Shown: positions 1 to 40,688 of the stretch, one piece after another
Position numbering within the stretch: the first letter of the stretch is position 1
Layout of the letters: each line of letters begins with the position of its first letter
Source: Silvanigrellaceae bacterium
GTDB lineage: Bacteria > Bdellovibrionota_B > Oligoflexia > Silvanigrellales > Silvanigrellaceae
Length of the DNA stretch: 40,688 nucleotides
NCBI GenBank assembly: GCA_049423385.1
Contig: JBMSQQ010000023.1
Span: 1 to 40,688, forward strand
Direction of reading: 5' to 3'
Notes under the pieces: generated by a model
Told to the model about the DNA's origin: nothing
The model's input: only the letters and a program-made list of their open reading frames with translations
Database searches by the model: none
Made by a program: the position numbers and the translations under genes

Positions 1-172
1 TGGTCGCGGCAATTACAACATTGGCGTTAAAGAGCAAATTATTTTCCCTGAGATCGAAGCAGACAAAGTCGACAAGTCCAGGGGCCTGAGCATCACGATT
101 GTGACGTCCGCAAAGACCGATGAGTCTGCGCGCGAAATGCTCTCTCTTCTCGACATGCCATTCCGTAAGTGA
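1..172 (+). CDS. rplE: 50S ribosomal protein L5, 3' part (truncated by window start)
   Basis: Frame from nt 2 reads [56 protein letters not shown], the uL5 C-terminus; TGA at 170-172; lies directly before S14. Confidence 0.97.
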
Positions 173-182
173 GGTTTGAACG

Positions 183-368
183 ATGGCACGCTTAGCAATG
201 ATCAACAAAGCCAACAAGAAGGCAAAGTTCTCGACACGCCAGCGCAATCGCTGCAACCAATGCGGTCGTCCAAGAGCTTTTTATCGTGATTTCGGCGTTT
301 GCCGTTTGTGCCTGAGAAAGTTGGCCCTGAATGGCCAGATTCCCGGCATGATCAAGGCCAGCTGGTGA
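183..368 (+). CDS. rpsN: 30S ribosomal protein S14, short zinc-binding type Z
   Basis: 61 aa; RCNQCGRPR...CRLCLR (two CxxC), ends [16 protein letters not shown] upstream. Confidence 0.97.
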
Positions 369-379
369 GGTAGAGGGAT

Positions 380-778
380 ATGAATACAACAGATCCAATT
401 GCAGATATGCTGACGCGCCTTCGCAATGCCAGCCGTGCAGGACTCCGCTACGCGGTTGTTCCGGCCAGCAAGTTGAAGGTCGACATGACAAAGATTCTTG
501 AAGCTGAAGGCTTCATTCGTGGATTCCGACTGATCCGTGACAACGGTCAGGGCAAGATCAAGATTGCAGTCAAGTACAGCGAAAGTGGCTCTCCTGCCAT
601 CCGTGGGCTTGCGCGCGTCTCGAAACCAGGATGCCGCGTGTATACGAGCGTTGCGAAGTTGAAGCCAGTTCGCGCTGGCCTTGGCCTCGCGATTGTTTCA
701 ACTCCAAAGGGCGTTATGACTGACTCTGCTGCTCGTGCAGAGAAGGTTGGCGGCGAAGTTTTGGCACAGGTTTGGTGA
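380..778 (+). CDS. rpsH: 30S ribosomal protein S8
   Basis: TDPIADMLTRLRNA, RVSKPGCRVY, IVSTPKGVMTD, GGEVLAQVW. Confidence 0.98.
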   Translation: MNTTDPIADMLTRLRNASRAGLRYAVVPASKLKVDMTKILEAEGFIRGFRLIRDNGQGKIKIAVKYSESGSPAIRGLARVSKPGCRVYTSVAKLKPVRAGLGLAIVSTPKGVMTDSAARAEKVGGEVLAQVW

Positions 779-807
779 CCTGCGGCTTAATGAAGTGAGT
801 GTGAATT

Positions 808-1344
808 ATGTCAAGAATTGGCAAACAACCTGTGAAAGTTCCGAACGGTGTGACCGTCAAACTGAACGGCCCCGTGCTTGAAGTCAACGGCCCAAAGGGT
901 GCATTGAAACGCGACACTTTCGGCCGCATCAAAATCAGCCAGACTGGTTCCGAGATTGCTGTGCAACCAGCAATTGAAGATGGCGCCAATTATTGGGGCC
1001 TCTACCGAACCTTGTTGGCGAACATGGTCGAAGGCGTGACAACTGGGTACAGCCGTCAGCTTGAGTTGGTGGGAACAGGTTATCGTGCAGCGATGGCTGG
1101 AAAGAACCTGACTCTGACTGTGGGTTATTCCCACCCTGTCAGCATGACGCCACCCGCTGGAGTTGCGTTTGAAGTCGACAAGACAGGCAAAGTCGTTGTT
1201 GCGGGCCCCGACAAAGAACTTGTAGGACGTGTTGCGGCACAAGTCCGTGCAGTGCGTGAACCTGAGCCATACCATGGCAAAGGCATCCGCTATGTTGGCG
1301 AAGTTATTGCAACAAAAGTTGGTAAATCATCCGGTAAGAAGTGA
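808..1344 (+). CDS. rplF: 50S ribosomal protein L6
   Basis: MSRIGKQPV, NMVEGVTTGY, LVGTGYRA, PEPYHGKGIRY. Confidence 0.98.
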   Translation: MSRIGKQPVKVPNGVTVKLNGPVLEVNGPKGALKRDTFGRIKISQTGSEIAVQPAIEDGANYWGLYRTLLANMVEGVTTGYSRQLELVGTGYRAAMAGKNLTLTVGYSHPVSMTPPAGVAFEVDKTGKVVVAGPDKELVGRVAAQVRAVREPEPYHGKGIRYVGEVIATKVGKSSGKK

Positions 1345-1391
1345 ACGTAGGTTTGTCGGCCTGTATGTGAGCAGGCGACGAGGAGAACATT

Positions 1392-1754
1392 ATGTATCGA
1401 ATTGTGAACAGACGGCGAGTGCGTGAGTTTCGCAAAATGCGTTTCTGGCGTCGGCGCTTGACGGATCTCAGCAAGCCGCGCCTCTGCATTTTCAGAAGCG
1501 CGCGTCATATTCAGGTGCAGTTGATTGATGACAACAGCCAAAAGGTTCTTGCATCGGCGACGTCTTTTGAGAAGGCACTCCGTACATCCGGCCTTCGCGG
1601 AAAAGAGATGGCGAAAAAGGTTGGGACAACAATTGCAGAGAGAGCTAAAAAGCTTGGCCTCGCAGATGTGGTCTTTGACCGAAATGGTTTCAGCTATCAC
1701 GGCCGCGTCCAGGTTCTGGCGGACTCTGCTCGTGAATCTGGTTTGAAGTTCTAA
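1392..1754 (+). CDS. rplR: 50S ribosomal protein L18
   Basis: PRLCIFRSARHI, VVFDRNGFSYHGRVQVLADSARESGLKF; GAGGAG RBS. Confidence 0.96.
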   Translation: MYRIVNRRRVREFRKMRFWRRRLTDLSKPRLCIFRSARHIQVQLIDDNSQKVLASATSFEKALRTSGLRGKEMAKKVGTTIAERAKKLGLADVVFDRNGFSYHGRVQVLADSARESGLKF

Positions 1755-1774
1755 GGAAGGTCAAGGAGTAGGTC

Positions 1775-2254
1775 ATGCAGGTTAGAACTGAAGAGAAAAA
1801 AGATCGCTTTGAAGACCGGGTTGTCAGTGTTGCCCGCGTTTCCAAGACAGTGAAGGGCGGTCGTCGTATGAGCTTTTCCGCGCTTGTCATCGTTGGTGAC
1901 CGCGAGGGAACAGTTGGATTTGGCCTCGGAAAAGCCGGCGAAGTTCCGGAAGCTGTCCGTAAGGCTGTCGCTCAGGCCAAGAAGTCTCTGGTGAGCATTC
2001 CGCTTGAAAACCAGACGATTCCTTTCATGGTTCAGTCGAAGTTTGGCGCAAGCAAGCTTCTTTTGAGCCCTGCTCCAGATGGTACGGGAATTGTTGCCGG
2101 AAGTGCTGTTCGTGCGATTGCCGAACTCGCTGGCATTCCCAACCTGATGGCGAAGATCCAAGGAAGTCGCAATCCGCACAATGTGGTTAAGGCAACATTC
2201 TCGGGTCTGCGTCAACTGACGACACGTGAAGAATACGTAAACGCACGCAAATGA
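1775..2254 (+). CDS. rpsE: 30S ribosomal protein S5
   Basis: RVSKTVKGGRRMSFSALVIVGD, GKAGEVPEAVRKA, GSRNPHNVVKAT. Confidence 0.98.
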   Translation: MQVRTEEKKDRFEDRVVSVARVSKTVKGGRRMSFSALVIVGDREGTVGFGLGKAGEVPEAVRKAVAQAKKSLVSIPLENQTIPFMVQSKFGASKLLLSPAPDGTGIVAGSAVRAIAELAGIPNLMAKIQGSRNPHNVVKATFSGLRQLTTREEYVNARK

Positions 2255-2264
2255 GGTTTAGGCC

Positions 2265-2462
2265 ATGCAAAGCCTTAATTCTAAGAAAATCAAAGTCACG
2301 CTCCTGAGAAGTCATGCAGGTCGTTCTGAATCCCAGAAACGTACCCTGATCTCTCTCGGTCTCAAGAAAATCGGTGAGTCGCGCGTATTGCCAAACCTCA
2401 ACCCGATTCTTGGTCAAGTCAACAAAGTCATCCAGTGGGTTAAAGTAGAAGCCGCTGAGTAA
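2265..2462 (+). CDS. rpmD: 50S ribosomal protein L30
   Basis: IKVTLLRS...QKRTLISLGLKKIG...ILGQVNKV; canonical position between rpsE and rplO. Confidence 0.93.
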   Translation: MQSLNSKKIKVTLLRSHAGRSESQKRTLISLGLKKIGESRVLPNLNPILGQVNKVIQWVKVEAAE

Positions 2463-2472
2463 GAGGTGTGAA

Positions 2473-2895
2473 GTGAGAATGCAAGATTTGCGTCCAAATG
2501 AAGGCGCTACCAAAGACAGACGCCGTCTGGGCCGTGGACCAGGAAGTGGTCTTGGCAAGACGGGCGGCCGTGGTGGAAAAGGCCAAACTGCACGCGCAGG
2601 TGGCGGAATCCGCCCTGGCTTCGAAGGTGGTCAGACTCCTCTTTATCGTCGTTTGCCCAAGCGCGGCTTCACCAACGTTCATGCAATTGAAGTTTTCTCT
2701 TTGAATCTTCGTGATGCAGAAGCGTACATTGAAGGTGGTGTACTTGACGGAAAGACCATAGCCGGTGATAAGGCGGTGGTGAAATTGTTGTCTGTGGGCG
2801 ATGTTCCAAAGTCGCTCAAGACTGTGAAATCTGTTCGTGTGTCAGGGACTACACGCGAGAAGCTGAGCGCTGCTGGCGTTAAGATCGAGGAGTAA
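2473..2895 (+). CDS. rplO: 50S ribosomal protein L15 (GTG start)
   Basis: RLGRGPGSGLGKTGGRGGKGQTAR, GFEGGQTPLYRRLPKRGF. Confidence 0.97.
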   Translation: MRMQDLRPNEGATKDRRRLGRGPGSGLGKTGGRGGKGQTARAGGGIRPGFEGGQTPLYRRLPKRGFTNVHAIEVFSLNLRDAEAYIEGGVLDGKTIAGDKAVVKLLSVGDVPKSLKTVKSVRVSGTTREKLSAAGVKIEE

Positions 2896-2902
2896 GGACG
2901 CG

Positions 2903-4240
2903 ATGGCACTTGCCGAAGAGAGCGGTGAGAATCTTTTGTTGAAGAGGGTGGCTTTCACTCTCTTGGCGTTGATGGTGTTTCGTCTGGGGGTTCACATTCC
3001 AACTCCCGGAGTGAATGCAAAGGCTCTTGTGGCATTGGCAAGCCAGAACTCGGGCGGCCTCCTGAAAATGTTGAACATGTTTTCCGGCGGTGCGTTGAAT
3101 CAGTTTTCAATTTTTGCACTTGGCGTCATGCCTTATATCTCGGCGAGCATCATCATTCAGTTGATGACGGTCGTCGTTCCCTCGTTGGAGCAACTCCAGA
3201 AAGAGGGTGGAGTCGGGCGCCAGAAAATCAACCGAATCACGAGAACTCTTGCTGTCATCATTGCATTGCTTCAGGGCTACCTGGCAGCAGTTGCACTTGA
3301 AAAGGCACCCGACACAGCAGCAGGAGCAGCTGTGCTTGATCCCGGGATTTCGTTCCGAATTTTGGCATCTCTTCTGCTCACAACAGGGACGTGTTTCGTA
3401 ATGTGGCTTGGTGAGCAGATCACCGAAAAAGGAATTGGCAACGGTACCTCGCTGATCATTTTTGCGGGTATCGTGGCGTACTTTCCGAATGGCGTTGGCA
3501 AGATTGTTGAAGCCCTCAAAGACAACAGCATGACGATCGTCGTCGCCTTGGGCCTGGCAACTTTTCTTGTCGCGGTCGTGTTCGGAATTTCGTTTATTGA
3601 ACAAAGCTATCGAAAGATTGCTGTGCATTATGCAAAGCGATTAGTGGGTAACAGGGTCATGTCGGGCCAGTCCACACACCTTCCTCTGAAGGTGAATATG
3701 TCTGGTGTTATTCCCGCGATCTTCGGAAGCACAATTCTCGCAGTTCCTCTATCCTTTGGTGGATTTTTCGGAAAATCCCAGGGCAGCGTTTGGCTGTCGG
3801 CACTGATGCCCAACCAGTGGTTATACAATGTAATATTTTCTCTGCTGGTGCTGTTTTTCTGTTATTTCTACACATCAATTACGTTCAAGCCGGATGATAT
3901 TGCTGAAAACTTGAAAAAGCAGAACGCATACATCCCCGGAGTGCGTCCAGGAACTGAAACCGCGGAAGCTTTGGATATGGTGGTGACGCGACTGACACTC
4001 GCGGGAGCTATCTACATGAACTTGGTTTGTATCATACCTCAGGTTGTGACCGGAGGTTTTGCTGAGCAGTTGTACGTGGGTGGCACCAGCCTCTTGATTG
4101 TTGTTGGTGTTGCTCTTGAAACGGTGCGGCAAGTGAGCGCCCAGTTGGCGACGCAGCGATATGATTCGCTGCTCTTCGCTGGCAAAGGGAGTGAATCTGA
4201 ACCGACATTGACTCCGGCCACCGAGCGGGGTCCATCGTGA
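2903..4240 (+). CDS. secY: Preprotein translocase subunit SecY
   Basis: SIFALGVMPYISASIIIQL, WLGEQITEKGIGNGTSLIIFAGI, IPGVRPG, GGTSLLIVVGV; about 10 hydrophobic segments. Confidence 0.98.
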   Translation: MALAEESGENLLLKRVAFTLLALMVFRLGVHIPTPGVNAKALVALASQNSGGLLKMLNMFSGGALNQFSIFALGVMPYISASIIIQLMTVVVPSLEQLQKEGGVGRQKINRITRTLAVIIALLQGYLAAVALEKAPDTAAGAAVLDPGISFRILASLLLTTGTCFVMWLGEQITEKGIGNGTSLIIFAGIVAYFPNGVGKIVEALKDNSMTIVVALGLATFLVAVVFGISFIEQSYRKIAVHYAKRLVGNRVMSGQSTHLPLKVNMSGVIPAIFGSTILAVPLSFGGFFGKSQGSVWLSALMPNQWLYNVIFSLLVLFFCYFYTSITFKPDDIAENLKKQNAYIPGVRPGTETAEALDMVVTRLTLAGAIYMNLVCIIPQVVTGGFAEQLYVGGTSLLIVVGVALETVRQVSAQLATQRYDSLLFAGKGSESEPTLTPATERGPS

Positions 4241-4902
4241 AAGTTGTTGTTTTGTTGGGCGCGCCTGGAGCGGGCAAAGGCACCCAAGCAGGCTTGATTG
4301 CGAATCGTCTTGGAGCAGTGCACATATCAACAGGTGCATTGTTGCGTGACGAAATCAAATCAGGATCGAGCCTCGGACAAAAGGTCAAGTCGATAGTGGA
4401 GAATGGTTCTCTCGTCGATGACCAGACGCTATTCGAATGCTGTTCTGGAGTATTGTCTCGTGCACGTGAAGCACAGAAGAAAATACTCCTCCTGGACGGC
4501 GTTCCCCGTAACGTGAATCAGGTCAAGATACTCGACACCGTGCTTCAAAAACTGAACCTCAAGGTCGACGCGGCACTAGACTTTGATGTTCCGACGGATC
4601 TGTTGGTGGCTCGCTTGAGCAACCGCTGGACCTGCCAGAAGTGCGGAGCAATTGCCTCGGGGAATTCAGAGGGATTAGCCCCCTCGTCCTGTAGTTCCTG
4701 TCAGGCCATTGGGTCGTTTGCGCGACGTAAGGACGATGAGCCTTCTGCAGTTCAGAAGCGCTTGGATGTCTATGTTACTGAAACAGCTCCAGTTTCTGGT
4801 CTATATAGCGAGAGGGGATTGTTGTGTCGAATCGACGCAAAGCAGGACCCTGAGCTTGTGTACCTTGAGGTTGGGGAAGTAATTACGAAAAAACTGAAGT
4901 GA
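4237..4902 (+). CDS. adk: Adenylate kinase with Cys4 zinc-type lid (GTG start overlapping secY stop)
   Basis: P-loop GAPGAGKGTQA, HISTG, LDGVPR, lid CQKC...CSSC, RKDD. Confidence 0.96.
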   Translation: MKVVVLLGAPGAGKGTQAGLIANRLGAVHISTGALLRDEIKSGSSLGQKVKSIVENGSLVDDQTLFECCSGVLSRAREAQKKILLLDGVPRNVNQVKILDTVLQKLNLKVDAALDFDVPTDLLVARLSNRWTCQKCGAIASGNSEGLAPSSCSSCQAIGSFARRKDDEPSAVQKRLDVYVTETAPVSGLYSERGLLCRIDAKQDPELVYLEVGEVITKKLK

Positions 4903-4972
4903 AGTGTTGCCCGCTCGCTGATTTTGCGATAGCGGACTGGCTCTGATGACTTCGGTCTTTGGTGGGATTTAT

Positions 4973-5191
4973 ATGGAACGCGATGATCGTATTGAGGTTG
5001 AGGGCACTGTCTCTGAGAAGCTTCCGAACAACATGTTCAGGGTTGAGCTTGAAAATGGACACCTTGTTCTCGCTCATGTGTCTGGAAAGATGAGGATGAA
5101 TTTCATCAATATTTTGCCTGGTGACAAGGTGAAGGTTGAGTTGAGTCCTTATGACCTCCAACGCGGTCGAATTGTTTTCCGCGCAAAATAA
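4973..5191 (+). CDS. infA: Translation initiation factor IF-1
   Basis: [46 protein letters not shown] at 4973 gives the typical 72 aa; the ORF-track start at 4946 is probably too long. Confidence 0.97.
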
Positions 5192-5214
5192 GATTTGGGA
5201 AGTGTGAGGTTTGT

Positions 5215-5328
5215 ATGAAGGTTCGTGCGAGCGTCAAGCCGATCTGCGACAAGTGTAAAGTTGTTCGTCGTGAAGGCATTGTAAGGGTGATTTGCTCAAT
5301 TAAGAAACATAAGCAACGCCAAGGTTAA
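5215..5328 (+). CDS. rpmJ: 50S ribosomal protein L36, zinc-ribbon type (not in ORF track)
   Basis: Manual translation [37 protein letters not shown] (37 aa); GAGG RBS upstream. Confidence 0.97.
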
Positions 5329-5348
5329 GTGGTTTTTGGGGGTTTTCC

Positions 5349-5717
5349 GTGGCACGTATTGCCGGTGTAGACATTCCGCGGAATAAGCGGATCGAAATTT
5401 CTCTGACTTATATTTATGGTATTGGCCGCAAGACAGCTCAAAAGCTGCTTGACACAGTTGCCATTAACCGTGACACACGCACTCAAGAGTTGACCGATGA
5501 TCAGGTCAACTTGATTCGTAAAGCGATCGACAGTGGTCTGACGGTTGAAGGCGATTTGCGCCGCATGGTTCAGTCGAACGTCAAGCGCTTGATGGACTTG
5601 GGTTGCTACAGGGGCCTTCGTCATCGTCGCGGCCTGCCTGTGCGCGGTCAAAGAACGAAAACGAATGCTCGTACGCGCAAGGGTCCGAAGAAGACTGTTG
5701 CGAACAAGAAGAAATAA
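5349..5717 (+). CDS. rpsM: 30S ribosomal protein S13 (GTG start)
   Basis: [46 protein letters not shown]. Confidence 0.98.
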
Positions 5718-5740
5718 TAGCCAGCTGAAGTGAGTAAAGT

Positions 5741-6130
5741 ATGAACAAGGCTGTTGTCAGCAAGAAGAAGCGCGTAAAGCGCAATGTTCCAGTCGGAGTC
5801 GCTACCATTTGTGCGAGCTTCAACAACACTATCATCACATTTGCAGACGTGAATGGTGACGTGGTGACTTGGTCAAGCGCAGGTAGCAAAGGATTTAAGG
5901 GCTCGCGTCGCAGTACGCCTTTTGCGGCTCAGATGGCTGCAGAAGATGCTGCACGTAAGGCTATGGAAAGCGGAATGCGTTCCTGCTCTGTTGTCGTGAC
6001 TGGACCAGGTTCTGGTCGTGAGTCGGCAATCCGGGCTATTTCAGCAACAGGTATGAAGGTCACGCTCATCAAGGACGAAACGCCCATTCCACACAATGGT
6101 TGCCGTCCTCCGAAGCGTCGTCGCGTCTAA
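5741..6130 (+). CDS. rpsK: 30S ribosomal protein S11
   Basis: [50 protein letters not shown]. Confidence 0.98.
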
Positions 6131-6149
6131 TTGAATTGGAGATTAAACC

Positions 6150-6782
6150 GTGGCTCGTTATATTGGTCCCAGCTGTAGAATGTGTCGTCGGGAGGGCGTT
6201 AAGCTCTACTTGAAGGGCGACCGCTGCTATACCGACAAGTGCGCAGTCGATAAGCGCAAATCCGCTCCTGGTCAGCATGGAGCTCGCCGTGGCAAGCTTT
6301 CCGACTACGGAAACCAGCTGCGTGAAAAGCAGAAGCTTCGCCGTATGTACGGAATTCTTGAAAAGCAATTCCGTGGCTTGTTTGAAAGAGCGTCCGCCAA
6401 AAAGGGCAAGACAGGTGAGTTGCTCCTCCAAGGGCTCGAGCTTCGCCTTGACTCCGTTGTTTATCGTCTCGGTCTGGCTTCCAGCCGAAACGCTGCTCGC
6501 CAGGTTGTTCGCCACAACCACATTCTGGTGAATGGCAAGCGCCTCAATATTCCGTCAGCCGTATTGAAAGTCGGCGACAAGGTGACATTGGTCGAAGGAA
6601 GCCGTAACATGGCGCCCGTGTTGGCGTCTCTCGAAGCAACGAAGCGTGAGGGCCATGGTGCTCCAGCTTGGTTGAAGTGGGATGCGGGCTCATTCACTGG
6701 TGAGATTCTTGCCAAGCCTGCTCGCGAGGACATTTCTGTCCCAGCTCGTGAGCAGATGGTTGTCGAGCTTTACTCGAAGTAA
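6150..6782 (+). CDS. rpsD: 30S ribosomal protein S4 with N-terminal Cys4 zinc motif (GTG start)
   Basis: MARYIGPSCRMCRREG...RCYTDKC, QLREKQK, LELRLDSVVYRLG, VVELYSK. Confidence 0.98.
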   Translation: MARYIGPSCRMCRREGVKLYLKGDRCYTDKCAVDKRKSAPGQHGARRGKLSDYGNQLREKQKLRRMYGILEKQFRGLFERASAKKGKTGELLLQGLELRLDSVVYRLGLASSRNAARQVVRHNHILVNGKRLNIPSAVLKVGDKVTLVEGSRNMAPVLASLEATKREGHGAPAWLKWDAGSFTGEILAKPAREDISVPAREQMVVELYSK

Positions 6783-6833
6783 CACTGAGCGCGCATGTAG
6801 GCGCGCTTGTTTGGATTGAAGACGGGGTAATTG

Positions 6834-7835
6834 ATGCAGAGCAACTGGAAAGCGCTAGTAAAGCCACAGTTTATTGAAAAAGAAGATGTCACCCCTGTAT
6901 TTGGTCGTTTCATAGCCAAGCCTTTGGAGCGTGGATTTGGAACGACGCTCGGGAATGCACTTCGTCGCGTTCTGTTGTCGTCTCTTCAGGGTGCTGCTGT
7001 CGTCGGTTTGAAGATCGATGGCGTTGAGCATGAGTTTTCGACAGTGGCGGATGTTGCTGAAGATGTGACTGAGATTGTTTTGAACCTCAAGGCTCTGGGC
7101 GTTTGGTTGGATGGTGAAACTGAAAAGGTAGCCACAATCGAAGTTACCGGTCCTAAAGTTGTGACAGGCGCCGACATCCGCTGCGACGGCTCGCTTCGGG
7201 TTTTGGATCCTGATCAAGTCATTTGTACCGTGGGCGCAGGCGGAAAGTTTTCCGCAGAGCTGCATATCCGCGCGGGCAAGGGTTACGTCACGAGTGAAAG
7301 CATCAAGGAGGCAGGCTTGCCTCTGGGTGTGATTCCTCTGGATGCAGTGTTCTCGCCCGTTCGTCGGGTGAGTTTCTCTGTGGCTGAGACTCGCGTTGGC
7401 CAACGTTCGGACTTCAACAAGCTTGTACTCGAAGTTAGCACAAATGGCGCAGTCTCTCCTGAAGATGCACTCGCCTACTCGGCAAAGATTCTGAAGGATC
7501 AGGTTTCCGTGTTCATCAACTTCCAGGAAGCTGATGAAGAAGCACCTGTCGCGGAGACAGTGACTGTTGACGCTCGAGTGAACGAAAGCCTGTACAAGTC
7601 AGTTGATGAGCTGGAACTTTCGGTTCGTGCCGCGAATTGTCTTGAAAATGCCGGAATTCGGTATATTGGAGAGTTGGTGGTTCGCAGCGAGTCTGAAATG
7701 CTCAAAACTAAGAATTTCGGACGTAAGACTCTGAACGAAATTAAAGATATTCTTGCGGAAATGGGGCTCCACCTCGGCATGAAGATCGAGGGATTTGATC
7801 CTGGTCGTCTCCGCGAACGTGACTTCAAGGCGTAA
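6834..7835 (+). CDS. rpoA: DNA-directed RNA polymerase subunit alpha
   Basis: PLERGFGTTLGNALRRVLLSSL, DAVFSPV, alpha-CTD LELSVRAANCL...KNFGRKTLNEIK; start TTG 6831 or ATG 6834. Confidence 0.98.
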   Translation: MQSNWKALVKPQFIEKEDVTPVFGRFIAKPLERGFGTTLGNALRRVLLSSLQGAAVVGLKIDGVEHEFSTVADVAEDVTEIVLNLKALGVWLDGETEKVATIEVTGPKVVTGADIRCDGSLRVLDPDQVICTVGAGGKFSAELHIRAGKGYVTSESIKEAGLPLGVIPLDAVFSPVRRVSFSVAETRVGQRSDFNKLVLEVSTNGAVSPEDALAYSAKILKDQVSVFINFQEADEEAPVAETVTVDARVNESLYKSVDELELSVRAANCLENAGIRYIGELVVRSESEMLKTKNFGRKTLNEIKDILAEMGLHLGMKIEGFDPGRLRERDFKA

Positions 7836-7851
7836 AAGGTAGGGATGTGCG

Positions 7852-8232
7852 ATGAGACATCGTTTTGGTTATAGAAAGCTCAACCGTAACTCGGCAGAAA
7901 GAAAAGCACTGCTGCGCGGTTTGGCAACACAGCTTCTGACCAGTGGTCGTATTGAAACGACCGTGGAAAGAGCGAAAGAACTTCGTGGAGTTGTTGAGCC
8001 GCTGATCACATTGGCTCGCAAGGACACATTGGCGAATCGCCGCTTGGCTGCTGCCCGTCTTTACGGAACAGAAGTTGTTGCGCGCTTGTTCAAGGAAGTT
8101 GCTCCTTCAACAGGGACTCGTCCTGGCGGTTTCACTCGCATCATGAAGCTTGGTTTCCGTCCCGGTGACCACGCTCGTCGTGCGTTGATTGAGCTTGTTG
8201 ACGAACCCAAGGCAGCAGCTGAAGCCAAGTAA
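7852..8232 (+). CDS. rplQ: 50S ribosomal protein L17
   Basis: MRHR...[34 protein letters not shown]. Confidence 0.98.
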
Positions 8233-8309
8233 CAGGTTGAAAGTGTATGCCTGCAGTCGCGGGCAGGCGCTTTGGGGCCGAAACTGGGCTGAGCCTGAAT
8301 GCCTACAAT

Positions 8310-8340
8310 AAAAACCGCTCCTTCGGGGGCGGTTTTTTTT
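8310..8340 (+). terminator. Rho-independent terminator of the alpha operon, possibly bidirectional
   Basis: AAAAA-CCGCTCC-TTCG-GGGGCGG-TTTTTTTT: 7-bp stem (one G.U pair), UUCG loop, 8 T downstream and 5 A upstream; lies between convergent rplQ and the methyltransferase gene. Confidence 0.92.
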
Positions 8341-8421
8341 CGATTGATCTGGTTTGTTGCGGGGCTGCTCAAATTTTTCAGGCGAATGCACGGATGTTTT
8401 TTTGAAGCGAAACTTGGGATG

Positions 8422-9543
8422 CTAGAGTCGTCGCGCAATGATGGTAAATTCGTGTCTGTTGTGAAACAGGTGTCTTGAGGCGACGATTTCAAGGGAGCTC
8501 TGCTTGAAACAATTCGATACGAGGTCGAGTGCATTCTTCGCAGCATTGAAGTCGGGAAGCTTGAGTGTGAACACTATCAAGGCATTCTGTCTCATGGTTG
8601 ATCCAAGTTTTCCGACGACTGCAGCAGCGTTTGTATACGGGCCGTTCATGTCTGACAGAAGTGCATCAAACTTGGAAGCATCGTTCAGCTCTTGGGCGTT
8701 GATTCTGAGATGAGTCAAGCCCTTGTGCTGCGAAACACCGGGTGACATTTCGGCGAGATCCACAGCAGTGACTTGTGCGCCCCATTCGAGCAGGCATTGG
8801 GTCATGCCACCAGGCGCCGCACCGAGTTCCAACCAATGTGGAAAATGTTTTTGGCTGATACTTAATTCATCCAGTAGTGCGAGAACTTCGAGAATTTTGC
8901 CACCGGCTCGGCTGGGTAGTTCTTGAACCGGGTTTGCCGACTTGGACAGGTATCCCAAGCCGCCTGGAAGAGCAGAGCCCGTGTCGAGTCTGTTTCTGGA
9001 AAGGCCTGCATAAAGTCCCTTTTTATCAATCAATGCGGTCAGCACGGTCTGCGAAGCGTCACTGGTGCGATGTTGCGAGCGGAGTTGGAGAAGTCTTCCT
9101 TTCACCCCAATTGCAATTCTCTTCAATTCGGGGGTGGTCGAAAGAACCTCGAGGAATTCACCATTTGAGCCGAATTTGCGATGCAGTCCTTGTGCCGCTT
9201 TTTCGACAAATCCATCGATCGAAGGCTTTGTTGGCCATTGGTGTTCAAGCGGAGTGACCCATCTCGGGAAAACTGTCGAACGCAATTGACCCGATGAAAG
9301 ATTTTCATTTGTTCGCATGATGCAAAAATCGTTGCCGAGTTGTTCAATTTCGCAGGTTCCCTGCTCTGCAATGTCTGGCAAGAAGTCATTCATCCAGACC
9401 TGACGACTCTCGTGGCTGATCTGAAGCATCCAATTTCTGCAATCTCGGCCTGCTTCGCTCAGTCGTGAGTACTCGATTTGGGAATCAACTGTTTCGTCGA
9501 ACTTTGGTCCCAATTTGTTCTTTTTCGCCTGACTGTCCGCCAA
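8422..9543 (-). CDS. rlmM: RlmM-like (FtsJ/RrmJ-fold) SAM-dependent rRNA 2'-O-methyltransferase (TTG start)
   Basis: PSRAGGKILE, LELGAAPGG, VTAVD, LLSDMN, FTLKLP and HLFHNRHE follow the RlmM C-terminal motif order; AGGAG RBS before TTG. N-terminal half is divergent, so the target is not proven. Confidence 0.75.
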   Translation of the reverse strand: MADSQAKKNKLGPKFDETVDSQIEYSRLSEAGRDCRNWMLQISHESRQVWMNDFLPDIAEQGTCEIEQLGNDFCIMRTNENLSSGQLRSTVFPRWVTPLEHQWPTKPSIDGFVEKAAQGLHRKFGSNGEFLEVLSTTPELKRIAIGVKGRLLQLRSQHRTSDASQTVLTALIDKKGLYAGLSRNRLDTGSALPGGLGYLSKSANPVQELPSRAGGKILEVLALLDELSISQKHFPHWLELGAAPGGMTQCLLEWGAQVTAVDLAEMSPGVSQHKGLTHLRINAQELNDASKFDALLSDMNGPYTNAAAVVGKLGSTMRQNALIVFTLKLPDFNAAKNALDLVSNCFKQSSLEIVASRHLFHNRHEFTIIARRL

Positions 9544-9631
9544 CGTTTTCTCCTTGAAATTCTCGGGAGGTTTTTTGTTGCAGGCTGGAATTTCTCATTG
9601 GTTGAAATGCTTTATCAAGCGGTCCGGAGTT

Positions 9632-11200
9632 TCAAACAAAAAGATTGCCGCATGTCTTTTCAACTGATTTGCGAAATTCTCCGGTTTTGATGGCACTGGC
9701 AACGAGTTCGATGTCGTTTGCCAGTGCCCTGTCTGTTTCCATGAATTCCGAGTGTTGACGAACGAATTCGTACGCACTTCTGACTCCTGCTCCACCCTGG
9801 AGAGGCTTATGGAATTCAAGGCCTTGAGCGGCAGCGAGTGCTTCTATTGCCAACACCCGGGCCGTGTTGTCGAGAACCCTCTGAAGTTTGAGTGCTGCCG
9901 TCATGCCCATGCTGACGTGATCTTCCTGCTCGGCAGAGGTTGGAATGCTGTCTACAGAAGCAGGATGGCAGTGAACCTTGTTTTCACTGACAAGGGATGC
10001 TGCAACAACCTGAGGGATCATGAAACCTGAGTTGAGACCGGAGTCCTTCATGAGGAAGGCAGGCAGTCCGCTCATGTGAGGATTCACCAATTTGTCGATA
10101 CGTCGTTCGGAGATATTGGCTATTTCTGCCATTCCGATGGCCAAATAATCGAGAACCATGGCGACCGGCTCACCATGAAAGTTGCCACCGCTGAGAATTT
10201 CATCGGAATCAGAAAAAACCAACGGGTTGTCCGTGCTGGAGTTGGCCTCCGTCATAAGCGTATCAAGAACGTGTTTGAAGCAATTTCGGGCGGCTCCGTG
10301 GACCTGCGGAGCGCAACGAAACGAGTAAGGATCCTGAACCTTCTTGCATCCCGCATGACTCAATCGCAAGCCGTCGTCTGCCAATACCTTGCGCATATTC
10401 CCAGCAGCAACGGATTGCCCGGAGTGCGGGCGCACGCGCTGAATTTCGTCCCTGAATGCCGTCGCTGTTCCCAACGTTGCATCCAGAGACATCGCCACCG
10501 TGATATCTGCGCTGCATAGAAGTTGTGCAGCAGTGTCGCATGCTAGCAGGCCAATCGCAGTCATTACCTGCGTACCATTGATGAGAGACAATCCTTCTTT
10601 GGCTTCCGGAAGGAGTGCTGCTCTGCCCATATTGGAAAGAACCACGGCAGTGGGGTGAACCTTTGATTCCCATTCCACTTGCCCTTCGCCAATCAGGGCA
10701 AGAGCAAGATGTGCCAAGGGAGCCAAGTCACCGCATGCGCCGACCGAACCTTGGCTCGGAATAACGGGATGAATCCGGTTGTTCAGGAAAAACTCCATTT
10801 GTCTGAGAGTCGCTTCACGAACTCCGGAATTGCCGCGAAGCATCGTTTGCAGGCGAAGAACCATCAGCCCCCGGACGACCTCGGTCGGCAGAGGTTGTCC
10901 AACCCCGCAGGCGTGCGAGCGGATTAGATTCAATTGCAACTGACTGAGCTGTTCCGGGGCAATCCTGACACCTGCGAGTGCTCCAAAACCAGTGTTGATT
11001 CCGTAGAATGTCTCTCCACTCTTGACTCTTGACTCAACGCACCTTCTCGCGTCTTCGACCTTTGCAATTGCATTCGAATCCAGCGAAACGCGCGCTCCAT
11101 ATCGGGCAACATCGACAAATTGATCCAGGGTCAGTGAACAGCCATCCAACTGAATCAGTTCGTGGAATGGGCGGTTCTGTGAAGAAGAGCTGTGTGCCAT
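9632..11200 (-). CDS. hutH: Histidine ammonia-lyase (histidase) with Ala-Cys-Gly MIO triad
   Basis: YGINTGFG, NLIRSHACGVG (HAL-type SH), GSVGACGDLAPLAH, KEGLSLINGTQ, QDPYSFRCAPQVHG, GGNFHGEP, QEDHVSMG. ATG 11200 has an AGAGGA RBS. Confidence 0.93.
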   Translation of the reverse strand: MAHSSSSQNRPFHELIQLDGCSLTLDQFVDVARYGARVSLDSNAIAKVEDARRCVESRVKSGETFYGINTGFGALAGVRIAPEQLSQLQLNLIRSHACGVGQPLPTEVVRGLMVLRLQTMLRGNSGVREATLRQMEFFLNNRIHPVIPSQGSVGACGDLAPLAHLALALIGEGQVEWESKVHPTAVVLSNMGRAALLPEAKEGLSLINGTQVMTAIGLLACDTAAQLLCSADITVAMSLDATLGTATAFRDEIQRVRPHSGQSVAAGNMRKVLADDGLRLSHAGCKKVQDPYSFRCAPQVHGAARNCFKHVLDTLMTEANSSTDNPLVFSDSDEILSGGNFHGEPVAMVLDYLAIGMAEIANISERRIDKLVNPHMSGLPAFLMKDSGLNSGFMIPQVVAASLVSENKVHCHPASVDSIPTSAEQEDHVSMGMTAALKLQRVLDNTARVLAIEALAAAQGLEFHKPLQGGAGVRSAYEFVRQHSEFMETDRALANDIELVASAIKTGEFRKSVEKTCGNLFV

Positions 11201-11210
11201 GGCGTCCTCT

Positions 11211-11238
11211 TTGAAGTTTCTTTGGGTACGGATAAACT
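11211..11238 (+). promoter_or_regulatory. Candidate sigma70-type promoter for the 11267-16237 gene pair
   Basis: TTGAAG (11211-16), 16 nt, TAAACT (11233-38), in the 66-bp divergent gap; AGGGGA RBS precedes ATG 11267. Confidence 0.35.
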
Positions 11239-11266
11239 CTTTAAACACATCGTCAGGGGACATACC

Positions 11267-13381
11267 ATGGCCTACAGGTCGCGCTCAAAATTTACGCCGG
11301 GAAGCGGGGTACTCGCTTTCTTTGAGCAGGTTTCGCGGTACGTGTCATTGTCCGTTGTAGGATGGGTGGTTGTCTCCCTGTTTTTTATACTGTTCGTTGC
11401 AGATGGTAAAATCACCGATTCTTTTGATTTGCACCTCGTCAAAGGCATCTTCAGCAGCTTCAGGCTGTTTTGGACAGCAATGCTGATTCTTGCGTTCAAT
11501 GGTGTTTTGGGTGGATTGATAGCGCTGCCTTCTGCTTTGGTTCTGCTTATTTGCCGGCAATACCTCGATTACGAGTCCGGTCGCATTTCGCGCCGGGGAG
11601 GTGCCTGGAAAGTCAAACTCGTGCGAAGCCTGCCTGTCTCGGTATTGCTGACGAGCCATGCGTTGGTTCTGTTCGCCAATCTGATCTCTGCACCGCAGTT
11701 GACCCGCGATTGGTTCAAGGAAGACAGTAGATTTGCCTCCACGTTGACCGCGGCACATCATGTGATGGGTTCTTTGACCCGAAAATCCTATGCCGAAATC
11801 AAGAATGAGACGAAAAGTGAAAACTCAGCCACGAAGACTGCCAGCAAGAATCGTCAGGGTGAAGCTCGTCGGCTTCATTTGATTATGATTCCAGCAGATT
11901 TGATGGAGAACGATGATTTCAAGGCAGAGCAATCCAAGTTGAAGGACTCCGGACGGGTTTCGTTTGTGATCTCTGGTTCAAACATTATTGAGCAGCTGGA
12001 TTCGTTGTTTGTAAACTTGAAGGGGCCATTGGCGAATCTGCTTGGCAAGACCCTCCATGCTGCAAATGACTATGGACAAATCCAAAGCAAACCAGATGCA
12101 CAGGTGTTGGTCTCGATTTCTCCTCAACTTCGATTTGGGCGTCAGCCAGTGGGATTGGGTACAGACTCACTCGCGACCTTAAAAGACAAGATGATGATCT
12201 ATGAAGCTCAGAGAAGGCTTCTTCTGTCGCAGGTCCAAAATTTTGGTGTGATTCGACTTTTCGATGGTGTTCCGTTTGTCGGACAGAATATAGACTGGCT
12301 TGAACTTGTTTCTGATGATGTTGCGAGAATCAGATTGAGTGGCATGCAAATGTCCAGAGCCAGTAAGGATTCGAACAGCGTTGCTGTGATTCAACTGGAC
12401 AGCCTGGAAAATCGTTTTTCCAGCGTTCAGTCTCCCTTTCGTCCCAAGGGCTGGCCATTGAGAATTTCCAATCATGAAAGACGCTTGATTATTAAAAATA
12501 TTTTCCGGGAATTGGCTCAGTACATTTACGACAACGCCAGCAGTGAGCGGGATTTCTGGTTGATGCTTCCATACACGGACGAGAAACGAACCAAAGCAGT
12601 GAGCTTTGCAGTTTTTAAAGAAGGCTCCGGATTCATGGAGAGCCTTCTTGAAAAAAATCCTGTCGGTTTTGGCGTGCTGAACGACGAGCTTGGTACTCAA
12701 TTGGCCCGATTTCTTTCGGCAGCAGCAATTGTTCCCGATGCCCCGCTTGCCAAGGAAAGCAAACATGTCGCCGCGAATGACTCGTCACGCATGAGATGCT
12801 TTGATACCGAAGTTGATCCTGCAGGTTCAAATTTGCAATTCCAATCGTCGGATTTGCGGGAAAGAAGCCTAGGTGAGCTCTTGAATTCACTTATCCAGAT
12901 GCCGGAGAGTGATCTTCACTTCCTGAGTCGAGGGGCTCTCAATCTGATCGCCAGAGAACCAGGATTCGGATTTCTCTGTCGTACCGAGAATCAGTCGATA
13001 AACGAGGTCTACCTTCTGAAGTACCAATCGGGTGAGATGGCGATGATTCGACCTGTGCAAAACGGGATATTGTCGTCGATTCTCCTTTCCAGGCAGCATT
13101 CGGAAAATGAATCTGGTTCAAAATGGTCGTCGGCAAAGTTGGCTCAGTACGGATCACCAAACAGCAATTCGTCTGACCCGGATGATATTGCGATAAAACG
13201 CGATGTGCTTTCTGATTTCGTCGTATACCAGCTTCTGCCGAATTCGGTTCATGAAAATGAACTCAATGAACCTTCGGATTGGAGATTGATGGATCAACGG
13301 GAATCACAGATGTTTTTTGCAAAGTTTGAGCATGAAACCCTGCGTGTACTCGAAACTTTTGCGCGAGCGAGGATTCGTTGA
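11267..13381 (+). CDS. Membrane-anchored hypothetical protein, probable highly degenerate sulfatase/alkaline-phosphatase-fold domain
   Basis: About 3 N-terminal hydrophobic segments, then a soluble alpha/beta region whose pattern (LHLIMIPAD, VAVIQLDSL, DFWLMLPY, LNDELGTQLARFL) weakly parallels the sulfatase core. Start chosen by RBS and to avoid overlap with hutH. Confidence 0.6.
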   Translation: MAYRSRSKFTPGSGVLAFFEQVSRYVSLSVVGWVVVSLFFILFVADGKITDSFDLHLVKGIFSSFRLFWTAMLILAFNGVLGGLIALPSALVLLICRQYLDYESGRISRRGGAWKVKLVRSLPVSVLLTSHALVLFANLISAPQLTRDWFKEDSRFASTLTAAHHVMGSLTRKSYAEIKNETKSENSATKTASKNRQGEARRLHLIMIPADLMENDDFKAEQSKLKDSGRVSFVISGSNIIEQLDSLFVNLKGPLANLLGKTLHAANDYGQIQSKPDAQVLVSISPQLRFGRQPVGLGTDSLATLKDKMMIYEAQRRLLLSQVQNFGVIRLFDGVPFVGQNIDWLELVSDDVARIRLSGMQMSRASKDSNSVAVIQLDSLENRFSSVQSPFRPKGWPLRISNHERRLIIKNIFRELAQYIYDNASSERDFWLMLPYTDEKRTKAVSFAVFKEGSGFMESLLEKNPVGFGVLNDELGTQLARFLSAAAIVPDAPLAKESKHVAANDSSRMRCFDTEVDPAGSNLQFQSSDLRERSLGELLNSLIQMPESDLHFLSRGALNLIAREPGFGFLCRTENQSINEVYLLKYQSGEMAMIRPVQNGILSSILLSRQHSENESGSKWSSAKLAQYGSPNSNSSDPDDIAIKRDVLSDFVVYQLLPNSVHENELNEPSDWRLMDQRESQMFFAKFEHETLRVLETFARARIR

Positions 13382-16237
13382 ATGTCACGTCGCAATAATT
13401 TTAGATTCAATTTTTTTGTCACGTCGGCTGGCGCGGTTTTTTTGTTCGTGGCCGCAGCCGCATGGCTTGTGTCACGATTTCCGTGGCCAGTTTTTCATGT
13501 TGATTTTGCAGCAACGCGTGATTCGACTTTCATCGAAAATTGGCCACTTCCCGCTCTCGAGGAGGACAAGCAGGAGCGAAAAAAATTGCGCCGGTTTCCC
13601 AAATCGGAACAGCAGCGGCGTTTGGGAATCATTATGCGACGCATGGAATTCCTCAATGTTCCGATATTTGATTTTTTTCTGGACGAGGGTGTTCAGCTCA
13701 TCAGTCCCGAACTTCCGGTGGGAACGTCTCCATCGGCACCTTTGATTTGGCCGTCGATGAAGTCGAGGCGCAGGATCGGGACTGAAGATTCTTCTTTTCG
13801 TGACCTCAGTTACGTCGTGCTTCCATCAAGCTTCGGGGCACAGTGTGTCGAGGGGATTAACATTTTCGGCGGAGAAGAGATAAGGATCGGTTTGCCGCAA
13901 GCAAAGAACAAAAGAAGTATTGTCTTCAACGTCATACCTCTCACGCCGTCCAGTCTCAGGGCTTGGCTTGGACAATTCAGCTGGGCGAGGCAATTCAATG
14001 ATTCGGATGTCAACCGGATGCAATCGATAACCATTCCGGTCAACGATGCTGCTGCAACTTCGTTGAGATTGAGCATGGGTGCCGGAAGTTTGCTTTTGAC
14101 ATCCGCGTTTATTGCTCAATGGGACAGGTCAGGTCGATTGCCTGTGCAGGTCGGAACACAAAGTCTGGTCTGGCGCTCTGCCAATGAAAAAGTCACGGCT
14201 GAAAGTCAGGAAGAATCAGAGATTTCGTCTGACGAGGCGGTCGAGGAGCCGGGAAGTGCTCCCGGCGTGCAGGGAACTCCCGCTGCGCAACAAGCAGCTC
14301 AAGCGCCAAAGCCACCAGACACCACAGAAGCAAGCCCGCAGAAGACAAAGTCCAGCTCGACAGATGAGCTTTTGGATCCTGAGTCTGTCAAATACAATCC
14401 GGTCGTTGGCGTTTCGGGCCCGAGTTCGGTCGCTCTTGGATACAATGTGACTTTATTGCAGCTCGATCCTCTTTTGAATGATGTTCTTGCGGACGAGACG
14501 ATGTCTGCTGCATTGGCCCCACGCCTGAATGCTTTCTTGAAGCAGTCACTCAATTTGCCAGTTCAATTTCCAAACACGACATCAGCCGCTGATTTGTTCC
14601 AGCACACCATTGTCAGGCAGAATGGCGAGTTCATTCCGGTCGACCTTCCCATATTGACACGCGACCTTATTTCGGGTGCCGGTGTTTTCAACCTTTACCA
14701 GGATTTCAGGAACTATGGCTACAAAGTTGTCAGTTTTGCCAACCCCAAAGCATTGTCTCTTCCTTCCGCTCTGGCTCTGGGGAGTGAGGTTCCAAAAATC
14801 GAGGGTCGTTGGTTGGACAGCAATGATTGGAATTTTTTGGCTCGCCGCAAACAGCTGGATCAACTGAATGAACCCGTGACAGGACTTGAAGCCATTTTCA
14901 AGAATGAACAATCATCTCTTGTCCAGTCCATTTCGGATAATGACTTCTCTCGATTTGCAGAGATGCTTGAAGGGCTCGAACTGCAAAGTGATTCCGTTCC
15001 GGACTGGCGAGCAAATGAGCTTGCGGTTATCAATTCAAATAAGGTTTATCTGCCGAGAGTCGTCGATGGCTTCCAGAAATGGATCAAGGACAACAGTCAG
15101 GCACGATTTTTTGCGCACCTTTACCTGAACAACGAGGACCATTCTCTGCGTCCGTCGTTCAAGGATTTTATCAAGGTTCTCAAATACAAGAAGATTGGGG
15201 CGATAGCTTTTCCGGGAGTTGCCGACCGGTGGGCGCGAATCGTCATGTTGGACCGCGTCTTTGGTTACATCATTGATGCGTTGGTTGCTCGGAGAACCTA
15301 CCATAGGACCGTCATCGCTGTGATGTTGCCCGCTCGTTCCGACTCCAGAAAACCCGGAGCAGGGCGTGTCATGATCAGCGTTCCAGGACTACTGTCCAGG
15401 AAGTTCACATCAGACAAACCGCTCGCATTTGATGATGCAATAGCCTCGATTTCCCAAACTGTGGGTGTCCAGTTGAGCAATTATGACAGTGAAGGGCGAC
15501 TGGTTTTTAGAGGTCGGGGAATTGAAAAGGAAGTAGTCAAGGAAAAGCCGACCGAGCCCGGTTCAAATTCTAATGGACAGGTCAAAGTGGTGGCAGCAGA
15601 GGTTCCAAAGTCGGATCAACTGGGAGAAGCGCGTACTCAGCCAGCTCAGCCAGCTCAGTCAACTCAGTCGACCGTTACACCCACAACCGCAATTCCCGTT
15701 CAGCAGGTGAGCCGATACCGGATGATTGTTTTGCCTCGAGCCGCGGGTTGTCAGCCGTTTGAATGGGCCGCCTCGTCCGCCTATTTTGGTCTTAAGTCGA
15801 GTCAGCCAATCGTTGAGGAACCAGCTCCACGCGGACGCGTGATCCGGGTCTTTCCTTGTGGCTTGCGGGATCAGGTGATCGAATTGAGTTGGTTCCAGGC
15901 CCATTCCGGTGCCGATCAATCCAATTTTATAGCAGGCAACTTGCCGATTTGGCTTGGTGGATATTTCAGGCTGAATCAGCCTCTCGCGAAGTCAAGTGTC
16001 GCACTCGATGCACCCATGTTCTTGGTCGGACCTCAGGCGTTGCCATTTGATTCACTGCCACTGCGCTTGCAGAAGTTCTCCGCTTCGGAGGTACCGCAAT
16101 TGTTTGATTTCGGTGCCAAACAATCGCCTGAGAGAGAGACGCTTGCGAGGGTTTTGAACTTCAGTTCACAGGTTCATGGTCCCCAAATGTCGGCTCGGAC
16201 GTTGGTCTATTTTTTCAGGGAGCCGGTACGTCGATAA
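13382..16237 (+). CDS. Large exported or membrane-anchored protein with degenerate sulfatase-fold domain
   Basis: One N-terminal hydrophobic segment. The core (about 14440-15470) has NVTLLQLD, APRLNAF, FRNYGYKVVSF, WIKDNSQARFFAHLYL, LDRVFGYIIDAL...RTVIAV, VMISVPG and DDAIASISQTVGV in sulfatase order, but no C/S-x-P-x-R and no SDHG. Abuts the upstream stop (TGA-ATG). Confidence 0.7.
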   Translation: MSRRNNFRFNFFVTSAGAVFLFVAAAAWLVSRFPWPVFHVDFAATRDSTFIENWPLPALEEDKQERKKLRRFPKSEQQRRLGIIMRRMEFLNVPIFDFFLDEGVQLISPELPVGTSPSAPLIWPSMKSRRRIGTEDSSFRDLSYVVLPSSFGAQCVEGINIFGGEEIRIGLPQAKNKRSIVFNVIPLTPSSLRAWLGQFSWARQFNDSDVNRMQSITIPVNDAAATSLRLSMGAGSLLLTSAFIAQWDRSGRLPVQVGTQSLVWRSANEKVTAESQEESEISSDEAVEEPGSAPGVQGTPAAQQAAQAPKPPDTTEASPQKTKSSSTDELLDPESVKYNPVVGVSGPSSVALGYNVTLLQLDPLLNDVLADETMSAALAPRLNAFLKQSLNLPVQFPNTTSAADLFQHTIVRQNGEFIPVDLPILTRDLISGAGVFNLYQDFRNYGYKVVSFANPKALSLPSALALGSEVPKIEGRWLDSNDWNFLARRKQLDQLNEPVTGLEAIFKNEQSSLVQSISDNDFSRFAEMLEGLELQSDSVPDWRANELAVINSNKVYLPRVVDGFQKWIKDNSQARFFAHLYLNNEDHSLRPSFKDFIKVLKYKKIGAIAFPGVADRWARIVMLDRVFGYIIDALVARRTYHRTVIAVMLPARSDSRKPGAGRVMISVPGLLSRKFTSDKPLAFDDAIASISQTVGVQLSNYDSEGRLVFRGRGIEKEVVKEKPTEPGSNSNGQVKVVAAEVPKSDQLGEARTQPAQPAQSTQSTVTPTTAIPVQQVSRYRMIVLPRAAGCQPFEWAASSAYFGLKSSQPIVEEPAPRGRVIRVFPCGLRDQVIELSWFQAHSGADQSNFIAGNLPIWLGGYFRLNQPLAKSSVALDAPMFLVGPQALPFDSLPLRLQKFSASEVPQLFDFGAKQSPERETLARVLNFSSQVHGPQMSARTLVYFFREPVRR
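15635..15670 (+). repeat. In-frame imperfect 9-bp tandem repeat, 4 copies (TQP-AQP-AQS-TQS)
   Basis: ACTCAGCCA GCTCAGCCA GCTCAGTCA ACTCAGTCG in a low-complexity linker. Confidence 0.8.
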
Positions 16238-16282
16238 AGGGCCTTGGAAGGTCTGGTGATTCATTCATCCGCTTGAAAGTTT

Positions 16283-17101
16283 TCAGGAGCGCCTGAAAAC
16301 TTTCCATGGATTTCCTTGTTGCTGTGGCTTGATGATGATGTCATCAAGGTTGATGTGTTTCGGCTGTTGCAGAGCGAAAACAATGCTCTCGGCAACGTCG
16401 CCTGCGTCCAATGGTTGCAGTCCGCGGTAAACAGATTGCGCCCGTTCGTGATCACCGGCGAACCTTACAACGCTGAATTCGGTTTCCACCATTCCTGGTG
16501 AGATCATCATGACGCGAATGCCGTGGTCAAGTGTCTCGAGTCGCAAAGCCTCATGAAATGCCTTTACCGCGTGTTTTGTTGCACAGTAAACAGCTCCGTT
16601 TTCATAGGAAAAATGGGCAGCAACGCTGGAAAGCACAACAATGTCGCCGCTGTTTTTACGAATCATCTGGGCAGCAACACGCCGCGAAATCTCGAAAGCA
16701 GCGCCGACATTTGTATCGAGCATTTTCGACCAGTCTGCTGGGCTTGAATCAATGATTTTGGCAAATCCTGATGCCAATCCCGCATTGTTGATGAGAATGT
16801 CGACGTCCGTTGCACCATTTGCATCAAGTTCTTTGATGCTGTCCGTGCTCGTGAGATCCATGGGCATGGTTTTGACCGAGATTCCCGGGTTCAGGTTCAG
16901 CAATTCTTGTTTCAGTTCCTGCAGACGATCTTTCCGTCGAGCAACGAGATGCAGATTGCAACCCTCAAGAGCCAGCTTGACAGCAGTTGCGAGGCCTATT
17001 CCGGACGACGCTCCGGTCACGAGAGCGGTCTTGCCGCCCAGCGGGAGTCGCCGTTGGGCAAGCGCACGTTGAATTTGCGGCCGAATCGAATTCTGATTCA
17101 T
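16283..17101 (-). CDS. Classical short-chain dehydrogenase/reductase, YdfG-like NADP-dependent
   Basis: TGASSGIG, ARR, LINNAGL, YCATK, ISPGMVETEFSVVRF, QPKHINL. Confidence 0.9.
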   Translation of the reverse strand: MNQNSIRPQIQRALAQRRLPLGGKTALVTGASSGIGLATAVKLALEGCNLHLVARRKDRLQELKQELLNLNPGISVKTMPMDLTSTDSIKELDANGATDVDILINNAGLASGFAKIIDSSPADWSKMLDTNVGAAFEISRRVAAQMIRKNSGDIVVLSSVAAHFSYENGAVYCATKHAVKAFHEALRLETLDHGIRVMMISPGMVETEFSVVRFAGDHERAQSVYRGLQPLDAGDVAESIVFALQQPKHINLDDIIIKPQQQGNPWKVFRRS

Positions 17102-17104
17102 GGG

Positions 17105-18958
17105 TCAGTCCACGGATGCCACGTAGTCATGAATTGCCTTGCGGAAGATTTCCACGCGGCCAACGCTTTGTGCGTACGCATCTTCTGCCTTTCCTGGCAA
17201 AGACTGGGTGCAAACGGATATGTAGAACTTTATCTTTGGTTCAGTTCCACTGGGCCGCATGGAAATCTTGCTGCCGTCATTCAATTCAAGTTGAATGACG
17301 TCGGACTTTGGCAACGAATCAAAGGTTGCAGCTGCTGAAAAAGAACCATTGTTGTTCAGGCGCTTGGATTGTTGCTGGTAGTCGTAAATGGCCGTGATAC
17401 CCGTACCTGCGAACATGTTCAGAGGATTGTTGCGCATTTTGTTCATCAGTCGGCCGATGCGTCGTGAGCCTTCCTCACCTTCCAGATCGACGGTGATGAG
17501 ATCCTCCTGCCATGCGCCATACTGACCAAAGAGCGACAAGAGTTTTTGACAATGGGTGATTCCATTTTCCTTGAATGAAGCAGACATCTCCACAGCCTGG
17601 CAAAGCGCGCCAATTCCATCTTTGTCGCGCACATAGTCACCTGGCATAAAACCAAAGCTCTCTTCGGTGCCAAAAAGGTATTTGCGATCCTTGAGTCCTT
17701 TGCGTTCCCAATCGTTCACGACTCCGGCGATCCATTTGAAGCCTGTGAGTGTGTCCAGGATCTCAATCTCATAGTTTTTGCAGATTCGAGAATGAAGATC
17801 TGAAGTCACGATGGTTTTGATGACTTTGTGTTCTGGCTTGAGAAGTCCAAGCCTCTTGCGGGTTGAAAGAATATAGTCGATCAATAGCGCACCTGTCTGG
17901 TTGCCATTCAGAAATACATAATCGCCAAACGCCTGATTTTTGAAACTCCCTTTGGCTGCAACTGGGTCACGGACAACGAGTGCAAGACGATCGGAGTCCG
18001 GATCCGTAGCAAGAACGATATCGGCCTTTTTTTGGGATGCTTGCGCAATTGCCAATGCCAGTGCGAGCGGTTCCTCTGGATTCGGTTTTTTGACCGTCGG
18101 GAAATTTCCATCGGGCTTGGCCTGCTCGGCCACGATGTACAGATTCTTGTAGCCCCAATCTGTCAACGCACGCTGCGTTGGTGCTGCTCCCGTGCCGTGC
18201 AAGGGAGTGTAAACAACGCTGACATCCTTCTTGAGGTTTGGCTCCAGTTGAAGCTCTTTCACCTTGGCAAAGTACGCGTTGACCGTTTCTTCCGGAACAG
18301 TTTTGATGAGTCCCTGTTTGACCGCTGTTTCCATGGTCATGAATTTTGCTTGCTTGTATTCCGTGACAGCAAACACCTCCGCGAGAATAGCCTTGTCATG
18401 CGGTGGCGTGATTTGTGCGCCATCGTCCCAATATACTTTGTAGCCATTGTATTGGGGTGGATTGTGGCTTGCTGTGATGCAGAGTCCGCCAATGCAATTG
18501 AGATTGCGCACGGAGAAAGAAAGACAGGGAGTTGTTTGAATTTCGTTGAACAGATAAACCGGAATGCCATTTGCCGCCAGAACGCCTGAAGCCTGTTCCG
18601 CGAAATAGCGAGAGGTGAGGCGGCTGTCATAAGCGATGACCACGCCTCTTTTCGCTTGTTCATTGCCTTGCTTGAGGATGTAGTTCGAAAAACCCTGGGT
18701 TGCCTTTCGCACAATCGGCCCGTTCATTCGATTGCTGCCGGCGCCAACAACTCCCCGCAGTCCGCCCGTTCCGAACTCCAACTCTCGCCAAAAACGCTCG
18801 CGCAAATCGTCCGTGCTGCCACGCTTTACGAGGTCAAGTATTTCGCTTTTGGAGTCCGACTCGATTGTTGGGTCCTGCAACCACAGTTCCAGTCGGGGGA
18901 ATGCTTCACCTAGAACTGGTTTGAGAGATTCCGGCAGCTGTTGGTTTTGATGTGTCAT
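17105..18958 (-). CDS. Phosphoglucomutase/phosphomannomutase family phospho-sugar mutase
   Basis: LEFGTGGLRG, ITASHNP (phospho-Ser), DPDSDR (metal loop), TLTGFKWI, GTEESFG, RPSGTEPKIKFY. Confidence 0.95.
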   Translation of the reverse strand: MTHQNQQLPESLKPVLGEAFPRLELWLQDPTIESDSKSEILDLVKRGSTDDLRERFWRELEFGTGGLRGVVGAGSNRMNGPIVRKATQGFSNYILKQGNEQAKRGVVIAYDSRLTSRYFAEQASGVLAANGIPVYLFNEIQTTPCLSFSVRNLNCIGGLCITASHNPPQYNGYKVYWDDGAQITPPHDKAILAEVFAVTEYKQAKFMTMETAVKQGLIKTVPEETVNAYFAKVKELQLEPNLKKDVSVVYTPLHGTGAAPTQRALTDWGYKNLYIVAEQAKPDGNFPTVKKPNPEEPLALALAIAQASQKKADIVLATDPDSDRLALVVRDPVAAKGSFKNQAFGDYVFLNGNQTGALLIDYILSTRKRLGLLKPEHKVIKTIVTSDLHSRICKNYEIEILDTLTGFKWIAGVVNDWERKGLKDRKYLFGTEESFGFMPGDYVRDKDGIGALCQAVEMSASFKENGITHCQKLLSLFGQYGAWQEDLITVDLEGEEGSRRIGRLMNKMRNNPLNMFAGTGITAIYDYQQQSKRLNNNGSFSAAATFDSLPKSDVIQLELNDGSKISMRPSGTEPKIKFYISVCTQSLPGKAEDAYAQSVGRVEIFRKAIHDYVASVD

Positions 18959-20346
18959 TTGACCTGCCCTTTTTTAAGATCGGTGATGTTGTCGCTGATT
19001 GAATTCAAAAACTTTTGAATGTTTCTCCGGGTGTATGAATCCGTGTCCGGATAGCGTGACAAAATGCTTTCGAGTATCTGTTTGCATTGTGACAGGCTGT
19101 CAAGTTTGCCTTGTGTGTCACCAATGATGGCCACCTTTTTATAAATTTCAGAAGCTCTTCTTCGCATGTCCTTGACGTGAGCCTCGGACGCCTCGCGCCT
19201 CAGACCGCGGGTTTTTTCACTCTTGTTTGCTTCCGAAAGATTGTCGAGGATCTCGACTGCGTCACCTGGCTTTCCATCATTCAATGCCATTTTGGCGAGT
19301 TGAATGGCCTTGTCGGCTGAAAGATCAAAACGTTCAGAGGAGTTGAGCACCGCCGATGGGGTGAGAGTGTTGCATTGATTGCTCGTCGGGTTGGTGGAGG
19401 TGTCAACGAGCGTGGTTTTGCCTGAGCCCGCAGCGCCCGTTATCGAATCGATGCGGAGCTGATGCGGTCTGCTCGGGAAAAGGCGGCGGATCTTTATGGT
19501 TTCTTCTTCAAGAGCAGCGGTGTCTGCCTTCACCCTGATTTCCTCCAGGGTTGAAAGTTGACTCGCAAATGCAAGCTCCAATGCAGAAAACAAACGCAGG
19601 CGGGATGCTAGAAGCTTGTCGCGGGCTCCGCCTGGCGGAAGCTGCGAAAGCAATTCGTCCATCTTGATCAATGCTGCGGCTTGTGTTGATGCCTCCGAAA
19701 GGCTCGAACGAATTTCCTTGAGGAGTGTGCTTTGAGTGCCGGTGAGTAGAGGCTCCAGGTTTTGCAAATCATTTCTGAGTGCAGGGCCTGAAACAAAACT
19801 CATGAACTGCAAGGCAGAGACGCTGATGGATTTCGCAAACGACGCGCGGGCAGCGTTGCTGTCTCCTGCGGCCGCAAAACTTTCGCCCTTCAATTGTTCA
19901 ATAAAAGCAGAGCTGAACAGCGGCGATTCGAGTCTCAATGCCTGCTCAGCGGAGTTCAAAAATTTCTTCAGTGCTTCGGAGTCCTGTGGAGATTTCTGTT
20001 GGGCGCACCACGACGTTGCCAGAATAACACTGTTGGCATAGCTCTCGGGAGGCGCGATGAGTTGTGCTTCCAAGGCTCGAATTGCAGGACAGTCTCGTTT
20101 TGCGAGCGCAGCTTCAAATTGCGTCACAAAGGGAAGTGAGTTGTTGCTGCCAGAAGTTTTTCCGCCCGATTCTGTGCCTTGATTTTCTTTTTTATCAATT
20201 TTTGAATTTGTATCGGGACCAGACTGCTGCGTGTTGTTGGTGGTGCTGCAAGCTGAAACCGCGCTTGCCATCGCCACGAAAAACGAAACTCGTGAGAAAT
20301 TGCGGAGCAGGTCAATTGCGCACTGGCGGACGGGAACTATCTTCAT
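18955..20346 (-). CDS. Putative lipoprotein, alpha-helical (TPR-like) repeats
   Basis: Hydrophobic stretch ending in lipobox VSA-C, S/T/N/G-rich tether, amphipathic helical segments; stop overlaps the mutase start (ATGA). Confidence 0.7.
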   Translation of the reverse strand: MKIVPVRQCAIDLLRNFSRVSFFVAMASAVSACSTTNNTQQSGPDTNSKIDKKENQGTESGGKTSGSNNSLPFVTQFEAALAKRDCPAIRALEAQLIAPPESYANSVILATSWCAQQKSPQDSEALKKFLNSAEQALRLESPLFSSAFIEQLKGESFAAAGDSNAARASFAKSISVSALQFMSFVSGPALRNDLQNLEPLLTGTQSTLLKEIRSSLSEASTQAAALIKMDELLSQLPPGGARDKLLASRLRLFSALELAFASQLSTLEEIRVKADTAALEEETIKIRRLFPSRPHQLRIDSITGAAGSGKTTLVDTSTNPTSNQCNTLTPSAVLNSSERFDLSADKAIQLAKMALNDGKPGDAVEILDNLSEANKSEKTRGLRREASEAHVKDMRRRASEIYKKVAIIGDTQGKLDSLSQCKQILESILSRYPDTDSYTRRNIQKFLNSISDNITDLKKGQVK

Positions 20347-20387
20347 TGGGCTTCTCCGGATGATGAGCGAAGAGAGGCCCGAAAATG

Positions 20388-21635
20388 TTACCAGTGGCCA
20401 GACATTCCAAGCAAGTATCGGCGGTCTTTTGTGACTCGGCCGTCAGTGAAAATGGCAGCTTCGTAGGAACTGAAGTCCAAACTGAAGTTGGGCAAGGGAA
20501 GCGAAATTCCCCAGGATGTTCGGGTGTCGTTCAAGCCTGCACGCAGTGACAACGAATGGTTGTTGTTTGCGCTGCCTAAAAATATCTCAACTCCAGCATG
20601 GGTGAGTTGGTTGATATTGACGTCCCTGAAACCATAGTTCTTGCCGCCGTAGGTGATTGGCAATGGGTAAATATCCCCCGAAATCTTCAAGTTCACCCTC
20701 TGTGATGCAATGCGGATCCTCGGAACAATGCTGACGCCCAAGCGCACTTCGGTGGGATCCAATTGAGTTCCCGGCAATTCTTCGTTCACATCCCCGGTTC
20801 GTTTTGTGCCACAAATGGATTGGTTTTTTCCTGTCGCGGGGTTCACGAAATTGTCGACACAACCTGTAGGGATGTTCAAAATCGACAGGCCAAAGCTGGG
20901 CAGCCAAAAATCTCCTGCGGTCGCGATAAATCCTGCATCCACACTTGTTGCGGACGTTTTGTGCTGTTCAGACTTCAATGCCCCAAAAAGCCCCTTTGAG
21001 CTGATCATGTCAGCGAGACTGTGCGTTGCGAGCGAGCTCCAACGCAGGTTGGGTCTGAGGGAAAGACCAAGTGCCACTGCACCTGAACGGGACGAAATGC
21101 TCATATTCATTGCAGCTGTAGCCGTTGTTTCTGTCATGACAGTGCGGCTCAAGCCATCTTCCTGCGCCGGGTTTGCCACCAGATATGATCTCAGCGGGAG
21201 ACCAAGAAAAAAGGTTGGGCCTCCGCGTTCACCCATTGCCAGCCATGGGAACATCTGGGTTTCCAGATAATTCCGTTCTGTGACCGACTGACTTCCGAAA
21301 CTCTGGAGCCACTCGGATGGCTTCAGGGTTTTGCCTTTCAGTGTCGACATGGTCGTCCTGTTTCCACCCAGGGAAAGTCCAGGACCTTCAATGGAGTCTA
21401 TCGCAGCGCGACTGCGCGGATGGCGTGTTTTGTTGAGTGCGGCAGGATTGGCGTAGAGTGCGTCTTCGTTCAAGGCATGGGCTGTCTGGCTTCCGCCAAG
21501 GGCTCGAGTATAAGGAGAACTCCAGGTATTGTTCCACTCCAGAGCTGACGTTGTGGTTTCGTCTGCCCGGCTTTGCGAGGACAGACAAAATGCAACATAC
21601 AGAATCGGCAAATTGGACTTCCTGAGTACTTTCAT
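20388..21635 (-). CDS. Putative outer-membrane beta-barrel, FadL/PorV/TraF-like
   Basis: Signal peptide; TRALGGSQTAHALNEDALYANPAAL resembles the GGAxxA...AxxxNPAxL N-terminus of these barrels; alternating beta-strand patterns; terminal Trp; GGAGG RBS. Confidence 0.7.
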   Translation of the reverse strand: MKVLRKSNLPILYVAFCLSSQSRADETTTSALEWNNTWSSPYTRALGGSQTAHALNEDALYANPAALNKTRHPRSRAAIDSIEGPGLSLGGNRTTMSTLKGKTLKPSEWLQSFGSQSVTERNYLETQMFPWLAMGERGGPTFFLGLPLRSYLVANPAQEDGLSRTVMTETTATAAMNMSISSRSGAVALGLSLRPNLRWSSLATHSLADMISSKGLFGALKSEQHKTSATSVDAGFIATAGDFWLPSFGLSILNIPTGCVDNFVNPATGKNQSICGTKRTGDVNEELPGTQLDPTEVRLGVSIVPRIRIASQRVNLKISGDIYPLPITYGGKNYGFRDVNINQLTHAGVEIFLGSANNNHSLSLRAGLNDTRTSWGISLPLPNFSLDFSSYEAAIFTDGRVTKDRRYLLGMSGHW

Positions 21636-21745
21636 GAACCCTCCAGGGAAGGGATCGGAGTTCGTGCGGAAAATCTGAGTTCTCCGACATTCGCTTGGGA
21701 TTTAATGAATTCTTTGCCGGGCAGAATTGTGACATTGGAGATTAA

Positions 21746-22849
21746 ATGTCTGTCTTTCCTGATTTTTTTCTGAAGATTGTAGAGGACGCCGGAGCAAGGC
21801 AGCGGGGAATCGGGCTCGATGAATTGGTTGATTTCCATGCCTGGGTCTGTTCCCAAGCCAAAGTGGAAACACACGTTCACGTTGAGGCAGCAACTGGCAA
21901 GGGGTTTTATGAAAACCTCGATCATCCACCGAGTTGGCGTGAGAGTTGCCCCTGGCAACGCGCTCCGTTCCAGAACCTTCGCGGATTTATTGATGCATGG
22001 GTTGATCTGTCGAAATCGATGAGAGCGATAGTCGACTTCGAACGCATGGCAGAAGCGTTCGTTGAACAAAGAGTCGCTGATAACATTGTTTATTCCGAAG
22101 CATATGTATCTCCCGCCGATTTCTCCTTTATTCGCGAGAGATTTTCCATCGCATCCGAAGTTTTTCAATTTGAAAATGTGGTTCGTGCCTATCTGCGGGG
22201 CATGAAGAAGGCCTTGGCGAGGAATCCTGGAACCGAGGTTCGTGTGATCGTTGATTCACTTTGGATATCCTCGAACGAAGAGCGCGAAATCATGCATCAG
22301 GCCATCACGAATATTCTGGGCGACCACGAAGCGAGTTGCGATTCCCATGGTCATCCGATTGTTGTGGGAATTGGTTTGGGTGGAATGGAAAACCACCGAT
22401 TTTTAAATGAACAAAAAGAATTTTTTGCCAAAATGAGGGCACTGGGACTGAAGATTGACATTCACAGCGGAGAAGGCGGGACCCCTGAATTGCACAAAAC
22501 AAGCGTTGAAGCTCTTGTTCCAGACAGGGTTGCGCACGGCTTTGCCGGTGTGGAGGCAAAGTTTTTGTTTGCCGACAATCTGGTGATGTGTCCGCTCAGC
22601 AACATTCTTCTCAATACCTATCAGGGACCGGTGGTGAATCATCCGGTTTTTGATTGTTTGCGCCAGGGCGTGCCTGTCAGCATCGGCTCGGATGATCCTT
22701 TGTTGCTCGGCAATAGTCTTTCCCTTGAATACACATTGATTCATGCGGTCACGGGACAGGGGCGCGAGGCTTTTGCCGTCACGCAAAAAAACGCCCGTGA
22801 GCGGGTCTTCGCTCCGAGCGTTCTTCGGCGAGTGTTCGAAACGAAGTGA
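21746..22849 (+). CDS. add: Adenosine/adenine deaminase-family amidohydrolase
   Basis: KVETHVHVE (HxH), DIHSGE, RVAHG, CPLSN, SIGSDDP: metal ligands and catalytic Glu present; GGAG RBS. Exact substrate uncertain. Confidence 0.85.
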   Translation: MSVFPDFFLKIVEDAGARQRGIGLDELVDFHAWVCSQAKVETHVHVEAATGKGFYENLDHPPSWRESCPWQRAPFQNLRGFIDAWVDLSKSMRAIVDFERMAEAFVEQRVADNIVYSEAYVSPADFSFIRERFSIASEVFQFENVVRAYLRGMKKALARNPGTEVRVIVDSLWISSNEEREIMHQAITNILGDHEASCDSHGHPIVVGIGLGGMENHRFLNEQKEFFAKMRALGLKIDIHSGEGGTPELHKTSVEALVPDRVAHGFAGVEAKFLFADNLVMCPLSNILLNTYQGPVVNHPVFDCLRQGVPVSIGSDDPLLLGNSLSLEYTLIHAVTGQGREAFAVTQKNARERVFAPSVLRRVFETK

Positions 22850-22855
22850 CTCTTT

Positions 22856-24088
22856 TCAGGACGCCAATGCAAGCATCGTTTCCAACGGCGATGGCTTGTT
22901 TCCCACCTTTGCCGGTTTGATGTTCTCCTTGAGTTTTTTCAACTTGGCCAAAGGAACAACGCGTCCGCTCTTTTTGCTGCCGTCAGCCAGCAGGGTTTGG
23001 ATGTTGTAAATGATATCTTCTGTCAGTGGGTTCTTGAACGGTTTGTTGCCCCGCAAAATTCCTTCAATGATTGATATTTCTTCCTGAAGGATCTCGCGCG
23101 AAACTTCGGCGAAAAGCTTGAGATGCTTTTGAAGAACGACGCACAGGTTTTCAGCCAGCTGCTTTTGCGAAACGTCCGTTGCGGCCTTGATCAGCAGGGC
23201 GATGTGCTGTGCAGTCATGGAAAGGCTTTGATGCTCCTTGGAGACCCACTCCGAATAAGAAGCCATGAAGCCTGGAAATTCATCCGGATGCTTCAGCATG
23301 TAATGTCTCAAGACACCGTGACTCATTTCTGCCAGCGCGGGTGCGGCCGAAAAAAATGAACTCAAATGTTCTGCAAGGAAGAAAAAGGCGGCATTTCCCC
23401 GCTTCTTTTGTTCAAAGAAGGCGTTCAGCAAATCATCCAGGAGACTTTGGCCAAATCGGCTGATGACCCTGTTGAGTTGTGATGTCGTGTTTGAATTGAG
23501 AGGACATTTGGCAAGGTAATGCAACAACGAAACCCGAATTGCGTTGTTGTTCAAATTGCTGCGTGCCAGCAGGCTGGTGGTCACATATTCGACCACGCGC
23601 GCTGCACCCTGAGGATCCAGGCCGCTTTGTCCTGCTCGTTCTGCAATCATCAAGCCAAATTCGGTAACCAGAACGAGTACAGCCTGACCAATGGAATTCT
23701 TGCCTTTGCCATCCGAAAGCTCCATGTCGGAAAGATGCAACATGGCCATTGCAACTTCACGATAGAAGTCTGCATCCTGCGACGTCTCGAACAAAGCGCG
23801 CAGAAATGACAAACTGGTGTCCCAGTCTCGCTCGTGCGCCAATCCCGCTGCCACGAGCCAAATGGTGCCTTCGAGATGCTTCTCGTTGTCGTAGTGAACC
23901 TTGAGCCTGGAGGCTGCGTGCTGAACAATGCGAGTCCTTGCCTCCAGACTCGAGCATTTGAATCCACGCAGAAAATTCAGTTTGTGAGACTCACTCGAAT
24001 GCGGTTGCAGTGCAGCAACGTCGTTGAGCTCTTTGAGTGCAGCTTCAATCGCCTGATCCGGAGCGAGCTCTTTCAAGTGGTGAGACAT
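22856..24088 (-). CDS. Hypothetical cytoplasmic all-alpha (solenoid-like) protein
   Basis: About 410-aa ORF of Leu/Ala-rich amphipathic helices with no recognisable motif; GGGAGG RBS favours ATG 24088 over GTG 24106. Confidence 0.7.
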   Translation of the reverse strand: MSHHLKELAPDQAIEAALKELNDVAALQPHSSESHKLNFLRGFKCSSLEARTRIVQHAASRLKVHYDNEKHLEGTIWLVAAGLAHERDWDTSLSFLRALFETSQDADFYREVAMAMLHLSDMELSDGKGKNSIGQAVLVLVTEFGLMIAERAGQSGLDPQGAARVVEYVTTSLLARSNLNNNAIRVSLLHYLAKCPLNSNTTSQLNRVISRFGQSLLDDLLNAFFEQKKRGNAAFFFLAEHLSSFFSAAPALAEMSHGVLRHYMLKHPDEFPGFMASYSEWVSKEHQSLSMTAQHIALLIKAATDVSQKQLAENLCVVLQKHLKLFAEVSREILQEEISIIEGILRGNKPFKNPLTEDIIYNIQTLLADGSKKSGRVVPLAKLKKLKENIKPAKVGNKPSPLETMLALAS

Positions 24089-24112
24089 AAATTCCTCCCG
24101 CGTCACCCGTCA

Positions 24113-24670
24113 TCAATTGGCCTGGTGGCGCTTCACGTAATCCACGATTCGAGATCTTGATGTTTCGTCGAGGCCGCGGAGTTCGAGTCCGTAACCTACA
24201 TGCAAGCCATTTTCCCTGACCTGACGCACGACGAGAGCCCTCAGGTGCATCGGTCGACCGAGACCTTTGCCCTCTTTCAAGGTCAGTTTGATTTCATCAT
24301 TCAATTTGAAGACTGCATCCTCGGTTTCAAAGTACAAACCCGAGATGGAGATGTTCTTCAGGCGACCGGTGGCGACCGAAGTGTCGTTGTGGGCAACCAC
24401 CAATTCGTTGATTGTCGCTCGTGGTGCTCTGCGCCCCTGGTTTGCATTTTCGCTGATTTGAACCGAGACGAGGTGTGACTTGGCGGCCTGCTTCAGTTCG
24501 CCGACTTCTGCCAAGGGGCGCCAATCAGGAAACCCTTCCCTGTAGACGTAATCAACGTCACTCAATACACCCTCGGAAATGGCAGACCGAAGTTCGGCTT
24601 CAGTCATCGGTCCGACCTGTACTTCCTTTGCGTAGTAGAACCACACTCTTTCGTTCAAAGCCGCTCCCAT
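24113..24670 (-). CDS. GYF_2 (DUF4339) + PilZ domain protein, probable c-di-GMP receptor
   Basis: N-terminal WFYY...QVGPMT...L...YVYREGFPDWRPL (GYF_2 pattern); C-terminal RRAPR (RxxxR) and NISISG (D/NxSxxG). Confidence 0.85.
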   Translation of the reverse strand: MGAALNERVWFYYAKEVQVGPMTEAELRSAISEGVLSDVDYVYREGFPDWRPLAEVGELKQAAKSHLVSVQISENANQGRRAPRATINELVVAHNDTSVATGRLKNISISGLYFETEDAVFKLNDEIKLTLKEGKGLGRPMHLRALVVRQVRENGLHVGYGLELRGLDETSRSRIVDYVKRHQAN

Positions 24671-24686
24671 GGCTTCCTCTCCCCAG

Positions 24687-24711
24687 AAAGGTTTGCAATC
24701 GCTAAACCTTT
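24687..24711. promoter_or_regulatory. Inverted repeat / 5'-UTR hairpin upstream of the GYF_2-PilZ RBS
   Basis: AAAGGTTT-GC-AATC-GC-T-AAACCTTT, perfect 8-bp arms. Confidence 0.55.
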
Positions 24712-24880
24712 GGTCACATCGGAAGGACCTGATATGAACTTGACGATCTTTTGCTGAACTTTAATTTTTCTAAATAAACTCCATTGATTTTGATGGTTTG
24801 AGTGAGCTGATTTTTTTTCGGCAGTTGCCTGTTCATTGGCTAAAGTTTGGCAGAAAATATTGCCGGACAGGGGGGAGTTT

Positions 24881-25438
24881 ATGAAATTGCCGGGTCAGCT
24901 GGGTTCTGCATTTATCTCGCTGTCATTATTGCTTTTATCGGCGGACTTTGGTGTTGCCATGGCTGCCGCTGCACGGGAAGGAATTGTCTCGAATCCGCAA
25001 GTTGCGAAGTCGCCCAAAGCAAAGCCAACGGAAGAGTTGGTGGCAGCCGACACGACTTCAGAATACTCCAAGATTCTTGAACGCATGCAACAATTGACCG
25101 CGACCGGCCAGCGCAGCGCGTTGGTTGAGCCTGGATTCTTCCAGAGTCTGAATTGGATTGGTCGCACTGCCTGCATCAACTATGTTTGTGGGACCCAAAC
25201 GCTGGACCATTGTCGCAAGGTTCTCGAGATGGGGCTGTCCGATGATGCGCTGGTGGTCAGGGACCATGCACTGCGCATTGCCATATCGACCCAGCATTTT
25301 TCCGAGGATGAAAAGAGAGCGGCTGCCCAGAATGCCGTCACCGACAATCGAAATTATCGAAAAGGAAGACCTTTCTGGATTGTTGACAGGGCACGTGGCT
25401 TTTTGTCGGCCGGCCCCGGAAATTCAACGTCTCGTTGA
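24881..25438 (+). CDS. Small secreted hypothetical protein with a HEAT-like repeat
   Basis: GGGGAG RBS before ATG 24881; signal peptide ending AMA-AAA; GLSDDALVVRDHALRIA resembles a HEAT/PBS repeat; three Cys; overlaps the convergent OmpA gene by 15 bp. Confidence 0.65.
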   Translation: MKLPGQLGSAFISLSLLLLSADFGVAMAAAAREGIVSNPQVAKSPKAKPTEELVAADTTSEYSKILERMQQLTATGQRSALVEPGFFQSLNWIGRTACINYVCGTQTLDHCRKVLEMGLSDDALVVRDHALRIAISTQHFSEDEKRAAAQNAVTDNRNYRKGRPFWIVDRARGFLSAGPGNSTSR

Positions 25439-26623
25439 ACCCAGTGCGTTTTTCAGTTTCTGCAGGACATCACGCAGCCAACGCTGGTCCTTGACCCCTT
25501 CGAAACTCAGTTCGACTCGCCTGTTTCGGGCCCAGGCAACCTCGCTCTGTGCCGGGTCGAGAGGACGGCTTGGACCAAAACCGACTGCCCTCATTCTGGC
25601 CGCGGGGACACCCGCCCGCGCCAAGGCATCCCTGACGGAATTCGCTCGTGCCAGCGAGAGACGATTGTTGTGGTCCAGCGATCCGCGAATGTCGGTATGG
25701 CCTTCCACGACCAGACTGGACCAGCGCTCCGGATGCTGCGCAAGGACGACTCCAAGTTCCCGCAAAAACACATCAGAGCGTTTCAGAAGGATGGCCTTGT
25801 CGGTTTCAAAGTTGACCATTTCGGAATCGAGCAGAAAGCGCACGTTTTCCTTGACGATCGTCTTTTCGATGGTTTTTTCAACCTGAATCTTCTTGATGAT
25901 TTCGTCGTTGGTTTGATTCCGGACGTCCTTGATGATGGTCTTGGGTGTGAAAATGCTCATGCCCAATTGAAGACTCAACATTCCAATGTGAACCTGGCGC
26001 TCAAAAAGGTTCACATCGGTCAAATAGGAAAGAACGAGTCTGGGTTTGAATTCGGACCCGAATTGCAATGCCAATTGACCACCCAAAAAGAAGGCTGAGC
26101 GATAGGCCTTCTTGGTGTCTGGGCCAAATGATGCGTTCGTTCCGAGATAAGCAGCAGCCGCAGGCCCCAAAGACCAGACGGCATCTCCATCAATCTCTTC
26201 ATTCATGCGAAGTCTTGCGCTGAATTCCGCAAGTGCTGTTCTTGTTTCTATGCGCACGTTTTGAAGCTGGATTTTGCTGTTTGGTGTGTCGCCATCGACG
26301 ATATCCCCGTCTCCCTGAAGCAGGGAAATCGAGTATCCTGCTCCACCCTCAATTTCGAGATCACGATTGACCAGCGTCAACAGGGCTTTTCCACCGTACA
26401 AAGTGCCTTGCTTTGAACTTTCATCTGCATCGCTCGACGAAGTTTTCACAAATGCGCCGTCGCCGCCGACAAAAAGATTGAGACCGAAACCACTGGGCCT
26501 GCTTGTGTCTTCGCTCAAACGAACGGTTCTGGATTGTGTTTGAGCTGCAAATGCTTGAACGGGAATCAACGTCCCAAGCAGTAGTATTGCCTGCACTGGC
26601 AGTTTCAGCGAGCCCTGTTTCAT
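25424..26623 (-). CDS. OmpA-family protein (beta-barrel + canonical peptidoglycan-binding domain)
   Basis: Signal peptide (AFA), beta-strand-rich N-terminal domain, VNFETDKA, EGHTDIRGSLDHNNRLSLARANSV, GFGPSRP, ARNRRVEL; ATGA overlap with upstream paralogue. Confidence 0.9.
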   Translation of the reverse strand: MKQGSLKLPVQAILLLGTLIPVQAFAAQTQSRTVRLSEDTSRPSGFGLNLFVGGDGAFVKTSSSDADESSKQGTLYGGKALLTLVNRDLEIEGGAGYSISLLQGDGDIVDGDTPNSKIQLQNVRIETRTALAEFSARLRMNEEIDGDAVWSLGPAAAAYLGTNASFGPDTKKAYRSAFFLGGQLALQFGSEFKPRLVLSYLTDVNLFERQVHIGMLSLQLGMSIFTPKTIIKDVRNQTNDEIIKKIQVEKTIEKTIVKENVRFLLDSEMVNFETDKAILLKRSDVFLRELGVVLAQHPERWSSLVVEGHTDIRGSLDHNNRLSLARANSVRDALARAGVPAARMRAVGFGPSRPLDPAQSEVAWARNRRVELSFEGVKDQRWLRDVLQKLKNALGSTRR

Positions 26624-27816
26624 TTGCACTTGTCCCCTTTGCAGGTTTCCGGAACTGCTTTCCGCCTGAAGAGCAAATTGAGAGCTTCGGACACCTGATC
26701 CGGGTTGTTGAGACCTGTGAAGGACAGATCCACGAGGGTGGCACTACCAATGGATTTGTCGTCGATATTCGCGCGTCCGCCCAGGCCCGTGGAAAGAACC
26801 CTTTGAGGGTTCAGCCCCGCGCTGACGATGGCATTGCGAATGGACTGGGCCCTGAGCTCGCTGAGACGCATGTCGCGCTGTGGGTCGCCTGACGACCTGA
26901 CGTGGGTTTCAATTGTCACGGTTTTGAAGTTGGACTGGAGTTCACGCAAAGTGTTTGCCAATTCAAGAGTGAATGCCTGGTCTTCGGGAGCCAGTGTCGA
27001 TTGGCCTTTGGCAAAATGAAAACTTTCTTTGGGAAGAGAGTATTTGCTGACATCCCTGACGATTGTTTTTGTGACAACCTTGGGAACCTCAACCTTTTTA
27101 ACCTTCTCGGAGCGAACAACAACATCTGTCTGACGAAGAAGTGTGTCGTAACCGCGCAGCGGAACTCCAAACTGCAATGTAAAGCCGTAGATCAGGACTT
27201 TTCTTTGATTGTCTTGAACTTCTGCCATCAGGGTCGCTCCGGCCCTGAAAATACCTGAGTCACTCATCAGGTCGACCGCCATCATTCCGCCGGCCAAGAA
27301 CATGTTGTTCACCAGATTCTTGCGTTGGCTGAGGGTCAGGTCTGCACCAAAATGATCTTGTACGACGAGGCCGAGGTTGAATTTTGGTGTCAATCTGAAA
27401 CGAAGACCGCCTTCAGCGAAGCCGGACTGTGTATAAATCCGGTGGCCAATGGCGGGTTCAAGCGGATTGTCGCTTTTTGTGGTGCCATAGAGGGCCGAAT
27501 AACTCCAGCCAGCACCACCCTCGATGATCCAGTCATCAAACAGGAAGGATGCGAGCGCTTTGCCTGCGATTTGGGTTCCTGTGAATGGACCTTCGTTTGG
27601 GATTGTCGTGGTGTGATCGAGGTATCCGAGGTCGGCACCGAGTTGCAACACCAATGGGACCGGAGCAGGGCCCCGGATGACTCTCTCGTTGCTCCGAAAT
27701 TGAACTTGAGGTTCATCCGCGAAGGCGAGTGACGGTATTGCAGTCAAAAGGAGTGTTGCTGAGGTCAATGGCCCGAACTGAAGCTCTGGCATCGCAAATT
27801 CTCTCCCGAGTTTCAT
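26620..27816 (-). CDS. OmpA-family paralogue with degenerate peptidoglycan-binding motifs
   Basis: Same architecture and shared segments (GKAL, IEGGAG.S.S.L.G, AE...R.R, G...SF.G). The C-domain keeps RLSELRAQSI but has ETHVR for EGHTD and no NRRV. Start 27816 (ATGA overlap) or 27792. Confidence 0.8.
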   Translation of the reverse strand: MKLGREFAMPELQFGPLTSATLLLTAIPSLAFADEPQVQFRSNERVIRGPAPVPLVLQLGADLGYLDHTTTIPNEGPFTGTQIAGKALASFLFDDWIIEGGAGWSYSALYGTTKSDNPLEPAIGHRIYTQSGFAEGGLRFRLTPKFNLGLVVQDHFGADLTLSQRKNLVNNMFLAGGMMAVDLMSDSGIFRAGATLMAEVQDNQRKVLIYGFTLQFGVPLRGYDTLLRQTDVVVRSEKVKKVEVPKVVTKTIVRDVSKYSLPKESFHFAKGQSTLAPEDQAFTLELANTLRELQSNFKTVTIETHVRSSGDPQRDMRLSELRAQSIRNAIVSAGLNPQRVLSTGLGGRANIDDKSIGSATLVDLSFTGLNNPDQVSEALNLLFRRKAVPETCKGDKCK

Positions 27817-28421
27817 CCCATGTAGGAGAGTAACTGAACCTCACTCTGAGACAAGCCAAGTTTCCGGCATATGACTCCAAGATCCTTGCCCTCTTGGATC
27901 AATCTTCGGGCTTCTGCATATTTCTCTGCCTGCAATTCCTTGAGGACTTCGTCCGAAGGTACACTTTCATCAAGGAAGCGCAGAATCTTTTTGGCGTTTG
28001 CGGTCGATTCACACAAGGTAACGTTGGTTTGCTCGGCAATCTGAATCGATTTCTCGAGAATCATACGTTGACGATTCATCTGGTTGACAGAGGTGTCGGA
28101 CAGCGAATTCAATTTTCCTTCAAGTTCTAGAACAAGAATTTCGCATTTCTTGTTCATTTCGGTCCATTCGGCGTGAGCATCGGCACCAACCCGCTTGAGT
28201 TTGATGAGCGTCTCTTCCGAAAGACGCTTGGCATCCTTGAGTTCGCGGGCCACGGCTTGCTGAAGCTCAACCAGCTCGCTCCGTTCAGCATCGAGCCTTA
28301 CAAATTCCCGTTCGCGCGCCTTTTTTCCACTCGAGAGCCAGCGAAAGCAGGTCATGAAGAACACTGCCTCAAGCAGCAGAAAAACAACGCCAAAAACGGA
28401 AAGTGCAACAATCGTGTTCAC
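27813..28421 (-). CDS. SwrB/DUF2802/DUF6115-like single-pass membrane protein (TM, coiled coil, C-terminal HTH-like motif)
   Basis: N-terminal TM, long heptad-rich helix, C-terminal KYAEARRLIQEGKDLGVICRKLGLSQSEVQLL; GTGA overlap with upstream gene. Confidence 0.65.
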   Translation of the reverse strand: MNTIVALSVFGVVFLLLEAVFFMTCFRWLSSGKKAREREFVRLDAERSELVELQQAVARELKDAKRLSEETLIKLKRVGADAHAEWTEMNKKCEILVLELEGKLNSLSDTSVNQMNRQRMILEKSIQIAEQTNVTLCESTANAKKILRFLDESVPSDEVLKELQAEKYAEARRLIQEGKDLGVICRKLGLSQSEVQLLSYMG

Positions 28422-28900
28422 GGTGCATTTGCTCCAACGCCAAGGTAGTCGGCCAATACACGGCCGTCGATCGGATCAATATTCACGGTTTGAACCGTGA
28501 TCATGAAGCGGTTGGGTCGCTTGCCCACATCTTCGCATGTCATGACCCGGCACAGCATTTGAAAATGCGATGGAGCTTCTGTGTGTCTGTAGTCAACATG
28601 GCGAGACTTGCGTGCCCAGTAGTCTGGCAACTCGACGTAGAGCCGCATCAGACACCCTTCGTCATAGGCAAGTGATGAGTAGAACATGGCTCCATCGGGA
28701 GCAACGCTGATTGTTTCGCCCTGAAGCATTTTATTATAGGTGTTTGTAATGTTGAATTTGCAGTATCGGACAGGAATTTTTTTCGAAACGAGACGCAACC
28801 TGAGCGACGAAAGCAGCTCAAGGGTCGAGACCTTCTGGTTGGAGCCTGAATCTTCGTTGTCGCCATGCAAATCTTCAAAGGTCGTCAGGGTATCGGCCAT
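28418..28900 (-). CDS. Degenerate PilZ-like protein
   Basis: IPVRY...GETISVAPDGAMF...GCLMRLYVELP...LCRVMTC...ITVQTVNIDPIDGRVLADYL follows PilZ strand/helix order but lacks RxxxR and D/NxSxxG; starts 3 nt after the cheY stop. Confidence 0.6.
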   Translation of the reverse strand: MADTLTTFEDLHGDNEDSGSNQKVSTLELLSSLRLRLVSKKIPVRYCKFNITNTYNKMLQGETISVAPDGAMFYSSLAYDEGCLMRLYVELPDYWARKSRHVDYRHTEAPSHFQMLCRVMTCEDVGKRPNRFMITVQTVNIDPIDGRVLADYLGVGANAP

Positions 28901-28903
28901 TGT

Positions 28904-29299
28904 TTACCTCCGGTTTGCAAATATCTTTTCGATTTTTTCTTTTAGGGTTGCCGCATTGAAGGGCTTGACGATATAACTGCTCACACCTGATTTTACGGCT
29001 TCGACGATGTTTTCCTTGTCCGCCTCGGCAGTCACCATCAAGAACGGAAGTCCCTTGAGGGCGGGATCCGAACGAACCGATTTCAGCAGTTCGATTCCCG
29101 TGATGTTTGGCATATTCCAGTCTGAAATGACGAACTGAATGTCTGGTTTTTCCCTCAGGATTCTGAGTGCAGCTTCGCCGTCTTCTGCTTCCTGGACGTC
29201 ATTGTAACCCAGTTGGCGGAGAACCTGTCTGACGATCTTGCGCATCGTGGGAAAGTCATCGACGACCAGAATTTTCAAGTCGGTTGGTGGCAATGCCAT
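28904..29299 (-). CDS. cheY: Chemotaxis response regulator CheY
   Basis: [33 protein letters not shown]; follows fliA. Confidence 0.93.
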
Positions 29300-29312
29300 G
29301 GTCTATTCTCCA

Positions 29313-30200
29313 TTATTCCTGCAATAAATTCTTGAGTTTGAGTCGCATCTTCTGGACAGCTTGGGTATGCAACTGCGAGACGCGCGATTCCGTGACATCC
29401 AGAATCCTTCCGATCTCCTTCAAGTTGAGATCTTCGTAGTAGTAGAGACTCAAAACCAATTTTTGCTTCTCGGGCAATTCTTCAACCGTCTTCAGGATGA
29501 TATCCCGAACACCTTTTGCCTTCAGCATGGTGAATGGATTCTTGGAGTTCGGGTTTTCGAGGCACTCCAGCAATGATTTTTTGTCGCCGGAGTGAACGCC
29601 GCCAAGTTCTTCCAGGGAGAGCATTGAAACCCGGGTGCGACCTGATTTCTCGTGAAACTCTTCGAGTGAAATTTCGAGGAACTCCGCCGTTTCCTTGTCG
29701 GTGGGAGGCCGACCCAGGCGTTGTTCAAGCTCGTATCGTGCTCTTTCTTCTTTCTTGTTTGTTTCGCGGACAGATCGTGGAACCCAGTCCTGGTTGCGCA
29801 GTTCATCGAGAATAGCGCCACGGATACGGAATTCAGCATAAGTCTTGAATTTGTTGTCTCGGCTCGGATCGTACTTGTCGATGGCATCCATGAGGCCAAT
29901 GACGCCGGCAGAGAAAAGGTCGTCAAGGTCGATGTTCGACGGCAGGCGCGCAGCAATTTTTTGCGCGATGTATTTGATCAGTGGAGCGTAGTCCATGATG
30001 ACCTGATTGCGCATAGGATCGTTTGCAGTCGTTTGCGACTGGTTTCGCGATTGCGAATTTGCAAGCTTCTTTGCAGCGGTTTTGCGGGCTGCCGACTCGC
30101 CACTTGGGCTGTCGAAGCTCGACGTTTTTGCCGGAGTGACGTTCTTGTCTCCGACTTTGTCCTGCAGAGGTTGCTTTTTTGCTGCACTGCCGTTGCTCAT
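29313..30200 (-). CDS. fliA: Flagellar sigma factor FliA (sigma28)
   Basis: RLPSNIDLDDL, FKTYAEFRIRGAILDELR..DWVPRSVR, LSLYYYEDLNLKEIG..LDVTESRVSQLH; ATG 30200 has a GGGGGA RBS. Confidence 0.96.
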   Translation of the reverse strand: MSNGSAAKKQPLQDKVGDKNVTPAKTSSFDSPSGESAARKTAAKKLANSQSRNQSQTTANDPMRNQVIMDYAPLIKYIAQKIAARLPSNIDLDDLFSAGVIGLMDAIDKYDPSRDNKFKTYAEFRIRGAILDELRNQDWVPRSVRETNKKEERARYELEQRLGRPPTDKETAEFLEISLEEFHEKSGRTRVSMLSLEELGGVHSGDKKSLLECLENPNSKNPFTMLKAKGVRDIILKTVEELPEKQKLVLSLYYYEDLNLKEIGRILDVTESRVSQLHTQAVQKMRLKLKNLLQE

Positions 30201-30221
30201 GACTTCCCCCAACAGGATATC

Positions 30222-31163
30222 TTAGCTAAACATTTCGGCGTTTTGGCCGGCGACAAGTCTCTTCCAGAAGAACTGCATTGTTCCTTTGGGCTGTGGCATG
30301 TCGCTGTTGAAAAGTATCTCGCGCGCAATCGAACGAACTCCACGTGACGCAGCTGAAAATGGATAACGCTGAACATATGGAGTACGTTCACGCACCGAGT
30401 TTCGCACTGAATCGCAGAAGGGAATATGACCGACATAGTCAACCTTGACTTGAAGGTACTCGGCAGCAACAGAGCTCAGGCGTTCATAAACGCGCATCGC
30501 TTCGTCATCATTCCGTGCCATGTTGACTATCAATTTGAAGGTTGTCTCATTGTTTGTCTGGGACAGCACTTTCATCGTTGCGTAGGCATCTGCAAGACTC
30601 GTTGGTTCCGGGGTTGCCACCAGGATCACTTCGGCAGCACTTGCAGCCCAATACTGTACGTTTTGGGAAACGCCCGCAGGCGTGTCTATCAGAACGATAT
30701 CAAAATCGTCCTGGATGCTCTCAATCTGGTCTATGAGAACCATTTTTTGCATCTTTCCCAACTCGCTCACCCTCGGCATTCCACTGGAAGCAGGAATCAG
30801 TCGTAATCCTTCAGGTCCCGCGACAATGACGTCCTTGAGCTCACGTTCTCCAACGAGAACATCGTCCAATGTGGAGTCTGCCCTCAAATTGAGGACGACA
30901 TCCAGGTTGGCCAACCCAAAATCACCGTCTACCAACAATGTTCGCATCCCCTCGCGGACAAAACACAGCCCAAGGTTTGCAGTGGTCAAAGTTTTGCCAA
31001 CTCCGCCTTTGCCTCCAGTCACTGTAATCACCCGTGGTGCTTTCCGGTTTGGTCTGGAGTTGTAGTGATGAGCTTCCTGCTTCGTCGAACTCGTGGCACC
31101 AGGAGCACTCGGAACCCTGGCTTCTTCCATTAATCTTCGCAACGTTGTGGCTTGATCGAACAC
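30222..31163 (-). CDS. flhG: Flagellar number regulator FlhG/FleN (MinD-like ATPase)
   Basis: DQATTLR activator helix, deviant Walker A GGKGGVGKT, DGDFGLAN, TPEPTSLADAYA, C-terminal FFWKRL helix. GTG 31163 has an AAGGAG RBS; the ORF-track start overlaps flhF. Confidence 0.93.
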   Translation of the reverse strand: MFDQATTLRRLMEEARVPSAPGATSSTKQEAHHYNSRPNRKAPRVITVTGGKGGVGKTLTTANLGLCFVREGMRTLLVDGDFGLANLDVVLNLRADSTLDDVLVGERELKDVIVAGPEGLRLIPASSGMPRVSELGKMQKMVLIDQIESIQDDFDIVLIDTPAGVSQNVQYWAASAAEVILVATPEPTSLADAYATMKVLSQTNNETTFKLIVNMARNDDEAMRVYERLSSVAAEYLQVKVDYVGHIPFCDSVRNSVRERTPYVQRYPFSAASRGVRSIAREILFNSDMPQPKGTMQFFWKRLVAGQNAEMFS

Positions 31164-31189
31164 GCTTGCAATCTCCTTTGGTTTTTTCG

Positions 31190-32686
31190 TCAGAGTCTGA
31201 AGATTCGTTCGACAACTCGTTCCTTGGTGGCCGGCTCGAGGTCTGCTGGAACTTTTTGCCCGGTTGTGAAAAATGAGACCGGAATCTTGCTGGTGATATT
31301 GGTGTTCAGAATTTCGCCGAAGCTCCACGACTCATCGAGTTTGGTGAAAATCAGGCTTTGAGGGTTGACCATCCGGAATGCCTTGAGCGTTTCATCAAGG
31401 TCCCGCTGTTTCATGCTGGCAGAAAGCACCATATGGAAATGCACGGGGAAGTGCATCGAGCTCAGTTGCTTGAGTTGGTCCATTTGCAATTGATGCTTGC
31501 TGCTTCGGCCTGCGGTGTCGATAAAGATGAGATCATAATCGTAGTATTTTGCGATAAACTCGGCCAAATCGTCGAGATCGGCCACTTCAGCAAAGGGGCA
31601 GTCAAGAATTTTTGAATAAGCACGGAGCTGATCTGCTGCAGCAATTCTAAAGGAGTCCATACTGACAAGCGCAACTCTCTTTTTCTCGGTCAGTTGCATT
31701 CTTGCAGCCAATTTGGCGATTGTTGTCGTCTTGCCAACGCCTGTCGAACCTACAAGTGCGACGACCTTCTGATTTGTAAAGTTCGAAAGCGGGGTGATGC
31801 TCATCTGCCGAAAAAGAAACCTGATGCTTTGGTTCAGATAGTGTTCCTTGAGTTTTTCGCCAGACAAGGCTGTGCCATCGCTTCCTGATGGCTTGGGGCC
31901 AGAAGTGACCACGTGCGCGAGCTCGGAAATAATGGCCTCAAGAACGCCTGCAGCACGAAGCTTGATGCAGATGTCATTGAGGCAGTCATCTTTTTGATAA
32001 CTGGATTCGGAATCGGACTGGTAGCGTTGCCTCATGAGATCGTGCAAAAGCACTCTGATCTCCTGCATCTGATCAGCCACGTTGACGTGTGGAATCATCT
32101 CGATTTCACGACGCACGCGCCCCAGTTCTTCTCGCAAGACCTTGACATCCTCGCCCTGTGTCTCATCGAATCTCTTGCTCACGCCGCTCAGGTGATCTTG
32201 AGCAGCATTCACATTTTGCGTTCTGGGTGACGAGGACTGGTTGTTTGTTTTTATCTGCATCGAAGTGTTGTTCGACATCGCTTGGTTAAGTGAAGCTGCC
32301 TGTGACGGGCTGCCATCGAACGCACTTGCCAACGTCTTTGCGAGTGAACGGGTGGCAGGATTGAGCTGGGAAAGCGTCGAAGTCGCCTTGATGAGGTTTG
32401 CGTCGGGGCGACTGTCTGCCTTTGGAAAGTTGACCCTTTGCGCCCGCGCTGCCTCTTCGGGTGAAAGGACAGTGCTCCGGGGACGCAATCCTCCCGAAGA
32501 GTTGTTGGCGCTGTTGATTGCGGCAGGTGCGGCAGTCACTTCGATCAATCGAATCGTCTTTCCCGACTCTCCAGAGATGGAATTTTTCTCCCGCGTTGAG
32601 AGTATCACGGCATCCCGTCCAAGCTCTTTTTTTACGAGTTTGATAGCATCCTGCATGCTGAATGCTTCGAACTTATGAACTTCCAT
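31190..32686 (-). CDS. flhF: Flagellar biosynthesis SRP-type GTPase FlhF
   Basis: VKKELGRDAVILS N-terminus, GSTGVGKTTTIAKLAA, DTAGR, TKLDE, GQKVPADL. Confidence 0.96.
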   Translation of the reverse strand: MEVHKFEAFSMQDAIKLVKKELGRDAVILSTREKNSISGESGKTIRLIEVTAAPAAINSANNSSGGLRPRSTVLSPEEAARAQRVNFPKADSRPDANLIKATSTLSQLNPATRSLAKTLASAFDGSPSQAASLNQAMSNNTSMQIKTNNQSSSPRTQNVNAAQDHLSGVSKRFDETQGEDVKVLREELGRVRREIEMIPHVNVADQMQEIRVLLHDLMRQRYQSDSESSYQKDDCLNDICIKLRAAGVLEAIISELAHVVTSGPKPSGSDGTALSGEKLKEHYLNQSIRFLFRQMSITPLSNFTNQKVVALVGSTGVGKTTTIAKLAARMQLTEKKRVALVSMDSFRIAAADQLRAYSKILDCPFAEVADLDDLAEFIAKYYDYDLIFIDTAGRSSKHQLQMDQLKQLSSMHFPVHFHMVLSASMKQRDLDETLKAFRMVNPQSLIFTKLDESWSFGEILNTNITSKIPVSFFTTGQKVPADLEPATKERVVERIFRL

Positions 32687-32723
32687 CATCTCACCTCAAT
32701 CTTTGAGACGCTCAACTCGAATC

Positions 32724-34847
32724 TCATGAAATCATCTGAATGTTTCTGATACGGATACCGGGTGCCACTTCGTCATATGAAAGAACAACAACCTGAGGCA
32801 TATAACGCACCATAAGTTTCTGGAACGCTTGTCTGAGTCTCGCTGAAATCAGCAAAACAGGTTGAGTGCCCTCTGAGTCGAATGCCGAAATGCCCTGCAT
32901 CAGTTTTTGCAGAATGTCTTGCGCAGCTCTTGCATCGAGATTGAGATAAGAACTTCCACTGTCAGTGGTCACCAGACCACCGGAGAGGATATCTTCAATC
33001 ATTCGATCGAATGTCACCACCACAATTTCGTCCTTTTCATTCAGATACTTCTGCGTGATGCTTCGGCCGATTGCCTTTCTGCATTGTTCAGAAAGCACAT
33101 CCGGGTTCTTTACAATCTTACAGTGGTCTGCAAGGCACTCGAACAGTGAAAGAATGTCGCGAACCGACACGTCCTCGCGCAGCAGATTTTGCATCACCTT
33201 GACCACGTCACCGATGGAAAGTCGTTCAGAGTGGATGACTTCTTCAACAACTTTTGGATTTGTTTCCTTGAGTTTGTCGACAAGGTACTGAACATCCTGC
33301 CGTGTCAACAATTCCGAGGCATGTTCTCGCAGGGATTTCGTGATGTGCGTTGCAATCACGGTTGCGCAGTTGACAACTGTGTACCCACGGAATGCAGCTT
33401 CATCCTTGTCACGTTTGTGAACCCAGAGAGCGGGCAATCCATAGGCAGGATCCGTTGTCGGTTCACCATTGATAGGCATTTCGACGTTGCCCGGGTCCAT
33501 GGCAAGATAGTAGTCCACCATCAATTGCCCAGTTGCAATCTTGCTGCCCTTGAGTGAAATCGTGTACTGACCGGGTGCATTGTTGAGAAGATTGTCGCGC
33601 AGTTGGATTTGCGGAACAACGATGCCCAGGTCCTGAGCGAACTGTTTGCGGATGCTCTGGATGCGGTCGATTACTTCCCCGTCTTGCTGGGGGTCGATGA
33701 GATGAACAAGTGCATGTCCAACTTCAACTGTCAGGACATCGAGCCTCATCAGTGTCTCGATGCTTTCCGAATCCTTTTTGTCCTTGGCCTGGCTGTCGAT
33801 GTTCTTGTCCGCTGCTTCCTTTTCTTTGTCGGCCGATATCTTGCGATCTGCAATCCGTCCCAGGAAGACGAGCAGTGACGTCAGGGTAAAAAATGCCAGT
33901 TTCGGAAAGCCTGGGATTATTGCCAGAAGAAATATGATACCCGCAGAGACATAGAGTGCTTTGGGATGGACCCGAAACTGCTTGGCAACCTGGCCACCGA
34001 GGTCACCTTCCGAGGTAGAACGGGTCACAATAAGACCAGCAGCAGTCGAGATCATCAGCGACGGGATTGCGGCAATCAAACCATCACCGACCGCCAGCAA
34101 GGTGAATGTCTTGGCTGCGTTCGCCGCGCTCATGTTGAATTGAATGATGCCGATCACCAGACCGACGATCATGTTTACGAGAGTGATGATGATTCCGGCG
34201 ATGGCATCACCGCGGACGAATTTGGAAGCACCGTCCATGGCACCGTAGAAGTCGGCTTCTTTTTCAACGGCAGTTCTGCGTTTTCTGGCTTCCTCGGCAT
34301 TGATGTGACCGGAATTCAACTCGGCGTCAATTGCCATTTGCTTTCCGGGCATCGCGTCGAGTGTAAATCTCGCAGCAACTTCAGCGATACGACCTGAACC
34401 CTTCGTGATGACCACAAAGTTGATGACTGTCAGGATGACGAAAATCACCAAACCCACGCCGATGTTGTCGGCAATCACAATGTTTCCGAACGCCTTGATC
34501 AATCCACTCACCTTGCCGCCGGCATCATCACCGTGAGTCAAGATGGAACGTGTGGTGGACACGTTCAACGCCAACCGGAACAAGGTCGAAATGAGCAGGA
34601 TGGTTGGAAATACACCGAATTCGAGTGGTTTGGTGATGTATACGGCAACGAGAAGAATAACCAGTGAAGTTGAGAGCGAAAGTGCCAGCAGAAAATCGAG
34701 CAAAATCCCAGGCAATGGGAAAATCATCATTGGAAGAATGCCGACCACGGCTATGGCCATGAGCACGTCGGGACTGCGCAACCATTTGAGCGCAGCACCC
34801 GCACCTGTGGAGGTGCCTGTCGCCTGGAGTGTATCTGTGGTCGCCAT
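32724..34847 (-). CDS. flhA: Flagellar export gate protein FlhA
   Basis: FPTILL, LFRLALNVSTTR, RIAEVAARFTLDAMPGKQMAIDA, FYGAMDGASKFVRGDAIAG, VLSYDEV. Confidence 0.98.
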   Translation of the reverse strand: MATTDTLQATGTSTGAGAALKWLRSPDVLMAIAVVGILPMMIFPLPGILLDFLLALSLSTSLVILLVAVYITKPLEFGVFPTILLISTLFRLALNVSTTRSILTHGDDAGGKVSGLIKAFGNIVIADNIGVGLVIFVILTVINFVVITKGSGRIAEVAARFTLDAMPGKQMAIDAELNSGHINAEEARKRRTAVEKEADFYGAMDGASKFVRGDAIAGIIITLVNMIVGLVIGIIQFNMSAANAAKTFTLLAVGDGLIAAIPSLMISTAAGLIVTRSTSEGDLGGQVAKQFRVHPKALYVSAGIIFLLAIIPGFPKLAFFTLTSLLVFLGRIADRKISADKEKEAADKNIDSQAKDKKDSESIETLMRLDVLTVEVGHALVHLIDPQQDGEVIDRIQSIRKQFAQDLGIVVPQIQLRDNLLNNAPGQYTISLKGSKIATGQLMVDYYLAMDPGNVEMPINGEPTTDPAYGLPALWVHKRDKDEAAFRGYTVVNCATVIATHITKSLREHASELLTRQDVQYLVDKLKETNPKVVEEVIHSERLSIGDVVKVMQNLLREDVSVRDILSLFECLADHCKIVKNPDVLSEQCRKAIGRSITQKYLNEKDEIVVVTFDRMIEDILSGGLVTTDSGSSYLNLDARAAQDILQKLMQGISAFDSEGTQPVLLISARLRQAFQKLMVRYMPQVVVLSYDEVAPGIRIRNIQMIS

Positions 34848-34893
34848 AGACGTTATCCTTCCTTTTCAGGTCTGCGCAAATTGCAGACAAGCA

Positions 34894-35997
34894 TCAGCTC
34901 ATTGCGCCCTGTAGGTTGAATCGCTCAAAATAATCCTTGCCTCTTGCTTGGTAGATGACCTTCATGACTTCGATGACAGACGAGTAGAGGCTTGGAGGAA
35001 CTTCCTGTCCGACCTTGACCGTCTTGTAGAGTGTTCGGGCCAAGGCCCTGTTTTCGACCAGCATAATGTCATTTTTCTTGGCAATTTCTCGGATTTTCAG
35101 AGCTAGAAAATCTTGGCCCTTGGCAACAACAATTGGGGCAGACATTCCCTTCACGTAGCGGATGGCCACCGAAAAGTGCGTAGGGTTGGTGACTATGAAT
35201 GTCGCCGATGGCACTGCGGCGATGTTCTTTCTCATAATCAATTCCCGTGCCATGCGACGGCGTTGGCTTCGGACGAGCGGGTCACCTTCCTGAGCCTTGT
35301 TTTCTTCTTTGATTTCCTGCTTGCTCATCATCATTTGTCGTTCAAGCCTGAACCAACTATAGCCATAATCCGCGGCTGCGAGGATTCCAGCCGTGATTGC
35401 AGTCCAGGTCAGGAGCTTCAGCAAAGACGAGAAAAGACTGTGTCCAACCGTTGTCGAGTTTTGGAAATACAACAAGCTGCTTTGGTCCAATTCCTGTTTG
35501 CAAAAGATGTAAAGCACCGTACAAAGCACGACTCCCTTGATGATAACCTTCGCAAACTCCTCAAGTCCTCCAAAGGAAAGGAGGCGCTGAAATCCGGAGA
35601 CGAAATTCAATTTGTCTGCGTTTGGAGTTATTTTTTTCCATGACCAATTGAATTGGGTAATTGCAAGACCAATGAAAGATGGAGTCAAAGAGAGAATGGC
35701 CAGCATGCCGACTGCCAATGGCACAACTGGAGCAATCACCTGGGAGACAACATCTTGTGCGGAGATTTCTGTTTTGCTCTGGAATGCCACAAGTGCAAAA
35801 GCGCGCTGGAAAAGGTTCTTGAAAGTTGTACCAATTTGTTCGCCCGTCATGGACAGCCCGACGGTGACAATGATCAGGGTTACGGCAGCAAGTATTTCGC
35901 GCGGGTTTGCAATCTGACCCTCTTCACGATACTGCTTGCGCCGTTCTTCGGTCGCTTCTTCGGTTTTGTCTTGTTGGCTCTCTTCGCGCTCTTCCAC
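34894..35997 (-). CDS. flhB: Flagellar export switch protein FlhB (GTG start)
   Basis: KTEEAT, REEGQI, MSKQEIKEE.K..EGDP, autocleavage motif TNPTH, PIVVAKG. Confidence 0.96.
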   Translation of the reverse strand: MEEREESQQDKTEEATEERRKQYREEGQIANPREILAAVTLIIVTVGLSMTGEQIGTTFKNLFQRAFALVAFQSKTEISAQDVVSQVIAPVVPLAVGMLAILSLTPSFIGLAITQFNWSWKKITPNADKLNFVSGFQRLLSFGGLEEFAKVIIKGVVLCTVLYIFCKQELDQSSLLYFQNSTTVGHSLFSSLLKLLTWTAITAGILAAADYGYSWFRLERQMMMSKQEIKEENKAQEGDPLVRSQRRRMARELIMRKNIAAVPSATFIVTNPTHFSVAIRYVKGMSAPIVVAKGQDFLALKIREIAKKNDIMLVENRALARTLYKTVKVGQEVPPSLYSSVIEVMKVIYQARGKDYFERFNLQGAMS

Positions 35998-36009
35998 ACG
36001 TCACCTCAA

Positions 36010-36822
36010 TCAGTGTTTGGGCTCAAAAGCCTTTTGGACCTTGGAGAACACGGCAATCTCTTCGATGCCAGCATGTTCACCCATGAGTCGGACAAAGGCT
36101 GATGCGGAAAAAAAGAGAACAATCATGCTGACAATAAAACTCACGGGAAAACTGATAACAAACGCATTGAGTTGGGGGAGCGTGCGATTCAAAAGGCCGA
36201 GGGCAATGGTGATGCTGGTTTGGATCAGCAGCAGTGGACCGGCAATGCGGATGCCAATCTCGAAGCTTGCTGTCACGGTCTTCATGATGATTCCAAGGAG
36301 GATTTGTGGATCAGCTTCCATTGCAAATGGGATCGTCCGAAAAGAAGTCACGATTCCCTGAATGAACACATGGTGAATGTTGAACACGAGGATCAGGATG
36401 GTCACAAGCCAAACCTTCAAAGAGGAAAAGGGCGACTCCTGGGATCCTGTCTGTGGCGAAAACAAGGTGGCAGTCTGGAAGCCCATGTTGACACCAACAA
36501 TATTCGAGCCGATGGATGCGGCGAAGGTCAGAATTTTTGCAGCAAAACCGATCGAAAATCCAAAGAAAACCTCGCGCATGGTTGCAATTGCAAGCGTGAT
36601 CGGACTCCACTGGATGAAGCCAGGTGTGGCTTGAAGATTTTTTTCAACCACAGGCCAGATGCACAGACTTAGAGTCAGTGCGAGAAGAATTCGAATTCTG
36701 GCAGGAATGTTTGAATCGCCAAAGACAGGAAGAAAAAAAAGTACGCTCACAATCCGCAGGAACAGCATCACTGCGAATGGCCAAACTTTTGGATCAAGTT
36801 GGAAGAGCGTTTCGTAATTCAT
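36010..36822 (-). CDS. fliR: Flagellar export protein FliR
   Basis: FLRI...LPVFG...IPARIR, REVFFG, MGFQ, GLLNRTLPQLNAF; ATG 36822 overlaps the fliQ stop (ATGA). Confidence 0.93.
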   Translation of the reverse strand: MNYETLFQLDPKVWPFAVMLFLRIVSVLFFLPVFGDSNIPARIRILLALTLSLCIWPVVEKNLQATPGFIQWSPITLAIATMREVFFGFSIGFAAKILTFAASIGSNIVGVNMGFQTATLFSPQTGSQESPFSSLKVWLVTILILVFNIHHVFIQGIVTSFRTIPFAMEADPQILLGIIMKTVTASFEIGIRIAGPLLLIQTSITIALGLLNRTLPQLNAFVISFPVSFIVSMIVLFFSASAFVRLMGEHAGIEEIAVFSKVQKAFEPKH

Positions 36823-37094
36823 TTTTGTCGCACAATCTCCGGGATTTTCTTGAAGATGTCCTGAGTGTAGTTGCTCAATCGACGAACCATCCAAGGGCTC
36901 ATGATTGCAAAGACAGCGATCATGGCTGCGATTTTTGGCAGAAATGAAAGGGTTGCCTCGTTTATCTGTGTCGCAGCTTGAAAAATGCTGATGAGAAGGC
37001 CGACAACCAGTGCAGTCACAAGCAACGGCAAGCTCAGTTCTGCAGTGGCGTAAATTAGGCCCATAAAAATGTCGATCACTTGCTGACTGTTCAT
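36819..37094 (-). CDS. fliQ: Flagellar export protein FliQ
   Basis: LVVGLLISIFQAATQINEATLSFLPK, PWM; ATG 37094 overlaps the fliP stop. Confidence 0.95.
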   Translation of the reverse strand: MNSQQVIDIFMGLIYATAELSLPLLVTALVVGLLISIFQAATQINEATLSFLPKIAAMIAVFAIMSPWMVRRLSNYTQDIFKKIPEIVRQK

Positions 37095-37984
37095 GAGAAA
37101 CTCCTGATCAGCGATCCTGCGAGCAGGTTCCATCCGTCGACCACGACGAACAAGATGATTTTGAGTGGCAAACTGACGACTGTGGGTGGCAACATCATCA
37201 TACCCATCGCCATAAGGACGCTGCTGACAATCATGTCGATGATGATGAAGGGCAGGTAGACCAGAAATCCGATCTGGAACGCACTCTTGAGTTCACTGAT
37301 GACGAAAGAGGGAATGAGCACCCGCATCGGAATGTCTTCCGGTTTCTGAGGCACCGGGCCTTGCGAGAGACTCAGGAAAAGTTTGATGTCTTCTTTTCGC
37401 ACTTGCGCCAGCATGAAATCGCGGAGTGGGGCTTGTGCTTTGTCGAAGGCGACTTCAGCGCTGATTGTCTTCGCCATGTAGGGTGTAATGGCCGTTTCAT
37501 AAATTCGTGTTGTTGTTGGCGCCATGACAAAGTAAGTCAGGAACAACGACAGGCCAATCAAAACCTGGTTGGGTGGCATTGTTGGAGAGCCCAATGCCTG
37601 TCGAACAAATCCCAGCACAATCAGAATTCTTGTGAACGCACTGGTGAGAAGAAGGATTGCAGGAGCGAGGCTCAGTATTGTCAGAATTGCAACGATTCTC
37701 AGAGCCGGAACCAGATCATCCGAATTTTCTGAATCTCCAATGCTCAAAGAAAAAAGTGGAATTGAATTCGATTTGAGATTCGTCTTTGACGGATTCAAAC
37801 CAGGAGCACTTACGGGAGCAATTTGCGGAATTTTGTTTATTCCGGATTGAGATTGCTGAGCGGATGCAGAGAAAAGTGTTGTTCCCTGTGCATTGGCAAG
37901 AAAAGATTCGCAGACGAGAACGGTGAGGGTGATTGCCAGCACCCGAATGATTATTGATGTAAAACGTTCAATTTTTCCAATCAT
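37091..37984 (-). CDS. fliP: Flagellar export protein FliP
   Basis: LTILSLAPAILL, FTRILIVL, PPNQVLIGLSLFLT, SELKSAFQIGF, MGMMMLPP, DGWNLL. Confidence 0.97.
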   Translation of the reverse strand: MIGKIERFTSIIIRVLAITLTVLVCESFLANAQGTTLFSASAQQSQSGINKIPQIAPVSAPGLNPSKTNLKSNSIPLFSLSIGDSENSDDLVPALRIVAILTILSLAPAILLLTSAFTRILIVLGFVRQALGSPTMPPNQVLIGLSLFLTYFVMAPTTTRIYETAITPYMAKTISAEVAFDKAQAPLRDFMLAQVRKEDIKLFLSLSQGPVPQKPEDIPMRVLIPSFVISELKSAFQIGFLVYLPFIIIDMIVSSVLMAMGMMMLPPTVVSLPLKIILFVVVDGWNLLAGSLIRSFS

Positions 37985-38024
37985 TCTTGCTGCCCTGGTT
38001 GCGAACGTTGAAGAAACAATTCTC

Positions 38025-39353
38025 TTATGCCAGCGGACGGAGCTCTTTGAGTCTTTCGCGAATCATGTTTGTGACGTTTCCGGCCTCGTCCTGTGATCCT
38101 GCATTTTGTGATTGTGTTGCGGGAAGGACTCGCTTGCTTTCCTGTTCAAAGGCATTGGCAACGTATTTCGGAAATGCAGCACGGGTTTGCTTCATGGTCG
38201 ACTCGCCTTTTGATTTTGTGCTTTCAAGTGAGTCCTCGCTTTTTCTGTCACGTTGTGACTCGTTCGAAGTCACTGCTGGTGTTGTGGGCGACTCGGTCGT
38301 TATGGACGATTTGTTTCGCAGGTTTTTTTCGCGCAGGTTTTTGAGTGCGCCCATGAGCATTTCAGAGCGAGCGATTGCTGTTTCCTGGCCTGCGGACTCT
38401 TCCTTCTCGCTCGATGATGCGACAAGTCGCACTGAATCTTCGGTTGCGACTCGTTGTTGAACTTTTCTTCGTTTCGGAGTGTCTTCACCACCGTCTTCGA
38501 GGAGCGAAGCTTGCCTCTGTGGCGCAGCCATTTCAGTTAAAAGGGTGATTCCATGTTCTGTCGATGCCAGAGCGACTTCTTTGTCGCGGATCCTGACCAG
38601 GACAATTTGGCGCTTCGGCGACAAAGCCATTGAAGTCACCAATTGCAGCTGTTTCTCACCACGCGAGGAAAATGAAACTTTGCCTTGTTTCAATCGAACG
38701 GCAAGGATTCCCAGCGCAGCGATTCCAAGAATCAAAAGCCCGCCTGCTGCGAGTGTCGACCAAGGAGTCTTGTCTGCCTGTCCGAGTGGCATCAGCTGCG
38801 ATTGCAGAGCTGCGCCATTTGGTACCAGAGTGGCGGGTGTATCCGAAGGAGTGCCTTTTTCGGGTGAGGTTTTTCCGTCATTGGTCTGGGAATTGGCCTT
38901 GGCTTCGCTTGCGGATACTTGTGACACAGAGTTCTGGACTCCCGACAGTGCAGCGGTACTGGAGTCCGTTCCGGAAGAGTTAGTCTGCTGCCCGCGTGGG
39001 TCGGTGGTGTTCTGGCTGGCTGTGCCCTCTTTTGCCGGTTGGCCTTGCTGGATCAGCAGGCCATTGGCAGCGCCTGTATCGGTTGCTGACTGCATGTCGT
39101 TTCGGGCTGACTTTGCATCGACAGTCGGCGCATTTGAGGTTGCGTCGGAAGCCGGAATCGGCGGAACGGTGGCTTGCTGCAATTTGTCGCCCGTACCAAT
39201 TGAGGTCGAGACCTGTGCGACAAGGCGTGCTTCCCTGGATGCGTGCATATCGACGGGAGAAGCATGGGACAAGAACGACGAGCAAGCACCTGTGACGGCA
39301 ATTCCCTTCAGGAGTCTTGTTTTCATTCCGTGGAAAGTCTGGTTGCAAGTCAT
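38025..39353 (-). CDS. fliO: Flagellar protein FliO, unusually long (442 aa)
   Basis: Between fliN and fliP; TM (LAAGGLLILGIAALGILAV) followed by FliO core LQLVTSMALSPKRQIVLVRIRDKEVALASTEHGITLLTE. Confidence 0.85.
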   Translation of the reverse strand: MTCNQTFHGMKTRLLKGIAVTGACSSFLSHASPVDMHASREARLVAQVSTSIGTGDKLQQATVPPIPASDATSNAPTVDAKSARNDMQSATDTGAANGLLIQQGQPAKEGTASQNTTDPRGQQTNSSGTDSSTAALSGVQNSVSQVSASEAKANSQTNDGKTSPEKGTPSDTPATLVPNGAALQSQLMPLGQADKTPWSTLAAGGLLILGIAALGILAVRLKQGKVSFSSRGEKQLQLVTSMALSPKRQIVLVRIRDKEVALASTEHGITLLTEMAAPQRQASLLEDGGEDTPKRRKVQQRVATEDSVRLVASSSEKEESAGQETAIARSEMLMGALKNLREKNLRNKSSITTESPTTPAVTSNESQRDRKSEDSLESTKSKGESTMKQTRAAFPKYVANAFEQESKRVLPATQSQNAGSQDEAGNVTNMIRERLKELRPLA

Positions 39354-39382
39354 TTTGAATCCCCAAGTGATGATCGATTTTT

Positions 39383-39787
39383 TTAAACAGCTTCTGGCGG
39401 ATGCACGTCTTCAATGCCTAGTCCACTCATGACGTCGGTCAGACGCACACCGAACTTTTCGTTGACAACAACGACTTCACCCATTGCGACGAGTTTATCG
39501 TTCACATAGATTTCCATCGGTTCACCGGCCATCTTGTCGAGTTCAATCACTGAACCCTGGCCCAATTGCAGCAGGTCATTGACAAGCAGTTTTGTTCTGC
39601 CCAGTTCAACTGTGACCTTGAGCGGAACATCAAGAACCATTTTCATTCTGGAAAGATCGACCCTGCTCATCGCATTGTCGTCACCGTATTTGTGCAAGCT
39701 TGAACTTTCGGAAGTTCCTGAATCCGCGCCTGCTTTGCTTTCGAGTCCAAAGTCCTCTGGACTGAATCCTTGATTGTTGTCTTCCAT
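39383..39787 (-). CDS. fliN: Flagellar motor switch protein FliN
   Basis: LDVPLKVTVELGRT, LGQGSVIELDK.AGEP, GEVVVVNEKFGVRLTD; start ATG 39787 or GTG 39790. Confidence 0.96.
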   Translation of the reverse strand: MEDNNQGFSPEDFGLESKAGADSGTSESSSLHKYGDDNAMSRVDLSRMKMVLDVPLKVTVELGRTKLLVNDLLQLGQGSVIELDKMAGEPMEIYVNDKLVAMGEVVVVNEKFGVRLTDVMSGLGIEDVHPPEAV

Positions 39788-40688
39788 CACAAATCTCCCA
39801 TTGTTTCTGTAATTTTTACGGCGCGATTTCCACGCACAATTCCAGGAACTCCCCTGAACTTGTGAACACCTTCAATTGTGACCTCGAGCGGCTTGTTTGC
39901 TTCGTGGTCCAGAATGATGATGTCACCCACGCTCAACTCCATCATGTCCCTCAGATTGATCCACGCTGTCCCAAGGGTGCAGGCCACATTCACGTGAGTA
40001 CCAAGCAGCTGATTCTTGATGCGATTGATCCAGATGTGGTCGACTTCAAGTTGCTCGTTTTGGAATCCGACGCTGAGTTTCGATTTGATGGGTTCCAGAG
40101 TTGAATATGGAATCACCAATTTTATCGATCCACTCATTTTTTCAAGTTCGACATCGAAGGTCGTTGAGATGACCACGTCCGAAGGGGGAACCACTGCGAC
40201 GAATTGCGGGTTGATCTCAGTTCGTGAGTAGTGGATCTTGAGCGGGAATACAGGAGCCCATGCTTTCTCAAGGTCGTCGATCGCTGCCATGACAATTCGT
40301 CTGGCAATCTTGATTTCAATTTGTGTGAAGTCTTTGCCTTCAATCTTGGTATAGGGAACTTCGCCCCCGCCAAAAAGGCTGTCGACAAGTCCATAAAGAA
40401 GCTTGGCTTCAATCACCATGACAGCAGAGCCGCGGAGTGGATCAACGCGAAGGATGTTCAAGCAACTTGGCAATGGCAAACTGTTCATGAATTCGCCAAA
40501 CTTGATTGGTCCGCTGCTGTTCACGCCAATGTTGGCAACTTTTCGCAATGCGGCCGAAAGTGACACCCGGAATAAACGGATAAAGCGGTCATGGATGATG
40601 TCGAGCGTCGGCATTCTACCGCGGATGATCCTGTCCTGGTTGGTCAGGTCATAGCGGACAAAATTGTTTTCCTGCGCCTTGTCATCGC
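39787..40688 (-). CDS. fliM: Flagellar motor switch protein FliM (5' end outside window)
   Basis: Frame stays open to the window edge: YDLTNQDRIIRGRMPTLDIIHDRF, DSLFGG, EINPQF, IPYSTLEPI, C-terminal SpoA-like domain. Confidence 0.95.
   Translation of the reverse strand, partial: DDKAQENNFVRYDLTNQDRIIRGRMPTLDIIHDRFIRLFRVSLSAALRKVANIGVNSSGPIKFGEFMNSLPLPSCLNILRVDPLRGSAVMVIEAKLLYGLVDSLFGGGEVPYTKIEGKDFTQIEIKIARRIVMAAIDDLEKAWAPVFPLKIHYSRTEINPQFVAVVPPSDVVISTTFDVELEKMSGSIKLVIPYSTLEPIKSKLSVGFQNEQLEVDHIWINRIKNQLLGTHVNVACTLGTAWINLRDMMELSVGDIIILDHEANKPLEVTIEGVHKFRGVPGIVRGNRAVKITETMGDL

Follow-up and report, generated by a model that had tools for sequence, protein, structure and literature searches.

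In the histidine ammonia-lyase (HAL) of Pseudomonas putida, the side chain of Ser143 becomes the methylidene of the MIO cofactor, and in canonical HALs the step that produces this methylidene eliminates water from the serine. A mutant of this histidase carrying cysteine at that position (S143C), the subject of work by Langer, Lieber and Retey in 1994 (Biochemistry), reportedly matures post-translationally and is fully active. Reviews regard the serine in the middle of the MIO triad as invariant (PMC9002059, in the portion of its text available), and the accessible sections of a 2026 preprint name Ala-Ser-Gly (ASG) as a requirement of every ammonia-lyase characterised to date (10.64898/2026.04.22.720169). 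A 2024 HAL paper, in its available excerpts, likewise presents ASG as required among the sequences that it compares. The superfamily also contains trimethylammonia-lyases that are MIO-less and often annotated as HAL (10.1101/2025.08.13.670108; 10.64898/2026.04.22.720169; accessible sections of both). In the literature searched, with subscription journals mostly outside it, we found no report of a natural Ala-Cys-Gly (ACG) triad and no characterised protein from any lineage that carries one. The gene described here bears such a triad. The textbook precursor of the cofactor is here replaced by a real, clade-wide natural variant, undescribed as far as the literature searched extends; the surprise is only moderate, since the chemistry is predictable from the 1994 mutant.

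The gene lies in a stretch of DNA of 40,688 nucleotides, which was analysed as a whole and is called the window below. The hutH coding sequence occupies positions 9632..11200 on the minus strand and encodes a histidine ammonia-lyase of 522 amino acids plus a stop codon (P0001), as delimited and identified by the open reading frame listing, the PF00221 and TIGR01225 models and an AF2 structure prediction. An in-frame ATG upstream, at 11263, would add a possible N-terminal extension of 21 codons (11201..11263, minus strand), the frame from 11263 encoding 543 amino acids. The start at ATG 11200 fits the lengths of close homologues, most of whose clusters are at 521-522 amino acids, with a few at 532. 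Translated from ATG 11200, the minus-strand codons GCA (10738-10736), TGC (10735-10733) and GGT (10732-10730) give the MIO-precursor triad Ala155-Cys156-Gly157 (10730..10738). The protein contains PSQGSVGACGDLAPLAH around this triad, and a longer stretch that includes it reads IPSQGSVGACGDLAPLAH. The codon of Cys156, at 10733..10735 on the minus strand, is by direct reading of the sequence a TGC in the place of the canonical Ser codon. An HMMER alignment to the P. putida enzyme (1gkm), with a constant offset of 13 in that part of the proteins, pairs Cys156 with Ser143 and the triad with Ala142-Ser143-Gly144. The original prediction had read GSVG-A-C-G-DLAPL at this place, with Ala155-Cys156-Gly157 numbered from ATG 11200, and re-translation returned the same codons and the same numbering.

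The profile searches assign P0001 to HAL. The PF00221 match (6.7e-189) covers profile positions 1-466 of 466, and the protein scores 667.8 bits on the hutH equivalog TIGR01225 (cut-off 539.15) and 688.6 bits on NF006871 (cut-off 524); it stays under the cut-off of each of the tyrosine aminomutase, TAL and PAL models. Its nearest solved relatives are true HALs, from T. cruzi (6v6h, 9.2e-131) and P. putida (about 1e-120), at 43-44% identity. The AF2 model (pLDDT 93.4, pTM 0.93) has the P. putida HAL structures 1eb4 and 1b8f as top Foldseek matches (TM 0.92/0.95, rmsd 1.6 Å). These two methods speak to the fold only and have no bearing on the cofactor, which the model cannot represent, and confidence is lower at residues 151-160 (mean pLDDT 77). 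The original prediction had also described the remaining HAL motifs as intact, and in the alignment to 1gkm every catalytic residue examined is retained: Tyr66, Ser95-His96, Asn208, Gln289, Tyr292, Arg295, Phe341, Glu426 and Asp158, the counterparts, in order, of Y53, S82-H83, N195, Q277, Y280, R283, F329, E414 and D145 of P. putida. The Ser95-His96 pair (10913..10918, minus strand; within RSHA at residue 94) is the dyad for histidine selectivity. Across an alignment of 62 homologues both of its residues are invariant, as are N208, Q289, Y292, R295, F341, E426 and D158, and Y66 is conserved in at least 90%. The GSVG and DLAPL segments and the Ala and Gly of the triad are likewise invariant in these 62 proteins; position 156 alone alternates, being either S or C. 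The window protein thus resembles the HALs of P. putida (1b8f, 1gkm, 1eb4) and T. cruzi (6v6h) in full-length alignment, fold, Ser-His dyad and the residues examined, and differs from them in having Cys where they have Ser at the centre of the triad. Judged from these alignments, the textbook Ala-Ser-Gly is the single point at which the hutH of the window departs from the HutH family.

We determined how widely the ACG triad occurs among relatives of the source genome. A pattern search of 33 family genomes found it in 18, and the reversed pattern, used as a control, gave 0 matches. Five of the eight family genera carry it: g1, which includes the source genome (13/13), g3 (2/2), g6 (1/1), g7 (1/1) and g8 (1/1); it is absent from g4 (0/1), g2 (0/1) and g5 (0/13). 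Within g1, all 14 sequences from the 13 genomes keep the Cys, as do five further family genomes, and in a set of 30 loci drawn from 41 related genomes all genus members have ACG. The original prediction had left room for a singleton with ASG relatives throughout, and had proposed that GACGD might instead mark a clade using both cysteine codons. The second is what we observed: the residue is shared across those 18 genomes, and the 19 family sequences that have it use TGC in 10 cases and TGT in 9. Even the nearest relative, at 89% identity, has TGT where the window has TGC. Widening the search to 131 genomes of the class adds one match to these 18, in a gene of a different type, for a total of 19. 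Among the best 120 database clusters, 51 have ACG and 69 ASG; in the matches listed, P0002 to P0032 (65% to 100% identity) all have ACG, and the first with ASG is P0033, at 65%. The replacement of Ser by Cys is therefore genuine and fixed throughout a bacterial lineage, and a HutH that is otherwise canonical has Cys there as a stable natural state at family scale. The database relatives of P0001 bear the names Silvanigrellales, Fluviispira, Oligoflexus and Bdellovibrionales; by these names, the genome belongs among Silvanigrellales-type bacteria, in a genus that is uncultured.

The gene that carries this residue is under constraint. For the closest pair within the genus, a dN of 0.061 and a dS of 2.1 give a ratio of 0.03, which indicates strong purifying selection on hutH; dS is saturated for most genus pairs. 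In every genus locus that extends far enough to show its surroundings, hutH lies between a methyltransferase gene and a 729-amino-acid open reading frame, and the same flanking genes are found in other genera of the family around both ACG (G020, G014) and ASG (G015, G023) versions of the gene. At this single locus, then, some orthologues have Ser and others Cys. In a tree of 49 rows, which is not an unbiased sample because it includes ACG rows picked from the motif scan described below, the family clade (20 rows, 100% SH-aLRT) holds 17 ACG and 3 ASG sequences, and its sister clade of 11 rows is entirely ASG. We also built a FastTree of 119 rows from the best database matches, with the trait residue masked. 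It contains a clade of 81 rows in which 49 ACG and 32 ASG sequences are interleaved; this clade requires a minimum of 9 changes between Ser and Cys, at least 3 of them forced by well-supported branches, and the subclade of 24 rows that includes the window is ACG throughout. Among the family rows, no active-site column co-varied with the S/C state. Besides position 156, columns 176, 181, 263, 267 and 283 separate ACG from ASG rows. We considered these five as possible compensatory changes and rejected them as phylogenetic noise, as they vary inside both groups and none belongs to the active site. The retention of Cys in 14 of 14 genus sequences was likewise considered as a sign of selection for Cys; we rejected this argument as too weak, since a replacement by Ser could show itself through a single specific transversion only (TGY to AGY).

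The codons used at position 156 suggest how the alternation may have come about. Serine is encoded by two disjoint sets of codons, and crossing from one to the other takes two substitutions (PMC6872785, in its accessible text). The cysteine codons TGY are one step from TCN and also one step from AGY, so that Cys would be a tolerated state adjacent to each serine codon set. Ten rows of the sister clade encode Ser by TCN and one by AGT; the family clade has 17 TGY, 5 AGY (AGT or AGC; G015, G013, G023, G042 and G043) and 0 TCN. Step-matrix parsimony on a tree of 44 rows favours TGY as the root state of the family clade: a TGY root costs 6 steps, a TCN root 7 and an AGY root 8, and the TGY root implies three later changes from TGY to AGY. 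This pattern suggests that Cys is ancestral in this hutH lineage and has served as a long-lived functional bridge between the serine codon sets; since the margin is 1-2 steps and support for the basal forks is poor, we put it forward as a suggestion. Most likely, the Cys of the family arose from a TCN-encoded Ser and was followed by several reversions to an AGY-encoded Ser. Read in this way, the codon pattern would offer a natural example of a switch between serine codon sets, at an essential residue, by way of a viable Cys intermediate.

The ACG triad is not confined to this family. A scan for the back-translated motif over 185,579 species, each represented by one genome, located it in at least 120 other species genomes, none of these from the window's own family; all 120 loci listed are of the HAL family (blastp E <=1.7e-22 against P0001). 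The original prediction was right about a natural Cys variant, which proved to be fixed in the genus and spread over the family, and underestimated how common ACG is. A deep branch, which we call PM-type after its signature C-x-K-GSVGACGDL-[AS]-PM-[SA]-Q, accounts for 107 of the at least 120 loci, with hosts among Bacteroidota, Ignavibacteria, Acidobacteriota, Thermoplasmatota and others. ACG looks to be the usual state in this branch. Its members share with the window protein the ACG triad, the superfamily and a score at or near the cut-off of the hutH model. They differ in that their identity to it is 35-41% and in that a branch with 100% SH-aLRT lies between (5 PM-type rows in the tree); moreover, the window protein lacks the PM-type signature and is of the canonical 'PLAH' type, PSQGSVGACGDLAPLAH. 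The remaining 13 of the at least 120 loci, spread over scattered lineages, have the canonical 'PL' form. By this phylogenetic evidence, Cys was acquired independently within the window's own family, apart from the PM-type branch and the other ACG lineages. Of the 13 canonical loci, one is the ACG hutH of a cultured strain, Aliidiomarina taiwanensis AIT1 (locus L082, 690.8 bits on the hutH model). Such natural proteins, this one included, could be used to study MIO biogenesis by elimination of H2S. Annotation based on motifs, and likewise any screen for MIO enzymes, will miss or mislabel real enzymes if X-Ser-Gly is made a requirement.

We consider it very probable that the window encodes an ordinary, single functional HutH whose MIO is made from Ala155-Cys156-Gly157 with loss of H2S. 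The backbone would cyclise autocatalytically, the nitrogen of Gly157 attacking the carbonyl of Ala155 with loss of water as in the canonical enzyme, and the exocyclic methylidene would then be produced by beta-elimination of H2S from Cys156. The mature cofactor would not differ from that of ASG enzymes, nor would the reaction, the conversion of L-histidine to urocanate and ammonia, with urocanate feeding HutU and HutI. Formation of the cofactor, release of H2S and activity are postulated here by analogy with the P. putida enzyme engineered to S143C, whose Ala-Cys-Gly stands at the same aligned position as that of the window protein. The mutant is a laboratory point change; the Cys of the window is natural, fixed in its genus, present in five of eight family genera and encoded by both Cys codons.

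Downstream of hutH lies a gene for an FtsJ-like methyltransferase (8422..9543, minus strand; PF01728 at 1.6e-08), and upstream, in divergent orientation, lies the 729-amino-acid open reading frame (11192..13381, plus strand), which has no Pfam match and is syntenic across the genus. As hutH is flanked by these two genes, it stands outside any hut operon in the window. A secY-adk-rpsD-rpoA cluster lies upstream of it, other neighbours matched Pfam models for a short-chain dehydrogenase and phosphoglucomutase, and 4 of the 11 neighbouring frames had no match. In the genome (183 contigs, 90.6% complete), hutH is the sole HAL-family match. Contig C97 carries a hutU gene (833.7 bits, above its cut-off) and, directly adjoining it, a hutI-like gene whose 285.7 bits fall just short of the cut-off of 298; the hutH of the window is located apart from both. 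The hutG model gave only arginase-family matches below its cut-off of 229, the hutG-like match scoring 173 bits. For hutF, this 90.6% complete genome gave two weak matches only (30 and 19.7 bits, cut-off 413), and for ftcD it gave none, leaving the last Hut step without a clear candidate. All 25 family genomes searched have hutU, and in one of them, G018, 48 bases separate the end of hutU from the start of an ACG hutH, both genes lying on one contig and one strand.

The alternation at position 156 might be read differently: Cys156 may not be silent, either because maturation by H2S elimination is rate- or redox-gated, which would place activation of the cell's only histidase under redox control, or because a fraction of the enzyme retains an altered, non-canonical cofactor. 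Two observations lean this way, namely that Cys persists in 14 of 14 genus sequences despite saturated synonymous sites, and that a separate branch, with 107 of the at least 120 loci, seems to be fixed for ACG. However, orthologues at one syntenic locus have exchanged Ser and Cys again and again, and no active-site residue changes along with them, a pattern that looks near-neutral, and the transversion from TGY to AGY is rare, so that its absence in one genus is weak evidence of preference. On balance we regard a gated or partly modified enzyme as distinctly unlikely. A bolder combination of ideas would have histidine catabolism under a redox switch, in which an oxidised thiol could not eliminate and each subunit would release one H2S, together with the first natural case of an 'invariant' cofactor serine crossing between TCN and AGY through a functional intermediate; we think it unlikely that this combination holds.

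It is also conceivable that Cys156 stays a plain cysteine and that no MIO is formed, the protein being either inactive, as a relic, or a lyase for substrates with a better leaving group, like ergothionase and histidine-betaine lyase. The fold of P0001 does match ergothionase 6s7j (TM 0.91-0.95), and MIO-less trimethylammonia-lyases, which the available sections of the papers cited above describe as commonly annotated HAL, do exist. As far as these sections go, ergothionase 6s7j and the histidine betaine lyase of Shewanella, whose fold is that of the window protein and which are often labelled HAL, lack the whole MIO motif and act on trimethylammonium substrates; the window protein departs from the motif at the central residue only. 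Identity tells the two groups apart, at 43-44% to HALs (E about 1e-120 to 1e-131) against 28% (8.8e-60) to 6s7j, and the cut-off of the hutH equivalog is passed. Gly157, the counterpart of the cyclisation partner in P. putida HAL, is kept, as are Asp158 and Phe341, which correspond to the P. putida positions mutated in 1gk3 (D145A) and in 1gk2/1eb4 (F329G/A). The gene is, furthermore, orthologous to ASG enzymes and interleaved with them in the tree. The genes for the Shewanella lyases, again by the accessible part of that literature, are clustered with a periplasmic flavocytochrome or a urocanate reductase, whereas Pfam matched no cytochrome or reductase of this kind among the 11 frames neighbouring the window hutH, 4 of which had no match of any sort. 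The dN/dS ratio of 0.03 excludes a relic. Taken together, a protein lacking MIO is highly improbable, and an enzyme that makes the cofactor from its Ala-Cys-Gly triad remains the preferred interpretation.

That the TGC is an artefact of sequencing, assembly or binning at a Ser codon has a negligible chance of being correct: TGC is one substitution from AGC or TCC and the assembly, in 183 contigs, is of the metagenome type, but the same Cys in relatives from the genus and the family (18 of 33 genomes), encoded by TGC and TGT alike, excludes such an error, and both the ACG triads in 51 of the best 120 database clusters and the concurring contigs of 4 public sequencing runs from 2 studies speak against it. 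These last are Logan contigs, compared with the window over the region 10400-11100, and they cover the triad (10730-10738) with no difference. The original prediction had advised confirming the base in raw reads; the confirmation obtained comes from assembled contigs in agreement, and one of the 4 runs is possibly the source of the DNA itself. One of the studies is labelled freshwater and the other marine. The contigs of run X6 have a gap at 10472-10615, with the triad covered. The sole difference seen in the whole of 10400-11100 is a T>C at 10544, at a third codon position, in 2 of the runs.

We characterized the wider distribution of the Ala-Cys-Gly (ACG) MIO-forming triad by a motif scan of one genome per species, which returned at least 120 ACG loci (L031-L150). 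Among these, 107 share the signature C-x-K-GSVGACGDL-[AS]-PM-[SA]-Q, which marks a large and deep HAL-like branch (hereafter PM-type). The hosts of this branch, among the loci listed, include Bacteroidota, Ignavibacteria, Acidobacteriota/Aminicenantes, Thermoplasmatota, Eubacteriales and others. Within the branch, ACG seems to be the norm. When four PM-type members were scanned against the hutH equivalog profile, two scored above the cut-off and two below it; the nearest solved structure to the branch is the HAL of T. acidophilum (7tqr). In G029, a genome from the same class as the window but another family, the best HAL match is a PM-type ACG gene (G029:C35:49776-51287; 38% identical). Thus, both ACG types are present in the class.

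The scan also returned a canonical hutH with an ACG triad (L082, 690.8 bits against TIGR01225) on NZ_PIPQ01000009.1 of Aliidiomarina taiwanensis AIT1. This gammaproteobacterium is in culture and would offer a tractable host for testing a Cys-derived cofactor. In our trees, L082 clusters with a second type of hutH carried by g5, one of the genera of the window's family.

This second type shares about 45% identity with the window's gene and encodes Ala-Ser-Gly with TCN serine codons. It is found in most g5 genomes (G016, G021, G022, G024, G041, G045 and G047; loci L156-L159 and L169-L171) and is placed outside the family's own hutH clade. The family-type gene, with an AGY serine codon, occurs in g5 in G023, G042 and G043 only. 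This pattern suggests that the window's family has seen a replacement or a horizontal acquisition of hutH.

Within the window's own genus, the genome G005 has two hutH pieces on separate contigs (G005:C330:4160-4816 and G005:C337:1090-2601), both encoding ACG with a TGC cysteine codon. They overlap over the same part of the gene with slight differences, and the assembly may combine more than one strain or contain a duplicated hutH. At window position 10544, a third codon position of hutH, contigs from two runs of one study carry a T>C change; this is natural strain variation, and the neighbouring triad is unchanged.

The AF2 model of the window's HutH is very confident outside two local drops, one in the triad loop (residues 151-160, mean pLDDT 77) and the other at residues 421-430 (mean pLDDT 64).

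Of eleven ORFs scanned around hutH in the window, four had no Pfam match. Two on the reverse strand, of 463 aa (18955-20346) and 415 aa (20388-21635), gave none at an E cut-off of 1e-5. The other two are long and lie on the forward strand: one of 951 aa (13382-16237) adjoins one of 729 aa (11192-13381), which is divergent from hutH and syntenic throughout the window's genus at 45-87% identity.
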